64,000 bases of DNA from an uncultured Dehalococcoidia bacterium (GTDB taxonomy: Bacteria; Chloroflexota; Dehalococcoidia; Lucifugimonadales; UBA1127). Numbering within the stretch: the stretch's first letter is position 1; each line of letters starts with the position of its first letter. The position numbers were made by a program, and so were the translations under genes. This document shows positions 1 through 64,000 of the stretch, one piece after another. The notes beneath the pieces were generated by a model that searched no databases, was not told the DNA's origin, and was given only the letters and a program-made list of their open reading frames with translations. The DNA is taken from NCBI GenBank assembly GCA_913049785.1, contig CAJWXP010000005.1, forward strand, positions 14,527 through 78,526, in the 5' to 3' direction.

Positions 1-552
1 GTTGATGGTGAAGGCCATGCCGAAGTTCTTCGACGTGATGGCATCGAAGTAGACCCTGCATTCCTCGACTGTATGGGCCAGGTAGTGCACTTCCGCATCG
101 TCCGGCTCAAAGTTCAGGTTCTCCAGCAGCAGCAGCGCGCCTACCGACTCGGCATACGCAACGGTGCGCTTCAGCCGTGCCAACGAGGCGTCTTTGCGTT
201 CCTGCAGGTTGGACGTAAAGTGGAACCCGGCATGGACGATGGTCCACTCACACCCCAGCTTCTGCGACAGGTCAATGTTGGCTTTCAGGTACTCGTCCAC
301 GGCGTCCGACAGGAATGGCGAGAACTCCGCCACGTTCACACCGGACAGCGTGTGGTTGCCCAGGTGGATTTCATGCTGCTGGCACGTCGCCTTCACAGCG
401 CTGATGCGTTCGTCCGTCCACGTGTCCAGGTGGTTCGGACCTCTGTCTGTGTTGATATCGATGTAGTGGATGCCGTTGGCAGCAGCCCACGTCAGAGCGT
501 CCTCAAGCTTGTTGGCTCCAGCATCGTGACCGATACGGTCTTTGAAATCCAT
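1..552 (-). CDS. sugar phosphate isomerase/epimerase (xylose isomerase-like TIM barrel); C-terminus cut by window edge
   Basis: The minus-strand frame is open to base 1, so it is absent from the ORF track. ATG at 552-550 is preceded by a GGAGGG SD. My translation MDFKDRIGHDAGANKLEDALTWAAANGIHYIDIN...IVHAGFH...LLLENLNFEPDD looks like the AP-endonuclease-2/xylose-isomerase-like TIM family. Confidence 0.65.
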   Translation of the reverse strand, partial: MDFKDRIGHDAGANKLEDALTWAAANGIHYIDINTDRGPNHLDTWTDERISAVKATCQQHEIHLGNHTLSGVNVAEFSPFLSDAVDEYLKANIDLSQKLGCEWTIVHAGFHFTSNLQERKDASLARLKRTVAYAESVGALLLLENLNFEPDDAEVHYLAHTVEECRVYFDAITSKNFGMAFTIN

Positions 553-591
553 ATTCCCCTCCCTAAACTCTTGGCCTCGCCAGTCATGGGC

Positions 592-1053
592 CTAAGGCTC
601 AACTTCTACAATCATCTCGATCTCCACCGGGATGGCGAAGGGCAGCGTTGCCATGCCAACTGCGGCTCTGCCATGCCTACCTCGGTCACCATAGAGCTCC
701 ACCAGCAGGTCTGAGCAACCGTTGATTACCAGCGGCGTTTCCACCCAATCCGGGTCGCTATTAATCATGCCCAGCACCTTGACGATCTGTGTCACCTTGT
801 CCAAATCGCCAATGATGCCCTTAAGGTTCGCCAGCAGGTTCAGGGCGCATCCCCGCGCTGCTTCGTAGCCCTGTTCCACCGTCAAATCCCTGCCCAGCTT
901 GCCCTTAAGTCTATCGCGGTCCTGGGTCAACGGCCCAACGCCGCTGAGGAAGACCAGGTTGCCGGTCCGTACACCAGGAACGTAATTCGCCACTGGCGAC
1001 GGTGGTTTTGGCAGGGTCAGTCCCATCGCTTCGATCTTAGCTTCGATTTCCAT
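592..1053 (-). CDS. RidA/YjgF family reactive-intermediate deaminase-like protein
   Basis: ORF 592..1059. The sequence NLVFLSGVGP...GRAAVGMATLPFAIPVEIEMIVEV is typical of the YjgF/RidA fold. ATG at 1053 (MEIEAK) has a better SD spacing than GTG at 1059. Confidence 0.8.
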   Translation of the reverse strand: MEIEAKIEAMGLTLPKPPSPVANYVPGVRTGNLVFLSGVGPLTQDRDRLKGKLGRDLTVEQGYEAARGCALNLLANLKGIIGDLDKVTQIVKVLGMINSDPDWVETPLVINGCSDLLVELYGDRGRHGRAAVGMATLPFAIPVEIEMIVEVEP

Positions 1054-1127
1054 ACACACTTCCCGTTATCAAGTAGAGCGCAATGCTACCACCACGAGCC
1101 GCTGATATACTAACTAACTTGAACTGA

Positions 1128-1240
1128 CCCTTCGACAAGCTCACCGGCACAAGCAGAGGCGTCGGGGTCCGATCGTTCCTTTTGAATCGGACAGGGCGAA
1201 CGGGGGTTCCGTTCCGTTCATGGTGAGCTTGTCGAACCAC
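1128..1240. repeat. REP-like palindromic element (FDKL / SLSNHE type)
   Basis: Perfect 15-bp inverted repeat: ttcgacaagctcacc (1131-1145) and ggtgagcttgtcgaa (1222-1236). It encloses an inner 7-bp hairpin, gtccgat (1167-1173) / atcggac (1186-1192). It lies in the divergent intergenic region between the RidA gene and aroE. Confidence 0.5.
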
Positions 1241-1291
1241 GAATCGATTTGGTACACCTTTATTCACATCCAGAAGGACACGGAGGGTTTT

Positions 1292-2158
1292 TTGGCCACC
1301 AAGCGCGTCGGCATCATCGGCTACCCCATCCGCCACTCCGCATCACCAGCGTTTCAGCAGGCTGCCCTCGATTTCAAAGGCATCGATGCCAAGTTCGAGG
1401 CGTGGGCTGTGGAGCCGGGTACGGTCGTCGAGTGGATGGCCGAGCAGGACCGTACTGACCTCCTCGGCTTCGGCGTCACCGTGCCACACAAGCAGGAGAT
1501 CATGAAGGTGCTGGACTACGTGGACAACGATGCGAAGGCCATCGGTGCAGTGAACACCGTGGTGGTTGGCAAGGACAAGCGACTGCTCGGCTACAACACA
1601 GACGCCTACGGCTTCCTCCATGCGCTTCAGGAGGACGGTGAATTCACGCCGGCTGGGCAGCACGTCCTGGTGCTGGGCGCGGGTGGCGTGTCGCGCGCCG
1701 TCTGCACGGTGCTGCTGCGAGAGGGTGTCGCGTCACTGACGCTGGCGAACCGCACAGTCGCAAGAGCTGAGGCGCTGCTTGGCGACTTAGCCACCGGCGG
1801 TGTTCAGGTGGAGGCAATCTCATTAGAGCCGGATTCTCTCAAACAAGCTCTCGCAACAAAGAATCCGATGGCGCTCATCGTGAACTGCACATTACTAGGG
1901 ATGCTGCACGGCTCGGATGAGGAGGCGTCGCCAATACCAGGCGAACTCATTCCGTCGGGCTCCCTGGTATTCGATCTGGTGTACAACCCGGCTGAGACGC
2001 CTCTGATGAAGCTAGCTGAGGCCGCTGGTGCGAAGACCCTTGGAGGCCTGTCCATGCTGGTGTATCAAGGCACCAAGGGGTTCCAACTATGGACGGGCGA
2101 GGCAGCTCCTTTGGAAATCATGATGGCCGCCGCCAAGAAAGCTGTATGGACCAAATGA
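1292..2158 (+). CDS. aroE: shikimate dehydrogenase
   Basis: ORF 1220..2158. Motifs: GIIGYPIRHSASP, VTVPHKQ, AIGAVNTVV, GYNTDAYGF, GAGGVSRAV. The first 24 codons (MVSLSNHE...) fall in the REP-like repeat. An in-frame TTG at 1292 follows GGAGGG (1282-1287), so I prefer it as the start. Confidence 0.85.
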   Translation: MATKRVGIIGYPIRHSASPAFQQAALDFKGIDAKFEAWAVEPGTVVEWMAEQDRTDLLGFGVTVPHKQEIMKVLDYVDNDAKAIGAVNTVVVGKDKRLLGYNTDAYGFLHALQEDGEFTPAGQHVLVLGAGGVSRAVCTVLLREGVASLTLANRTVARAEALLGDLATGGVQVEAISLEPDSLKQALATKNPMALIVNCTLLGMLHGSDEEASPIPGELIPSGSLVFDLVYNPAETPLMKLAEAAGAKTLGGLSMLVYQGTKGFQLWTGEAAPLEIMMAAAKKAVWTK

Positions 2159-2159
2159 A

Positions 2160-3359
2160 GTGTTAGGCCGACTCTGGGAGGTACTCTTTGTAGCCACCAG
2201 GCTGGGGTTGACCTCCTTTGGTGGCCCCGTAGCCCATCTCGGGTATTTCCGTGCAGAGTACGTTGAACGGCGCAAATGGCTGACAGAGCAGACCTATGCT
2301 GACCTGGTAGCTCTGTGTCAGCTCCTACCGGGGCCGGCAAGCAGCCAGGTGGGCATCGGCGTCGGCATCAAGAGGGCAGGCCTTCTGGGCGGGATATTGG
2401 CCTGGCTGGGGTTCACCCTTCCTTCCGCCGTTGTCCTCATCCTCTTCACCTATGGTGTGGCTCAAGCTGGCGATGTGTCCGACGCCGCATGGCTGGGTGG
2501 CCTGAAAGTCGTGGCGGTCTCGGTGGTCGCGCTGGCGGTTTGGGGGATGGCCCGAACGCTGACGCCCGATAGGAATCGGATCACCCTGGCGATCGTGGCG
2601 GCTATCTTCGTGACGACTGTTGGTGGTGTTGGGGGCCAGGTCATCGTTATCCTCGGAGGCGGGCTCCTTGGCTGGATCTTCTTCCGACGAGGCCTGGACA
2701 ACCAGGACATAGAACGCACCGAATCCTCCATTGGGCGACGACTCGCCATAGCATCGCTGGTGGTGTTTGCAGTGTTGCTGGTCGGGTTGCCGATCATGGA
2801 GCGCTTATTCGACTCCGGGCCGCTGCAGGTCTTCGACAGTTTCTATCGTTCCGGGTCGTTGGTCTTCGGAGGTGGGCATGTAGTGTTACCCCTCCTCCAG
2901 GCAGAGACCGTCCCTACCGGCATGGTCTCCCAAGACGAGTTCATAGCCGGTTACGGAGCCGCTCAGGCGGTGCCCGGCCCTCTCTTCACCTTTGCAGCGT
3001 ACCTTGGGGGGACCGCCGAGACCTTCAATTCACCCTGGTTTGGTGGGCTTTTCGCCCTTGGCGCCATTTACCTGCCGTCGTTCCTGCTGGTAGTCGGAGT
3101 ATTGCCGTTCTGGGATGCGCTACGCTCCATGACCGGGTTCAGGAGCGTGTTGATCGGAGTGAATGCCGCCGTAGTGGGTCTGCTCCTGGCAGCGTTGTAC
3201 GACCCTGTATGGACCAGCGCTATTCATCAGCCGTCCGACTTCGCGCTAGGTCTCGGAGCGTTTGGGCTGCTGGCGTTCTGGAAACTGCCGCCGTGGATCG
3301 TTGTGGTACTGGCCGCTCTTGGAGCAGAGGGCATCGAGGCCGCAAGGAACTTCGTATGA
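2160..3359 (+). CDS. chrA: chromate transporter (ChrA family, two fused CHR halves)
   Basis: SFGGPVAHLGYFRAEYVERRKWL...LCQLLPGPASSQVG, with a second half carrying GAAQAVPGPLFTFAAYLG. Polytopic membrane protein. Confidence 0.85.
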   Translation: MLGRLWEVLFVATRLGLTSFGGPVAHLGYFRAEYVERRKWLTEQTYADLVALCQLLPGPASSQVGIGVGIKRAGLLGGILAWLGFTLPSAVVLILFTYGVAQAGDVSDAAWLGGLKVVAVSVVALAVWGMARTLTPDRNRITLAIVAAIFVTTVGGVGGQVIVILGGGLLGWIFFRRGLDNQDIERTESSIGRRLAIASLVVFAVLLVGLPIMERLFDSGPLQVFDSFYRSGSLVFGGGHVVLPLLQAETVPTGMVSQDEFIAGYGAAQAVPGPLFTFAAYLGGTAETFNSPWFGGLFALGAIYLPSFLLVVGVLPFWDALRSMTGFRSVLIGVNAAVVGLLLAALYDPVWTSAIHQPSDFALGLGAFGLLAFWKLPPWIVVVLAALGAEGIEAARNFV

Positions 3360-3383
3360 AGTCAGTTGGCCAGGACAGCCACC

Positions 3384-3971
3384 TTAGGCAATCAGCCCAA
3401 CTAGCTCTATCGTCGAGTTCACCCAGATAAATAGGCCCAGCAGAACGGTGACCACCTCGCCAATGCCTATGGGTGCATTCCGAACGGCGTTGTCTTCGCC
3501 AACGTCCCAATAGGCGTTGAGGTCACGCTGCATCCACAACACCAGGGCCAACATCAGTGCCATATCTATGGCGTCCAACGTAAGGACTATTGCCAACTCG
3601 CTCAGGCCGCTTAACACGCCAAATGCAAGCAGAAGGATCTGGACTCCCAGCGAAACCCCAACGATAACAACCAACCCGGCTGCAACCCATGGGTTCACTC
3701 TTGGGACAAGGCCTCTTCGGCGTGCCACACCTTGAATCGCACGGGCATGTTGGTAGGTGATGAGCAGGCTGTACTCAGGCGCCAGAAAGCCCAGTGAATG
3801 CCACACAGGGAAGTGCTGCTCATCCCTCTCGCTGGATAGCTGCTACCAGGTCAGATAAAACCAGTAGATGCCGTAGAACCCAAACGACGCGATCATGACA
3901 GCCGCTATCCGCTTGTTACTCAGCCGAGTCCTGGTAACTTCTTGAGCCGTACCCACGTTCGTTGTAATCAT
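3384..3971 (-). pseudogene. DUF4234-like membrane protein interrupted by an in-frame TAG (3845-3843)
   Basis: ATG at 3971-3969 with a GGTGAGGA SD gives MITTNVGTAQEVTRTRLSNKRIAAVMIASFGFYGIYWFYLTW, then TAG. The same frame continues QLSSERDEQHFPVWHSLGF... into track ORF 3384..3806. The GIYWFY..W motif is typical of DUF4234. Confidence 0.5.
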
Positions 3972-4060
3972 TCCTCACCTTTCGTCACACATATAAGATG
4001 AGTCGCTCCCCTTTTGCGATTCGAGGGTTATAATGGGCGCAGCATTTGCAGGAGAATCCA

Positions 4061-5269
4061 TTGATAAAATACATCACCGCAGGGGAATCGCACGGCAAGG
4101 GCCTCACCATCATCGTGGAGGGGTTCCCCACCGGGTTCCCATTGAGCGAGGACTACATTCAGGAAGACCTGGCCCGTCGACAACGAGGATACGGTCGCGG
4201 CGGTCGACAGCTCATCGAGAAGGACCGCGCGGAGTTGCTGTCGGGCGTTCGACATGGCCTCACCATGGGCTCACCTATATCCATGTTCATCCCCAACAAG
4301 GACTACGTGAACTGGGGCAAGGTGATGGCCACGGAGCCCGTTGAAGACCCGGGCAACACCGTCACTCGACTGCGCGCGGGCCACGCCGATATGCCCGGCA
4401 CCATCAAATACGGCATCAGCGATGTCCGAAACATCCTGGAGCGTTCATCAGCCCGCGAGACCGCTGCCCGTGTGGCTGCTGGAGCCGTGGCCAAACGATT
4501 CCTGCAGGAGTTCGGCATTGAAGTTCACTCCCACGTCATCAACATCGGTGGTGTCCGGTCCAAGTATGAGCACCCTGTTGACTGGGAGAAGGCCAACGCC
4601 TCCGAAGTCCACTGCATCGACCCTTTGGCCGAAGCGGAGATGATAAAGATCATCGACAAAGCCAAGGAAGACGGCGATACGATCGGCGGCGCTGTAGAAG
4701 TCGTGGCCACCAACGTTCCCATCGGCTTGGGCTCCCACGTCCACTACGAACGCAAGCTGGACGCCCGATTAGCGCTGGCGCTGATGTCCATACAAGCATG
4801 CAAGTCGGTTGCCATTGGCGAGGGTTGGGAAGCTGCCGACCTCCCGGGCTCTCAGTACCATGACACCCTTGAACCGATAGCCGAGGACGGCAAAGCCCCC
4901 GCCGGACCGTATCCCACAGCAAGCGGCCCCTGGCACCGGGCGACCAACCGCACAGGCGGCATTGAGGGCGGTATGAGCACTGGGATGCCGCTGATTGCGC
5001 GATTCACGATCAAACCCATCGCCACGCTGGCGAAGCCATTGCCCTCAGTAGACCTGGTAACGGGGAAGACCGTGCAGGCCCACTTTGAACGCTCTGACGT
5101 GTGTAACGTGCCACCTGCAGGGGTCATCGGCGAGGCCGCGGTAGCTTTCGTGCTGGCAGATGCCTTCTTGGAGAAGTTCGGCGGAGACAACATCGATGAG
5201 ACCAGCCGCAACTTCAACAGCTACCAGAAGACCATAGGCCCCAGGAGTTGGGTCGCAACAGACGGATAG
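4061..5269 (+). CDS. aroC: chorismate synthase
   Basis: ORF 4046..5269. An in-frame TTG at 4061 follows AGGAG (4050-4054) and gives the N-terminus IKYITAGESHG, typical of AroC. A TATAAT lies at 4029-4034. Confidence 0.9.
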   Translation: MIKYITAGESHGKGLTIIVEGFPTGFPLSEDYIQEDLARRQRGYGRGGRQLIEKDRAELLSGVRHGLTMGSPISMFIPNKDYVNWGKVMATEPVEDPGNTVTRLRAGHADMPGTIKYGISDVRNILERSSARETAARVAAGAVAKRFLQEFGIEVHSHVINIGGVRSKYEHPVDWEKANASEVHCIDPLAEAEMIKIIDKAKEDGDTIGGAVEVVATNVPIGLGSHVHYERKLDARLALALMSIQACKSVAIGEGWEAADLPGSQYHDTLEPIAEDGKAPAGPYPTASGPWHRATNRTGGIEGGMSTGMPLIARFTIKPIATLAKPLPSVDLVTGKTVQAHFERSDVCNVPPAGVIGEAAVAFVLADAFLEKFGGDNIDETSRNFNSYQKTIGPRSWVATDG

Positions 5270-5357
5270 TTCCTATCTTCTGCTGCCGTTTAGCGACCTC
5301 GAATGCGGTCCAAGTACATTGAAATATCCGCAGGACTGCGTGACACAAGGATGAAAA

Positions 5358-6230
5358 ATGCCGCAGACTCAGAACATCATCGGGCTGGTCTATGACTTCG
5401 ATAAGACCCTGAGCCCGAACTCCATGCAGGAAGACACGGTGCTTCCCTATTTGGGCCTTGATTCTGCCAAGTTCTGGGCGGAGACGGATCGCTTAGTGGC
5501 TGAGGATTCCTACGAAGCGGAGCTCGCATGGATGCAGCTGTTATTGGAAAAAGAGGAGTTCAGGAATCTCTCCAACCAGGACCTGCAACACATGGGGCTG
5601 AAGCTCAAATACTATGCGGGTGTGCCAGAGATCTTTAAGCAGTTGGAAGAGGTGTTGGACAGGCCTGCTTACAGAGAGTATGGCGTCACCATTGAGCACT
5701 ACATCATCACATCCGGCCTCAGGGAGATCCTGGAGGGCAGCAACCTTCGCCCTTACGTGAAGTCCATCTTCGGCTCGGAGATCGCCGAGGACTCACAAGG
5801 CAAGCTAGGCTTCCCCAAACGCGCCATCAGCCACACGCAGAAGACCCAGTACCTCTTTCGCATTAACAAGGGCTATCTGGACCTCCAGACGGACGTCAAC
5901 GACCACGTACCGCGTGAGGACCACCGCATCCCGTTCCAGAATATGCTCTACATTGGCGATGGCCCCACAGACGTGCCCTGCTTCGCGGTGATGAGTCAGC
6001 AGGAGGGGCACACCCTGGCGGTCTACGACCCCGCTGACAACAACTCCTTTGCCAAGTGCATGCAACTCCGGAAGGCCAAGCGCGTCGAGGAGATTGCTGA
6101 GGCCAACTACCAGAAGGGCACACACCTGTGGCGATTGCTTGAGTACGTCATCACGGAGATCGCTGATAGCATCGTGCAGCGTCGACGAGATAGCCAGGAA
6201 GCATCCATCATCGCGGCACCCGGCCACTAG
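5358..6230 (+). CDS. HAD-superfamily hydrolase-like protein
   Basis: DxDxT-type motif YDFDKTL near the N-terminus and a late GDGPTDVP motif. The specific substrate is unknown. Confidence 0.6.
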   Translation: MPQTQNIIGLVYDFDKTLSPNSMQEDTVLPYLGLDSAKFWAETDRLVAEDSYEAELAWMQLLLEKEEFRNLSNQDLQHMGLKLKYYAGVPEIFKQLEEVLDRPAYREYGVTIEHYIITSGLREILEGSNLRPYVKSIFGSEIAEDSQGKLGFPKRAISHTQKTQYLFRINKGYLDLQTDVNDHVPREDHRIPFQNMLYIGDGPTDVPCFAVMSQQEGHTLAVYDPADNNSFAKCMQLRKAKRVEEIAEANYQKGTHLWRLLEYVITEIADSIVQRRRDSQEASIIAAPGH

Positions 6231-6278
6231 CCAAGGCGGGCCCTGTACCCAATTAAATATGAATTATCGAGGTAGAGC

Positions 6279-7184
6279 ATGGCAAACATCATGAAACGGA
6301 CACTGGGTCGCACAGGCGAAGAGGTCACGGCGCTGGCATACGGAGCCATGGAGCTCCGCGGTGCGCCACGCGGGCGGGAAATCGCCCCCGACGACGCTGG
6401 CAAGCTCCTGAACGCTGTGCTGGACGGCGGTATCAACTTCATCGACACCTCCATCGACTACGGCGTCAGTGAAGAGCTCATCGGCAAGTACATCTCGGGC
6501 CGTCGCAACGAGTACTTCCTCGCATCCAAGTGCGGCTGCTGGGCCAGCGAGGGCGAGCCTCCGCCGTCGGAGGGTGGTCGCTTCCCCCATATCTACACCA
6601 AAGAGAACATCATCGCCGGGGTGGAGCAGAGTCTGCGTCGCATGAACACTGACCACCTTGACCTGGTGCAGCTCCACGGCAGCCCCACTCAGGCGGTGCT
6701 GGAGCAACATGGCGCGGTCAATACGATGCTTGACCTGCAAAAACAGGGGAAGGTCCGCTTTTTAGGCATGTCCGGCACCCACCCTAACTTGCCTGACCAC
6801 ATCACCATGGGCGTGTTCGATGCCTTCCAGATACCATACTCCGCTGTGGAACTGGAACACGAAGGCGCGATGTCAGACGCATCGAAGGCGGGCGCTGGCA
6901 TCATCATCCGTGGAGGCGTAGCCAAGGGCGACCCTGGTGGTGAGGGCCACGGCGGCGACAGCTGGTCAAGGTGGGGCAAAGCGAACCTGGACGACCTGTT
7001 GGAAGGCATGACCAAAACGCAGTTCATGCTCCGGTTCACCATCACCAACCCGGATCTGGACACGACGATTGTCGGCACGGCCAGCCTTGACCACCTTGCC
7101 GACAACCTGAAGACCATGGAAGCCGGACCACTCCCGGCAGACGTATACGATGAGGCCAAACGGAGGCTGTCCGGCGTCGCATAG
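6279..7184 (+). CDS. aldo/keto reductase
   Basis: MKRTLGRTGEEVTALAYGAMELRG, INFIDTSIDYG, LDLVQLHG, GIIIRGGVAKG. Confidence 0.85.
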   Translation: MANIMKRTLGRTGEEVTALAYGAMELRGAPRGREIAPDDAGKLLNAVLDGGINFIDTSIDYGVSEELIGKYISGRRNEYFLASKCGCWASEGEPPPSEGGRFPHIYTKENIIAGVEQSLRRMNTDHLDLVQLHGSPTQAVLEQHGAVNTMLDLQKQGKVRFLGMSGTHPNLPDHITMGVFDAFQIPYSAVELEHEGAMSDASKAGAGIIIRGGVAKGDPGGEGHGGDSWSRWGKANLDDLLEGMTKTQFMLRFTITNPDLDTTIVGTASLDHLADNLKTMEAGPLPADVYDEAKRRLSGVA

Positions 7185-7207
7185 GGCTAGATTCACAGCG
7201 TCAGAAA

Positions 7208-7546
7208 GTGCATATGAGCCACATCATTGACGTCATCGCGGAGTTTTTGGTCTGTCGGGGTCACACGAGTATCGTGAACCATCCGGGGCTGCTGGTGGAG
7301 CACGCCGGAGCTTTCACGGTCATCGCCAATGGCCACAACGAGACCATCGACGATGTGCCCGGCTGTTGCTTCTCCATCCTCTTCAACCAACACCCCTTCG
7401 CCATGCTCACCGCTACCGGCGAGGGCAGTATGGGCACCGGCCTGGCAGCCAACCCCGACTCGTTTCGCGGGGCCCTGAACGAGGCGATTCGCAAAGCCCG
7501 TGTGAGCGGCCGTGAGGCTACGAACGAGGCCAATAGCCCCTCCTAG
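7208..7546 (+). CDS. hypothetical protein (no family recognised)
   Basis: 112-aa ORF with host-like composition in an otherwise empty gap. I recognise no motif. Confidence 0.35.
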   Translation: MHMSHIIDVIAEFLVCRGHTSIVNHPGLLVEHAGAFTVIANGHNETIDDVPGCCFSILFNQHPFAMLTATGEGSMGTGLAANPDSFRGALNEAIRKARVSGREATNEANSPS

Positions 7547-7682
7547 CTGCCAGTCCCATACTGCCAGTAATGTTAATAGATGTTCAGTTTCCCTACGGAA
7601 ATGATTGACGCCAACTATAGCCGCTGCTACTATCCCCTCGACGCGATTGTGCCTTTATGTAAGCATCTTGAAAGGAAACATT

Positions 7683-9461
7683 ATGCGAAATAGTATCCTG
7701 ACCTCAAAACGAGCGTGGTTGCTCATGGCCGCACTGGTAATGGTATTAGTGCTGGCAGCTGCCTGCTCTAGCGACGGTGATGAAGATGACGGTGGCAGCA
7801 CTGCTGCACCTGCGCCTACATCGGTGCCCGCCGCTCCCGCACCCACATCGGCTGCAGCAGCCCCAGCACCTGCAGCAGCCCCAGCACCTACGGCGGCACC
7901 AATCCAGGCACCTGTAGCAACTGAGCCTGTGGTCAACCGCGTGGTGATCGGGAACCCCGCTCCCAGCACTGAAGGAAACAACCCGAACATCGAGTTGGGT
8001 CCGCTGACCACCTTCCAGATCGGGCCTACCTTTGAGTACCTGATCGGATATGACCCGGCGACGGGAGACCTGGTACCCCAACTGGCCACTGAGTGGAGCG
8101 TAGAGCCGGATGGTATTTCCACTCGCTTTAAGCTGCGTGAAGGCGTCCAGTTCCATGATGGGAGCGAGTTCTCTGCAGCGGACGTAGTCTTTACTCATGC
8201 TCAAATTGTCAGCGACGACTCCCTCCACGCCATCTCCCGTAGATACAAACTGGCAACCATCGAGGTCATCAACGACTTTGAGATCGTCTTTAAGCTTTCG
8301 CGGGCAAACGCAGAGGCATTGAAGCAGATTTCTGAGCAGGTCGGCGGCCTAGAGATTGAAAGCTCCGCTGGCTTTGCTGCAAACGGGCGCCCCACCCTGA
8401 CCGGGAGTCCACTTGCAGGCACCGGCGCTTATCAGTTCAAGGAACGGGTCCAGGGTCAGAATGTCGTCTTTGAAGCTGTACCTTATGACCACTGGCGCTA
8501 CACGCCTGACTTCCCGGAGCTTGAATATCGATGGATGGGAGAGGCCTCCACACGGCTGGCCGCACTCCTGACAGACGAGATTCATCTCACCCAGCTGCCT
8601 GAGGACAGCATCCCCCAGGCTGAGTCTGAAGGGATGAAACTCATCAGCGGCACCTTGTCAGGCCAACGCGTGTTCCTGAGCTTTAAAGGCGCCTACTTGG
8701 ATAGCAAAAGTTCATGCGGATACGTGCACTGTGACAGCCCTTTCTTGGACAGGAACGTCCGTCAGGCGCTGAACCGTGCAATCGATCGCGATGAATTGAA
8801 CCAAGCCTTCTTTGGTGGTAAAGGCCAAAAGATGGTTATGAACCACATCCCCCCCACAGCCAGTTACTGGAACACGGACTGGGACCGAGACTTTGATGCG
8901 AACTGGGGATTCGACCCCGCTGCTGCCCGGACTCTGCTGGCAGAATCCGGTTACAACAGTGACAACCCTCTGGAAGTGGGAGTTGAGATCACCACCCACG
9001 CCCAGTACGGTCAATCAGCAGATGTGCTGGAGATCATCGCTGGCTACTGGAGCGATATCGACGTCAAAGCCAACCTCCTGACAATCGATACAGCGGCAAA
9101 CAGGTCCAACACCCGCGCATTCAACTACAAGGACCACATCGGCTTCGCCGCTACTGCGTCCTTTGACATCCAGGGGTGGCGCGTCTACAACTCCCACGTA
9201 GTACCACGCGGTGGCTCGCTGGAGTTGATCAACACAGGCGCACTGATCGACCAGCTTCAGGCTGAGATGGATGCTGCGAAGCAGAATGTCCTGCTCCGCG
9301 AGATAGGTGACCTGGCATTCGGCGAGTACATGGGTATCTACCTGTACTGGATTCCGGCTCAGCTGGTCATCAACCCTGAGTTCGTAGCGTCATACAACTT
9401 CCCGGGTTCTCTCTCCGCAATATGGACCCACTACGAACTGCTCAAGGCTGTGAAGAAGTAA
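7683..9461 (+). CDS. ABC transporter substrate-binding lipoprotein (family 5, peptide/nickel type)
   Basis: ATG at 7683 gives MRNSILTSKRAWLLMAALVMVLVLAAAC, a lipobox. An Ala/Pro-rich linker follows, then an SBP_bac_5-like body (FKLREGVQFHDGSEF..., GTGAYQFKE). Confidence 0.85.
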   Translation: MRNSILTSKRAWLLMAALVMVLVLAAACSSDGDEDDGGSTAAPAPTSVPAAPAPTSAAAAPAPAAAPAPTAAPIQAPVATEPVVNRVVIGNPAPSTEGNNPNIELGPLTTFQIGPTFEYLIGYDPATGDLVPQLATEWSVEPDGISTRFKLREGVQFHDGSEFSAADVVFTHAQIVSDDSLHAISRRYKLATIEVINDFEIVFKLSRANAEALKQISEQVGGLEIESSAGFAANGRPTLTGSPLAGTGAYQFKERVQGQNVVFEAVPYDHWRYTPDFPELEYRWMGEASTRLAALLTDEIHLTQLPEDSIPQAESEGMKLISGTLSGQRVFLSFKGAYLDSKSSCGYVHCDSPFLDRNVRQALNRAIDRDELNQAFFGGKGQKMVMNHIPPTASYWNTDWDRDFDANWGFDPAAARTLLAESGYNSDNPLEVGVEITTHAQYGQSADVLEIIAGYWSDIDVKANLLTIDTAANRSNTRAFNYKDHIGFAATASFDIQGWRVYNSHVVPRGGSLELINTGALIDQLQAEMDAAKQNVLLREIGDLAFGEYMGIYLYWIPAQLVINPEFVASYNFPGSLSAIWTHYELLKAVKK

Positions 9462-9614
9462 CTCATCCCAAGGACTGGTAAATCGATGCCCGGGGTACTT
9501 GCGCAATGTGCAGGGGCTCCGGGCATCAACGTATACGGGAGGTAGAGCAGCTGATGGTGGAATCCAGCCCCTTGAGTGATAATTACAGTCCATCTGGAGC
9601 AGTACGGAGAAGCT

Positions 9615-10832
9615 ATGCACGTTGGGTACATCCACATGATCGGCGGAGCAAGCGGCGATATGCTGCTAGGAGCATTGCTTGACGCAGGCCTGACCGTGGA
9701 AGCGCTCCAGGCCGAATTGGCAAAGCTGCCGATTCCAAGCTGCGCCATCGAGACCAAGCAGGACCGACGAGGTGGGCTGCAAGGACTCCACGTCACGCTG
9801 CAGACGAGTACGGGAGAAGCGGAGTCCGTGCGGATGGGTTGGGACGACTTCGCGTCCACCATCAACGCCGGTTCGTTGTCGACCACCGTGGCACAGCGCA
9901 GCCTGGCCGTCATCCGCAGGCTGGAAGAAGCAGAGCGCAAGGTGCATCGCAGCGGAGCTGAAGACCCATCACCACACCCCCATGAATTGGGCACGCTGGA
10001 CACCCTCATCGATGTGGTCGGCACAGTGGCGGGGTTTGAACTGCTGGGCATTGAGCGACTCTACGCCAGCGCCATCCCAATGGGGTCAGGGGTCTTCAAC
10101 GCTGCCCACGGCCCGCTTCCTGCCGCCGCCCCAGCCACTGTGGAACTGGCTGCGATGGCGAAGGCACCTGTGACCACGCCACCGTACGGCTATACAGGTG
10201 AGTTGGTCACACCGACCGGAGCGGCGATCGTTACGGAACTTTGTGAGTTCACTCGACCGGCCATGCGCTTGGAGCGGGTTGGCTACGGACTGGGCACCAG
10301 AAATCCAGAGAGCTATCCCAACGCCGTAGCTCTATGGGTGGGTGAACTGGACTCGGTGGACGTTTCCAGCGGTGTGACATTGCTGGAAACCAACATGGAC
10401 GATATCAGCCCCCAGATACTTGGGTACGTGCAGGAGCGGTTGTTCGCCCTGGGTGCGCTGGACGTTTGGCACACATCCATCCAGATGAAGAAGAACCGAC
10501 CCGGTGTGCTGCTGAGCGTGCTGGTACCGGAATCATTGGAGGGGCAGGCTGTGGCGATGCTCTTCCAGGAGACCACCACTCTTGGCGTCCGCAGGCGTGA
10601 CGTACAACGCCATGTGGCCGATAGGGAGATGCGTGATGTTGATACGGAGTACGGTCGCGTGCCGGTCAAGGTGAAGCTGCTGGAAGGCCGTGTAGTAGCT
10701 GCGGCGCCCGAGTACGATGTGTGTCGAGGCATCGCCATGCAAAAAGGGATTCCTCTTCAGGACGTTCTGGCCCTGGTGGCACAGGCGGCCAGACAACAAC
10801 TCGTCGGAGACGCTTTTCAACCCCTTTTATAG
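9615..10832 (+). CDS. larC: nickel-pincer cofactor biosynthesis protein LarC (DUF111)
   Basis: ATG at 9615 after GGAGA. N-terminus MHVGYIHMIGGASGDMLLGALLDAG is characteristic of LarC/DUF111. Confidence 0.85.
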   Translation: MHVGYIHMIGGASGDMLLGALLDAGLTVEALQAELAKLPIPSCAIETKQDRRGGLQGLHVTLQTSTGEAESVRMGWDDFASTINAGSLSTTVAQRSLAVIRRLEEAERKVHRSGAEDPSPHPHELGTLDTLIDVVGTVAGFELLGIERLYASAIPMGSGVFNAAHGPLPAAAPATVELAAMAKAPVTTPPYGYTGELVTPTGAAIVTELCEFTRPAMRLERVGYGLGTRNPESYPNAVALWVGELDSVDVSSGVTLLETNMDDISPQILGYVQERLFALGALDVWHTSIQMKKNRPGVLLSVLVPESLEGQAVAMLFQETTTLGVRRRDVQRHVADREMRDVDTEYGRVPVKVKLLEGRVVAAAPEYDVCRGIAMQKGIPLQDVLALVAQAARQQLVGDAFQPLL

Positions 10833-10994
10833 CGGCCTGGGACAGCCTAAACTCTCGTGTAGTTGTATGCGCATTACGTTTTACGCTATTCTGTCCCTAA
10901 GCGAGTGAATATCACACGTCCAACCTATGAGTATTGACCTGTGAGGAGCGTTTAATCACCCACCTACTCCCAATTCACTCCCCACTAAGGACTA

Positions 10995-12014
10995 ATGATT
11001 GCAAATCGTCATTCTCTAAGCGGATCCAAGGAGGACATGGTGCAGGATGGTAGCGCCGCCCAGGCCAAGATCAAGCAGATCGTTGACAACATATCCCGTG
11101 TGATCATCGGCAAACAACGGGCTGTTGAGCAGGCTGTCATCGCCCTGATATGCGGGGGGCATCTACTTATCGAAGATGTGCCCGGCGTCGGTAAGACGAT
11201 GTTGGCTAGAAGCGTCGCAAAGTCCACCGGCTGTTCGTTCGGTCGAATCCAGTTTACCCCTGACCTCCTCCCAAGCGACATCACCGGCGTGACCATCTAC
11301 AACCAGCAGTCCGGCGAATTCGAGTACCGGCCAGGGCCGATCATGGCCCAGATGGTGCTGGCAGATGAGCTCAACCGGACGACTCCCAAGACCCAATCGG
11401 CCTTGCTGGAAGCGATGGAGGAGCACCAGGTGACGGTTGACGGCATCACCCACCCCCTCCCTCGCCCCGCTATGGTGCTGGCAACGCTGAACCCCATCGA
11501 GTACGAAGGCACGTTCCCCCTACCGGAAGGCCAGCTTGACCGGTTCATGCTGCGGATCTCCCTTGGGTACCCTTCCCAGGAGGATGAGGTCTCCGTGGTG
11601 AGCCAGCAGGCGCTCCAGCACCCTATAGATTCCCTTGAGCCGGTAGTCACAGCCGAGGAGATACTGGAGCTTCAGGAGACCGTGAAAAGGATCCACGCAG
11701 ACACGGCCATCACGGAATATGCGGTTGCACTGGTCAATGCCACGCGAAAGCATCCGGATGCCGACCTTGGCGCTTCCCCACGTGGCTCCCTTGCCCTTTT
11801 CCGTACCAGCCAGGCGCTGGCGCTCATACGTGGTCGCGACTATGTCCTGCCCGACGACGTGAAGGAAATGGCGATACCGGTGTTGGGTCACCGTGTCATC
11901 GTCCCACCCTCGTCCCGGATGCGTGGTGTGACCGGACGAATGATCGTTGAGGCCGCGTTGGAAGAGGTCCCAGTACCTGGTGTACGAGCAGGGCAGCAAG
12001 CCCCAACAGGATAA
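10995..12014 (+). CDS. MoxR-family AAA+ ATPase
   Basis: [14 protein letters not shown] (Walker A), [23 protein letters not shown]. The start may instead be ATG 11037 (MVQDG). Confidence 0.85.
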
Positions 12015-12023
12015 GCCAGGCTT

Positions 12024-13274
12024 ATGCGCTATCGCCCTACACGATTCCACATCGTCCTCTTGCTGGTAGCCCTGGCGTTTCTTTATGCCATGGCCACCGG
12101 CTTTGCCATCTACTATCGCCTTGGCTATGCGCTTGGCTTCGCCCTCGTAGCCACCTACGTTTGGGGGGTCATCAGCCTTCGAGGCCTGGAAGTCCGTATC
12201 CAACGGCAGCTTGGCAATCGTGAAGTAGGCGGCACATTCGTCACGCAGATCAGCGTCACCAACACCGCTGCACCCAAACCGGTTCTGGAAATCTCAGAGC
12301 TGACTTCGTTCACCGGCTTGCCAGGAGGGCGAGCAATAGGCATGGGCACCCATGCGACCCACACGTGGACCAACCGCATCACGGCTCACCGCAGAGGCGT
12401 GTTCACCATCGGCCCGATTCAGATCACTTCTGCAGACCCGTTCGGCATGTTTCGCCACTCCAAGCTGTTTGAGACTGTCCAGCAGGTCGTCGTCTACCCG
12501 GCTACGGTCCCGCTGCCGCTCTTCTCACTGCCCAGGAGAGGGTCGCCGGGCGAGGGCACGTTTCGTCGACCGACAGCCAGTACGAGTCCAGCAGTGTCCA
12601 GTGTCCGAGAGTACGTACCCTCCGACACCCTTGGCCGTATCCACTGGCCCACCACCGTCCGAACAGGGAAACTCATGGTCAAGCAGTTCGATCAGGATAC
12701 GGGGAGCGATGTCTGGATAGTCCTTGACCTTCACAACGCAGTGCAGGCCGGAAGCGACGCCGAATCCACGGAGGAGTACGCCGTCACCGTAGCGGCTTCC
12801 ATCGCTCGTCACTTTCTTGACTCAGGCCTGTTCGTTGGACTGTTCGCCTACGGCAAAGAGCCGCTGTACGTGCCCCCCAACAGAGGCTACGGGCATCAAG
12901 ACCGCATCATGCAGGCCCTGGCGCTGGTCAAAGCAGAGGGCACATCGTCCCTGGAAGAGGTGCTTGAAGACGGGCGGAGGCATGGCCTGGATCAGAGTTC
13001 TGTCGTCATCATCACCCCGTCTGTAGACCCGGGCTGGCCTGCATCAGCAAGCTGGTTGTTCCACCACGGCGCGCAGGTCACCACGGTGCTTATCGATCCG
13101 AGTTCATTCGGCGGACCTGGTGATGTTGAGGATGTGGGAAGCAGGCTGGCAGCGGGTGGGGTCCGTACGTATACAGTCAGGCAGGGCCAACCGTTGGGCG
13201 ATGCAATGGCACGACCCATGTTCGCCCCAACGTTCACGCTAACCTCTCGCTACAAGCCGGAGGTGCCTGCATGA
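12024..13274 (+). CDS. DUF58 domain protein (MoxR partner)
   Basis: Two N-terminal TM segments, the REYVPSDTLGRIHW motif typical of DUF58, and a position immediately after moxR. Confidence 0.8.
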   Translation: MRYRPTRFHIVLLLVALAFLYAMATGFAIYYRLGYALGFALVATYVWGVISLRGLEVRIQRQLGNREVGGTFVTQISVTNTAAPKPVLEISELTSFTGLPGGRAIGMGTHATHTWTNRITAHRRGVFTIGPIQITSADPFGMFRHSKLFETVQQVVVYPATVPLPLFSLPRRGSPGEGTFRRPTASTSPAVSSVREYVPSDTLGRIHWPTTVRTGKLMVKQFDQDTGSDVWIVLDLHNAVQAGSDAESTEEYAVTVAASIARHFLDSGLFVGLFAYGKEPLYVPPNRGYGHQDRIMQALALVKAEGTSSLEEVLEDGRRHGLDQSSVVIITPSVDPGWPASASWLFHHGAQVTTVLIDPSSFGGPGDVEDVGSRLAAGGVRTYTVRQGQPLGDAMARPMFAPTFTLTSRYKPEVPA

Positions 13275-15862
13275 CGACGCAGACTGCGGTAATGGCACCA
13301 GCGCCCACCTTCAACCCTGACCACCCGGTGCTCAGGGCATTCCGGAGGTTCACCCCCGCCGAGGGCTGGCTGACCTTCGTCATCCTCATGGGCACACTGC
13401 TGGTAATCACTGGAACCGTAACAGACGCCGCGTGGGCAGACACTCCATCTCTCGCCGGAATAGTCTTTGTCTCCGCCATCGCGGGCCTCGTCGTCGCTAA
13501 AGTGCCCGGCAATCCCATAGGTTGGCATGTGGCTGCGGTGGTGTTGGGCGCGGGGTTCGTCTACTGGCAGATGTCTACCCTGACAGAAGCCACAGGCTTC
13601 ATTGAGCATTTCCAGGAGCTGAATACCCGCTTGAACCAATGGAGAGAGACAGCTGGCGAGGGCGGCATCAGTACAGACACCATCCCCTTCGCGCTCATGC
13701 TGGCTTCATTTGCATGGGTGATAGGGTATGTCTCAGCGTGGGCAACGTTCAGGAAGCACAACCTGTGGCTTGCCGTGCTCCCCGGTGGCATCGCGATGTT
13801 CTCGAACTTGAGCTACCTCCCGGACGAGTTTGGCCCACAGGTGTTCCTCTACCTGTTGTTCGCCATGTTGCTGACGATACGCATCCACGCGTTGAACCAG
13901 GCTACGGAGTGGCAGCGAATTGGCTTTGTGTTCCCCAGGAACCACGGGTTCTACGCCGTCTATCGGGGTGCCTGGTACATCCTGTTCGCGCTGGTGATCG
14001 CAGTAGTGATCCCTGCCCGCCCCGTCCAGGTGCCGTGGATGGATGCCGCATGGGAGTGGATGCGTACTCCGATAGGCTCGCTGGAAGACGACCTTGATCG
14101 ACTCTTTGCTGCGTTGCCTGATCGCAAAGGCTCCGGCTACAGGGTCTTCGGCGATTTCTTACCCTTCGAGGGGCCTATCTCTCTTAGTGACGAGCCCATT
14201 TTCCTCCTGGACGCTCCCCATCCGATCTACCTACGGGCCAGAGCGTACCCCACGTACGCGCCTCAGGGTTGGACCGTCGATGACACGGAGGAGTTGATCC
14301 TCACAGAGACCCTACCACGCAGTCAGCCCAGGAGAAATCAGTCCCGGTTGGAGCTGGAATATACTGTTGCCCCTCTGTTCACCACGCGGAGCCTCCCGGT
14401 GTCCAACCTCCCATTGGGGAGTGAGACTGAGTTGAACGTACAGGTGCTCTCTCCCGGTGACTACTGGCTGCCATTGATACCCGGTGACACCGATTCGCTC
14501 GACCTCCCGGACGATCTGGCTACAGCGGTAGTCTCGCTCCAGAGCGCAGAGATATACGAGAGATCGAAAGAGAGTCAGGCAGGGACGCTGTTCCGCGCCA
14601 TACCTGCGGACGCCGTCATTACAGAGATCCTCTTCCAGGATACGTTGGACGGAGGGTCAGAGCGCGCCTACATCGTTCCGGATGCTGCCGTTGGTGAAGT
14701 GAACAGCAATCTCATCGAGACCCTTGAGCAGGACGATGGCGTAGTCTCATGGGTGAGAGTCGTACGCCTAGCCCCGAATCCGCCTGACATTGTATCCGTG
14801 AGTAGCTCCGACTCCCTTTTCGTGGGAGATCAGTATACCGTCACATCGTCGATCTCCACGGCGTCTGCCAGGGAGTTGCGCACCGCTGGCACGGACTATC
14901 CTGGATGGGTCACAGACCGGTACCTGCAAATACCTGACGAGCTTCCCACCAGGGTCACCGACCTGGCGCTGGATCTGACCAGAGACATATCCAATCCGTA
15001 CGATAAAGCTAAAGCGATTGAGTCCTACTTGCGTACCCTGCCATACGACCAGGATATCCCCGCTCCCGGCTTTGACGCTGATGGTGTGGATCACTTCCTC
15101 TTTGTGGTGGGACGTGGATACAGCGACTACTTCGGCTCCGCGATGGCTGTACTGCTGCGCGAGGCTGACATCCCCGCCCGGATGGTGGCCGGATACGCGC
15201 CAAGGGAGTTCGATGAAGAAGCGGAGAACTTCGTCGTCCGAGAGGCGGATAGCCACGGGTGGGCGGAGGCCTATTTCCCCGACTTCGGTTGGGTCGAGTT
15301 TGAGCCGACACCAGGCCGTAGTTTGCCAACGTACGTTCGGGAATCTTTGCTTGATACCTCCCCGACAACCGAAGAGGATGTGGAAGACCCGTTTGACGAG
15401 GACGAGTTCGAAGACGACGAGGGGTTTGAGCCCTTTGACCTCCCCCCGGAGATAGAGGATTCCTTTGGTGTGGACGGCCGGTTCATTGCTGGGATTCTGG
15501 GGAGTGTCTTCAGCGTATGGCTGGTCTGGTATGTGTATCGACGACTCTTCGTGACGATCAAAACGCCCGCTGCAATATTTGAACGGATGTGCCTGCTGGG
15601 TACGTTCGCGGGGTTGCCCTATCTGAGGAGCCAGACACCTACGGAGTACACTCGCCGACTGGCAGAGGTGTTCCCCAACGCTGCAGGCGACCTCCGTATC
15701 CTGGGTAACACCCACGCCGTGACACGCTATAGCCTGCGGGGGATTACGGTATCGGAATCTGAGCAGGTGGGTCGAGCTTGGCGGAACATCCGCAAGCTGC
15801 TCATCCATCGAATATACTGGCGCAACCCGTTCGGAGAAGGCAGCCAGCCGGCAATGGATTAA
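13271..15862 (+). CDS. transglutaminase-like membrane protein (TgpA-like)
   Basis: 4-nt overlap with the DUF58 gene. Multi-TM N-terminus. Transglutaminase core: GYSDYFGSAMAVLLREADIPARMVAGY...EADSHGWAEAYFPDFGWVEFEPTPG. Confidence 0.8.
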   Translation: MTTQTAVMAPAPTFNPDHPVLRAFRRFTPAEGWLTFVILMGTLLVITGTVTDAAWADTPSLAGIVFVSAIAGLVVAKVPGNPIGWHVAAVVLGAGFVYWQMSTLTEATGFIEHFQELNTRLNQWRETAGEGGISTDTIPFALMLASFAWVIGYVSAWATFRKHNLWLAVLPGGIAMFSNLSYLPDEFGPQVFLYLLFAMLLTIRIHALNQATEWQRIGFVFPRNHGFYAVYRGAWYILFALVIAVVIPARPVQVPWMDAAWEWMRTPIGSLEDDLDRLFAALPDRKGSGYRVFGDFLPFEGPISLSDEPIFLLDAPHPIYLRARAYPTYAPQGWTVDDTEELILTETLPRSQPRRNQSRLELEYTVAPLFTTRSLPVSNLPLGSETELNVQVLSPGDYWLPLIPGDTDSLDLPDDLATAVVSLQSAEIYERSKESQAGTLFRAIPADAVITEILFQDTLDGGSERAYIVPDAAVGEVNSNLIETLEQDDGVVSWVRVVRLAPNPPDIVSVSSSDSLFVGDQYTVTSSISTASARELRTAGTDYPGWVTDRYLQIPDELPTRVTDLALDLTRDISNPYDKAKAIESYLRTLPYDQDIPAPGFDADGVDHFLFVVGRGYSDYFGSAMAVLLREADIPARMVAGYAPREFDEEAENFVVREADSHGWAEAYFPDFGWVEFEPTPGRSLPTYVRESLLDTSPTTEEDVEDPFDEDEFEDDEGFEPFDLPPEIEDSFGVDGRFIAGILGSVFSVWLVWYVYRRLFVTIKTPAAIFERMCLLGTFAGLPYLRSQTPTEYTRRLAEVFPNAAGDLRILGNTHAVTRYSLRGITVSESEQVGRAWRNIRKLLIHRIYWRNPFGEGSQPAMD

Positions 15863-16836
15863 GCGACGACGTTGGTAGGAGAACCGCTCGCTACGTTGCG
15901 GATGTTGTCCACCACCATTTCCAACCCAGCGTAGTCCGTCTCCGGCGTCGATGCTGCCACATGTGGCGAGAGAACAACATTGTCCAGCTTTGTGAATGCA
16001 TGCCCTGCAGGCAGCGGCTCAGTTACAAAGACGTCCAACCCTGCACCGGCGATACGCCCTGCGTCCAGCGCGCTTACCAGAGCATCTTCGTCCACGATGG
16101 CGCCTCTGGCGGTGTTCACCAAAATAGCGCTCGGTTTCATGAGCGCCAGCTTCGCAGCATCCACCAACCCTCGACTCTGGTCCGACAATCGCACATGGAT
16201 TGAGACCACATCGGCGGCGCTCATCACGTCCTCAATGGATGCCCAGGTCACTCCCGTCCGCTTGCCCCACTCCAGGTCAGGGTGGAACGTCCAACCCATG
16301 ACGTTCATGCCCACAGCCAGCCCCAGCTCCGCCATGCGTTTGCCTATGGGCCCTGCGCCGATGATCCCAAGGGTCTTGCCATAGAGCTGCCCAACGGGTG
16401 CCCGCGCCCAATCGCCCTCGCGAATAAGCAGATCGTTCTGACGTACCTTCCTGGATACGGACAACGCCAGGGTCAGGGCACACTCTGCAACCGCTGGCGC
16501 AGAATACCCTGGGATGTTGGTGACCGTGATGCCGAGGCGTTTGCAGGCCTCTAGGTCCACCATGTCCACGCCGATCCCAAAGACCGCGATGTGCTTGAGT
16601 CTTGAGCACTGGCTCAGAACATCGTCGGTGAACTGGCTCGAGTTGCGTATGCAGATCGCCACATCGGCGTCACGGATACGTTCCAGCAGCAAGTCCGGTG
16701 TGGAAGCAAGCGAGTCGTAAGTCTGCAGGCCGCCGAGGACCTGTAGCTTCGCCTCCTGCGCTGACCCGGCGACCGCTGCAGGAGCATCGTCAGGCACCAC
16801 TATGCGTAGGCCGTCGTCGGTGGATGAATTGGTCAT
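15859..16836 (-). CDS. D-isomer-specific 2-hydroxyacid dehydrogenase (NAD-binding)
   Basis: GIIGAGPIGKRMA, NTARGAIVDEDAL, DVFVTEPLP, SPHVAAST. Confidence 0.8.
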   Translation of the reverse strand: MTNSSTDDGLRIVVPDDAPAAVAGSAQEAKLQVLGGLQTYDSLASTPDLLLERIRDADVAICIRNSSQFTDDVLSQCSRLKHIAVFGIGVDMVDLEACKRLGITVTNIPGYSAPAVAECALTLALSVSRKVRQNDLLIREGDWARAPVGQLYGKTLGIIGAGPIGKRMAELGLAVGMNVMGWTFHPDLEWGKRTGVTWASIEDVMSAADVVSIHVRLSDQSRGLVDAAKLALMKPSAILVNTARGAIVDEDALVSALDAGRIAGAGLDVFVTEPLPAGHAFTKLDNVVLSPHVAASTPETDYAGLEMVVDNIRNVASGSPTNVVA

Positions 16837-16887
16837 GACCTCTCCTATAACGTCAGAAATGGGGGCTGAATAGCACAGGAGTCTTGG

Positions 16888-17904
16888 TTACGGCTTGCGA
16901 GCTATCACCAGGTCCCTGTTGCCTTCCAGCAGCTTCACATTCATATCTGTGAACCCGGCCTGCTCCAACCACTGCTGATAGACAGTGCCAGAGCGCTCCT
17001 GCCCACCGGTGGACACCAAAGCATGCAGGTCCATCAACGTGGTAAGGAGTGGGCCGGTACCTTCATCGTTCAGCAACTTCTCGCATACCAGGATCGTGCC
17101 GCCCGGTTGAAGCGCCTCGAAGCAGTGTTGCAGAATGATCTTGCACTGCTCCTCAGGCCAATCGTGCAGGATCCAACCCAACGTGATGACATCCGCTTCC
17201 AGGGGGAGGCTACCCCGCTGGAAAAAGTCCCCCGGGTGGGTCTTCGCCCTATCGTCCACCCCGTACTGCTTGAGGTAGTCATCGGCGATCGCGCATACTG
17301 CAGGCTGTTCAAAGACGATGCCCTTCAAGTTCTCGTGCTTCTTAAGGGCTGCAATGACCAGCGCTCCTGACGTCCCGCCAACGTCCAACAGCGTATCGAA
17401 CGGGCCGAAGTCGAAGGCATCAACGATCTCTTGGGCGTCCGCCACCGTAAGGTTGTGCATGCCCTGCACGAACCCTCGAAGTCGCTGTGGCTCCGCATAG
17501 ACGGACTCCAGCATGTCAAAGCCAGGGCCGAAGACCTCCCTGACCCTGGGCGTGTTCTCTCTGATGGCGCCGGGAAGCAACTGCCAGAGTCTCCAATGCA
17601 GTTGGCTGAGGTGTTCAACCTGGCCGCCCAGATAGGAATCCTGGCCCTTCACCAGGTACTGCCCAGTCTCTTCAGTATTACTGAATCGACCGTCTTCCTT
17701 GGTGATGAGTTCCAACGCAACAAGCGTGTTCATGAGTCGTTCCAACGCGATCGGGTGCAGCCGCAATCGATACGCAAGGATCTCTGCGCTGGCTGGGCCT
17801 TTCGCCAGTTCGTCGAAAACGCCAAGCTCTACGCCGGTGAACAGTGCTTTTGATACCCAGAACCCGGTGAGCATCTCCTGGATATGTGTTGGGGATGTTG
17901 GCAT
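16888..17904 (-). CDS. SAM-dependent O-methyltransferase (dimerisation domain plus class I MTase)
   Basis: ORF 16888..17976. ATG at 17904 (MPTSPTHIQEML) follows GAGGAA. LLDVGGTSG is a SAM motif. Overall resemblance to the COMT/ASMT-type O-methyltransferase family. Confidence 0.75.
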   Translation of the reverse strand: MPTSPTHIQEMLTGFWVSKALFTGVELGVFDELAKGPASAEILAYRLRLHPIALERLMNTLVALELITKEDGRFSNTEETGQYLVKGQDSYLGGQVEHLSQLHWRLWQLLPGAIRENTPRVREVFGPGFDMLESVYAEPQRLRGFVQGMHNLTVADAQEIVDAFDFGPFDTLLDVGGTSGALVIAALKKHENLKGIVFEQPAVCAIADDYLKQYGVDDRAKTHPGDFFQRGSLPLEADVITLGWILHDWPEEQCKIILQHCFEALQPGGTILVCEKLLNDEGTGPLLTTLMDLHALVSTGGQERSGTVYQQWLEQAGFTDMNVKLLEGNRDLVIARKP

Positions 17905-18068
17905 TCTGGAAATTCCTCGCATTCGATGTGCTGGTAGCGTTCGTGCAATTGTACCGTTCCATAGGAAGTGCATCAAGGACTGCCGGCCGCGCTATGACGA
18001 GTATTTAGGTTGACCGGAGAAAACACCGCGTATAGAATCAGCGTGGTCAGTAATTTGAGGAGGACACC

Positions 18069-18302
18069 ATGCCGTTGTACGAGTATCTGTGCGAACCTTG
18101 CAATGATAAGTTTGAAGTGCTTCGGACAATATCGAAGGGCGCTGATCCGGCGACATGCCCCACCTGCGGCGACAACGGGCACCGCGTGCTCTCCGTCTTT
18201 GCTGCTGTCAGCGTAGGAGCCAACGGCGAGCCTGTACCTGCTGCGATGGGCGGCATGGGTGGCGGCGGAGCCTGCTGTGGCGGCGCTTGCGGCTGCAGCT
18301 AA
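18069..18302 (+). CDS. FmdB-family zinc-ribbon protein
   Basis: MPLYEYLCEPCNDKFEVL...CPTCG (CxxC...CxxC), with a Gly/Cys-rich tail. Confidence 0.8.
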   Translation: MPLYEYLCEPCNDKFEVLRTISKGADPATCPTCGDNGHRVLSVFAAVSVGANGEPVPAAMGGMGGGGACCGGACGCS

Positions 18303-18335
18303 CCTCTCCAACTAATACTTGGTAGTACAGAGAAG

Positions 18336-18358
18336 CCCTCGGAATTCCGGGGGTTTTT
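18336..18358 (+). terminator. rho-independent terminator after the fmdB-like gene
   Basis: Hairpin cccucgg-aauu-ccggggg (7 bp including one G-U pair) followed by UUUUU. It sits between convergent genes. Confidence 0.6.
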
Positions 18359-18360
18359 AG

Positions 18361-19098
18361 TTATTCTCTCAAACTCACTTGGCGGGCCCTCAGCCTGCGC
18401 AACCACCACCAACTCACTCCGGCCAGCAGCAACGCCTGCGACACGGTGGCGAACGCTACTAGCAACGTAGCTTCAAACCAGAACTGCTCCGGAAACATGA
18501 CCACCAGGAAGTCTCGCCGGGGGTTCAGCATCCAGAAGTCGTTCCGGAACAGTATTTCGTGGAACAGTGTGAAGAAGAACGGAAAGGCCGCACCTATAAC
18601 GATGCCAGCGGTAGCCAACGACCCTATGGTGTAGAGGCCTCCCCGGCGAATACGGTGGAATGCCGGTTCAAGAAACTGCCTGCGATGCCGGACGAAACCC
18701 CAGGCCAGATAGCCCACAAGTACCGCTCCTGCTATGTAGGTCAGAACGTACATCCACTTGACACGAGCCTTCACGTCCTTCATGTGGATGAGCTCTCGCG
18801 AGTTGAAGAGGTCCTGGTTATAGAGCTGAATGTTCAAGTACTCATCATCGTTGTTGAAGTAGTCGATGAACTCGTCGGCAATACGATTGAGCTCAGCGTC
18901 CGGCACGCCCGTCCGCTGCTCGATGTTGTTCCTATCGAAACCTGTCGAGTACACCCACGATGAGTTGAAGGCGACCCGGACGTTCAACGTCAAAATGAAG
19001 ATCGGCATGGCGATGAGGAATGCGATGCCAGCCCATCGGAACAATGTCGGCGATGCCTGCGCCCACCTGCTTTGAAACGTCCCGATCGCCTCTGCCAT
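18361..19098 (-). CDS. TIGR01906/DUF1461-family integral membrane protein
   Basis: N-terminal TM, then ELIHMKDVK and HEILFRNDFWMLNPRRDFLVVMFPEQFW, which resemble the DUF1461 (Lit-like) family. Confidence 0.65.
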   Translation of the reverse strand: MAEAIGTFQSRWAQASPTLFRWAGIAFLIAMPIFILTLNVRVAFNSSWVYSTGFDRNNIEQRTGVPDAELNRIADEFIDYFNNDDEYLNIQLYNQDLFNSRELIHMKDVKARVKWMYVLTYIAGAVLVGYLAWGFVRHRRQFLEPAFHRIRRGGLYTIGSLATAGIVIGAAFPFFFTLFHEILFRNDFWMLNPRRDFLVVMFPEQFWFEATLLVAFATVSQALLLAGVSWWWLRRLRARQVSLRE

Positions 19099-19163
19099 TG
19101 CTTCCCTATTCGCCTTACTTCTCTCCCAGTATAATTGGCCTATCTCTCAAAAAGGAAATTGCT

Positions 19164-19949
19164 ATGACTACAACACCAGAGCACCAGGATACCTATCAAG
19201 GTTTGCGGGACATCATCGCCCGACTCCGTGCGCCGGACGGTTGTCCGTGGGATCAGGAGCAGACCCACACCACGCTGCGCCAGAACCTGCTTGAAGAGTG
19301 CTACGAGGCTCTGGAAGCGCTGGATGCAGGCGACCCCCAATCCCTGTCCGAGGAGCTTGGTGATGTGCTGTTGCAGATCGTGTTCCACTGCCAGATCGCT
19401 GAGGAGAATGGCGACTTCACGGACGCTGACATGTTCCGTCACATCAATGAGAAGCTGGTACGGAGGCATTCCCACGTCTTTGGCGATGTGGTGGTCAAGG
19501 ACGCCCGGGAGGTTGAGGCCAACTGGGAGGAGACCAAGAAAAAGGAGCGCGGAGAGAAGGTCTCAGTGCTGGACGGCGTGGCCAAGGCGATGCCAGCTCT
19601 GGGTTATGGGCAGTCCATTACCTTCAGGGCATCGCAGGCAGGCTTTGAGTGGCACGATATCTCCGGCGTGCTGGACAAGGTGCGGGAGGAGATAGGTGAG
19701 CTGGAAGCCGCGCCGACCAAGTCCGAGAAGGAGCGTGAGTTCGGCGATGTGCTACTATCGTTGGTGAACGTGGCTCGCTGGCTGGACATAGACGCTGAGA
19801 GCGCTCTACGAGGGGCCAACAACCGCTTCTACGGTCGGTTCACCCACATCGAGGCTGGAGCGCGTGCCCAAGGCCGCTCCGTGCGCGATATGTCCATGGA
19901 CGAGAAGGAAGCCCTGTGGGAAGAAGCGAAACGAGCCGAGAAGCACTAA
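19164..19949 (+). CDS. mazG: nucleoside triphosphate pyrophosphohydrolase MazG
   Basis: ATG at 19164 (MTTTPEHQ). CPWDQEQTHTTLRQNLLEECYEALEA and a second EExGE-type repeat. Confidence 0.85.
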   Translation: MTTTPEHQDTYQGLRDIIARLRAPDGCPWDQEQTHTTLRQNLLEECYEALEALDAGDPQSLSEELGDVLLQIVFHCQIAEENGDFTDADMFRHINEKLVRRHSHVFGDVVVKDAREVEANWEETKKKERGEKVSVLDGVAKAMPALGYGQSITFRASQAGFEWHDISGVLDKVREEIGELEAAPTKSEKEREFGDVLLSLVNVARWLDIDAESALRGANNRFYGRFTHIEAGARAQGRSVRDMSMDEKEALWEEAKRAEKH

Positions 19950-20066
19950 TTAGCTCCAGCCTACTCGTTCTTCCCTTGTCTTGTGTGCCTACGTGGGCCC
20001 TTGCGGTAAGCGCCAGCTACCAGTAGAGTCTCAAGGGTCACATCCACCAAACCCCAGGAGGCCGTT

Positions 20067-20828
20067 TTGCCCAGCCACCCTGAGTTCCGCGTCATTGGTG
20101 TCATCGGTATGCCCGAGATCAAAGAGGGCGACGACCTGGCAGACCTTATCCTGAAGGCGTCTGAGGCCCAAGGAACACCCATAGAGGATAGGGACATCGT
20201 CGTCGTCACGCAGAAGATCGTGTCCAAGACCGAAGGCGCTCTGGTAGACCTGAAAACGGTAGAACCCTCAGAGTTGGCAAAGACCATGGCTGCGGATTGG
20301 GACAAGGACCCTCGCCACGTTGAGGTTGTGCTGAAGGAGAGTCGACGCATCGTGCGGATGGATCACGGCGTGCTCATCACGGAGACCAAGCACGGCTTCA
20401 TCTGCGCCAACTCCGGCGTGGACGCTTCAAACGTCCCGGGCGAGGATATGCTGTGCCTGCTCCCCAAAGACCCTGACGCATCTGCCGAGAGGATCCGTGA
20501 AGCCATCCGACAGCGAACTGGGCACAGTGTGGCGGTCATCATCTCTGACACCTTTGGCAGGCCCTGGCGGGACGGAACCACGGACATAGCCATCGGCACA
20601 GCCGGGATGGACCCACTGAAAGACTACAGGGGTGAGGCCGACCAGTTCGGACGCACACTCAGAGTATCTGTGGCGGCAGTAGCCGATGAGGTGACGGGCG
20701 CTGCGGAGTTGGTCACGGGGAAGAACCAGGAGATTCCGGTGACGCTGGTCAGAGGGTTCCAGTACGAGGAGTCCGCCGAGGGCTCAAAGACGCTCATCAG
20801 GGGCGCATCCCTGGACATGTTCCGTTAA
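20067..20828 (+). CDS. cofE: coenzyme F420-0:L-glutamate ligase
   Basis: TTG at 20067 after AGGAGG. VVVTQKIVSKTEG, ICANSGVDASNV, ISDTFGRPWRDGTTDIAIG. Confidence 0.85.
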   Translation: MPSHPEFRVIGVIGMPEIKEGDDLADLILKASEAQGTPIEDRDIVVVTQKIVSKTEGALVDLKTVEPSELAKTMAADWDKDPRHVEVVLKESRRIVRMDHGVLITETKHGFICANSGVDASNVPGEDMLCLLPKDPDASAERIREAIRQRTGHSVAVIISDTFGRPWRDGTTDIAIGTAGMDPLKDYRGEADQFGRTLRVSVAAVADEVTGAAELVTGKNQEIPVTLVRGFQYEESAEGSKTLIRGASLDMFR

Positions 20829-22468
20829 GTCACGTCGGCTATAGCAGCCTGCACCAGGTCTTCCGGCACATCGTTGCGGGTGACCGCCTTGCCGATGCCC
20901 TCTAGCAACACCCACCGGATATTCCCTGCCGTCGTCTTCTTGTCGACGCTCATGGCTCGACGTATGGCGTCCCGGTCAGCGCCAGGCATCCTGGTCGGTA
21001 GGCCGTACTGCTTCAGCACCTTGTCCTGACGAGCGACCACATCGACGCCGACGAGCCCCATTCCGCGACTTATCCGCACTGCTGCCGTCATGCCTATGGC
21101 TACCGCCTCACCGTGGAGCAGCGTGCCGTACTCTGTGGCCGTCTCTAGTCCGTGGCCTATGGTGTGGCCGTAGTTCAGCAGGATGCGCAGCCCCAGCGTC
21201 TCACGTTCGTCCCTGGTCACCACATCAGCCTTGACCGCCATACTCCGCCGGACCACTTCTGATGTCAGAGGTTGCTCCAGGTTCATTATTGCTTCGGAGT
21301 GCTCCTCGAACGTCTGGAACAGGTCAGCGTCCAGTATCAGTCCATGCTTCACGGCTTCGGACCAGCCTGATGCCCGCTCTCGCTCCGGAAGCGATGCCAA
21401 CGACTCAACGTCCGCCAGCACCATGCGCGGTTGGTGGAACGCTCCCACCAGGTTCTTTCCGGCAGAGAGGTTGATGGCAGTCTTGCCGCCGATGGACGCA
21501 TCCACCATCGCGGCCAGGGAAGTGGGCACCTGCACGACAGGGAGGCCCCGATTGAACGTAGCCGCAGTGAACCCCGCTAGGTCGCCTATGACGCCGCCGC
21601 CCACAGCGACGATGAAGTGGCCACGCTCAGCCCTTCGCTCTGCCAACCACTGGTAACATGCCTCTAGGGTCTCCACAGACTTGGATGTCTCGCCAGCAGG
21701 CACAACGAAGGTGTGCACCGGGATGTCGGCGGCCTCCAGGGACATCTGCACCTTGCGCCCATGGGTGTAGAAGACGTTGCTGTCCGATATGACGTACGCG
21801 GTGCTCGTAAGCCCCGCGCTGCGGCACATAGCACCGATGTCCTCTATCAAGCCTGTTCCTGCATATACTGGGCATGGTCCCGTAGCTGAACGGATGGTCG
21901 CTGCCAGGTCGGCGCCGTGGCTGTCCTGAGTCGCATCGACTCTGCCATCAAGCATCCTGGCTGCTCGAACGACCTCCCGGGCGATGTCCTGCACGCCAAG
22001 GTTATCGGTGTGGACTGTCCAATGGGCCTGGGCGTATGCCGCCGCTCGCTCCGCCTTCAACTCCATGGCACGTCCCAACGGGTTGTCACCCTGCAGGAGG
22101 GGTCGCACAGTCTCACTTCCAGAAGCCTCGGAGAAAAGCCGCTGGATTATCGTCTCAGGGCTGGCTTCCAGGCAAACCACAAAGCCTGATTCTCTCATCA
22201 GGCTCTGGTTTGCGGGGTCGATCACCATGCCGCCTCCGGTGGAGATGACTTGATCGTCCCCGTTGCACACTTCGACCAACGCCTTCGATTCCAGCGCACG
22301 AAAGGCACCCTCACCATCCTCAGCAAAGACAGCCTCAACCGACTTCCCAGCAAGGCGCTCCAGCACGTCGTCAGTGTCAATAAACGTCCAGCCCAGCAGT
22401 GTTGCGACCGCTTGTCCGACTACTGATTTTCCTGTGCCAGCGAACCCCGTGAGGATGACATTCTTCAT
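20825..22468 (-). CDS. aroK/aroB: bifunctional shikimate kinase / 3-dehydroquinate synthase
   Basis: The N-terminus GFAGTGKSVVG...FIDTDD is AroK-like. The C-terminal 360 aa carry GGGVIGDLAGF and NYGHTIGHGLE, as in AroB. Confidence 0.9.
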   Translation of the reverse strand: MKNVILTGFAGTGKSVVGQAVATLLGWTFIDTDDVLERLAGKSVEAVFAEDGEGAFRALESKALVEVCNGDDQVISTGGGMVIDPANQSLMRESGFVVCLEASPETIIQRLFSEASGSETVRPLLQGDNPLGRAMELKAERAAAYAQAHWTVHTDNLGVQDIAREVVRAARMLDGRVDATQDSHGADLAATIRSATGPCPVYAGTGLIEDIGAMCRSAGLTSTAYVISDSNVFYTHGRKVQMSLEAADIPVHTFVVPAGETSKSVETLEACYQWLAERRAERGHFIVAVGGGVIGDLAGFTAATFNRGLPVVQVPTSLAAMVDASIGGKTAINLSAGKNLVGAFHQPRMVLADVESLASLPERERASGWSEAVKHGLILDADLFQTFEEHSEAIMNLEQPLTSEVVRRSMAVKADVVTRDERETLGLRILLNYGHTIGHGLETATEYGTLLHGEAVAIGMTAAVRISRGMGLVGVDVVARQDKVLKQYGLPTRMPGADRDAIRRAMSVDKKTTAGNIRWVLLEGIGKAVTRNDVPEDLVQAAIADVT

Positions 22469-23289
22469 GCTTCGCTCTGCTTCCCAAGGACTGCGTTCAA
22501 GCTGCCCATCTGATACCCGGCCAGGTCAAGCGTAATATAGAGATATCCAAGCGACTTGAAGTGCTCAACCACGCCCGGGCGGACTTCGTCACTGGCCAGA
22601 CGGGGGAACTCCTCAGGGCCTACTTCGATTCGAGCGATGGTCTCATGGTGCCGCACACGCAACTGCCTGAACCCCAACCCTCTCAGGTACGATTCAGCCC
22701 GGGCGATGCGCGTCAACGCTTCCACCGTGACCATTGTGCCGTAGGGGATTCGCGACGATAAACATGCCTGAGCAGGCTTGTCCCAGGTGGGAAGGCCTCG
22801 GAGTCGCGACAGCTCACGGACATCGTCCTTGGTCAGCTCCGCCTCAACCAACGGGCTCCGTGCTCCGTGCTCTTTTCCAGCAGCGATGCCCGGTCGATAA
22901 TCGCCAAGGTCGTCCATGTTGGTGCCATTGGCTATCCATGCGTAGCCATCAGCCTTCGCAATGGGCTTCAGTTCTGTATACAGGTTCACCTTGCAGAAGA
23001 AGCAGCGCTGGGAATCGTTGGCGGCGTAGCGAGGGTCGTCCATCTCCTGCGTCTCAATCACCCGATGACGGAAGCCGAACTGGGCCGCCATAGCAACGGC
23101 GTCTTCCCTCTCCTCCGGGGCCAGCGATAGCGATGACGCTGTGACTGCCAGTGAATGGTCACCAAGCACATCGTGGGCGGCAACCGCCAGCAGTGTGCTA
23201 TCCACCCCACCGGAGAAGGCAACAAGCACCGACCCCATCTCTTTCAGGATGGCATCGAGTCGCTGTTTTTTCTCTGCGATATCGGTCAT
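22465..23289 (-). CDS. larE: ATP-dependent sacrificial sulfur transferase LarE (PP-loop, TIGR00268-like)
   Basis: VAFSGGVDSTLLA PP-loop. Length and C-terminal region resemble LarE. 4-nt overlaps with both neighbours. Confidence 0.75.
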   Translation of the reverse strand: MTDIAEKKQRLDAILKEMGSVLVAFSGGVDSTLLAVAAHDVLGDHSLAVTASSLSLAPEEREDAVAMAAQFGFRHRVIETQEMDDPRYAANDSQRCFFCKVNLYTELKPIAKADGYAWIANGTNMDDLGDYRPGIAAGKEHGARSPLVEAELTKDDVRELSRLRGLPTWDKPAQACLSSRIPYGTMVTVEALTRIARAESYLRGLGFRQLRVRHHETIARIEVGPEEFPRLASDEVRPGVVEHFKSLGYLYITLDLAGYQMGSLNAVLGKQSEA

Positions 23290-24749
23290 GTTTCGCTCTC
23301 CCCTTCTGCGGTAACGGACGCCCTCTCGCCACGACCTGCCGAGCGAGCCCGCGGGAAAAGGGCATGGATTGCCTGGTTCAATGTCGCAACGGGGACGATG
23401 TCCAGCCCCTTCAGGTCTGCGGGATCGATCTCGGCCGCTTCTGGAATCACAGCTCGACGGAGGCCTAATCGGGCGGCCTCTTGCAATCGGCGCCCCATCT
23501 GCGCTACCGGGCGAACCTCTCCGCCAAGGCCGACTTCGCCAAGGGCAACGACGTCCGTCTCCAAGGGCTGATCCCTGAAACTGGATGCGATAGCGAGGGC
23601 CGTAGCAAGGTCTGCGCTGGTCTCTGTGACTCGCAGACCGCCGGTCACGTTCACGACGATGTCCTGACCGCCCAGGGGAATCCCGGCGCGTCGACTCAAT
23701 ACAGTCGCGAGTAGCACAAGACGGTTGCCTTCCATTCCGTTGGCCACACGTCTGGGCGTCGGCCCCACCACCGGAGCGGTCAACGCCTGCACTTCCACAA
23801 GCATCGGGCGTGTCCCTTGCAGCACCGGCGTGACCACGGAACCGACAATAGGCCCCTTGCGCTGAGAGAGCATCATGCTGGAGGGATCAGACACCTCGAC
23901 TAGGCCGTTGGCGTCCATCTGGAAGAGCGCTACTTCATCGGTTGAACCGAACCGGTTCTTCTCGCTACGTAGCACACGCAGTTCACTCGCGCGCTCGCCC
24001 TCAAGGTAGAGGACAACGTCCACCATGTGCTCCAACACCCGGGGCCCGGCCACATCACCCTCTTTGGTCACATGCCCAGCGATAATGACAGGCGTACGGT
24101 TGGCCTTGGCCCAGCCCATCAGCAAGCGCGCACCTTCTCGTATCTGCGTCACACTACCCGGGGCAGAGGACGATGCATCTGTGTACAGCGTCTGGATGGA
24201 GTCCACCAACACCGCCACGGGCTCAGTCTTGTCCATCCAACCGAGAACCTCCCTGGCCGATGTTTCGTTCAGCAGCAAAAAATTGCGTCCTGAGATGCCC
24301 AACCGCTCAGCGCGGAGTCGCACCTGCGTCGCCGATTCCTCGCCGGAGATATACAGTACCGAGCCTCGTGCGTCGTCCACGAGCGTTTCGGGAGCGAGGG
24401 CGCCAGCGATCTGCAACATGAGGGTCGACTTACCGATGCCGGGGTCGCCTGCAAGCAGCACTACTGAGCCGGGAACCAGGCCGCCGCCGAGCACGCGGTT
24501 CATCTCCGGGTAGGGCAGGATGATGCGCGGGGTGTCCTCTAGCGATATCGCTGAAAGCTCTGTAGGCCCGTTGGCCTCACGAGGCGTCCACGTCGTGGTA
24601 TTAGAGGGAGGTGGTACAAAAGGGGATGAGGCCTGAGGTGGCGGAGCCTCTTCAAGCGGTGAGCCGGAGCCGCAGACGTAGCAAAAGCCCATCCATTGGG
24701 TATGGCCTGTTCCGCATTCCGGGCAGATGTACGCGATAGTGTCTGCCAT
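23286..24749 (-). CDS. radA: DNA repair protein RadA/Sms
   Basis: N-terminal CPECG...CYVCG zinc finger, GDPGIGKST Walker A, the KNRFG motif, and a Lon-like C-terminus. Confidence 0.9.
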   Translation of the reverse strand: MADTIAYICPECGTGHTQWMGFCYVCGSGSPLEEAPPPQASSPFVPPPSNTTTWTPREANGPTELSAISLEDTPRIILPYPEMNRVLGGGLVPGSVVLLAGDPGIGKSTLMLQIAGALAPETLVDDARGSVLYISGEESATQVRLRAERLGISGRNFLLLNETSAREVLGWMDKTEPVAVLVDSIQTLYTDASSSAPGSVTQIREGARLLMGWAKANRTPVIIAGHVTKEGDVAGPRVLEHMVDVVLYLEGERASELRVLRSEKNRFGSTDEVALFQMDANGLVEVSDPSSMMLSQRKGPIVGSVVTPVLQGTRPMLVEVQALTAPVVGPTPRRVANGMEGNRLVLLATVLSRRAGIPLGGQDIVVNVTGGLRVTETSADLATALAIASSFRDQPLETDVVALGEVGLGGEVRPVAQMGRRLQEAARLGLRRAVIPEAAEIDPADLKGLDIVPVATLNQAIHALFPRARSAGRGERASVTAEGESET

Positions 24750-24844
24750 GTCCCCCGGCTTCCCTCCAATATCAATACGCTGAGTCCTGGTAAGTGTACC
24801 AGGGGACTATGGGCTAGGAAACCATATTTCCTGAGCCTTGCAGC

Positions 24845-26425
24845 CTACATATGTATCAGGCGAGCGGAAGTGATATTAGGATTCTGTCTCAGCTCTTCCA
24901 GAACGCTATCCGGCATCGGGTCGTCAAGGCCAACCATCATGGTCGCATGGCCTCTGGCCTCTGCCCTGCCCACTTCCATGAAGCTAATGTTGATATCATG
25001 CTTGCCGGCTATTTCGCCCACAGTGCCGATCATGCCGGGGCGGTCAAGGTTGTCGATGATCAACAGGTACGGGCTGTCCACCGCTGCATCCACCAGGTGC
25101 TCGCCCACACGCGTTACATGTGTTCGGCCCCTGAGGTGTGTCCCACCGACGATGACCTCCCCGCCGGTTGTCGCCAAGCGCACAGTGATCTCGTTGGCAA
25201 ACTGTTGGGGCACCGGGTCCTTCTCTTCCTTGATCTGGAGCCCTCGTTCCTCTGCAAGAAGCGCCGCGTTCACCAGGTTGACGCGGTCCTCTGTTCCCGG
25301 CTGAAGCAACCCCATCAGCACAGCGGCTTTCAGCGTTCCGGTCTCACCGGTGGCCAGCTCGCCCTGATACTGGACGGTTACGGAGTTGGGTTGCCCGTTG
25401 GCCATCTGGATGGCGATCTTTCCGATCATCACTGCCGCATCAAGGAAGGGTTCAATGACATCCTGGACCTCAGGTGCCACAAAGGGTACGTTCACGGTGA
25501 ATCGGGCTGGCTGGCCTTTTAACACAGTCAATACCTGCTCCACGACTTCTCGAGTGACCGCGGCCTGCGCCTCGACGGTAGATGCGCCAAGATGGGGGGT
25601 GGCAACGATCTTCGGGTGGAGGGCGAGTCGATAGTCTTCTAACGGCTCCTTGGTGAACACATCGATCGCAGCGCCGGCCAGCTTATCTTCGTCCAGAGCC
25701 TTGATCAGGGCGTCCTCATCGACCAACCCACCGCGAGCGACGTTGATGATCCGCGCTGTTGGCTTCATCAGGGCGATCTCTCGAGCGCCGATGAGGCTCT
25801 TTGTCGTGTCGGTAAGCGGGGTATGGAGCGTCAGGAAGTCGCACTGTGCCAGCATCGCATCAAACTCGGCTATTTCCACGCCCAATCGAGCAGCACGCTC
25901 CGGCACCAGGTACGGGTCGAAACCCACAACATGCATCTCCAACCCCTGGGCACGCTTTGCGACTTCTGAGCCCACGCGACCGAGCCCAACGATACCCAGC
26001 GTCTTCCCTTTCACCTCCACACCCATGAACTGGGAGCGGTTCCACTGTTCCTGTCGCATGGAGGAGTTCGCTTCGGCGATGTGCCGCGCAAGCGCCATCA
26101 TGATAGCGATGGTGTGCTCTGCCGCCGCGATGGTGTTTCCTGTTGGCGCGTAGACCACGGCGATACCCTTTCGAGTGGCAGCGTCCAGATCGATGTTGTC
26201 TACGCCCACGCCAGCCCTGCCGACGACTCGCAGATTCACGCCAGCGTCGATGACGGCTGCAGTGACCTGGCTCTCACTCCGAACGATGAGCGCATCATAG
26301 TCCGCAACGGCTGCAACAAGCTCTTCCGGCTTCATCTTCAGCCGTATCTCTACGGTTATATCGGGTTCTGCTTCAAGCAGGTCCAGTCCTTCCTGATGGA
26401 GGGGGTCTGCAATTAGAACCTTCAC
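24845..26425 (-). CDS. serA: D-3-phosphoglycerate dehydrogenase (long form with ACT domain)
   Basis: 526 aa. GIVGLGRVGSEVA, NVARGGLVDEDAL, and C-terminal ASB/ACT-like domains. Confidence 0.9.
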   Translation of the reverse strand: MKVLIADPLHQEGLDLLEAEPDITVEIRLKMKPEELVAAVADYDALIVRSESQVTAAVIDAGVNLRVVGRAGVGVDNIDLDAATRKGIAVVYAPTGNTIAAAEHTIAIMMALARHIAEANSSMRQEQWNRSQFMGVEVKGKTLGIVGLGRVGSEVAKRAQGLEMHVVGFDPYLVPERAARLGVEIAEFDAMLAQCDFLTLHTPLTDTTKSLIGAREIALMKPTARIINVARGGLVDEDALIKALDEDKLAGAAIDVFTKEPLEDYRLALHPKIVATPHLGASTVEAQAAVTREVVEQVLTVLKGQPARFTVNVPFVAPEVQDVIEPFLDAAVMIGKIAIQMANGQPNSVTVQYQGELATGETGTLKAAVLMGLLQPGTEDRVNLVNAALLAEERGLQIKEEKDPVPQQFANEITVRLATTGGEVIVGGTHLRGRTHVTRVGEHLVDAAVDSPYLLIIDNLDRPGMIGTVGEIAGKHDINISFMEVGRAEARGHATMMVGLDDPMPDSVLEELRQNPNITSARLIHM

Positions 26426-26452
26426 ATGAACTCCTTATTCCCTGATTTTAAC

Positions 26453-26487
26453 GCAAAAGGCCCGCTTCCCTGATGGGGTTGCGGGCC
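26453..26487 (-). terminator. rho-independent terminator after the class-V aminotransferase gene
   Basis: On the minus strand: GGCCCGC, a 15-nt loop, GCGGGCC, then UUUUGCG. Arms are at 26481-26487 and 26459-26465. Confidence 0.55.
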
Positions 26488-26531
26488 GAAAATGCAGGGA
26501 TTTAGTTTCGTACGTTTACTTATCGGCCTAC

Positions 26532-27626
26532 CTAAGCCGGAACCGTATAACCCAACTCCGGGAGCACTGATCTCAGCGAAGCCATGACGTCATCAACGTC
26601 ATCATCCGTGATGTGGCCCATGTGTCCTACCCGGAAGATCTTGCCGCTCAGAGACCCCTGGCCCCCAGCAACGATGACTTCCCGATCAGAGCGCAGCTTA
26701 CCGCGTAACGCCGATAGCTCTACGCCCTCAGGGACCTTGACCGCAGTGACGGTGTCTGAAGCGTACTTCTCGTTATTGGGGAAGAGCTCCAGGCCCAATT
26801 TCTTGACCCCGTTACGGACGTCGTTGGCGATCCTGGCATGCTTCTCGTATACGGCACCCATGCCATCAGCCATCATCTTCTTCAGTGCCAGGTCTAGGGA
26901 GAACATCACGGACACTGCGGGCGTCCAAGGCGTCTGACCTTGATCGTAGTAGCTGAATGCTCGGCTGAACTCGAAGTAGAACCGGGGTATCGTGGCCGTC
27001 TTGGCAGCCTCGATCGCTCGGGGGCCCACCGCTGCGAATGCCAGTCCCGGCGGTACCATGAAGCCCTTCTGGGAACCGGTGACTACAACGTCCAGATCCC
27101 ATGCATCCATCTCTACCGGGATGCAGCCCACGCTGCTAATGGCGTCAACCAATGTGAGTCGGTCATATTCCCGGACGACTTTGGCTATGGCAGCCAGGTC
27201 GTTGGTGATGCCGGTGGAAGTCTCGTTGTGTGTGATGAGGACGGCTTTGATGGTGGCATCAGCCTTCAGGGCCTTGCCGATTTCCTCCGGGTCAGCTGCA
27301 TCGCCGTATTCAGTAGGGAGCTTGACCACGTCCACGCCATACGCCTCTGCGATCTGGCTGAAGCGGTCGCCGAACACGCCGATGCTGATACTCAGCACCC
27401 GGTCTCCCGGTGACAGCGTGTTGATTATGGCTCCCTCCATGGCGCCTGTGCCTGAGGCGGTGAGGATGGCAATCTGGTTCTTTGTCTGGAATGCAGTCTG
27501 GAGGCCGGAGTGAATCCTGCCAATCATGTCCTTGAACTCTGGACCACGGTGGTCGATCATCTGCTGGGCCCCCGCCTGAAGCACGTCTTCAGGGCATGGC
27601 GTAGGGCCGGGAATGCGCAAATTCAC
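26532..27626 (-). CDS. class-V aminotransferase (serine-pyruvate / phosphoserine aminotransferase-like)
   Basis: Class-V pattern with SGSQKG (PLP lysine). It sits directly upstream of serA, which suggests a role in the serine pathway. Confidence 0.8.
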   Translation of the reverse strand: MNLRIPGPTPCPEDVLQAGAQQMIDHRGPEFKDMIGRIHSGLQTAFQTKNQIAILTASGTGAMEGAIINTLSPGDRVLSISIGVFGDRFSQIAEAYGVDVVKLPTEYGDAADPEEIGKALKADATIKAVLITHNETSTGITNDLAAIAKVVREYDRLTLVDAISSVGCIPVEMDAWDLDVVVTGSQKGFMVPPGLAFAAVGPRAIEAAKTATIPRFYFEFSRAFSYYDQGQTPWTPAVSVMFSLDLALKKMMADGMGAVYEKHARIANDVRNGVKKLGLELFPNNEKYASDTVTAVKVPEGVELSALRGKLRSDREVIVAGGQGSLSGKIFRVGHMGHITDDDVDDVMASLRSVLPELGYTVPA

Positions 27627-27848
27627 AGAAAGCCTCCTCGCTGAATAAACATGGGTGTTCGGTTGTGAATGTTAGCACATAGTCAGGGGAGAAAAAAGGC
27701 CAGGTGACTTACTATGGCGAAAATCGTCGCCTAATTATAGGAGAAAAGAATAGAGGGGTAGGGTAACCAGTAGGTTAGCTTTTTCCCTCAACCAACCCCA
27801 GGCGTCCTGTCATTCTGAGGGAGCACAGCGACTGAAGAATCCGGATTC

Positions 27849-29102
27849 TTAGCCCTTGTCCTCAACGAGCCGTACGAACTTGCGCTTCCCCACCTTCACC
27901 ACAGCCCCATCGTGGATGGGTAGTGTATCGGTGACACGCACGCCGTCGACTTCAACCGCGCCCTGGGAGACCAGACGCTTTGCCTCAGCCTTGCTGGACG
28001 CTAGGCCAAGAGCGTGTATGACATCCGCTGCTGGAGCCGCTGACGCAACCTGGCTCTCACCACCATCACCGAAGACGGTCAGTGCTCCTTTGCCGGTCGA
28101 AGCGTAACGAAGCGTGGGGATGTCCTCCGGGGCCTCACGACGCTGCACCGTACGCTCGAAGTGCTCCTGGGCCGCCTGCGCCCCGTCCGCCGACCAGAAC
28201 TGCTCCACGATCTCGCGGGCCAGCCGCTTTTTGTACTCCATGGGGTTCACAGCCCCACTGGCCATTGCTTCACCCATCGCCTGGATGTCCGCCAACGGTG
28301 TATCCGTGAGTAGCGTGAAGTATGAGTCGATGAGATTGTCCGGCAGCGACAGCACCTTGCCGTACTGCTCCTGAGGCGCCTCGTCCACGCCGATGTAGTT
28401 GCCTAGACTCTTGCTCATCTTCTGGACGCCGTCTGTGCCCTCAAGGATGGGCACCATGAAGCACTGCTGCGGTCGCTGGCCTCGGAGTTCCTGGAGCTCA
28501 CGGCCCATCAGCAGGTTGAACTTCTGGTCTGTGCCGCCAAACTCCACATCGGCCTTGACCATCACGGAGTCGTACGCCTGAAGTAGGGGATACAGCAGCT
28601 CCGTTATCGCGATGGGCCGGTTCTGCTCGAACCGCTTGCGAAAGTCATCCCTGGCCAGCATCTGCGCCACGGTAAAACTGCCGGTGAGCTTCACCACATC
28701 GGTCAGGGTGAACTTGCCGTACCACTCGCTCTGCCAGATAACCTCCGTCCGGGACTCGTCCACCACCTTGAAGAACTGCCGCAGGTAGGTCTCGGCGTTC
28801 GCGATCACGTCTTCGTGGGTCAGCACCGGGCGTGTGACCGATTGACCGCTTGGGTCGCCGATCTGCGCCGTCCAGTCCCCGACGATGAGAACGACCTGGT
28901 GTCCAAGGTTCTGGAGCTGTCGGAGCTTCCGCAGTCCGACGACGTGACCCAGGTGGATGTCGCGGCTTGACGGATCAAACCCCATCTTCAACCGGAGGGG
29001 GTCACCCTTTTGCAGCAGGCGACGGAACTCATTTTCATCGATGATCTCCGCCACACCTCGCTGGGTGACCATGTTCAGTGTCTCTTCAGATAAGGGCATC
29101 AA
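27849..29102 (-). CDS. tyrS: tyrosine--tRNA ligase
   Basis: HLGH (IHLGHVVG) and KMSKS signatures, with a C-terminal S4-like domain. Confidence 0.9.
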   Translation of the reverse strand: MMPLSEETLNMVTQRGVAEIIDENEFRRLLQKGDPLRLKMGFDPSSRDIHLGHVVGLRKLRQLQNLGHQVVLIVGDWTAQIGDPSGQSVTRPVLTHEDVIANAETYLRQFFKVVDESRTEVIWQSEWYGKFTLTDVVKLTGSFTVAQMLARDDFRKRFEQNRPIAITELLYPLLQAYDSVMVKADVEFGGTDQKFNLLMGRELQELRGQRPQQCFMVPILEGTDGVQKMSKSLGNYIGVDEAPQEQYGKVLSLPDNLIDSYFTLLTDTPLADIQAMGEAMASGAVNPMEYKKRLAREIVEQFWSADGAQAAQEHFERTVQRREAPEDIPTLRYASTGKGALTVFGDGGESQVASAAPAADVIHALGLASSKAEAKRLVSQGAVEVDGVRVTDTLPIHDGAVVKVGKRKFVRLVEDKG

Positions 29103-29174
29103 GATCCTCGTTCATGTTGTAAAACCAGCCAGCACATTGTACGGCAGAAACGGGCCTCAATGCAGAGGCGGGCC

Positions 29175-30122
29175 TTACCAACTTGGTGGGAGCATATCCG
29201 CGTCCTCAGCAAGGGCCACTCTGGCCTGGGCCACATCCACGTGTAGCTGATTGACCAGGGCATCCACCCCGTCGAACTTTATCTCACCTCGAAGCTTGCG
29301 ATCAAAGGCCACCCGGATCTTCGCGTTGTACAGATCGCCGTCGTAATCAAAGATGTGCGTTTCCATCTTGCGACCACCGGCCCCAAAGGTGGGTCTAAAG
29401 CCGATGTTCGTCGCAGATGGGTAGGTCTTACCATCGGCCTGGGTCCATGTAGCGTAGATTCCGTCAGCCGGCAGAATGATACCGGTTTCCGACTCAACGT
29501 TGGCTGTGGGGAAACCGATCTGCCGTCCGCGCTGATCCCCCTCGACGACAAATCCAGTCAGGATGAAGGGTCTGCTCAACATCCACGCTGCGTCTTTCAT
29601 CTCGCCCGCCTGCACGCTAGACCTGACAGCCGTACTGCTGACGATGCGGCCCTCGAACTCCACCGGTTCGACAACCTCCACCGTGAAGCCCAACTCTTTG
29701 CCAAGCTCGGTGAGGACTGCAGCAGTGCCCTCGCGCTGATACCCGAAGGCGAAGTCCGGCCCGACTACCAGGCCGCGCATGTTCAACGTTTCTTTGAGCA
29801 GCTCCACGAACTCTCGTGCCCGGAGATAAGAGAGGTCAGGGGTGAAGCTCAATGGAACCACCAAATCCACACCCTGCTCAGATATAAGCCGAAGTCGATC
29901 CTCCGGAGTGGTGAGCAGGGGAACGCGCACATCGGGTCGCATGACAGAGCGAGGGTGGTTGGTGAAGGTGATGACGCCGCTGGCGCAACCCTGGCGCGCA
30001 GCCGATTCCTTGAGGCACCCGATGAGGTACTGGTGCCCTTTGTGCACGCCGTCAAACATGCCTACCGTGATGACGGTAGGGTTTGTGGTATGTAGGCGGG
30101 CTAACTCTTCCAGTACGCTCAT
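29175..30122 (-). CDS. ribF: bifunctional riboflavin kinase / FAD synthetase
   Basis: GMFDGVHKGHQ, with a C-terminal riboflavin kinase region (GFPTAN, E.HIFD). Confidence 0.9.
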   Translation of the reverse strand: MSVLEELARLHTTNPTVITVGMFDGVHKGHQYLIGCLKESAARQGCASGVITFTNHPRSVMRPDVRVPLLTTPEDRLRLISEQGVDLVVPLSFTPDLSYLRAREFVELLKETLNMRGLVVGPDFAFGYQREGTAAVLTELGKELGFTVEVVEPVEFEGRIVSSTAVRSSVQAGEMKDAAWMLSRPFILTGFVVEGDQRGRQIGFPTANVESETGIILPADGIYATWTQADGKTYPSATNIGFRPTFGAGGRKMETHIFDYDGDLYNAKIRVAFDRKLRGEIKFDGVDALVNQLHVDVAQARVALAEDADMLPPSW

Positions 30123-30254
30123 AGGCTAGTTAAGCCAACGGAAGTAAAAATCCTCAACTGCATGGCGGGCGAATCCTAGCACGAGCGTTCAGCGGAGTCT
30201 ACTTCCACGGAACCTCGTCACGAATTTCTGGCGAGGGGCTAAACCCGCCGCATT

Positions 30255-31286
30255 CTAGGCCAGCGTTGGGGCCACCTGCTTGCCCACTACTTCAGCGATA
30301 GACCGGACACCTTCCATCAACTTCTGGAAGTTCTCAAACGTCAGGGACTGGGGTCCATCTGAGAGGGCTTTGTCAGGGTTGGGATGGACTTCAATCATCA
30401 GCCCGTGAGCCCCGGCGGCCACGGCGGCCAGCGCCATGGGAGCTACCAGGTGCCAGCGGCCTGTGCCGTGGCTTGGGTCTGCGATGACGGGCAGGTGGCT
30501 CAACCGCTTGAGAACCGGTATGGCCGCCAGGTCCAGCGTGTTACGCGTGTAGTCCTCAAAGGTGCGGATGCCTCGCTCGCACAGGATCACCTCTTGGTTG
30601 CCGCCGGCCATGATGTACTCGGCGGAAAGGAGTAGTTCTTCATAGGTGTTGGAGAACCCTCTCTTCAGAAGAATAGGCTTGTTGATCTTCCCTACTTCGT
30701 CCAGCAGGATGAAGTTCTGCATGTTGCGTGCGCCCACCTGAAGGATGTCAGCGTACTCGGCGATGACACCCACGTCCTCCGCTGTCATCACTTCTGTGAC
30801 TACTGGGAGGCCTGTTTCTTCGCGAGCCTTTGCCAGGAGCTTCAGGCCTTCCACGCCCATGCCACGGAAACTGTACGGCGATGAACGCGGCTTGAATGCT
30901 CCCCCTCGGAGTATCCTGGCTCCTGCCTTCCTCGCCATGTGTGCGGTATCCAGGAGCATCTCTTCGCCCTCAACGGAGCAGGGGCCTGACATGACCACCA
31001 TCTCGTCTCCGCCGATGGTGACATCCCCAATGGTGATATGCGTGTCCTCCGGTCGGAAATCCCTTCCAGCGAGCTTGTACGGCTTGGAGACTCGAAGCAC
31101 CTCGACCACGCCTGGAAGCTGCTCCAACTCCATCTGAAGTTCAGGGTAGATGCTGCCGAGGACGCCGATCACGGAGCGTTCTTCGCCGCGCCAGATCGGG
31201 GCTTTGATGCCCGGTTTGCTCTCGATAGCGTTCTGGACTCCATCTATTTCGGCGTCCGTGCAGCCCTGTCTCATCACAACAATCAT
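30255..31286 (-). CDS. aroF: 3-deoxy-7-phosphoheptulonate (DAHP) synthase, type I-beta with N-terminal regulatory domain
   Basis: MIVVM... ferredoxin-like N-terminal domain, then [25 protein letters not shown]. Confidence 0.85.
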
Positions 31287-31417
31287 GATTCTGCTCCGTC
31301 AATGATTACAAAAAGGGGAATCGCGCTTGGTTCTACCTCAACCAGTATCCGTGAATGCGTGGGAGGTTGCAATGCGCTCGTAGCGCGAGGGCGAGGACAC
31401 AAGGGGCAAGGCGAATG

Positions 31418-31795
31418 CTACGAGCCTGGCACGCTCCGCTGCCGGAGGTTTTCGGCGCCCCGGAGATACACGTTCTTGATCTCCTCAGGTGCCTTCTCTG
31501 TGTTCGCCAAAACTAACACGCGTATACACATGGGGAGGCCATAGGGCACGTCCATCGCAACGGCATCTGTCAGCGCCACGTACGTCCATCCCAGACGTCG
31601 ACGTGCTACCGATGCCGGATACTCTGCATTCAGGTCTGGTGTGACGAAGAAACTGGCTGCAGCGATAAACTCCGGGTCAAGGCCATTGGCTTCTATCAGC
31701 GCCCTCAGCATCTCCTCAGTGGCGTCATTGATAGCCGCCTTGGTGTTGGCAGAAGCCGTTGTAGCGCCGCGAAATCCCCGGCACATCATGGCCAT
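31418..31795 (-). CDS. aroH: chorismate mutase, AroH class
   Basis: RGFRGATT motif near the N-terminus, a length of about 125 aa, and CIRVL, typical of AroH. Confidence 0.85.
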   Translation of the reverse strand: MAMMCRGFRGATTASANTKAAINDATEEMLRALIEANGLDPEFIAAASFFVTPDLNAEYPASVARRRLGWTYVALTDAVAMDVPYGLPMCIRVLVLANTEKAPEEIKNVYLRGAENLRQRSVPGS

Positions 31796-32613
31796 TATCG
31801 TGTTCCCCCTGTCGTCTCGGGTATGACTCCAAGGCCTTCCATGAAGGCTTTCACTTTCGTGATCCGATCTCCTGGCGAGGCATCTGCGATGACGTCCACC
31901 AGAGCACTGCCCACCGCCACCGCATCAACGATGTCAGCCAGCGCGTCAATGTGCTCTTTACGGGATATTCCGAAGCCCACCGTTAATGGCAGTTCCGTGC
32001 TCTTTCGGACTCTCTGCACCAACGTCGCAGCCTCTGGCGATGGCTCAGACCTTGCTCCTGTAACACCCAACAGACCCACGCAATAGATGAACCCCCGTGC
32101 GGAGGCGCAGGTTTCTTTGATGCGTTCGTCCGTGCTGGTCGGAGCAAGCAACGGTATCAGGGCGATCTCGTGTCGCTGACACGCTTCCAACATCGGGCCT
32201 ATCTCATCCACCGGCAGGTCAGGGATGATGAACCCGTCCACACCGGATTTCTTAGCTGCTGCCGCTACCGCAACAAGCCCGTAAGCCAGGAAGGGATTGT
32301 AGTAACCCATCAGCACAAGAGGAACGCGGACACCTCGTTTTCGCAACTCGGCAGCAACCTCAAGGCATTGGGCCAAAGTCACCCCTTGATTCAATGCGTG
32401 GAAGCTCGATTTTTGGATAGTAGGTCCCTCGCCAAGTGGGTCGCTGAAAGGTACGCCCAACTCTATGACGGCCGCCCCAGCCTGTTCTAAGACCGGTACC
32501 AGTTCCAGGGTGGCCTCCACGTCCGGGAAGCCCACCGTCAAAAACGGCACCATCCGAACAGGATCGCTCGACGACCCCTTTTTGAGCTGCGTTTCAAGCT
32601 GTTTCCAGCCCAT
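31795..32613 (-). CDS. trpA: tryptophan synthase alpha chain
   Basis: PFLTVGFPD, ELGVPFSDPLGEGPTIQ, GFGIS. No trpB lies next to it in this window. Confidence 0.9.
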   Translation of the reverse strand: MGWKQLETQLKKGSSSDPVRMVPFLTVGFPDVEATLELVPVLEQAGAAVIELGVPFSDPLGEGPTIQKSSFHALNQGVTLAQCLEVAAELRKRGVRVPLVLMGYYNPFLAYGLVAVAAAAKKSGVDGFIIPDLPVDEIGPMLEACQRHEIALIPLLAPTSTDERIKETCASARGFIYCVGLLGVTGARSEPSPEAATLVQRVRKSTELPLTVGFGISRKEHIDALADIVDAVAVGSALVDVIADASPGDRITKVKAFMEGLGVIPETTGGTR

Positions 32614-32624
32614 GCCTTACCGCC

Positions 32625-33308
32625 TTAAAATGTTAGCGAGAACGCCAGTGAGTTCTGTATGCTGTGGGCGAAGATGCCAGGCGTAAGTGATTTTGTCTTC
32701 ATGAACACCCAGGCCAGAATCAACCCTGAGAAGAACACCGGTATCAGCGCCCCAATGGAGCCATGACTCAACGAGAAAAGCAATGAAGACCCTATCGCCG
32801 CACCTACCGGGCCAGCCCACGGGATGAGGCCCTGGAGCAAGAACCCTCTGAAAAAGGTTTCCTCTGCGACCGGAGCCATGACGACAACGACGAATGCCAG
32901 CCCCAATCGACTGAGCCCGTTAGGCTTCTCAAAGCTGTCAGAGAGGTCCGGTGGCACCAGCACGTCAATCCCGAGTCCATTCACGATCACTGTATAGACC
33001 CCGCCCACCAGGAGGCTGGCAACTAGGGCGATGAGTGGGATAAGCCAGAAGTGGTATCCCCTGACGCTCCGAAATCCCAGGGTCTCAAAAGAGCATCGGT
33101 ACCGCCTGACGCTGAAGGTCCAGGCCGCCAGGATCAACAAGACCTCAAGCATGCCTCCAGCGAGCAGAGATGCTCCGGTACCGCTGGTTAACCCTACCCG
33201 CTCAAGAATCACCGCAAGGGTAAGCAGTCCGGCGCCTCCAAGCACCACGACAACCATACCTTTTATGGTGTCGCCAAGTCGCCAGGGCGGTGCCATGTTG
33301 CTATCCAC
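32625..33308 (-). CDS. CPBP-family intramembrane glutamic endopeptidase (CAAX protease-like)
   Basis: EETFFRG and FSLSHG motifs in a multi-TM protein. Confidence 0.75.
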   Translation of the reverse strand: MDSNMAPPWRLGDTIKGMVVVVLGGAGLLTLAVILERVGLTSGTGASLLAGGMLEVLLILAAWTFSVRRYRCSFETLGFRSVRGYHFWLIPLIALVASLLVGGVYTVIVNGLGIDVLVPPDLSDSFEKPNGLSRLGLAFVVVVMAPVAEETFFRGFLLQGLIPWAGPVGAAIGSSLLFSLSHGSIGALIPVFFSGLILAWVFMKTKSLTPGIFAHSIQNSLAFSLTF

Positions 33309-33411
33309 TGAGCGTGAACCTCATGGGGGTAAATGCAGATTCTGAGGACGGTGGGTATCATATCACGCAGCTACAAGCGGAACAATGTGACTAAGCGATG
33401 GAGCAGTTCAC

Positions 33412-33453
33412 ATAAAAACCAACATCCCTCAGTGGTGTGAGAGATGCTGGTTT
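33412..33453 (-). terminator. rho-independent terminator after acpP
   Basis: On the minus strand: AACCAGCAUC, a 16-nt loop, GAUGUUGGUU (one G-U pair), then UUUUAU. Confidence 0.55.
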
Positions 33454-33494
33454 ACTAAATCAACGAGAAGCGAGTTAACGCAAGGGGCGGAAGT

Positions 33495-33755
33495 TTAGCT
33501 GTCTTGTGCGCCCTTGGATTTCAGGAAGTCCACAGCGTTCTGGACTGTGCGGATATTCTCTGCGTCTTCATCAGAGATCTCCAGGGCGCTATCAGCTTTT
33601 GAAAATTCCTCTTCAAAGGCCATGATCAACTCAACTAGGTCAAGGGAATCGGCGTTAAGATCTTCAGTGAATGATGCCGCAGGTGTCACCTGTTCGTCGT
33701 TCACTCCCAACCGTTCCGCAACCAGTCCCTTAACTCGTTCTTCTACGGTAGCCAT
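33495..33755 (-). CDS. acpP: acyl carrier protein
   Basis: [19 protein letters not shown], containing the DSL phosphopantetheine serine motif. Confidence 0.9.
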
Positions 33756-33788
33756 GTGCGTTGTCCTCCTCGTTCCTTATCCTGTTTA

Positions 33789-34286
33789 TCAACCTTGAAT
33801 CGTGTCTTGCAGGGATCCTAATACTCCATTGATGAACCGGGGGGAGCTCTCTCCACCAAACAGTTTTGCCAGCTCCACCGCTTCGTTGATCACTACTTTA
33901 GGGGATACGTTTTTGCTGACGGTCAATTCATAAACAGCCAGCCGTAGCAAGCTTCTGTCTACCAGAGAAAGTTGGCTAACCGGCCAGGCAGTAGCGTATT
34001 CCTGAATTGTTTCGTCTAAAGCTACATGCTGCTCGTTGACTCCGGCAACCAATTCCCTTGCGAATTCCTCGCCGGAAGCAGGCAGATTGCTGTCATCCAG
34101 GAGAGCCTGCAGCACATCGTCGATTTGGTGCTGGGTTGCATCCAATTCAAAGAGCGCTTGAAGCGCAAGGGCTCTGGCTCGACGACGTGGAGGGAGTTTC
34201 GCTGAACTCCAATCCTCCTCGTCCGGAGGGGGATCGAGCGCGATTGTCTCAGCCGGTAACGCTTGTTGTGAGGTCACTAAATTCAT
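33789..34286 (-). CDS. nusB: transcription antitermination factor NusB
   Basis: ATG at 34286 (MNLVTSQQ) overlaps the fabD TGA as [20 protein letters not shown] and [24 protein letters not shown] are NusB-like. The longer track ORF (to 34457) overlaps fabD. Confidence 0.85.
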
Positions 34287-35254
34287 CCTACGAGGGATTG
34301 CAGACTTTTCACATCGTTGACGGCTGTCACCTGTGCGTCCGGGCATATCCGGCGAATCAAGCCGGAGAGTACCTTCCCAGGGCCGATCTCGTAGAACTGC
34401 GTTACTCCAGCGTCCCAGAGATAGGCCATGGAGCGTCTCCACTGCACGCACCCACACATCTGGTGAAGCAGTTCTTCCTTGATCTCGTCTCCACTGGTGA
34501 TGGGGTTGGCGTCGCAGTTGGCAATGATCGGAACGCTAGGAGTGTTGAAGTGGGTTTCGTTCATCGCCTTGGTCATCCCAGCGACTGCAGGCTTCATAAA
34601 GTCTGTGTGGAATGCGCCACTGACCTGTAGCGTGATGAGTCTTTTGGCTCCGCGGGCGCTTGCCAAGTCCATGGCGCGGGCCAGCGTGATCTTGTCACCG
34701 GCAATGACAACCTGGTCTTCAGCGTTGACGTTGGAGATGTATGCTCCGGTCTCTCTGCATATCTCTTCAATTGTCAGTTCATCCAAACCAAGAACGGCAG
34801 CCATGCCACCCTGATGGGTTTGCGACGTCTCATGCATCAACCGGCCTCGCTCCTGCACCAACCGCACCGCATCAGTGATGCTTAGTACGCCGGTTGCAGC
34901 CAGGGCAGAGTATTCTCCCAAACTATGCCCTGCCGCAAAGTCAGGGAGAGGCATGACTTCTGGTCCTGCGGCCTCCTGTACAGCGCTCAGCGTAGCTAAG
35001 CTAGCTGTAAGGATTGCGGGTTGTGCATTGATAGTGAGGTTCAATTCTTCTATCGGGCCTTCAAACATCAACTCTGTGAGCGGCCTACCAAGGGCCTTGT
35101 CTGCTTCGTCAAAGACTCGACGCGCAACGGGGGATGCTTCATAAAGATCTTTTCCCATACCAACATGTTGCGAACCTTGGCCGGGAAACACGTACGCAAC
35201 CTTTGATGATGTGACATCCGGTGATGTGACATCTCCTAAGGTGGAATTCTTCAT
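34283..35254 (-). CDS. fabD: malonyl CoA-ACP transacylase
   Basis: FPGQGSQ and [13 protein letters not shown] at 35254 follows AGGAG. Confidence 0.9.
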
Positions 35255-35339
35255 CAGAAACTCCTGTTTCCTGCTTAAGGGCCTGAGGGCCCATATATTC
35301 ACTTTGGTAAGGTGGCTGAATAGGGTACCAGGAAGAGGT

Positions 35340-35537
35340 TTAGCCTCTCTCCTGACTTATTGGCACAGAGATAACTTCACGGTCCTTGTAATACCCACAG
35401 ATAGGGCATATACGGTGGGGAAGCTTGGGGCTGTGACAGTGTGAGCAATAAGAAATCCCACGCCCACTCATAACAAAATGAGAAGCACGGGATCGTTGCT
35501 TCGATTTGGATAGTTGCTTTTTAGGTTGTGCGCCCAC
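35340..35537 (-). CDS. rpmF: 50S ribosomal protein L32
   Basis: PKKQLSKSKQRSRASH... followed by a CxxC...CxxC zinc ribbon. Confidence 0.9.
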   Translation of the reverse strand: MGAQPKKQLSKSKQRSRASHFVMSGRGISYCSHCHSPKLPHRICPICGYYKDREVISVPISQERG

Positions 35538-35549
35538 TGTTGGCCCCTT

Positions 35550-36095
35550 CTAGGACCCCTTATCTGTGGACGGAAGAAGTTCTAACAAACGTTCCCAGCG
35601 GGGATCTACTGTCCTTACTTCGCAGTGACACTCAGCTTCGTTGCGGTTGATACCGCATTCTGGACAGATACCCGCACAATCTGGCTTGCAGAGAGGTTTC
35701 ATTGGCAACTGGGATATGATGTTCTGCCTCAAGGCCTCTCTTGTATCTAGCACATTTGTTGGGCTTATTCGGAAAGCCTCTTCTTCCAATACTGGGGCAG
35801 CTATCGCAGCTCCAGTGGTAAGTTCCACAGCAGGGTAAAATTGTTCGTTTATCTCTGTGTTCAAGGGAGAGTCAAAACCCTCTAGACATCGGCTGCACTG
35901 GGATGAGACTTCTGCTTTGAGACGTCCCTTAACCCAGATTCCTATGTCTGTTCGGGTAAACTTCAGCCATCCCTCCAAACGTGTTGCTTCAATATCGTCC
36001 AAGGCGACATTTGCCTCCTGGACCTGGTGCTGCCGTACGGAGCCTATGGGCTCTTGTAGCATTTGTGCGACGTTGTACTGCATATGTCCTTCCAT
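35550..36095 (-). CDS. yceD: YceD/DUF177 family protein
   Basis: Classic position upstream of rpmF. C-terminal KPDCAGICPECGINRNEAECHC. The start is ATG at 36095 or 36083. The upstream part of track ORF 35550..36344 covers the promoter region. Confidence 0.75.
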   Translation of the reverse strand: MEGHMQYNVAQMLQEPIGSVRQHQVQEANVALDDIEATRLEGWLKFTRTDIGIWVKGRLKAEVSSQCSRCLEGFDSPLNTEINEQFYPAVELTTGAAIAAPVLEEEAFRISPTNVLDTREALRQNIISQLPMKPLCKPDCAGICPECGINRNEAECHCEVRTVDPRWERLLELLPSTDKGS

Positions 36096-36116
36096 ATCGT
36101 CGACACACCGAAAGGC

Positions 36117-36146
36117 ATTGTAGTCACCTCGATCTCCTGGTGTCAA
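36117..36146 (-). promoter_or_regulatory. sigma-70-type promoter for the yceD-rpmF-fabD-nusB-acpP cluster
   Basis: On the minus strand: TTGACA (36146-36141), an 18-nt spacer, TACAAT (36122-36117). It lies about 20 nt upstream of the yceD start. Confidence 0.45.
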
Positions 36147-36295
36147 GCGTGATACACACAAATTTTGATACCTTAATATCAACCTAGTAGCCGCTAAACA
36201 CCCCGCGGAGGACAGAACGATGCAGCGAGACTCCGGAGATGCTGGAGTTTGTGACGACTCTTTGGTGCGTGTGACATCAAATCCAGGCTGTTGAT

Positions 36296-37024
36296 TCATA
36301 CCCCTAGTGAAGGTGTGGTCAGGGCGCGCTCTGAGGCTCCCCATCGATCGGCGTGGAGAGCCGCCTTGTCTTGGAGCATGCGCTGATATTCTGGCTCCTG
36401 GATCTTCCCGGTGGTCATGATGAAAGCGTCTTCATTGTTATCGCTGTAATACCGTTTCCTGGAGCCCACGATCTCAAACCCGTATTTCTTGTAGAGGGTC
36501 TGGGCCAGGGTGTTGCTGATCCTGACCTCAAGCGTTACCACATCGGCGTTGCGAAGAATTGCGAGCTCTATGCACCCGATGAGCAGGAGCTCCCCGATAC
36601 CCCTGCCTTGGTAGAACTCCCGCACCGCAATGGCAGTGACGTGGGCCTCGTCCGCCATGAACCACATGCCGACAAACCCCGGGATGACATCCCAACGGAT
36701 CGCCTGCGGGTCATCGCGCCTGGACCGAAGGCCTATCCTTGGCCAGACTCCTTGCAGCAATCGCTTCAACATGGAGTCGTTAGGGGTTATGTCAACAGAT
36801 GGTTCTGGTTGTTCAGCCTCTGCGATTTCTTCCGTGGGCACGTAACACACCAGGTATCGCGCCAGTCGGTTACTGAGCTCTTTGCGAAAAGGTGTGGGTG
36901 GCCAAGTGGTAGGGAAAGCCTCCATCTCGATCTCTGCGACGGCCTTCGAGTCATCCGGCAGCATCGGTCGGAGAGAATAGGCCATGTACTCGGTTGCCAC
37001 CGGTTCTTGTTCAACAGCGCTCAT
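36296..37024 (-). CDS. rimI: GNAT N-acetyltransferase, ribosomal-protein-alanine acetyltransferase (RimI)-like
   Basis: ATG at 37024 after GAAGGA. EIEMEAFPTTWP, QGRGIGELLL, YKKYGF. Confidence 0.7.
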   Translation of the reverse strand: MSAVEQEPVATEYMAYSLRPMLPDDSKAVAEIEMEAFPTTWPPTPFRKELSNRLARYLVCYVPTEEIAEAEQPEPSVDITPNDSMLKRLLQGVWPRIGLRSRRDDPQAIRWDVIPGFVGMWFMADEAHVTAIAVREFYQGRGIGELLLIGCIELAILRNADVVTLEVRISNTLAQTLYKKYGFEIVGSRKRYYSDNNEDAFIMTTGKIQEPEYQRMLQDKAALHADRWGASERALTTPSLGV

Positions 37025-37178
37025 GGGTAGTCCTTCAGTGTGCTGGGCATTAGATTTTACCACGTGACAAGTAGCGGGATAAAATCGCCCTCAAAATTGC
37101 TCTGATGTACTGCTCACCTTTTGCTTATCCCAACCGTTATAGTATTGTGCACAGGGTCAACAGTGATCACCAACTGCA

Positions 37179-37778
37179 TTGCAGAACATCCTTCGCGGAG
37201 GCCATGTGCAAGAAGACATCGAACCACTGGTGCGTGCAGCCCAGGAGGGTAACTTATCGGCTTTTGGGAGTATTTATGAGTCCTTCTTCCCAAAGGTGTA
37301 CCGATATGTTGCCGCGCGGGTAGGGTACGGGCCGGAGGCAGAGGACATGGCGCAAGAGGTGTTCTTGAAAGCGATGAACTCTCTGGACAAGTTCCAGTTT
37401 CGGGGGCCACCGTTCGCGGCTTGGTTGTTCCGCATCGCCCACAACCTGGTGGTGGACAGGGCACGGCACACCAAGAGCACGTCCGGCCCGCCTGTACCTC
37501 TCGACGAGGCTTTGGCGCTCCCAGACTCTCAGAATGTAGAGGAACAGGCGCTTCAGTCCATGGACGTGGAGGTCTTGAGGGGGGCACTGGAAAAAGTCTC
37601 TGATCTTCAGCGGCAGGTGGTGTTACTACGGTTCATAGCAGGGTTGTCATTAGCGGAAACAGCCGTTGCCATGAACCGTAAAGAGAACGCCATCAAAGCC
37701 CTTCAACACTCGGCGTTGGGGGCACTTAGGCGGATCATGCTCCCGATTGTTTCAGAGTCCGCAGCGAGGCAGCAATGA
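37179..37778 (+). CDS. ECF-subfamily RNA polymerase sigma factor
   Basis: Region 2 (FGSIYESFFPKVYRYV..., DMAQEVFLKA) and region 4 (LQRQVVLLRFIAGLSLAETAVAM). The start could be GTG 37206, after GGAGG. Confidence 0.85.
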   Translation: MQNILRGGHVQEDIEPLVRAAQEGNLSAFGSIYESFFPKVYRYVAARVGYGPEAEDMAQEVFLKAMNSLDKFQFRGPPFAAWLFRIAHNLVVDRARHTKSTSGPPVPLDEALALPDSQNVEEQALQSMDVEVLRGALEKVSDLQRQVVLLRFIAGLSLAETAVAMNRKENAIKALQHSALGALRRIMLPIVSESAARQQ

Positions 37779-38668
37779 GCAACAAAATCGACATAGAAAT
37801 ACTGAATACGTGCCTGGAGCTCCTTGCGCAAGAGGGCACTATCGAGGCATGTCTTGAGCGTTTCCCTGACGCCGCTGCTGAACTGGAACCGATGCTTCTC
37901 ATCGCTTCGCAGACCCAGCATGTCGGCGAGAGCATCGCAACCCCGGCAGACGCGCAACGTGTCGGGCTTGGCCGCATCACGGACGCATGGGCCGCTAAGC
38001 AGGCCAAACGCAGTAGCCGACGATGGCGCGTCTTCCGTCCACTGGCCAAGTCCTGGGCGGTAGCAATGATCGCCGTCATGGTCCTGGCGTTTGGTGGATG
38101 GACCACATCAACCGCTGCGGCCGGGAGCGTGCCCGGAGAGGTCCTCTACCCGGTGAAGCAGGCCCAGGAGCGCATCCGTCTTGTGGTGTCGTTCTCAGAC
38201 CGAGGCAAGGCGGAGCTCCATGCCAAGTTTGCCCAGGAGCGGACTCAGGAGATCGATAAGCTGGCGTCTCGCGGCAGGAGCCAGGCGGTAATGGACAGGA
38301 CTGCCGAGCGTATGGCCAACCACACTCGTCGAGCGGTGGTGCTTATGGGCGGTGTCCTGCCGAATCCGGTGCCCGCTACAAGCGATTTCACCGCACCAAC
38401 AACCCCATCGATCCGCGTGACCCTTGACCCGGCATCCGGACTCATCACCATCAGCGAGAACAAGAGTTCACGCGAGCGCTACGTTATGCAGGAGCGGTTC
38501 CTCCGACAGTACCGGAACTTCCAGGAGATGCAGGAACGGATAGCGCTTCAGACGCAACCCAGCCAACGAGCGCGTATGGAGGAATCCTTCCATCGCTCCC
38601 GAGAGCTTCTGCGCCGGGCGATTCTGGCCATGAAGGCCCTTGAGGAATCTGAGTCACGCCAACGCTAG
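37775..38668 (+). CDS. putative anti-sigma factor (single TM, DUF5667-like periplasmic/extracytoplasmic part)
   Basis: ATGA overlap with the sigma factor gene. One TM (WAVAMIAVMVLAFGGW) separates an N-terminal helical domain from a C-terminal coiled region. Confidence 0.55.
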   Translation: MSNKIDIEILNTCLELLAQEGTIEACLERFPDAAAELEPMLLIASQTQHVGESIATPADAQRVGLGRITDAWAAKQAKRSSRRWRVFRPLAKSWAVAMIAVMVLAFGGWTTSTAAAGSVPGEVLYPVKQAQERIRLVVSFSDRGKAELHAKFAQERTQEIDKLASRGRSQAVMDRTAERMANHTRRAVVLMGGVLPNPVPATSDFTAPTTPSIRVTLDPASGLITISENKSSRERYVMQERFLRQYRNFQEMQERIALQTQPSQRARMEESFHRSRELLRRAILAMKALEESESRQR

Positions 38669-38829
38669 TCACTCCGTAACGTGGGCAAAAGTGGCTCCGA
38701 TTCTCCTTGAACCACCTGCCCCTGCTGTGCTGTAATCGCCCCATCCCCAAACCGCCTTGCGAGTGGCGATTCTAAACAGGTGGCCTCAATGCCGTTCATT
38801 CTCCATAGCAGCCCCTTGGCGGTCACGAC

Positions 38830-39351
38830 ATGACCGGCGCATGTCTTGATAAAAGCAGCATTGCACAGATGCTGGAAGCCAACCCTCCCCTGATTGAGGG
38901 ATATCCGGACCTGACTGCTCAACTCCAACCGAATGGGTTCGATCTGACACTGGCGGAGGTTGCAGCGTTCGGAGAGCCGGGAGTGCTTGGTGAGACCAAC
39001 GCCCAGCGGTTCCTGGCCGAAGCTACGCCCCTCTCGTTCGCTTCCGACGGCATGCTTCGACTGGAGCCAGGGGCGTACCGGGTGACCTTCAATGAGACTG
39101 TGAACCTGCCTCTGGACATCATGACGCTATGCCAGTCTCGTTCCAGCCTGTTGCGGTCAGGGGTGGCGATTCACGCCGGGGTTGGGGACGCAGGGTATCG
39201 CGGGCACTATCAGGCGCTCATGGTCGTGTACCACCCAGGCGGCTTCACCGTGGCCAGGAACGCCCGCGTGCTGCAACTCGTATTCTTCCGGTTGGAGCTG
39301 CCAGCATCAGAGGGCTATCAGGGTAGGTTCCTTGAGGAGAACCTCCTGTAG
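38830..39351 (+). CDS. dCTP deaminase / dUTPase-superfamily protein
   Basis: LQPNGFDLTL, SSLLRSGV, GVGDAGYRG motifs of the trimeric dUTPase/Dcd fold. Confidence 0.7.
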   Translation: MTGACLDKSSIAQMLEANPPLIEGYPDLTAQLQPNGFDLTLAEVAAFGEPGVLGETNAQRFLAEATPLSFASDGMLRLEPGAYRVTFNETVNLPLDIMTLCQSRSSLLRSGVAIHAGVGDAGYRGHYQALMVVYHPGGFTVARNARVLQLVFFRLELPASEGYQGRFLEENLL

Positions 39352-39390
39352 CCCCCAGCGCTCTATTTCTTTGCAACTCCGGGGCGTTCT

Positions 39391-40287
39391 TTATTTCTTC
39401 ACTTTGGCGATGACCTCTTCGCCGAACTGCTTCAGCTGGTCCTCCACCATGTCGCCGGGGAACTGAAGCTGGAACGTGTCCACACCCAGCTCCACATACT
39501 CGTCGATGATCTCAAGGATCCTGGCGGCATTGCCCATGAGCCCGCCACGTCGACCCATCGTCTCGGGGATGACGTCGTTCGGGTCTTTGTCGCCGATGTA
39601 GCCCGTGCCGTTCAGCACTCGCCTTATGGTACGGGGGTCTCGCCCCGCCTCCTCGGCGCCTGCCTCCACCTGACCCAGCAGCCCCAGATACTGTTCATGG
39701 GTTTCCGGCCAGCCGCCGTTCTTGATCCACCCCTCGGCCTGAGCGCCGGTGTACTTGAGCATTCGCGCGCCACCTGCGCCAATGATGAAGGGTATGGTGC
39801 CCAACGGCTTCGGCGGCGATGTGGCATCGGTGACGCTGAACTGCCGCCCTTCGTACGAGAAGGTTTCGTTGGCCCAGAGGCCTCGCATGATGGCGATGGC
39901 GTCTTCAAGGTCGGTCACACGCTCGCCAGCCGTGCCGAAGGGTGTGCCGATGGCGCGATAGTGAGCCTCTTGCCCCCCAGCGCCTAGCGTCAGGATGACT
40001 CGACCGCCCCCGGTCATCACGTCCAGGCTTGAAGCCATCTTGGCCAGCAGCGCGGGGTTCCGCAGAGGTACGTTCAACGTGGAATGGGTCACAGCGATCT
40101 TCTTGGTCTGAACCGCAATCGCTGTGGCAAAGGTCCAACCCTCAAGGTTGGGTTCTGGAGGCCTATCGCTGAAGGAGATGACATCAAAGCCGGCGTCTTC
40201 CGCAGTCTTGGCCACGGACAGTACCTTCTCGTATGACATCCCTCTGGGGTTGATACCGAATCGGACTGCGTTTGTGCTCTTCGCCAT
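39391..40287 (-). CDS. LLM-class (luciferase-like) flavin/F420-dependent oxidoreductase
   Basis: ATG at 40287 after AGGAAG. FGINPRG..., SLDVMTGGRVILTLGAGG, and a typical TIM-barrel LLM layout. Confidence 0.8.
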   Translation of the reverse strand: MAKSTNAVRFGINPRGMSYEKVLSVAKTAEDAGFDVISFSDRPPEPNLEGWTFATAIAVQTKKIAVTHSTLNVPLRNPALLAKMASSLDVMTGGGRVILTLGAGGQEAHYRAIGTPFGTAGERVTDLEDAIAIMRGLWANETFSYEGRQFSVTDATSPPKPLGTIPFIIGAGGARMLKYTGAQAEGWIKNGGWPETHEQYLGLLGQVEAGAEEAGRDPRTIRRVLNGTGYIGDKDPNDVIPETMGRRGGLMGNAARILEIIDEYVELGVDTFQLQFPGDMVEDQLKQFGEEVIAKVKK

Positions 40288-40325
40288 GGTTCTTCCTTTC
40301 AAATATTATGATGTGTTATGTGAAG

Positions 40326-40910
40326 TTAGTTCTGTGGCCCGATTTCGCCAATGTCCGGCACACGCTGCTGCACCGCTCGCATCACCAGGTACTCCAACGC
40401 CTGTGGGTCGAAGCCCAATGATACCGCACGGTCAGAGTCCTGCTTTGCCTGTTCGTCATCGCCCAGCAACGTGTTGGCCATTGCTCGCAGCGCGTGCGCC
40501 GACGCCGAGTTCGCATCGATGCTCAGCGCCTGCTCAAGATCGGGCATCGCCTGGTCAGGCTGTCGTAGCTCGATGTAGGAGGCGGCGCGGTTGTTGTACG
40601 CGTCCAGGTGCTTAGGGTCCAGTCGAATCGTCTCCGTGTAATCGTCGATGGCCTGCAATGCCTGATGCAAGCTGGTGTGCGCCATGCCGCGGTTGTAGTA
40701 AGCCTCCGCGGAGTCCGGGCGCAGTCGGATGACCTGGTTGAAGTCGCGCATCGCTTCCAGCGGCTCCACCCTCTGGCCAAAAGCCACACCGCGACGGTGA
40801 TACGCGTCCGCGTCGTTCGGGTTCGACTCGATGGCCTGGTTCAGCTCCTCCATGAGGGCATCAAGCTGGGCCAGCGCCTCTACCTGTTCGTCCTGGGGTT
40901 CAGTGGTCAT
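40326..40910 (-). CDS. tetratricopeptide repeat protein
   Basis: Four to five tandem 34-aa TPR units (AxAYxxRGxAxxxLxxxxxAIxDYxxAIxLDP pattern). Confidence 0.8.
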   Translation of the reverse strand: MTTEPQDEQVEALAQLDALMEELNQAIESNPNDADAYHRRGVAFGQRVEPLEAMRDFNQVIRLRPDSAEAYYNRGMAHTSLHQALQAIDDYTETIRLDPKHLDAYNNRAASYIELRQPDQAMPDLEQALSIDANSASAHALRAMANTLLGDDEQAKQDSDRAVSLGFDPQALEYLVMRAVQQRVPDIGEIGPQN

Positions 40911-40984
40911 TGGGGTTTAACCCCTCCTGCTATGGTGTCGTGCTATATAATAAGGCTGGCTCAGTATAGCAGGAGGCCGATTTG

Positions 40985-42045
40985 TTACTCAGGCAGCACA
41001 GCGCTTAGTATCTCCCCAAGACCTAATCTCTGTCCCCCATACATCCCAAAACTAGCTGAAAACAAACACGTAAAATTAGGAGACTCGTTATCCAGGAAAG
41101 TAACTATTTCATGAAAGTCGATTAATACTCTAACTCTGCTCTTCTCGAGGTCTAGGTGCTCGATATTGACAAGGGGCGGGGTCGTTGCTCTGTTAAATCC
41201 CAACCTTGCTATTGCTTCACTGATTTCATGAAACTTTTGCTTCTCTTCGTTAGCTCTTACGGGGGTGTCGAACCTCGTTTCAGGTCTAACTAACAAGTCA
41301 GCTTTGTTAAAAACTAACACAACAGGGTGTTTGCGCACCTGGGATTCGCGATCCCTATTTACATCTATGAAATGTTGTCACGCTGCTCTGATTGCCGCAG
41401 TAGTTTGATTCACATAATCTAATTGTAGTTGTTGCGGCTGTAAGTAAGCCCCTATGTCAACTACGAAAATAATTGCCTCCCTGTCCAATACCCATCTAAA
41501 AAATCATTGTTATGAAACCACTCTTGGCCACTGACGAATGTTTCTGAGTGTTCTCCCGGGAAGTCCCCAAATTCGATCTTATACGTACGCTCTGAAGGAA
41601 ACTTTCCTCTTTTTACATCCGCACGAAATGCAAACATGTCCTGATCCTTTGTCGGTCCTAGTGAACGTCCACTGCTAAGCAGAGATAAACCTCGATTGAC
41701 AGCTTCGATAGTCTGGCTACCACGGAGTTGAATATCGACGCCCACTCGCTTTGCAAACATCTCACGGAACAAAGAAATAAGGAGGGTTGTTTTACCTGAC
41801 CTTGGAAATCCTAAAATTGCTACATTATATGCAATCGGTAAATCAAAAATTATCGCGCGCTTTGAAGCCGCAGTAGCCCAAATCATTCCTATAACGCCGA
41901 CGATGACTCCGCTGATCAAGACAATCCGCGAAACTAAGCGACTCGTTTCATCAGACCACGCAATGTCCACAGCTAACGCAATGACTATGGCTAATAACGC
42001 CAATGTCATCCAAAATAAAGACATCAGTCTCGGTGAATTTCTCAA
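40985..42045 (-). pseudogene. 2-TM-anchored Ras/Arf-like P-loop GTPase, reading frame disrupted (-1 shift at 41497-41503, in-frame TGA at 41380-41378)
   Basis: Track ORF 41461..42045 carries two TM helices, G1 GFPRSGKTT and G3 DFPGE. Track ORF 40985..41338 carries G4 NKAD and FSAS. The 120-nt gap translates in the -1 frame as RWVLDREAIIFVVDIGAYLQPQQLQLDYVNQTTAAIRAA-TGA-QHFIDVNRDRESQVRKHPVVLVFNKAD, which joins the two ORFs. AT-rich. Confidence 0.6.
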
Positions 42046-42488
42046 CGTATTGCAACTCTCAAGTCAAACGTCTGCTGAACCCTCCGTGTGAGAAAAATAA
42101 TGATTGGGGTAAGAACAAATACTGCAATCTGGAACCCTATATCTGGAGTTCCATCACGCGCACCGCTGTAGACGATAATAACAAACAAAACGGTAAAGAT
42201 GAGAGCAATCAGTTGGTAAAAGAACGCCCATGACCCAGCCTCAAATTGCTTATCTTCATTATCCAACTGGACTTCTCGACGAAATATACTGATTTCCACA
42301 AAAAAGGCGACCAATGCCATGCTGATCGCCAGTTCAGGAGCAGAAAATGTTGCCAGACTAAAGCTACCATCTGCCATTAGACGAATGACTCCTCCTATGA
42401 CAAATGGAAACAATGGAAAGACAATATGAGCTATCAGCCAATACCTAGCCTTGGGATTGTTGGGGGTATTCGTCAGATTCGTTCTCAT
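42042..42488 (-). CDS. small 4-TM membrane protein (no family recognised)
   Basis: Track ORF 42042..42533, with an internal ATG at 42488 (MRTNLTNT). Four hydrophobic helices. The stop TGA overlaps the TTG start of the GTPase gene (TTGA). AT-rich. Confidence 0.5.
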   Translation of the reverse strand: MRTNLTNTPNNPKARYWLIAHIVFPLFPFVIGGVIRLMADGSFSLATFSAPELAISMALVAFFVEISIFRREVQLDNEDKQFEAGSWAFFYQLIALIFTVLFVIIVYSGARDGTPDIGFQIAVFVLTPIIIFLTRRVQQTFDLRVAIR

Positions 42489-42580
42489 CGCTGAAGAGAG
42501 AGTGTAACTGTAATATATTGTTTTGAAATGCAACTAATTGTTGATAATACCAGAGTTTTATTATCGTTCCATTTAATTAT

Positions 42581-45490
42581 TTACTTTGACTCGTCCCCTA
42601 ACTGCTGAGCCAGGAACTCCGCCAGGTGCATCGTTTTGACGCCGGTGCCGTGCTCCACCTGCTGATGGCAGGACACGCCTGTCGTCACGATGGTCGCGCC
42701 GGGGTTGTTGCGCACTGCGGGGAACAGCACCCGCTCGCCGATGGTCATCGAGACGTCGTAGTGCTCCTTCTCGAACCCGAAGGCTCCCGCCATGCCGCAG
42801 CACCCAGCGTCAGGGGTCTCCACCTCTACACCTGGCACCATCTTCAGCAACGCTACGGAGGCATCTATGCCGATCGCCGCCTTCTGGTGGCAGTGGCCGT
42901 GGAAGATGACCTTGCCTTCGTGGGGTTGCAGGTCGAGGTTCAGGTCGCCCTCATTTGCCAGCTTCGCCAGGAACTCGTCGAGCAGGAAGGTCTGGCTGGC
43001 GACCGTCGATGCTTTGGAATCGCCCGGCAGGAGATCGGGGTACTCGTCGCGCAGGGTCAGCAGACATGACGGCTCGGTTCCAATGATGGGTATGCCCGCC
43101 TGGGCGTAGGGGTAGAACAGGTCCACGTTGTTGCGCGCGTTCTCCTTAACCGGGTCCATCATACCCTTGGACATCATGGTGCGACCGCAGCACCACCGGG
43201 GCGCAGTCTCCACGCTGAAGCCCAACTTTTCCAGTACCTTGGTAGCCGCGATGCCCACTTCCGGGTTGTTCGCTTCCATGAACGTGTCATTGAACAGGAT
43301 AACGCGCCCTCGCGTGCGAGGCGAAGCGTTCGCGACCTGGCGTTGGTGCTTCTTGAACCAACTCGAGAAGGTCTCTGTGGCAAAGGCGGGCAATTTCCGT
43401 TTGGGATGGATGCCGATAAGCCCCTGCAGCATGCCAGTTCCGGGCAGCTTCATGGCCAGGTTCAGCACCGGTGCCAACCTGTTGCCGATGGGGTTCAGCT
43501 TAAAGACCTTGCCGAAGAGTTTGTCCCGCAGTGAGTAACCGTGCTCCTTGTGGTAGTGGCCAAGGAACTCGTACTTCAGCTTGGCCATGTCCACGCTGGA
43601 CGGGCACTCAATCTTGCAGCCCTTGCACGCCAGGCACAGGTCAAGCACCTCGTGGAGTCGTTCGCCGGTGAACTCTTCCTGTGGCAGCACGCCGGAGAAG
43701 ACGTTGCGAAGGGCGTTCGCTCTACCGCGCGTACTGCTCTCTTCATCTCGCGTTGCCATGAACGATGGACACATCGTCCCACCGATGGTCTGTCGGCACG
43801 CTCCCTGGCCGTTGCACATCTCCAGGTGCTCTGCGATGCCGCCGTCCTTGGAGAAATCGAAGTACGTATCCAACTTCATGGGTTTCCACTGCGGGTCGAA
43901 GCGCAGGTTCTCGACCAGTGGTGGGCAATCGATGATCTTGCCGGGGTTCATGATGCCCTTGGGATCGAAGACGTGTTTGAACTCACGGAACGATGCGTAG
44001 AGCTTGGGGCCGAACATTTTCTCCGTGAACACGCCCCGCACGATGCCGTCGCCGTGCTCGCCGCTCAATGACCCGCCGAACTCCAGCACCAGGTCAGACA
44101 CCCGTTCCGCGATGCGTACCATGCGGTCGAGGCCCTCTTGTTGCTTTATGTCTACCAGTGGTCTGATGTGCAGGCAACCGACGCTGGCGTGGCCGTAGTA
44201 CGCCGCCGTGGTCTTCTCGTCCCTGACCAGCTCGTCGAACCGCTTGAAGTACTCCGGCAATCGCTCCGGCGGCACAGCGGTGTCCTCCACGAACGGTAGG
44301 GGTTTGGCAGTGCCCTCCACAGACATGATCAGCCCCAGGCCATCGCGTCGGACAGCCCAGATGATGGATTGCTGCCGAGGATCGGTCACCTTCAGGGTGA
44401 AGTAGCCCAGGCCCTGCTGGTCGATGATCTTGGTGATGCGTTCGAGTCCCGCGGCAGCTTCCTCCGGGGTATCGCCGGATGCTTCAACCAGCAGCATCGC
44501 CGCCGGGTCGCCTTCGACGAAGTCCATGCGCTTCGACATTCCAGGGTGCTTGCGACCCTGCTTCACGATTGTATCGTCAATCATCTCGATGGCCGATGCG
44601 CCGGAGTCGAGTAGTGCGACCGTGGCCTCGAACGACTCCATGATGGAATGGAAGTGGATGACCGCCAGCGCCGCCGCCTTGGGACGAGGCACCATCCGTA
44701 CTTTGGCTCGAGTGAACGTGACCAGCGTGCCCTCCGAGCCTACGACGACCTTGGCCATGTTGGTGGGGTCTCGCAGCACTTCGTCCAGGTTGTAGCCGCT
44801 CACTCGACGTTGGATCTTGGGGTAGCGCAGGTCTATCTCCGCCTGCTGCTCTTCGGCGATACGTCGCACATCGCGATATATCTGGCCTTCCAGGCTCTGG
44901 AGAGCCAACTTGGCTTCAAGCTCGTTCGATGTCAGGTCTTTGAAGGAGGTCACGCTGCCGTCTGCAAGCACGACCTCAAGCTCCAGTACGTGATCCAGCG
45001 TCTTGCCATACACAATGGAGCGCGCGCCGCAGGAGTTGTTGCCAATGGCGCCGCCGATGTTGCCTCGATTGGTTGTTGACGGGTCTGGCGCGAACTTGAG
45101 ACCGTGGGGCGCACCCAACGCGCTCAGCTGGTCCAGCACGATGCCGGGTTCAACCCAGGCCCAACCCTCTTCACTGTTCATCTCAGAGAGCTGGTTCATG
45201 TGTTTGGAGAAATCCATGACCACCGCATGGTTCACCGTCTGCCCCGCCAGCCCGGTGCCGCCGCCCCTCGGGAGCACGGGGATTCCTTCCGATGCCGCAA
45301 AGGTAACGGTGTTGACCACGTCTTCAACGTCCTTGGGGAACACCACGCCGATGGGATCCATCTGGAATATTGAAGCGTCCGTTGCGTAGAGCGCGCGAGT
45401 CATCTGGTCGAACTTCACTTCGCCCTTCAGTCGCTTCTTCAGTTCGTTCCCTATTTCCGTGGTGTCTTTGGTAACCTGCTTGGTGGTCAT
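42581..45490 (-). CDS. FAD-linked oxidase fused to an Fe-S/CCG-domain module (GlcD-GlcF / D-lactate dehydrogenase-like)
   Basis: ATG at 45490 after AGGAG. N-terminal FAD_binding_4-like region (PRGGGTGLAGQ), central 4Fe-4S CxxCxxC motifs (CLACKGCKIECP), and C-terminal cysteine-rich CCG repeats. Confidence 0.85.
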   Translation of the reverse strand: MTTKQVTKDTTEIGNELKKRLKGEVKFDQMTRALYATDASIFQMDPIGVVFPKDVEDVVNTVTFAASEGIPVLPRGGGTGLAGQTVNHAVVMDFSKHMNQLSEMNSEEGWAWVEPGIVLDQLSALGAPHGLKFAPDPSTTNRGNIGGAIGNNSCGARSIVYGKTLDHVLELEVVLADGSVTSFKDLTSNELEAKLALQSLEGQIYRDVRRIAEEQQAEIDLRYPKIQRRVSGYNLDEVLRDPTNMAKVVVGSEGTLVTFTRAKVRMVPRPKAAALAVIHFHSIMESFEATVALLDSGASAIEMIDDTIVKQGRKHPGMSKRMDFVEGDPAAMLLVEASGDTPEEAAAGLERITKIIDQQGLGYFTLKVTDPRQQSIIWAVRRDGLGLIMSVEGTAKPLPFVEDTAVPPERLPEYFKRFDELVRDEKTTAAYYGHASVGCLHIRPLVDIKQQEGLDRMVRIAERVSDLVLEFGGSLSGEHGDGIVRGVFTEKMFGPKLYASFREFKHVFDPKGIMNPGKIIDCPPLVENLRFDPQWKPMKLDTYFDFSKDGGIAEHLEMCNGQGACRQTIGGTMCPSFMATRDEESSTRGRANALRNVFSGVLPQEEFTGERLHEVLDLCLACKGCKIECPSSVDMAKLKYEFLGHYHKEHGYSLRDKLFGKVFKLNPIGNRLAPVLNLAMKLPGTGMLQGLIGIHPKRKLPAFATETFSSWFKKHQRQVANASPRTRGRVILFNDTFMEANNPEVGIAATKVLEKLGFSVETAPRWCCGRTMMSKGMMDPVKENARNNVDLFYPYAQAGIPIIGTEPSCLLTLRDEYPDLLPGDSKASTVASQTFLLDEFLAKLANEGDLNLDLQPHEGKVIFHGHCHQKAAIGIDASVALLKMVPGVEVETPDAGCCGMAGAFGFEKEHYDVSMTIGERVLFPAVRNNPGATIVTTGVSCHQQVEHGTGVKTMHLAEFLAQQLGDESK

Positions 45491-45586
45491 TGCTGCTCCT
45501 TGTGAGGGACTGCCCAACAGGATAGTAGGGGTAGGCTATGAAGGGAAGGGGCAAGCCTGTTTCTGGTCTACCTGATGTGTATCTGA

Positions 45587-45595
45587 TGCTATAAT
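45587..45595 (+). promoter_or_regulatory. extended -10 element (TGcTATAAT) 6 nt upstream of the rsmG GTG start
   Basis: tgctataat at 45587-45595 and GTG at 45602. No SD lies between them, which implies a leaderless or near-leaderless mRNA. Confidence 0.35.
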
Positions 45596-45601
45596 CTTCC
45601 G

Positions 45602-46348
45602 GTGAGTACGCAGGAAGCTGGCCCCAAGCTTAACCTCCTCCTGGACGGATGCCGGGAGTTGGGCATCCCCATTGATGAACACCAACAAGAGCAGTTCGCG
45701 CGGTACTCCGCTACCCTGGCCGACTGGAACCAGCGGGTCAACCTGACCAACATTGTGGAGCCGGAGGCGGTGCAGACGCTTCATTTCTTGGACTCGCTCA
45801 CCGTTGTCGGTGCCCTCCCGACCGAGTCGCTTCAAAGCGGTCGTGTACTGGACGTCGGCGCAGGCGCGGGGTTCCCGGGCGTCCCCCTCAAGATCATATT
45901 TCCCGGCATCAAGCTGGGGCTGATGGAAGCCACGGGCAAGAAAGTCACCTTCCTGCGACATCTTGTAGACCACCTAGGGCTTTCCGATGTGGAAGTGCAG
46001 CACGGTAGGGCTGAAGACCTGGCCAACGACGCTGCACAGCGAAAGAGCTTCGACGTCGTCCTCGCTCGAGGCCTCGCCAAGATGGCGGCGCTTGTCGAAC
46101 TCACTCTGCCCTTCCTTAAAACCGGGGGGCTGCTGGTAGCCCACAAGAAGGGCGATATCGCTCAGGAGCTAACCGTTGCTGCCAAGGCCATCAAGCTCAT
46201 GGGCGGCAAGGCCCCGAACCTTCGAGAAGTGAATGCACCCGGGCTGAATGACGGCCGAGTACTAGTTGTTGTTGAAAAAGTATCGCCTACGCCTGTAGGA
46301 TACCCACGGCGCGCTGGAATGCCCGCCAAGCAACCCATCGGCGTGTAG
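45602..46348 (+). CDS. rsmG: 16S rRNA (guanine527-N7)-methyltransferase
   Basis: WNQRVNLT, LDVGAGAGFPGVPLKI, and the ARGLA motif of the GidB/RsmG family. Confidence 0.85.
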   Translation: MSTQEAGPKLNLLLDGCRELGIPIDEHQQEQFARYSATLADWNQRVNLTNIVEPEAVQTLHFLDSLTVVGALPTESLQSGRVLDVGAGAGFPGVPLKIIFPGIKLGLMEATGKKVTFLRHLVDHLGLSDVEVQHGRAEDLANDAAQRKSFDVVLARGLAKMAALVELTLPFLKTGGLLVAHKKGDIAQELTVAAKAIKLMGGKAPNLREVNAPGLNDGRVLVVVEKVSPTPVGYPRRAGMPAKQPIGV

Positions 46349-46441
46349 CAGTCCAGTGGATAGAAGCCAACCAGGAGACCAGTCATAGTAGAAGACGGTT
46401 CCTCTCAAGCCTCCTCACCGATAGCCTCAGCGCGACGGCGC

Positions 46442-47419
46442 ATGCTGTCCATTCCGGCCATTGCATCTTCTGTCGTCGCCGTATCGCTGCTCATCTTCTT
46501 GTCAACCCGGTTTGAAGTGGACATCACAGAGACGTTCGACCACATCAAAAACAGCAACCCTTGGTGGTACGTGTTGGCCTTCGTCACGTATTACATGAGC
46601 TTCATCGTCAGGGGTTACAGGTGGCGGCTCCTAGCGGCCAACGTGGGTGTCCATAAACAACCTGGCAGTCGCCTGCCATCCATCGGCGAGAGCTCACTGC
46701 TCCTTCTGCTGGGCTGGTTTCTCAATGCGATCGGCTGGCTGCGCATGGGCGATGCCTATCGAGCATACGCGTTCAGCGATTCAGCACGCAGCAGCATGGC
46801 GCAGTCCTTGGGCATCATCGTCGCCGAGCGTATGATCGATGCCGTTGCGATCTTCGTTCTTCTGCTGACCGCCAGCCTCTGGCTGCTCATGGACCAGGAT
46901 GTCGGCCCCTCAGAGCTGTTCGTCATAGTCAGTCTGGGGATGGTCGTGCTTGGCGTAGGAGTGCTGCTGCTCATGGCACGCTATGGCCGTCAGCTCTCCC
47001 AATGGCTTCCAACAAGGTGGCAGGCGCACTATGATAACTTCCATCATGGCACACTTGGTGGCTTCAGAAACCTGCCTTTGCTGGGGATTCTGAGCATCGG
47101 GGGCTGGTTCCTGGAGGTTGGCAGGTTGTTCTTCGTCATCAAAGCCCTGGGATTCGATGTGACGATGCCGCTGATACTCTTTGCTGCTCTGGTGAACGCA
47201 GTTCTGTCCACTGTCCCGTTGACCCCGGGCGGACTTGGTGTGGTGGAGCCCGGCATCGTCGGGTTGCTGGTTATCACCCTGCCCCAGAGCGCCGCGATCT
47301 CAATCGTCATCCTTGACCGTTCGTTGAGCTATCTGAGCATCGTCATCGTCGGCGGCATTGCTTTCTTCTTGAGGCAGGGCCTCCGACGCTCCAATCACCC
47401 GGGCACGGCCCACGAATAA
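46442..47419 (+). CDS. flippase-like / lysylphosphatidylglycerol-synthase TM-region family membrane protein (UPF0104)
   Basis: About 8 TM segments. VRGYRWRLL motif after TM2. Resembles the TIGR00374/UPF0104 family. Confidence 0.6.
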   Translation: MLSIPAIASSVVAVSLLIFLSTRFEVDITETFDHIKNSNPWWYVLAFVTYYMSFIVRGYRWRLLAANVGVHKQPGSRLPSIGESSLLLLLGWFLNAIGWLRMGDAYRAYAFSDSARSSMAQSLGIIVAERMIDAVAIFVLLLTASLWLLMDQDVGPSELFVIVSLGMVVLGVGVLLLMARYGRQLSQWLPTRWQAHYDNFHHGTLGGFRNLPLLGILSIGGWFLEVGRLFFVIKALGFDVTMPLILFAALVNAVLSTVPLTPGGLGVVEPGIVGLLVITLPQSAAISIVILDRSLSYLSIVIVGGIAFFLRQGLRRSNHPGTAHE

Positions 47420-47436
47420 TAATTAAAAGGACACGC

Positions 47437-48399
47437 ATGAAAATTGGAATAGTCACCATGAACACGCCTGAACGTCAGCGTATGTTCATGGAGCACGCTT
47501 ACCCTGAGATGGAAATATCCGTGGTCGCAGCACCAGCTCCTGAAGAGGAACAAATCGCAGCCTTCGCCGATGCAGAGGCGGTGATCATGAATGCCCCAGG
47601 CATCTCTGTGGACTTCCTGAAAGACTGCCCCAACGTGAAGCTGCTACAGAGCACCTTCGCCGGCTACGACAACATCGACATCAAGGGTATCAACGATCTG
47701 GGGATAGACTTCGCCAACAACGGCGGCGGCAATGCGATCCCGGTAGCCGAGTACACGATGGGCCTGATCAACGGTGTCACCAGGGGAGTGTTCAGGGGAG
47801 TCCAGAACGCCAGGGAGGGCAACTGGAACAGTGGACTTCGCGAGCACCCGACATGGGAGCTGACCGGCAAGTGCGTCGGAATCATAGGCATGGGGGCCAT
47901 CGGGCAACGGGTGGCGCAGATGCTCACCGGGTATGAGTGCGACACGGTCTACACCAAGCGCTCCCGCGTGTCCGCCGAACGAGAGAAGGAGCTTCATGCC
48001 CGCTACCTCCCGCTGGACGAACTCCTGCAGGTTGCTGACTTCGTCACGATACACACCGCATTGAACCAGAGCTCTCGCGGCATGATAGGCAAGGATTAAC
48101 TGGCTTTGATGAAGCCATCGGCAGTCATCATCAACACGACCCGCGGCGCTGTCATCGATCAGGAGGCGTTGTACGAGGCTTTGACCACCGGTGGCATCGC
48201 AGGGGCGGCCCTGGATGTCCTGGCTGAAGAACCCACTCCCCAGGAGCACCCAATCTGGCAGTTGGACAACGTGGTCATCACGCCCCACCAGTCGGGAATA
48301 TCGCGAGAGAGCGTTGCGAGGAGCGCTGCATTTTCCTTCGACAACGTACGTCGTGCGCTCCTGGGCGAGCCGATACAGTCGCTCATCACACTGGAGTAA
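47437..48399 (+). pseudogene. D-2-hydroxyacid dehydrogenase paralogue split by an in-frame TAA (48097-48099)
   Basis: Track ORFs 47437..48099 and 48106..48399 are in the same frame. GMIGKD-TAA-LALMKPSAVIINTTRG aligns with GMIGKEQLALMKPSAFLVNTTRG of the downstream paralogue. Confidence 0.7.
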
Positions 48400-48432
48400 C
48401 CGACGCACGAACTAACACAGACAAGGAATCGC

Positions 48433-49395
48433 ATGAAAATTGGAATCGTGACCTGGAACAGTGGCGCGCGGCACAAGCTGTTCATGGAGCAAGCCTACCC
48501 GGAGATGGAAACCTTTGTGGTGGCAGATTCAGCTTCTGACGAAGAGAAGATAGAGACCTGTCGTGACGCGGAGGCCATCATCATGGTCGCCGCCTCGCTT
48601 TCCGTCGACGTAATCAAAGCATGTCCGAATGTGAAACTACTGCAAGGCATCGGCGCGGGGTTCGACAAAGTGGACATCAAGGCCATCAACGCGTTGGGCA
48701 TCTCCTACGCCAACAACGGCGGTAGTAACGCCATCCCGGTTGCAGAATTCACCATGTCGCTTATCGCGGGCCTGGCAAGGGGTGTCTTTCGTGGAGCGCA
48801 GAACGCCAGAGATGGGAACTGGAACAGCGGACTCCGTGAGACACCATCGTGGGAGATCGCCGGGAAGTGCGTGGGCATCGTCGGCATGGGCGCCATAGGG
48901 CAGCGCGTGGCAAAGATGCTGGAGGGTTACGATTGCGATACGGTCTACTACAAACGCACACGCGTTTCTGCAGAGTTGGAGCAGGAGCTTCACGCTCGTT
49001 ACCTCCCGCTGGACGAGCTTCTACAGGTCTCCGATGTGGTGACCATGCACAACTCGCTGAACAAGAGCACTATCGGGATGATCGGCAAAGAGCAGTTGGC
49101 GTTGATGAAGCCCTCGGCTTTCCTGGTAAACACCACTAGGGGCGCTTGCATCGATCAGGATGCGTTGTACGATGCACTGACCAACGGTGGAATCGCTGGA
49201 GCGGCGCTGGATGTCCTGGCTGAGGAGCCGACACCAAGCGACAACCCTTTTTGGAAGTTGAACAATGTGATCATCACTCCGCACCAATCAGGGATATCCC
49301 AAGAGGCCGTCACAAGGAGTGCAGCATTCGCATTCGCCAACGTACGTCGCGCGGCCTTGGGCGAGCCCATACAATCACTGGTCACACCTGAGTAG
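48433..49395 (+). CDS. D-isomer-specific 2-hydroxyacid dehydrogenase (intact paralogue)
   Basis: GIVGMGAIGQRVA, NTTRGACIDQDAL, DVLAEEP, TPHQSG. Collinear, with high identity to the upstream split copy. Confidence 0.8.
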   Translation: MKIGIVTWNSGARHKLFMEQAYPEMETFVVADSASDEEKIETCRDAEAIIMVAASLSVDVIKACPNVKLLQGIGAGFDKVDIKAINALGISYANNGGSNAIPVAEFTMSLIAGLARGVFRGAQNARDGNWNSGLRETPSWEIAGKCVGIVGMGAIGQRVAKMLEGYDCDTVYYKRTRVSAELEQELHARYLPLDELLQVSDVVTMHNSLNKSTIGMIGKEQLALMKPSAFLVNTTRGACIDQDALYDALTNGGIAGAALDVLAEEPTPSDNPFWKLNNVIITPHQSGISQEAVTRSAAFAFANVRRAALGEPIQSLVTPE

Positions 49396-49425
49396 ATTCA
49401 CAAAACTATCCATTGGAGAGAAACG

Positions 49426-50517
49426 ATGAACTTCAAGATTGCAGTCCTCCCCGGCGATGGCATCGGTCCCGAGGTCACGCTGGAAAGCGTGAAGCTGCTG
49501 GAAGCCATCGGTCGAAAGTACGGCCACACCTTCAACTTTGAGCACGGCGCGGTCGGCGGCAACGCCATCGACGACTTTGGCAGCGCGCTTCCGGACTCCA
49601 CGCTTAAGACGGCGAAATCGAGCGATGCTGTGCTCTTCGGCTCTGTCGGCGGCCCCAAGTGGGACGACCCCAAGGCCAAGACCCGCCCGGAAGACGGTCT
49701 TCTGGCTATCAGAAAGGGATTGGACCTCTTTGCCAACATCCGGCCTGTGAAGGTCATCCCTCAGCTCATAGATTCCAGCACGCTAAAGCCCGCCGTCCTT
49801 GAGGGCGTGGACTTCGTGGTCATACGAGAGCTGACCGGCGGCCTCTATTACGGTCGACCGCAAAAGCGCTGGACGACCTCCAGGGGTCGACGCGCCGTAG
49901 ACACAATGGCGTACACAGAAAAGCTGGTGGGACGCGTCCTCCGCGTTGGATTCGAGATGGCCAGGGGCCGCAAGAAGAAGCTGACCTCTGTGGATAAGGC
50001 CAACGTGCTGGAGACCTCTCGGTTGTGGCGAGAGATGGCCGTAGAGATAGGAAAAGAGTACCCGGATGTCGAGCTTGAACACGTGCTGGTGGACACCGCC
50101 GCGATGCAGCTCGTAAGGACGCCGAGTCGCTTCGATGTGATGGTTGCTGAGAACACCTTCGGCGATATCCTGACCGATGAAGCCGCAGTACTGTGCGGCT
50201 CCATGGGCATGCTACCCTCGGCCAGCCTTGCAGGAATCCCCGAGCCGGGAACCAAAGCCCTTGGCCTCTTCGAGCCGATCCATGGCACCGCGCCGGACAT
50301 TGCAGGGAAGGGCATCGCGAACCCAATCGCCAGCATCCTGAGCACAGCCATGTTGCTGAGATACTCCCTCGGGCTGGAAGAGCCAGCTTTGCTGATTGAA
50401 GACGCTGTCGGTCGCGCCCTGTCCGATGGTTACCGCTCGGCAGACATCGCCTCACCTGGCGACACTGTGATAGGCACCCAACAGATGGGCGACATCATCG
50501 TTTCGCTGCTGGGGTAG
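49426..50517 (+). CDS. leuB: 3-isopropylmalate dehydrogenase
   Basis: [54 protein letters not shown]. Confidence 0.9.
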
Positions 50518-50540
50518 GCAGGGCTTACATAAAGCTGACA

Positions 50541-50575
50541 AAGGGGAGGCGAGGTTTCGCCTCCCCTTTTCGTTT
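50541..50575 (+). terminator. rho-independent terminator after leuB
   Basis: aaggggaggcga-ggtt-tcgcctcccctt (12-bp stem) followed by a T-rich tail. Confidence 0.7.
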
Positions 50576-50646
50576 ACCTTGACACCGCACCAGTAGAATC
50601 CTAGTCTATGCCGAACTAGAGAAATTCAAAACCGGGAGGCTACCTC

Positions 50647-51672
50647 ATGGCCGGTTCCAAAGGCTACATAGACGCTGACGGCCACGTGCGAGACGGTGCC
50701 GCGCAGATGCGCAAGTACATCTCACCGGAATATCAGAATCGCCAGGGTTCCGGCGGTGGCAGCAGCGACTCATTCGACCGTCAGGCAAACGGCACCCTGG
50801 GTGGACCCAGGGAAATGGATGCCAACCATTGGTTGGAGATGCTGGATAAGGGGAACATGGAAACCACCGTGCTCTACCCCACTGGCGGCCTTGGTGTGAA
50901 TTTCATCCATGAAGCCGATTATGCCATCGCCTTCTGCAAGGCGTACAACGACTACATCTCCGAGGAGTTCGTGAAGGTCAGTCCCCGCCTGAAGGCAGTG
51001 GCGATCCTGCCTCTGAAAGACCCTGAAGAGGCCGCAAAAGAACTCTGGCGCGCTGTTACACAACTAGGCCTGTCCGGTGCGATGCTTGGCGCAGACGGCC
51101 CCTTCCTCCTGGGTAAAACCTTCATGGACCCCATCTACGCAGAGGCCCAACGCCTCAATGTCCCAGTAGCCGTGCATGCGGGAGGTTCCCTGAAGGGTCG
51201 TGGTCTGGACGAGTACCTGTTTGACAAGCTGCTCCACGCCCACGTGCTCTCCCACTCCGGGGCACAGATGCGTCAGATGACCAGCATCATCTACGAGGGT
51301 GTGCTGGAGCGCTTCCCTGACCTCACAATTGCATTCCTGGAAGCCGGCTGCACCTGGGTGCCCTACTGGATGGACAGGTTGGACGAGGAGTTTGAGTTCC
51401 GTGGCGAGCAAGAAGCGCCGCTGCTCAAGAAGAAGCCCAGTGAATATATTCGCAGCGATAACGTCTACGTGGCATGCGAGCCTGAAGAACAGCTCCTGCC
51501 GGAAACGCTTCGCATCATCGGCGAGGGGTCTGTGGTCTACGCCTCGGACTACCCACACTGGGACGGAAGCTACCCGGAATCGCTGTTTGAGTTTGAAGAA
51601 CGGGAAGACGTAACAGAGGCACAGAAGCACAAGATCCTTATCGACAATCCAACGGCGCTCTATCACCTGTAA
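50647..51672 (+). CDS. amidohydrolase-2 family metal-dependent hydrolase (ACMSD-like)
   Basis: IDADGHV N-terminal metal-ligand motif, VHAG, and DYPHWDG near the C-terminus. Confidence 0.8.
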   Translation: MAGSKGYIDADGHVRDGAAQMRKYISPEYQNRQGSGGGSSDSFDRQANGTLGGPREMDANHWLEMLDKGNMETTVLYPTGGLGVNFIHEADYAIAFCKAYNDYISEEFVKVSPRLKAVAILPLKDPEEAAKELWRAVTQLGLSGAMLGADGPFLLGKTFMDPIYAEAQRLNVPVAVHAGGSLKGRGLDEYLFDKLLHAHVLSHSGAQMRQMTSIIYEGVLERFPDLTIAFLEAGCTWVPYWMDRLDEEFEFRGEQEAPLLKKKPSEYIRSDNVYVACEPEEQLLPETLRIIGEGSVVYASDYPHWDGSYPESLFEFEEREDVTEAQKHKILIDNPTALYHL

Positions 51673-51712
51673 TAGGGCATTCGGGTCAATACCAGCACGG
51701 GGAGAATACGTT

Positions 51713-53485
51713 ATGACAAATATTCAATCAGGGTCTTTTGAAGCCAGTTGGGGCGAGTACGGCGCGGATGAGTGGTCGGACGCCCTTATGGCATCCATGA
51801 AGCTCGGAGGTATAGATAACCTCTTCTTCGTCTCGGGCACAGAGCTTGCCTTTTACCAGGAGAGCGCTGCAAAGGCCAAAGAGCGGGAGTGGCCTGCCCC
51901 TCGACTTATTACCATGACCCATGAGGGCGCTGCTCTCCATGCTGCAATAGGCAACGCGATGGTCACCGGCAAACCCGCAGCCACAGCAGTCCACGTAGAC
52001 GTTGGGACGTTGAACTACGGCGCAGCGATCCACACGGCATGGCGCGGCGGCTACCCCGTCCTCATCACCGCTGGCACAGGCCCAAGAGGGTACCCTGGGA
52101 CCATGACCGGCGGTAGAGACACCGGCATCCAGTGGGTGCAGGAACCGCGCGATCAGGGCGAGATTTTGCGACAGTACACCAAGCATGACCACCGTCTCGA
52201 ACACCAGGACAACCCCGGGCTCATGGTCAGTCGCCTGCTGCAAGTAGCGATGAGCGAGCCCCACGGCCCGGTGTACCTCACGGTTCCGCGCGAAGTAGCC
52301 ATGCAACCCATGCCCGGTACTACGCGGTTCCCCACCGTTGATCAACTCGGCCTGGCCCGTCCGGCGTGGCCTGACCCCAAAGACGCTAAGCGAGCCGCAG
52401 AATGGCTCATCAAGGCCGACAATCCCTGCATTTACGTAGCTAAATCCGGTCGACATCCAGAGACGATAGCTGACCTTGTCCGACTGGCCGAGTTGCTTGC
52501 GCTACCGGTCATGGAGAGTCTATCGGACAAGCTGAACTTCCCCTCCACCCACCCTCTTTACGGCACAGGCCCCGATGCCAAGGATGCTGACGCCCTTCTG
52601 GTCATTGAGTCTCCGGCACCCTTCATGCCTGGCGTTGGAGCGCCGAGTGCAGACGCCAAGATCATCTGGATAGACGTAGACCCAGTGCAGGCCCGCTACA
52701 AGACCATGGAGCATCGTGCAGACATGTGGCTGCCCGTCAGCGTCACCGGCGCGGTTCAGGCCATCTATGAGGCTGCCACTGGGCTGCTGACGAAGAGCGA
52801 TATGAGTCGCATCGCCGACCGTCGAGCGCGGTTGGAGCAGCGCAAACTGGAGCAAATCAAACGCGGAGAGGACCTGGCAGCAGAGGCCAGCAAGCGCACA
52901 CCCCTCCACCCTCGATGGGTCGCCTACCAGCTTGGACAGGTTCTGGAGCCGGACGCCATCCTGTTGGACGATGCCCTCAGCAACACGCCGTTCGTGCAGG
53001 CTTATCACAAGCGCGATCAGCCGGGAACCTACTTCAAGAGCGGTGGCAGCACCGGGGGTTGGGGCAGCGCTGCGGCGTTCGGGGCCAAGCTGGCCAAGCC
53101 CAACAGCGATGTCGTACTGACATCCGGCGATGGCTACTTTATGTTCGGCTCACCGCTAGCGGGGCTCTGGGCCGCAGGTCACCACGGTGCGCCGTACCTG
53201 GCTGTGGTATTCGTCAACGGTTCCTACAGCACCGGCACTCGGGGCTTGAAAGGCACGTACCCTGATGGTGCAGCCATGCGCGCAGAGAATTACGATGGCG
53301 GCCTATTCGATCCTCCACCGGACTTCGCCAAACTGGCTGAAGCGGCAAACGGCTACGGTGAGACGGTCTACGAGGCGGACGAGGTTGGCCCTGCGCTGAA
53401 ACGCGGGCTTGAGCAGGTGCGCAACGGTACTCCTGCCGTCATAGCCGCCAAGATTCCTACGTTGGTACAGGAGATGACCCTGTAG
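51713..53485 (+). CDS. thiamine-pyrophosphate-dependent enzyme (acetolactate synthase large-subunit-like)
   Basis: Three-domain TPP layout. The C-terminal GDGYFMFG...N motif is a TPP-binding GDG-x24-N type. Confidence 0.8.
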   Translation: MTNIQSGSFEASWGEYGADEWSDALMASMKLGGIDNLFFVSGTELAFYQESAAKAKEREWPAPRLITMTHEGAALHAAIGNAMVTGKPAATAVHVDVGTLNYGAAIHTAWRGGYPVLITAGTGPRGYPGTMTGGRDTGIQWVQEPRDQGEILRQYTKHDHRLEHQDNPGLMVSRLLQVAMSEPHGPVYLTVPREVAMQPMPGTTRFPTVDQLGLARPAWPDPKDAKRAAEWLIKADNPCIYVAKSGRHPETIADLVRLAELLALPVMESLSDKLNFPSTHPLYGTGPDAKDADALLVIESPAPFMPGVGAPSADAKIIWIDVDPVQARYKTMEHRADMWLPVSVTGAVQAIYEAATGLLTKSDMSRIADRRARLEQRKLEQIKRGEDLAAEASKRTPLHPRWVAYQLGQVLEPDAILLDDALSNTPFVQAYHKRDQPGTYFKSGGSTGGWGSAAAFGAKLAKPNSDVVLTSGDGYFMFGSPLAGLWAAGHHGAPYLAVVFVNGSYSTGTRGLKGTYPDGAAMRAENYDGGLFDPPPDFAKLAEAANGYGETVYEADEVGPALKRGLEQVRNGTPAVIAAKIPTLVQEMTL

Positions 53486-53556
53486 CCATATCGTCTGAAT
53501 TCTGATTGCCCGTTCAGCCATACTATGGTTCACTCGTACGTGTGATTTTGGTGTGA

Positions 53557-53586
53557 ATCGTAGTACGTACTATCGTAGTACGTACT
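53557..53586. promoter_or_regulatory. tandem 15-bp repeat carrying two perfect 10-bp palindromes AGTACGTACT (putative operator)
   Basis: atcgtagtacgtact occurs twice, at 53557-53571 and 53572-53586. Palindromes are at 53562-53571 and 53577-53586. A related tcgtacgt sits at about 53534-53541. AAGGAG (53588-53593) and TTG (53601) follow immediately. Confidence 0.45.
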
Positions 53587-53600
53587 AAAGGAGACTCACC

Positions 53601-53869
53601 TTGGCCATTAACCTTTCAACAGAAGGCCTTGCCCGTAGCAGTTCCAACAAACCCTGGATAACCATCGGGATATGGATCGGTATATTGGCTCTCGCCATGT
53701 TCCTCAACGCCACGCTGTTAGGAAGCGCCGCCACCACGGAGTTCCGATTTACTAACGGCGTGGATTCCCAGGCAGCTTTGGATCTACTGGAAGACCGATT
53801 ACGTGGGCCGCGACCAATGACAGGGATGGTCATCGTCCAGTCTGAGACGCTGACGGTGGATGACCATGC
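53601..53869 (+). pseudogene. N-terminal fragment of an MMPL/RND-type membrane transporter, truncated at a tRNA-derived sequence
   Basis: MAINLSTEGLARSSSNKPWITIGIWIGILALAMFLNATLLGSAATTEFRFTNGVDSQAALDLLEDRL...VIVQSETLTVDDHAFQ matches the start of MMPL-family proteins, which are normally longer than 700 aa. The frame then reads through tRNA sequence to TAG at 53921. Confidence 0.5.
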
Positions 53870-53914
53870 CTTCCAAGCAGGTGGTCGTGGGTTCGATTCC
53901 CATCGCCCGCTCCA
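53865..53914 (+). tRNA. tRNA-Gly(UCC) 3-prime fragment only (anticodon arm to CCA); not an intact gene
   Basis: Anticodon loop cttccaa (anticodon TCC at 53872-53874). T-arm gtggg-ttcgatt-cccat. Acceptor 3-prime strand cgcccgc, then discriminator T and CCA (53912-53914). Closely parallels the E. coli tRNA-Gly(UCC) 3-prime half. No complementary gcgggcg 5-prime acceptor strand or D-arm lies upstream. Confidence 0.6.
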
Positions 53915-53938
53915 TCCCTAGCTAACTCAGCTACGAGC

Positions 53939-53971
53939 AAAAGCAGCACCCGAAGGTGCTGCTTTGTGTTT
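53939..53971 (+). terminator. rho-independent terminator downstream of the tRNA-Gly fragment
   Basis: aagcagcacc-cgaa-ggtgctgctt (10-bp stem) followed by tgtgttt. Confidence 0.65.
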
Positions 53972-54250
53972 CGACAACCTGCCTTGCCAATGAAGCATCC
54001 CGATCCTCCCCATGCCGTGGTTCCAGCTCAGAAACATGCTGGACGATGACCTGATGGCTATCTGGTTGCATATTAAGACCATAGAGCCTATCCACAACCA
54101 AGTTCCAGAGCACATCATCAAGTAGCAACCGTGGAATGACTATGGACGCGTAGCATCGCAAGAAAGCAATCCCCAATCCGGCCAATTGCCTTCTTGTCCT
54201 CCCCCTTGTAGCGTGGGCTATAATGAGGGCAATAACACAAGAGGAAAGCC

Positions 54251-57200
54251 TTGTTCACCCACCTTCACGTTCACACGGAGTACAGCCTCCTGGACGGGTT
54301 GAGTCGCATCGGACCCATGGTGCAGCGGTGTCAAGAGCTCGGGATGGATTCCCTAGGCATCACAGATCACGGAGTGATGTACGGGGCAGTAGATTTTTAT
54401 TCCGCATGCCGAGAGGCCGGAATCAACCCCATCCTTGGCTGTGAAGTGTACTTGGCCCCAGGCAGTCACACGGCCCGCACCGCCGCCGATCGCTCCCCGT
54501 ATCACCTGACGCTGCTTGCCCAGAACAACGCTGGGTATCAGAACCTCATCCAGTTAGTATCGCGTTCCCACCTGGACGGCTTTTACTACAAGCCTCGGGT
54601 GGACAAAGACCTGTTGGCGAAGTACTCCAGCGGTATCGTCGCGCTGTCCGGCTGCCTTGCAGGCGAGTTGCCACAACTGACCATTGCCGGCCAGACGGAC
54701 GAAGCCCTGGCCTCCGCACTGTGGTTCAAAGACGTCTTCAAAGAGAACTTCTTCCTGGAACTCCAGCGCCATGACGGTTTACCGGAACTGGACACCGTCA
54801 ACGCAGCCCTGATCGAACTCAATCGCACTCAGGGCATCCCGCTGGCAGCCACGAATGACTTCCACTACGTCAACCATGAAGACGCAAGCCTACAAGATAT
54901 CCGCATCTGCATCTCAACGAACACCACAGTCAACGACGGCAAACGACTGAAGATGGTTGGCGAGTCCTACTACCTGAAGAGCCCCCAGGAGATGTCTGAG
55001 CTGTTTCCTGAGTACCCTGAAGCTATCGCAAACACGCAGCGCATCGCGGACTCCTGCGATGTGCGTATGAACTTCGATCGCATCCGTCTGCCGGAAGTGG
55101 AAACACCGGCGGGCACCACGCCCCAGACGTATTTGGAGCAGCTCTGCCGCGATGGGCTCGCTCGCCGTCGATCCGGCGCACCGAAGCGCTACGACGAGCG
55201 TCTGGACTACGAACTGCAGGTTATCGAGCACACCCAGTTCGCCAACTACTTCCTGGTGGTGTGGGACATCCTGGTCTACTCTCGCAGAGAAGGCATCCTC
55301 TTCGGCGTTCGAGGCAGCGCGGCAGCCAGTTTGGTGCTCTACTGCCTGGGCATCACGGACGTAGACCCGCTGGAATACGACCTGGTCTTTGAGCGCTTCC
55401 TGAACCTGGAACGCAAAGAGATGCCTGACATAGACATGGACTTCCAGGACGACCGACGGGATCAGGTCATCCGCTACGTTGTGGAGAAGTACGGAAGAGA
55501 CCACGTGGCCCAGATCATCACCTTTGGCACCATGGGCCCCAGGGCAGCCATCCGAGACGTTGGCCGCGCTCTGGCCATGCCCTATGCAGATGTCGACCAG
55601 GTAGCGAAGCTTATCCACCCTCGTTCCAGTTCTCTTGCCGATGCGTTGGACATGAGCCCCGAAATGGCAGCGCTCAAGGATTCCAATCCAACGCTGAACA
55701 AGCTGATAACCACAGCCCAGCGCATTGAAGGTACGGCCCACCATGTGAGTACCCATGCCGCCGGGTTGGTCATCTCCGCAGACCCGTTAATAGAACATGT
55801 CCCGCTTCAACGACCGGTGAAGGACGAGGAGAGCGGGACTCCAATGACCCAGTTCCCAATGGAGCCCATAGCCAAGCTTGGGCTGTTGAAGATGGACTTC
55901 CTTGGGTTAGCCAACCTAACCATCCTTGACCGAGCAATAAAACTGGTCGAAGCGAACGGCGGCCCTCGGCTGGTTCTTCCCGACATCCCGCTGGATGACC
56001 CGACCACCTTTGCCCTGCTTGCTTCCGGCGAGACCACAGACGTGTTCCAGCTTGAAGGCTCGGGGATGCGTCGATACATCCAGACGCTGCAGCCGGACAA
56101 CTTCAGGGACATCGCCGCAATGGTCGCCCTCTATCGTCCAGGACCGATGGAGCACATCGACCGATACATCAGGGTGCATCACCGCGAGGAAGCCCCCGAA
56201 TACCCCCATCCATCGCTTGAGGACATCCTAAAAGAGACTTACGGCGTCATCGTCTATCAGGACCAGGTGCTCCTGATAGTGCAGCGGATTGGGGGTTACA
56301 CCCTGGGCGCAGCAGATACGTTCCGGAAGGCCATGGGCAAAAAAGTCGCCGCCATCATGGACAAAGAGAAAGAGGTCTTCCTCGCTGGCGCGGCAGAACG
56401 CGGTTATACGCAGCAAGAAGCTGAGCATGTATTCGAACTGATCGAGCCCTTCGCGGGCTACGCGTTCAACAAAGCCCATGCCGTAAGTTATGCCCTCATC
56501 GCCTACTGGACGGCGTACTTCAAGGCCAATTTCCCGGTAGAGTACATGACAGCCGTCCTCAACCAGCGGTTGGGGAACGCAGAGAAGATGACAGGGACCA
56601 TCGCAGAGTGCCATCGCATGAAGATCGAGATACGCCCCCCGGACGTTAACCACAGCAATGTAGAGTTCGTCATTGAGGACACTCCCGGCAAGCCGCAGAG
56701 CATCCGGTTCGGCCTTGGCGCCATCAAGAACGTGGGTGAGGCTGCAATAGGTCTGGTAGTGGAGTCCAGAGAGGCAGGCGAGCCCTTCGCCAACCTGGAG
56801 GACTTCTGCCGAAGGATGGAGTTGAAGGGCATCAACAAGCGCATCCTTGAGAGCCTGATCAAAGTGGGCGCAATGGATGTCCTTGATTCCAACAGAGGAA
56901 CGCTGCTAGCTGGCATGGACCGCATTTTGGGCCTTGCAACCCAGGAGGCGCATCGTCGTGAGAGCGGCCAGACCACCATGTTCGACCTCTTTGGCGATTC
57001 CGTTGACATGCCCCTCCCGGCGTTGGAACTGCAGCGCGTCGACGATGTTTCCAAGCAGGAGAAAGCGAACTGGGAACGCGAGTTGATGGGGGTGACGTTC
57101 TCCGAAACCCCTTTAGGCAGCATCCTGGCCGGTATTGACCCGGAGACCGCTATAATCTCCACCATGGACCTGGACACATCGATGTCGGGCCAGCGAATCA

Positions 57201-57877
57201 CACTGGTGGGGCAGGTTGCATCGATGCGTGTGCCGACGACAAAAGCTGGTAAGCCCTTCGGCGCCGCCAACCTGGCGCTTTTGGACGGAACGATCGAAGT
57301 GGTAGCGTTCGGTGCCGCTTACGAGGATCATCAGGAACTCTGGAAAGAAGGAAATCTCCTACGGGTGATTGGTCAAGTGCGAGTGCGTGAAGACCAGCTC
57401 TCTATCAACTGTGAAGAAGTCATGACCTACGAAGCCCCGACTGCCAGCACCTCTGCTGGCGAAGAGGAAGCTGCCCCTGCGTTTGTGGAGACGATCACTG
57501 TGCCGACTCAATCGGCTCCTCAGGAGCCGGAACCTGTAGCAGAAGCTACGGAAGTCATAAGTGATAACGGATACAGCAACGGCAACGGGAATTCCAATGG
57601 AAACGAGAATGGGAACGGCCGTTCCACAGCGGGGCGCTGGCTCCAACTGATGCTGCAGGAAACGGACGACCCGCAAGAGGACGAGTACAGGCTCCGTGAG
57701 GCGATGAAGCTCCTTCTGGAGTTCCCCGGACGGGACCCGGTGTTGCTGGAAGTGAAGACCAACGGCAAGGCAGTCCGCTTGGACGCCTCTATCACGGCCA
57801 ACTGCTGCGACGACCTCCGTGGCAGGCTGGAGGAGTTGCTGGGCGAAGGCACTGTGCAGGAGCATACAGCCGCCTAG
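54251..57877 (+). CDS. dnaE: DNA polymerase III alpha subunit
   Basis: TTG start after AGAGGAAAG. PHP domain FTHLHVHTEYSLLDG, polymerase core and OB fold. 1208 aa. Confidence 0.95.
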   Translation: MFTHLHVHTEYSLLDGLSRIGPMVQRCQELGMDSLGITDHGVMYGAVDFYSACREAGINPILGCEVYLAPGSHTARTAADRSPYHLTLLAQNNAGYQNLIQLVSRSHLDGFYYKPRVDKDLLAKYSSGIVALSGCLAGELPQLTIAGQTDEALASALWFKDVFKENFFLELQRHDGLPELDTVNAALIELNRTQGIPLAATNDFHYVNHEDASLQDIRICISTNTTVNDGKRLKMVGESYYLKSPQEMSELFPEYPEAIANTQRIADSCDVRMNFDRIRLPEVETPAGTTPQTYLEQLCRDGLARRRSGAPKRYDERLDYELQVIEHTQFANYFLVVWDILVYSRREGILFGVRGSAAASLVLYCLGITDVDPLEYDLVFERFLNLERKEMPDIDMDFQDDRRDQVIRYVVEKYGRDHVAQIITFGTMGPRAAIRDVGRALAMPYADVDQVAKLIHPRSSSLADALDMSPEMAALKDSNPTLNKLITTAQRIEGTAHHVSTHAAGLVISADPLIEHVPLQRPVKDEESGTPMTQFPMEPIAKLGLLKMDFLGLANLTILDRAIKLVEANGGPRLVLPDIPLDDPTTFALLASGETTDVFQLEGSGMRRYIQTLQPDNFRDIAAMVALYRPGPMEHIDRYIRVHHREEAPEYPHPSLEDILKETYGVIVYQDQVLLIVQRIGGYTLGAADTFRKAMGKKVAAIMDKEKEVFLAGAAERGYTQQEAEHVFELIEPFAGYAFNKAHAVSYALIAYWTAYFKANFPVEYMTAVLNQRLGNAEKMTGTIAECHRMKIEIRPPDVNHSNVEFVIEDTPGKPQSIRFGLGAIKNVGEAAIGLVVESREAGEPFANLEDFCRRMELKGINKRILESLIKVGAMDVLDSNRGTLLAGMDRILGLATQEAHRRESGQTTMFDLFGDSVDMPLPALELQRVDDVSKQEKANWERELMGVTFSETPLGSILAGIDPETAIISTMDLDTSMSGQRITLVGQVASMRVPTTKAGKPFGAANLALLDGTIEVVAFGAAYEDHQELWKEGNLLRVIGQVRVREDQLSINCEEVMTYEAPTASTSAGEEEAAPAFVETITVPTQSAPQEPEPVAEATEVISDNGYSNGNGNSNGNENGNGRSTAGRWLQLMLQETDDPQEDEYRLREAMKLLLEFPGRDPVLLEVKTNGKAVRLDASITANCCDDLRGRLEELLGEGTVQEHTAA

Positions 57878-57977
57878 CACTCTCGTGGGTTTTGCTGCCG
57901 ACGCGTCGGTTCTGCTGACGGTGGGGCTGGGTTTGCGGCAGACAGCTTGCGACCATAGTGCACGATGGAGTGACAGC

Positions 57978-58265
57978 ATGGCAGAGCGAACGCCGCTTAC
58001 CCCGGAAGAAGTTCAGGAACACCTCAGCAAACTACCTGATTGGTCTACCGACGGCGACGCTATAACAAGGACGTTCAGGTTCAAGTCGTACAAGGATGGC
58101 ATTGCCTTCGTCAACGGAGTCGCTAACGCTGCTGAAGCGGCCGACCACCATCCCGACATGGCGCTTGGCTACAGGCGAGTCGTCGTTACCCTGACCACCC
58201 ACGACGCTAAGGGCATCACACAGAAGGACTTTGCCTTGGCAGCGGAGATTGACGGGTTGGTCTAA
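57978..58265 (+). CDS. phhB: 4a-hydroxytetrahydrobiopterin dehydratase (pterin-4-alpha-carbinolamine dehydratase)
   Basis: ATG at 57978 (MAERTPLTPEEV). AEAADHHPDM...TLTTHD motif. The longer track ORF (57819) overlaps the end of dnaE. Confidence 0.85.
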   Translation: MAERTPLTPEEVQEHLSKLPDWSTDGDAITRTFRFKSYKDGIAFVNGVANAAEAADHHPDMALGYRRVVVTLTTHDAKGITQKDFALAAEIDGLV

Positions 58266-59656
58266 GCCTCATCAACCTGCTTGAACTCCACTTTCAAAAC
58301 TCTCTGAGTCTCCGGAGTCACTCGCGCCCAGTGGGCGATGCGGTGTCCCACCACCCAGGCGACGCCCTTTGGCCCTACTACCAGCGGCACACGTTTTCGC
58401 CATGACTGGGGCACGTGGGCGTCCACATAGAAATCCTGGAGTTTCTTGGTGCCCTTAGCAAGCCCCAACGGTTGAAAGCGATCTCCGTTCTGCCAGCCTC
58501 GCACCAATAGCGATTCGCCCAGCGCCTCTGCATCGAAGTAGGACGTGTACGCACCATCGTCTAAGTCCTCCGGCTGCGAAACGACTTCAGCACAGACCAG
58601 CCAGCCACCAACAGTAGTCTCACCGGGAACGTTCAGCTCCTGCGGCCCCGATAGCGGGGGCAACGCGCAGTCGTCCACGCCCGGTGAAAGAACCACAACA
58701 ACGTCGTGTCGCGCTTCCACCCTCACTCCCCCGGGCAGCGTAAGCTCCTTACCTGCAGGCCCTTCCACCAACGCAAGCATGCTCTCCACGTGGACGTGTT
58801 CCAGCCCCGTTGTTGATCCGCTAACGCCCATGTAGGCACGTCGCAGTGCATGTCGTTGAAGCGAGGAGTGTAACGCCTGAAGCAGGTCGCGTTTTAGTAC
58901 GATGCTGCCATCCGACTCTTCAGCCAGATCTGGCCACACTACGTCCAATCGAGCTTCGATGTAATTCAGGTCGATGTTCACTGCCCCTGCTAAGCGACCC
59001 AGGCCCTCGACGACCTTGGGGTTCAGGGTTTCCAGCAGCGGTACCGCTTCGAGTCGAAGGAGGTTGCGGGGTATCGCCGTGTCCAGGTTGGTCTGATCGA
59101 TGATCGGTGTGAACCCTGACTTCCGGCAGAAAGCGGCAGTCTCTGACCTGCGGGCTCCCAACAGCGGTCGAAACAGCTTCAGCGGCACATCGTTGATGGA
59201 CAGTTCACTAAGAACCGACATGGCCCGCAACCCGGTCAACCCTGACCCTCTGACCATGTGCAACAACACCGTCTCAGCCTGATCGTCCAGCGTGTGGCCG
59301 ACCGCTATGGCGTCCGCGTTCTGATCGACTGCTACCTGGGCCAACGCTGCGTACCGAGCGTTACGCGCTGCCCCCTCCGGCGAGCCTGCACCAACGTCAA
59401 CGACGCTTACCGTGCACAGCAAGCCCAACGCCTCGGCAGAACGCCGCACGAACTCGGCATCATCGTGGGAAGTTGAACGAAGTCTGTGATCGACATGTGC
59501 GACGTGAAGTGAGAGGTTCATGGAATCCTGGAGGGGAACCAGACAGTGGAGGAGCGCTAGGGAATCAGGCCCACCGGAGACTGCCACCACCATTCGAGCG
59601 CCACGCAGACCGGACTGTTCAACAGCGGCTGCTACGCGCTTGTGAAGCGTAGGCAC
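58262..59656 (-). CDS. tilS: tRNA(Ile)-lysidine synthase
   Basis: VAVSGGPDSLALL PP-loop and a TilS C-terminal domain. Confidence 0.85.
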   Translation of the reverse strand: MPTLHKRVAAAVEQSGLRGARMVVAVSGGPDSLALLHCLVPLQDSMNLSLHVAHVDHRLRSTSHDDAEFVRRSAEALGLLCTVSVVDVGAGSPEGAARNARYAALAQVAVDQNADAIAVGHTLDDQAETVLLHMVRGSGLTGLRAMSVLSELSINDVPLKLFRPLLGARRSETAAFCRKSGFTPIIDQTNLDTAIPRNLLRLEAVPLLETLNPKVVEGLGRLAGAVNIDLNYIEARLDVVWPDLAEESDGSIVLKRDLLQALHSSLQRHALRRAYMGVSGSTTGLEHVHVESMLALVEGPAGKELTLPGGVRVEARHDVVVVLSPGVDDCALPPLSGPQELNVPGETTVGGWLVCAEVVSQPEDLDDGAYTSYFDAEALGESLLVRGWQNGDRFQPLGLAKGTKKLQDFYVDAHVPQSWRKRVPLVVGPKGVAWVVGHRIAHWARVTPETQRVLKVEFKQVDEA

Positions 59657-60963
59657 TACTGCTCCTCCGGTGAATACTGCTCCTCCGGGTTTACCGGCGC
59701 GGTGTAGAAGATGCGCACCTTGTCCACACGCAGCCCGTCCATCTCTGTGATGGTGAAGGTCACGTTGCCGTGCTGGTACTGCTGCCCCTCTACAGGAATG
59801 TCACCGATCCCCTCAAGGAGGAACCCTGCGACGGTCTCGTAGTCGCCTTCCGGTAGGTTCAGTCCCATACGTTCATTGATGTCATGGAGGTGGATCGCGC
59901 CGTCAACAACAAAGGTGGCTTCGTCCAGGGCCTCCACCTCTTCCTCCTCTTCCTCGATCCTCTCCTGGAACTCCATTGGCCCCATGACCTCTTCACCAAG
60001 CTGCACAATGGTCACCAAGCCGCCGATGCCGCCGAACTCGTCCACAGCCACAACGGCAGTGGAGTCTGCCTCCTGAAGCTCCTCAAGCACCTCTGCCGCC
60101 AGCTTAGTCTCGGGTACGAAAAGCGGTGTCCGGGCGAGCACAGTGACATCGCCGCCAAAGCCGATGCGTTGTATCGCCAGGCCTCGTAGCACCTCGCTAC
60201 TGTCCAAGATGCCCGTGACATTGTCCTGAGTCCCGGCGAATACCGGGTAATGCGACCTGGGGTGGCGCCCCAGGATCGCCAGGAACTGCCCCAACTCCGT
60301 GCCCTTCTCTACCCAGACAAGCTCTGTGCGAGGGGTCATCACCTCACGGACTTGGTGGTCTGCAAAACGGAGGATGCGCTCCATCATCCGTGCTTCCAGT
60401 GAGTCCACAGCGCCGGACTCACGACCTACGGAGATCATGGCTTTGACCTCCTCTTCGGTCACTAAGTCCCTTGCACCTGAACCGCCGAAGGGCTTCAGCG
60501 CAACAGAGACCACCTGGTTCAACGCCCACACAAAGGGCAGCAGCGCTCTTCCAAGGAAAATTACCGGGCGAGCAACGATGAAAGACGCGCTCTCAGCGTG
60601 CCGGACGCCCAGGGCCTTGGGGATAGTCTCACCAAAGACAAGCAGGATGGCGGTCACAGAAGCCGTAGCGGCAAGAACCGCCGTACCCTGTGAATCTATG
60701 AGCTCAACAGCAATCGCAGTTCCCAATGCCGCAGCGGACGTGTTGGACAGGTTGTTGGCCAGCAGGATAGTAGGAAGGAAACGCTGAGGGTTCTCTATGA
60801 GCCTCGCCACCAACTGTGCGCCGGGCACACCGCTACGCACCAAATACTGCATACGTACGCGTTGGACAGAGAGGAGAATGGCTTCAGATGCAGAAAAAAG
60901 GGCGGAGAAAGCCAGCGAGACGATGAGAAGGCCGATATAAAGCGCCACGGATCCTTGTGGCAT
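59656..60963 (-). CDS. CNNM/HlyC-CorC family transporter (DUF21 + CBS pair + CorC_HlyC)
   Basis: N-terminal 4-TM DUF21, then a CBS pair (REVMTPR...), then the C-terminal transporter-associated domain. Confidence 0.85.
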   Translation of the reverse strand: MPQGSVALYIGLLIVSLAFSALFSASEAILLSVQRVRMQYLVRSGVPGAQLVARLIENPQRFLPTILLANNLSNTSAAALGTAIAVELIDSQGTAVLAATASVTAILLVFGETIPKALGVRHAESASFIVARPVIFLGRALLPFVWALNQVVSVALKPFGGSGARDLVTEEEVKAMISVGRESGAVDSLEARMMERILRFADHQVREVMTPRTELVWVEKGTELGQFLAILGRHPRSHYPVFAGTQDNVTGILDSSEVLRGLAIQRIGFGGDVTVLARTPLFVPETKLAAEVLEELQEADSTAVVAVDEFGGIGGLVTIVQLGEEVMGPMEFQERIEEEEEEVEALDEATFVVDGAIHLHDINERMGLNLPEGDYETVAGFLLEGIGDIPVEGQQYQHGNVTFTITEMDGLRVDKVRIFYTAPVNPEEQYSPEEQ

Positions 60964-61116
60964 GGATGGAGCTTCCTCCGGACCAGGGCTTACCCGTTTC
61001 CCGGGTTAGGCCGCGTTCTGGTCACCTACTACTATAACGAAATACTGTGTCCCTTTGGCCGATGATACTAGCATTGCGGTATTACCCTGTAAAGCAGACT
61101 GAACTCACCGTGTCCT

Positions 61117-61755
61117 CTACAGATTGCTCACCCGTGCCCTGATGAGCCGCGACACTTCACGTCGAGGCAATGTAGCGTCTACAACAAGCCATTTCTCGGG
61201 AGCCTGTTGGGCGAGAGAAAGAAAGCCTTGACGCACCTTTTCGTGGAAGGACTGGTCGGATGCTCTATCGTTTTCACCAGGGAGTTCCGACTCAAACCGG
61301 TCGGTGTCCCGTGGTTTCCGGCGCTGCACAGACGCCTCCACCGGCATGTCCAACAACACCGTCAGGTCTGGCAACAGTCCGCCAGTAGCGATGTCGTTCA
61401 ACCTACGAAGGTCAGCAACGTCCAGACCGCGACCGTAGCCTTGATAGGCTAGTGTCGAGTCAGCAAATCGGTCGGATACTACAGCCTCGCCCCGGGCAAG
61501 TGCAGGGTTGATGACCTCTTCCACAAGCTGCGTGCGGGCAGCAAGGAACAACATGGTCTCTGCAAGGGGGGTGATGGACATCGGTCCGTACTTCACCAGC
61601 CGCCTGACGCGAGACCCCAGCCGCGTGCTGCCAGGCTCCGCTACACGAGTGACCGTGTATCCCTGCCATGCGAGGTACACAGCTATCAGGCGGGTCTGCG
61701 TGGACTTCCCCGCGGCCTCTCCGCCCTCAAAGGTGATGAACAGTGGCTGGGGCAC
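61117..61755 (-). CDS. tmk: dTMP kinase
   Basis: FITFEGGEAAGKSTQ P-loop and DRFADSTLAYQGYGRGL. Confidence 0.9.
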   Translation of the reverse strand: MPQPLFITFEGGEAAGKSTQTRLIAVYLAWQGYTVTRVAEPGSTRLGSRVRRLVKYGPMSITPLAETMLFLAARTQLVEEVINPALARGEAVVSDRFADSTLAYQGYGRGLDVADLRRLNDIATGGLLPDLTVLLDMPVEASVQRRKPRDTDRFESELPGENDRASDQSFHEKVRQGFLSLAQQAPEKWLVVDATLPRREVSRLIRARVSNL

Positions 61756-61782
61756 AGGCTCCTTTCGGGCCTACCGATTGGG

Positions 61783-63558
61783 TCACGGCTGAAAGATGAC
61801 CACACGACGCTGCGGCTCCCGGCCCATGCTGGCGGAACCAAGGTTGTAGCGCTCTGCAAGCTGATGCTGCAACCGGCGGATGTACGATGACTGCGGATTC
61901 AGTTCAACGGAAGGGCCGCCCTCAATGACCTGCATCACGGCCTCCTCCGTCTCCTCCATCGCGTCGCCGAGTCGCGCTCTGCCATCGCCGCCCCAACCTG
62001 CGCTCAAGGACTTCAGGAACTGCTCCATCTGCACCTGAGTGTTCTTTCTCAGCACGTAGATAGGCAGGCCCTTCTCCTGGGCGTAGTGCAGGGACTCTCC
62101 GCGATTTCGATAGTGGGTCTTAGTGGTCAATACCATGTCCGCTTCCTGAACACTCGGAGCGATCTCAGCACCGATGCCAAGCGTGCGAGCAGTGTCAAGA
62201 AACCGATCTCTGCTCACCCCGAACGAGAACACCTTGGTGGTTTTGGGCGAGATTACCGGGTTCGCTTCACGAAGCGGTATGGTATCCCGTATGGGAGAAT
62301 TTCTCGGAGCGATCGGGACTGCAGCGGCAATCGCAGGCCTCGTCTGATGCCTGTTCGATGAGCCACGTCCCCTTGAGCCGCCACGTCGATTGTCATAGCC
62401 GCCACTGCCTAAGCCTCCGCCTTCTTGAGGAGGCGCCACAGTAGCCAACGTCGATGGTTCGCCGATACCCTCATGAACCACGCCTTCAGCGTCCAGCCAT
62501 CGAACTTCCGGGCTAACCGGGAAGCCACGCAGGAGTGTGTCAACGGTGGTGGCGACTTCTGAGTGCACTGCAACCCGGTCCCAGGCTTGTATCTCCACCA
62601 GGGCGTCGAATGATGGCGGCGCTTTACGCTCCAATACACTCTTTTGGCTACCTCGCCGTCGAGCCTCTTCATCACCCAACGTGACCGTCTGAACCCCGCC
62701 CACCAGGTCGGAAAGCGTCGGGTTCAACAGCAGGTTCTCCAATGCGTTTCCGTGGGCTGTAGCTACAAGCTGCACGCCACGTTCTGCAATGGTGCGGGCA
62801 GCGGCGGCGTCCTGCTCCGTTCCGATTTCATCGATGACAATGATCTGCGGCATGTGGTTCTCCACCGCCTCTATCATCACGGCATGTTGCTGGGTCGGCG
62901 TCTTGACCTGCATACGACGCGCGTTGCCGATGGCCGGGTGGGGAATATCGCCGTCGCCAGCGATCTCATTCGATGTATCAACGACGACCACACGCTTGTG
63001 AGCCTGGTCTGCCAGCACTCGGGCGACTTCACGTAGCATGGTTGTCTTGCCTACACCCGGTCGGCCAAGCATCAAGATGCTCTTACCGGAGAGAACGAGG
63101 TCTTCAATGATCTTTGTGGTGCCGAAGACCGCCCGGCCAACCCTGCATGTCAGGCCGATGACCTTGCCGTTGCGGTTGCGCATGCAAGCGATGCGGTGCA
63201 GTGTCCGCTCGATGCCGGCACGGTTGTCGTCGCCAAAGGGGCTGAGTCGAGAAATGACGTCGTTGATCTCGTCGTCAGTGACATCCTCGGCATCCATGAA
63301 CTCTTCTCTGTCGCGGAACCGGGCCTGAGGTGGTCGACCGAGGTCAAGGATGATCTCAATCAGGTCTTCCGGGCTCCCAAGCTCCTGCAGCCAGGTCTGA
63401 ACCCGTTGAGACAGCACATTCAACAACGAGTCTAGGTCATCCACCACCACTTTCTGAACGGCGGCGGCTTTAGGATCAACTATCTGGCTATCGCTATCAC
63501 GCTCCTGGGCATCTGCCTGCTCAGGACTGTATGGGTGCAATGGCAACCTCCCCAGCAA
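61783..63558 (-). CDS. AAA ATPase with C-terminal R3H domain (Ycf45 / SpoIIIAA-like)
   Basis: LEIILDLGRPPQARF, MLGRPGVGKTT Walker A, IVIDEIGT Walker B, a Gly/Arg-rich linker, and a C-terminal R3H-like region (...QHQLAERYNLGSASMGREPQRRVVIF). Confidence 0.7.
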   Translation of the reverse strand: MLGRLPLHPYSPEQADAQERDSDSQIVDPKAAAVQKVVVDDLDSLLNVLSQRVQTWLQELGSPEDLIEIILDLGRPPQARFRDREEFMDAEDVTDDEINDVISRLSPFGDDNRAGIERTLHRIACMRNRNGKVIGLTCRVGRAVFGTTKIIEDLVLSGKSILMLGRPGVGKTTMLREVARVLADQAHKRVVVVDTSNEIAGDGDIPHPAIGNARRMQVKTPTQQHAVMIEAVENHMPQIIVIDEIGTEQDAAAARTIAERGVQLVATAHGNALENLLLNPTLSDLVGGVQTVTLGDEEARRRGSQKSVLERKAPPSFDALVEIQAWDRVAVHSEVATTVDTLLRGFPVSPEVRWLDAEGVVHEGIGEPSTLATVAPPQEGGGLGSGGYDNRRGGSRGRGSSNRHQTRPAIAAAVPIAPRNSPIRDTIPLREANPVISPKTTKVFSFGVSRDRFLDTARTLGIGAEIAPSVQEADMVLTTKTHYRNRGESLHYAQEKGLPIYVLRKNTQVQMEQFLKSLSAGWGGDGRARLGDAMEETEEAVMQVIEGGPSVELNPQSSYIRRLQHQLAERYNLGSASMGREPQRRVVIFQP

Positions 63559-63604
63559 GGTCTGTTATCCACTTCAACAGGGGTACCCCCGTTTTGAAGG
63601 TGAT

Positions 63605-64000
63605 CTACTTCTTTGGTGCTAAAACCTGGTTGGCGATTTCCACAAAATATGCATGGAAGCGAAAATCATTGGTGAGTTCCGGGTGGAACGCTGTTGCCAC
63701 CCTTGGCCCTTCCCGTGCAGCGACGGGCGTACCGTCAGCCAGCCTCGCCAGTACTTCTACGTCCGGCCCCATATCCACGAAGCCGGGTGCCCTGATGAAG
63801 AACGTATGCATTGGCGGATCACCCAAGGTGGGGATATCCAGATCCGTCTCAAAGCTCTCCAACTGGCGCCCGTATGCATTGCGAGTCACAGTGATGTCCA
63901 TAAGCCCCAGGGGTTCAGGTCGGTCCTCGACGAGGGATTTCGCCATAAGGATCATCCCTGCGCAGGTGCCCCAGACCGGCATCCCTTCGCGCACTCGACG
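63605..64000 (-). CDS. pdxT: pyridoxal 5-phosphate synthase glutaminase subunit PdxT; N-terminus beyond window edge
   Basis: PVWGTCAGMILMA (catalytic Cys) and AFHPELT. The frame is open to base 64000. Confidence 0.85.
   Translation of the reverse strand, partial: RRVREGMPVWGTCAGMILMAKSLVEDRPEPLGLMDITVTRNAYGRQLESFETDLDIPTLGDPPMHTFFIRAPGFVDMGPDVEVLARLADGTPVAAREGPRVATAFHPELTNDFRFHAYFVEIANQVLAPKK

Follow-up and report, generated by a model that had tools for sequence, protein, structure and literature searches.

A decayed, laterally acquired two-gene cassette of a membrane-anchored GTPase and a four-helix membrane protein in a marine SAR202 genome

Between two native genes of a marine SAR202 genome (Chloroflexota), the stretch of DNA analysed here (64 kb in length, and called the window in what follows) carries a horizontally acquired, AT-rich insert that holds two genes on the minus strand, one for a small protein with four hydrophobic segments (referred to below as 4TM) and one for a membrane-anchored GTPase belonging to a Pfam family described from predicted conflict systems. 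In other genomes the two genes recur together as a unit; in this one the GTPase gene has become a pseudogene. The explanation that we consider best, with a probability of roughly 0.6, is that of a decayed, laterally acquired two-gene cassette, the intact form of which would be a conflict-type module made up of a membrane GTPase and its 4TM partner.

The insert and its empty site

The first-pass annotation had pointed to an abrupt change of composition in this region, and windowed GC and tetranucleotide calculations bear this out. The GC content of 40964-42580 is 0.428 as against 0.584 elsewhere (z = -7.8 when set against every other window of 1616 nt), the bin of lowest GC in the whole 64 kb is that at 41-42 kb, and the 300-nt windows covering 40900-42699 give values of 0.40-0.46, to be compared with 0.57-0.65 on both flanks. 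In tetranucleotide usage the same stretch is the strongest outlier, at a distance of 0.59, while the remainder lies at 0.23 ± 0.03 and nowhere exceeds 0.37.

In three relatives (L029, L030 and L031; 81-87% amino-acid identity) the oxidase, TPR and monooxygenase genes lie side by side and the insert is missing, the oxidase and TPR genes there being only 10-72 nt apart. This makes the stretch an insertion specific to the present lineage, and the earlier suggestion that something had been acquired between these two genes is supported by the empty sites. The insert is placed between the oxidase stop codon and the native spacer that precedes the TPR gene, this spacer being defined by the homology of the oxidase-TPR spacer of L029 to positions 40911-40963 of the window. 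The extent originally given, 40985-42580, is here refined to about 40964 to 42580, and the distance of 47 nt previously counted between the oxidase stop and the TTG codon is correct. At the junction itself the C-terminal codons of the oxidase differ, reading LGDESK* here and LVD*, LGIANR* and LGDS* in the three relatives, and a search of the insert ends turned up neither a target-site duplication nor terminal inverted repeats, and no tRNA or Rfam element either.

Two further candidate interpretations of the locus can be set aside using the same comparison. The downstream TPR gene might have been a member of the cassette; it is native, since its orthologues directly follow the oxidase in L029-L031. 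A vertically inherited housekeeping pair is likewise rejected, the cassette being absent at the same locus in close relatives.

Table 1 Positions in the window of the insert, its genes and motifs, and the genes that flank it.
Feature	Position	Strand	Basis or remark
TPR-like protein, 194 aa, native flank	40326..40910	-	ORF; orthologues 76-80% identity
AT-rich foreign insert, ~1.62 kb	40964..42580	-	composition and empty site in relatives
Membrane-anchored GTPase pseudogene, repaired product 353 aa	40985..42045	-	three-frame translation
G4 NKAD	41297..41308	-	K and D invariant in family; 3' of both lesions
In-frame TGA for near-invariant Trp of RAAWQH motif	41378..41380	-	alignment column W223
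Frameshift lesion, T6 instead of family-required T7 (D-F-F-R-W)	41497..41503	-	family alignment
G3/Walker B GDFPGE	41551..41568	-	D and G invariant
G1/P-loop GFPRSGKTT	41785..41811	-	G, G, K invariant in family alignments
Start/stop overlap TTGA of 4TM and GTPase genes	42042..42045	-	sequence; GTPase TTG start at 42045
Four-TM protein gene, ORF intact	42042..42488 (ATG, 148 aa) or 42042..42533 (TTG, 163 aa)	-	
FAD/Fe-S oxidase, 978 aa, native flank	42581..45517	-	ORF; orthologues 81-87% identity in L029-L031

The GTPase gene, its lesions and its family

The GTPase has two N-terminal TM helices followed by a G domain of the DO-GTPase2 family, and the canonical order of its motifs, which the first-pass annotation had read from the sequence, is confirmed (see Table 1 for G1, G3 and G4); the candidate G5, FSASF, aligns with a family-conserved (T/S)SSF. 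When repaired, the protein aligns over its full length with 28 homologues at 29-47% identity. The residue that follows the Walker B DxxG is E in the window and in the majority of the family; several members have K, R, H, D or A there instead.

That a conceptual repair would be needed had been foreseen, and in the event two separate repairs are required, one for a frameshift and the other for an in-frame TGA. The frameshift lies in a run of T residues at 41503-41498, which together with the next base forms the zero-frame heptamer T_TTT_TTA (41503-41497): translation in frame 0 gives ...NNDFLDGYWTGRQLFS*, and the alternative frame gives FFRWVLDREAIIFVVD, in agreement with the family pattern FFKWV..DA.IFV.D including its invariant Trp. 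At the position of the TGA, the corresponding Trp is encoded by TGG in relatives. No uninterrupted frame runs across G1-G5, and the longest possible product is a fragment of 194 aa comprising the TM hairpin and G1-G3, lacking G4 and G5. Every other assembly that spans the two sites, five in number (L004, L024, L025, L027 and L028; two NCBI MAGs, one Tara assembly and two JGI metagenomes), has both lesions in identical form; the five come from different projects, and some of them carry private SNPs. Because of the frameshift and the nonsense mutation, both of them fixed, the GTPase is inactive here; the gene is a pseudogene, and the copy of the module in the SAR202 genome is dead. It follows for annotation that the three called ORFs (of 111/148-163, 187/194 and 117 aa) represent one intact gene and one pseudogene. 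The interest of the SAR202 locus is mainly evolutionary, as a clean and datable insertion of a small cassette, with the empty site kept in relatives, that was later inactivated by two point lesions now fixed in oceanic populations.

There are two ways in which the pseudogene state might be only apparent. It might be supposed that the insert or its lesions are artefacts of sequencing or assembly (a chimeric contig, or homopolymer errors), as the frameshift does fall within a homopolymer; however, the same junctions and both lesions are present in the five other assemblies, the nonsense change is a substitution, and such an artefact may be regarded as already refuted. It is, in addition, very improbable that the GTPase is still made by recoding, through a -1 slip on T_TTT_TTA combined with readthrough of the TGA. 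This heptamer is indeed a classical X_XXY_YYZ slippery sequence in the zero frame, and both lesions are stably kept in the population, but two independent events would be needed, the TGA stands in place of a Trp encoded by TGG, neither feature is found in any homologue, and the between-strain SNPs (6 non-synonymous and 4 synonymous, a small number) are compatible with neutrality.

As to the family, the repaired GTPase scores 37.0 bits against PF19993 (DO-GTPase2; residues 75-284) and 32.4 bits against PF19975 (DO-GTPase1), the gathering cutoff being 27 in each case, and a precomputed PF19993 match is carried by most of 62 homologues. The score against Pfam MMR_HSR1 is 19.9 bits (cutoff 21.9), and in a scan of NCBIfam all scores were far under cutoff (for instance 16 bits for Obg, where 280 are required). 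The first-pass annotation had allowed that the protein might fall in a well-characterised housekeeping family, and the profile searches found none above cutoff, so that Era, Der, Obg, FeoB, SRP/SR, HypB/UreG/CobW and others are rejected on their NCBIfam and Pfam scores. A Pfam match to G-alpha (E = 7.6e-4) is far below cutoff and, with PF00503 seen in just 2 of the 62 homologues, is put down to noise or to generic G-domain similarity. Against PADLOC-DB v2.0.0 the GTPase matched no system model, the only hits being limited to the P-loop (mad8, E = 1.8e-4 to 3.2e-4).

For structural comparison AF2 models of intact members were used, with the closest intact homologue of the GTPase, P0002, standing in for the protein of the window; pLDDT is 88 both for the GTPase and for 4TM. 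Foldseek ranks G-alpha-s, EF-Tu, RF3 and Arl/Ras at the top for the GTPase model, with E-values between about 1e-6 and 1e-4; all of these matches are weak, with TM-scores of 0.3-0.6 and 11-17% identity, and the best sequence match in the PDB is SR-beta (E = 2.8e-4), confined to the TM segment and P-loop. Taken together, the Foldseek and PDB profile searches show the original description of the protein as Ras/Arf-like to have been too loose: it is a TRAFAC GTPase that has no close solved relative. The likeness to SR-beta, Arf/Arl, G-alpha and EF-Tu is that of the generic TRAFAC G-domain fold, to which SR-beta adds a shared layout of N-terminal TM segment followed by G domain; it differs from a family relationship in that the similarity is weak throughout and no housekeeping model is matched.

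The 4TM partner and the conserved pair

The gene for a small four-helix protein on the minus strand is as first described, to judge from the ORF list and from the four hydrophobic segments of its product. The 4TM of the window aligns with the upstream partners from 14 other loci, which share the motifs W..H..FPL.PF..G.IR, TF..LA.S and, at the C-terminus, Q(R/Q)(S/T)F.L(R/K); it departs from the family at the NQS motif, where it has EIS, and is short by 8-12 residues in the TM3-TM4 region. The family is a small one (270 clusters among 1.84e9 representatives) and is unannotated, with no Pfam match. Using the model of an intact member, Foldseek gave nothing against the PDB at E < 0.1, a PDB sequence profile also gave nothing, and there is no similarity of fold or sequence to known pores or channels; against PADLOC-DB v2.0.0 nothing scored below E = 0.007, the best match being PycTM at E = 0.0071, for one of 15 members. 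Weak hits of the Pfam scan to Phage_holin_2 (E = 4.4e-3) and NnrS (E = 4.3e-3) lie far under cutoff, do not recur in the Pfam lists of the homologues and are treated as noise.

About 28 homologous loci were found in total. In an all-against-all comparison of the first 22 (window included) the only genes shared were those for the GTPase (22/22) and 4TM (20/22), no third gene being conserved, and the six further loci all have the GTPase, which in each case is preceded by a small gene (94-173 aa). The overlap of stop and start codons seen in the window, from which co-translation had been proposed, recurs as a 4-nt overlap in 20 of the 22 loci, in 18 of these as ATGA. The two genes thus make up a conserved unit with coupled translation, which speaks for the reading of the first-pass annotation. 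Where intact, the GTPases are about 330-350 aa long with one or two N-terminal helices, and the 4TM proteins roughly 150 aa; relative to its own flanks the pair is enriched in AT in 23 of 24 loci.

Intact GTPase ORFs are the rule among the homologues, and decayed copies make up 5 of about 25. Examples of an intact pair are those of Ectopseudomonas toyotomiensis (CP070505.1, about 3,768,598-3,769,898; L109, 10001-11301) and Amphritea balenae (NZ_RQXV01000007; L019, 7222-8834). The damage takes various forms: in L021 the GTPase is present without 4TM, in L011 the 4TM is truncated, and in the window the GTPase is broken and the 4TM ORF intact. The bacterial carriers comprise Nitrospirota, Anaerolineae, Aminicenantales, Phycisphaerae, Acidobacteriota, Saprospiraceae and Pseudomonas, together with many Gammaproteobacteria (Beggiatoa-like and sulfur-symbiont); there are also archaeal carriers (Bathyarchaeia and another archaeon), and the closest intact relative of the SAR202 copy is on an archaeal contig. 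In one case, L017, 4TM and a PNP_UDP_1 domain (55 bits) form a single fusion protein; the other partners are constant and have no variable effector.

Possible functions and their alternatives

The systems with which comparison is most naturally made are the DO-GTPase ('double-GTPase')/GAP1 systems (PF19975 and PF19993), which are predicted conflict systems, the family having been described solely from such computational predictions (Kaur, Burroughs, Iyer & Aravind 2020, eLife 9:e52696; PMC7159879). As published, they have a TRAFAC GTPase in which a Walker B Glu is typically conserved and which in about 13% of cases has N-terminal TM segments, GAP1 (GAP1-N/M/C) downstream of the GTPase or fused to it, a component with a GASH domain or FNIII repeats, and variable effectors (among them PNPase, TIR, calcineurin and SLATT, the last being a predicted pore); two paralogous GTPase genes are present in 38% of systems and hence are not obligatory (PMC7159879). 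In the GAP1-N2 systems one GTPase is described as carrying four TM helices at its N-terminus (PMC7159879). The present family resembles them in having a TRAFAC G domain that passes both Pfam gathering thresholds, in its N-terminal TM segments, in its mobile and sporadic neighbourhoods in bacteria and a few archaea, and in the PNP_UDP_1 domain fused to one 4TM, which recalls their PNPase effector. It differs from them in that its sole conserved partner is the novel 4TM, in its two-gene make-up, where the published systems are ternary or multi-component, and in the variability of the Walker B Glu across the subfamily. GAP1 is absent from nine Pfam-annotated neighbourhoods, the genes adjacent downstream have unrelated Pfam matches or none across the loci, neither GASH nor FNIII is among the 25 most frequent of the 136 Pfam families of 130 neighbours, and each locus has one GTPase only, duplicate entries being fragments of broken genes.

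The neighbourhoods are mixed. A recognised defence system lies within a few kb in about 5 of 28 loci (a plain count). There is a complete PD-T4-4 near L011, a complete Septu near L014, an AriAB-like (PARIS-like) ATPase together with a Mu-like prophage near L003, a PycTM-like gene near L112 and a type ISP restriction enzyme near L116; L109 lies in an integrase islet, and HigBA is adjacent in L020 and L021. At most other loci the neighbours are housekeeping genes (for example SHMT, tRNA synthetases, ftsZ and genes for ribosomal proteins) or are unannotated. Neither IMG/VR, the INPHARED phages nor PLSDB contained a match that would place the module on a phage or plasmid, and a search of the literature for defence systems with a TM-GTPase brought up nothing that matched. 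A defence or conflict role for the family is what these observations suggest to us, and to that extent the earlier proposal of a conflict or defence module is partly supported, by the conflict-linked Pfam family and by the position of some loci beside defence or mobile elements; as against this, the module is dead in the window and has no PADLOC match.

How such a module might work can be set out only in outline. The intact GTPase and 4TM would form a complex in the membrane, and we infer a division of labour between them in which the GTPase would serve as a nucleotide-dependent switch or sensor and 4TM as the membrane effector, or else as the partner that anchors an effector. On a trigger, which might be a phage or some other invader, the membrane barrier would be compromised or the attached effector released, the outcome being an abortive-infection or conflict-type response. 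The SAR202 copy has decayed since its acquisition: its GTPase gene has lost one T from a T7 run, and the codon of a conserved Trp has changed from TGG to TGA.

The logic proposed, that of a sensor partner and a small four-TM protein, is like that of RexA/RexB exclusion in phage lambda. Rex is a prophage-encoded system of two genes, in which, on the usual view, a cytoplasmic sensor partner activates RexB (~144 aa, polytopic, with four TM helices), which then depolarises the membrane, and in which RexA is not a GTPase. The present module differs from it in that no similarity of sequence or fold was found, in the opposite order of the genes and in being absent from phage collections. Small multi-TM proteins are likewise found as PycTM in Pycsar, as 2TM/4TM effectors in CBASS and as SLATT, where they serve as terminal effectors; unlike these, 4TM matches no model, and the loci contain no cyclase or nucleotide-signal generator.

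A bolder version of the conflict-type reading, which is put forward tentatively and is somewhat doubtful as it stands, is that the intact family constitutes an unrecognised minimal immune or conflict system of bacteria and archaea, in which a membrane-tethered G protein of the DO-GTPase lineage directly gates, or is directly gated by, 4TM. The switch would then kill or arrest the cell, or deploy an effector joined to it, for which the PNP fusion is the example; neither GAP1 nor another known accessory would take part, and in the SAR202 genome we would have the fossil of such a system, acquired by lateral transfer. A pared-down pair of genes in which the membrane partner is constant would offer the easiest experimental entry to the DO-GTPase lineage, and an uncharacterised membrane family (about 270 clusters, with no Pfam or PDB relative) would join the candidate effectors.

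Two explanations of another kind need to be weighed against the conflict-type module. One is that of a selfish, toxin-antitoxin-like addiction cassette, in which a small membrane toxin and the GTPase restrain one another, in whichever direction, and there is no dedicated anti-phage role. Such a cassette would account well for a tightly overlapping two-gene unit of patchy distribution, AT-rich composition and frequent decay, inserted on its own amid housekeeping genes and adjoined by HigBA in L020 and L021. However, the partners are lost singly (the GTPase in the window, 4TM missing in L021 and truncated in L011), and the loss of either alone does not fit a strict pair of toxin and antidote; nor is there a match to any toxin-antitoxin family, so that we consider this unlikely, bearing in mind that addiction and defence are not mutually exclusive.

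The other is that of an accessory physiological device, acquired for some niche and lost here, which might be a GTPase-regulated transporter or channel, following the logic of FeoB, or an insertion or signalling factor analogous to SR-beta. FeoB is a transporter coupled to a G domain within one large polypeptide, encoded in a conserved operon, and the module is like it in coupling a GTPase to a polytopic membrane moiety; it is unlike FeoB in having no FeoB family match (Pfam, NCBIfam) and in being sporadic and mobile. That SR-beta, itself a TM-anchored GTPase, is the best PDB match (E = 2.8e-4, the alignment taking in just the TM and P-loop) is in keeping with such a device, as are the conserved intramembrane polar residues of 4TM (H, N-Q-S and R), which would suit a conduit, the many metabolic or housekeeping neighbours, and the absence from phage and plasmid collections. 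It is nevertheless improbable: no metabolic or transport neighbour is conserved, the family is very rare (270 clusters in 1.84e9) and sporadic across domains, and the conflict-system Pfam family, the PNP_UDP fusion and the defence systems adjacent at several loci all point away from it.

The acquired insert and its boundaries

The cassette lies between native genes for an FAD/Fe-S oxidase and a TPR-like protein, and in 300-nt windows its GC content is 0.40–0.46 (40900–42699) as against 0.57–0.65 on both flanks, the 41–42 kb bin being the lowest in all 64 kb. For the refined interval, 40964–42580, GC is 0.428 compared with 0.584 in the rest of the window (z = −7.8 when set against all other 1616-nt windows), and the tetranucleotide distance to background is 0.59 against 0.23 ± 0.03 (maximum 0.37), so that the drop counted by hand in the first-pass annotation is borne out by computation; the composition of the cassette is not yet ameliorated. 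A milder dip (about 0.49) at 35000–36350 corresponds to the YceD/ribosomal protein L32 region, as annotated in the identical contigs L024 and L025, and looks like native housekeeping sequence rather than an insert.

With the last 299 aa of the oxidase as query, a scan of metagenome contigs returned three relatives (L029, L030 and L031; 81–87% identity), in each of which the oxidase gene is followed after 10–72 nt by the TPR gene, with a luciferase-like monooxygenase coming next in L029 and L030; no trace of either cassette gene was found at this locus in any of the three. The cassette is thus an insertion, acquired as had been proposed. It entered later than the split from these relatives but before the population of today diversified, which throughout carries the two lesions described below. 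Because 40911–40963 is homologous to the 72-nt spacer of L029, the right boundary can be placed at about 40964, roughly 20 nt past the GTPase stop. On the left, the insert begins at the last oxidase codons or inside them: the oxidase ends in LGDESK* here (42581–42600) and in LVD*, LGDS* or LGIANR* in the empty-site relatives, and to judge from the sequences its original last codons and stop appear to have been replaced. The insert ends show no target-site duplication, no terminal inverted repeats and neither a tRNA nor an Rfam element, and the cassette has no mobility gene.

At the insert/TPR junction (40923–40976, minus strand) there is a perfect 11-bp inverted repeat, CCTCCTGCTAT / ATAGCAGGAGG, with a 32-nt loop (RNA fold −21.7 kcal/mol, z = −2.15), which pairs the native TPR Shine-Dalgarno with an anti-Shine-Dalgarno lying at the insert's right end. 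As the left arm is missing in L029, the insertion may have altered translation of the TPR gene. That gene (40326–40910) differs from its counterpart in the JGI metagenome contig L004 (1667–2173) at 39 of about 500 positions, mostly in the 3′ half, whereas the figure for the cassette is 13 of about 1616 (0.8%); this suggests that recombination had a breakpoint within the TPR gene, or else that the segment bearing the cassette has recently swept.

The interrupted GTPase gene

The ORFs and the sequence agree with the earlier description of two minus-strand genes, the first encoding a four-helix membrane protein (4TM) and overlapping the GTPase gene in a TTGA. The GTPase had been called “conceptually repaired”, and the gene is indeed interrupted, by a frameshift and a TGA, so that passing from ORF A to ORF B requires one frame shift and passage over an in-frame stop.

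Features of the cassette, in window coordinates
Feature	Position	Strand	Content or basis
4TM ORF	start ATG 42488 (148 aa) or TTG 42533 (163 aa)	−	four hydrophobic segments
GTPase start	TTG 42045, overlapped by TGA of 4TM gene	−	sequence
ORF A (194 aa)	41461–42045	−	two TM helices, G1 GFPRSGKTT, G3 GDFPGE; stop TAG
ORF B (117 aa)	40985–41338	−	NKAD and FSASF
Frameshift (T6 now, T7 ancestral)	41503–41498	−	family alignment
In-frame TGA (ancestrally TGG)	41380–41378	−	family alignment

The frame after the T run reads FFRWVLDREAIIFVVD, which corresponds to the family consensus FFKWV..DA.IFV.D, invariant Trp included, while the TGA falls in the alignment on the near-invariant Trp of a RAAWQH motif. 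Since both lesions hit family-conserved positions, the ancestral reading can be given as GAT TTT TTT AGA TGG, with TGG at the second site. L004 aligns collinearly with the window through the insert and into the TPR gene, and has both lesions. Five more same-species contigs, two of them NCBI MAGs and the others from a Tara assembly, a Logan assembly and a second JGI sample, align without gaps at 99.9% identity, and every one that covers the sites (L024, L025, L027 and L028) again has both, some with private SNPs. Sequencing error or chimerism is excluded by this recurrence, and the GTPase is a fixed pseudogene; the NCBI name of the fragment is “hypothetical protein [SAR202 cluster bacterium]” (Chloroflexota, Dehalococcoidia).

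The GTPase start is TTG in the window and ATG in 18 of 22 relatives, and the window 4TM has EIS instead of an NQS motif and lacks 8–12 residues in the TM3–TM4 region. Between window and L004 the insert differs at 13 positions; the cassette has 6 non-synonymous and 4 synonymous differences, which are too few for a test but fit relaxed constraint. The locus is a fossil of the module.

The frameshift happens to leave GA[T TTT TTA] in the zero frame (41497–41503, minus strand), a classical X_XXY_YYZ slippery heptamer at which a −1 slip would regain the frame, giving D-F-L-R-W where D-F-F-R-W is ancestral. Translation would nevertheless stop before G4, at the TGA 120 nt beyond, and we therefore do not think that full-length GTPase would be made by this route.

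A conserved pair related to the DO-GTPases

Searching with the repaired 353-aa GTPase gave 62 protein clusters, all but one (a fragment) 29–47% identical to the query; most are about 290–410 aa long and cover both lesion sites, and six are short (194–245 aa), among them P0001, which is 98% identical. Contexts were gathered for about 28 homologous loci in genomes and metagenomes, and when all ORFs lying up to about 6 kb from the pair were compared with one another at 22 of them, only two genes proved common: the GTPase, present in all 22, and, upstream of it, a small membrane protein present in 20 (19–35% identical to the window 4TM). Conserved motifs of the latter are W..H..FPL.PF..G.IR in TM1, TF..LA.S.GLL..FVNQSL in TM2 and a C-terminal QRSFKL(R/K). 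A 4-nt overlap of 4TM stop and GTPase start recurs in 20 of the 22 loci (ATGA in 18, TTGA in the window), making translational coupling a family trait; the co-translation predicted earlier, and the pair as a conserved unit, are hence upheld. When 1.84 billion representative proteins were searched exhaustively with a profile, only 270 4TM clusters came up at E ≤ 1e-3, of which 161 reach E ≤ 1e-10; almost all are stand-alone and 140–165 aa long, and the ten indexed homologues bear neither a Pfam domain nor a descriptive name.

The hosts are scattered: Nitrospirota, Anaerolineae, Aminicenantales, Phycisphaerae, Pyrinomonadaceae, Terracidiphilus, Saprospiraceae, Amphritea, Ectopseudomonas, Sedimenticola, several Beggiatoa-like Thiotrichales, Thiosymbion and Kentron symbionts, and in the archaea Bathyarchaeia and another archaeon with PolD and Sec61-beta. 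There are hints in the sequences of inter-domain transfer of the cassette. The nearest intact GTPase homologue (47% identity) is on archaeal contig L001 (JGI 3300031898 Ga0315312_1000031), with PolD, Sec61-beta and DUF2070, and the 4TM loop motif LDN(K/E)DKQ occurs only in the window and two archaeal copies (L001 and L008, the latter from Bathyarchaeia).

With 37 bits for DO-GTPase2 and 32.4 bits for DO-GTPase1, the repaired GTPase scores above the Pfam gathering threshold of each (27 bits), all other Pfam, NCBIfam and PADLOC matches being sub-threshold or confined to the P-loop; the profile searches called for earlier thus gave a Pfam assignment but no above-threshold PADLOC family. The AlphaFold2 model of P0002, the closest intact homologue (pLDDT 88, pTM 0.84), has an N-terminal helical hairpin followed by the G domain, and Foldseek against the PDB finds only generic TRAFAC proteins (G-alpha-s, EF-Tu, RF3, Arl/Ras/Rab; E 1e-6 to 1e-4, 11–17% identity). 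The best PDB sequence match of the GTPase is SR-beta (E = 2.8e-4), the likeness being confined to TM and P-loop. The 4TM model (P0065) is a helical bundle (pLDDT 88) with no significant PDB neighbour (best Foldseek E 0.14, best profile E 0.046).

Kaur et al. 2020 (PMC7159879) define their “GTPase-centric” conflict systems by a new family of TRAFAC GTPases that has a Glu in Walker B and frequently occurs as two copies, with zinc ribbons in 60% and N-terminal TM segments in 13%; the systems also include GAP1 plus a GASH or FNIII protein, and variable effectors (PNPase, TIR, calcineurin, pore-forming SLATT). The present module shares with them the G-domain family, a membrane tether and a sporadic, mobile distribution. 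PNPase finds an echo in one 4TM, from a Thiotrichaceae MAG (JAABRD010000068; L017 674–1921), which has an N-terminal PNP_UDP_1 superfamily domain of about 270 aa (55 bits); this 415-aa protein is the single representative of its architecture among the 270 clusters. However, GAP1, GASH/FNIII and a second GTPase are absent from the module in the 22-locus comparison and the annotated neighbourhoods, and the residue after DxxG is not consistently Glu, so that we assign the G domain to the Pfam DO-GTPase family but do not assign the cassette to the published system type. It is a GAP1-less dyad with a new constant partner, of which no earlier description was found in PMC7159879 or by literature search; the published DO-GTPase conflict systems are themselves only predicted.

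Possible function of the module

A role in conflict or defence, as the first-pass annotation suspected, is the best-supported reading (probability roughly 0.6). It is favoured by the Pfam family, the patchy inter-domain distribution, the AT-richness of the pair (23 of 24 loci, mean −8.7 GC points relative to the flanks), frequent decay, and defence or mobile neighbours. Among the last, a complete PD-T4-4 lies 222 nt downstream of the cassette in L011 (1594–3526; A 477 bits, B 207 bits) and a complete Septu near it in L014 (4484–6087; PtuA 490 bits, PtuB 80 bits); in L003 (199–5161 and 10616–12439) a Mu-like prophage ends next to an AriAB-like ATPase (204 bits); L112 has a PycTM-like gene nearby and L116 (1–1825) an adjacent type ISP restriction enzyme; in L020 HigBA abuts the pair, and in Ectopseudomonas toyotomiensis there is an Arc/integrase islet. 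Tempering this, neighbours at most homologous loci are housekeeping or unannotated genes, and the module was not found in phage or plasmid collections or in IMG/VR. Of the original suggestion, acquisition is shown and the conflict-type family is backed by Pfam and context; the copy here is a pseudogene, and a defence function is inferred. Two other readings, a pure addiction cassette and an accessory transport or signalling device, we consider less probable, and about equally so.

Decayed copies comprise the window (GTPase broken), L020 (GTPase frameshifted), L022 (GTPase shattered, 4TM missing), L021 (4TM missing) and L011 (4TM 5′-truncated). Because either partner has been lost singly in different genomes, the gene content suggests that neither protein alone is constitutively toxic. 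In L115 (7720–8942) the cassette lies directly downstream of ftsZ, at the end of the dcw cell-division cluster, with a 94-aa upstream partner that may be another truncated 4TM.

If the module does act in defence, the overlapping stop and start would yield the two proteins in fixed proportion, and the GTPase hairpin and 4TM bundle could assemble together in the membrane, the conserved intramembrane residues of 4TM (His, Asn-Gln-Ser and Arg) and its basic C-terminal tail forming a candidate interface or conduit. The G domain would act as a switch whose nucleotide state is altered by some trigger, whereupon 4TM might open or oligomerise and membrane integrity collapse, while in the PNP fusion the switch would instead activate the attached nucleotide-degrading enzyme. 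Lambda RexAB is parallel in logic to such a scheme, as are the TM effectors of CBASS and Pycsar to the proposed part of 4TM, in each case without detectable homology. The family is a reasonable candidate for experiments, with intact copies in cultured Ectopseudomonas and Amphritea. A convenient source is the complete genome of the cultured Ectopseudomonas toyotomiensis (CP070505.1; L109 10001–16328), where an intact pair borders an islet some 6 kb long, situated between MscS channel and hydrolase genes and made up of small ORFan genes, a repressor of the Arc family and a phage-type integrase.
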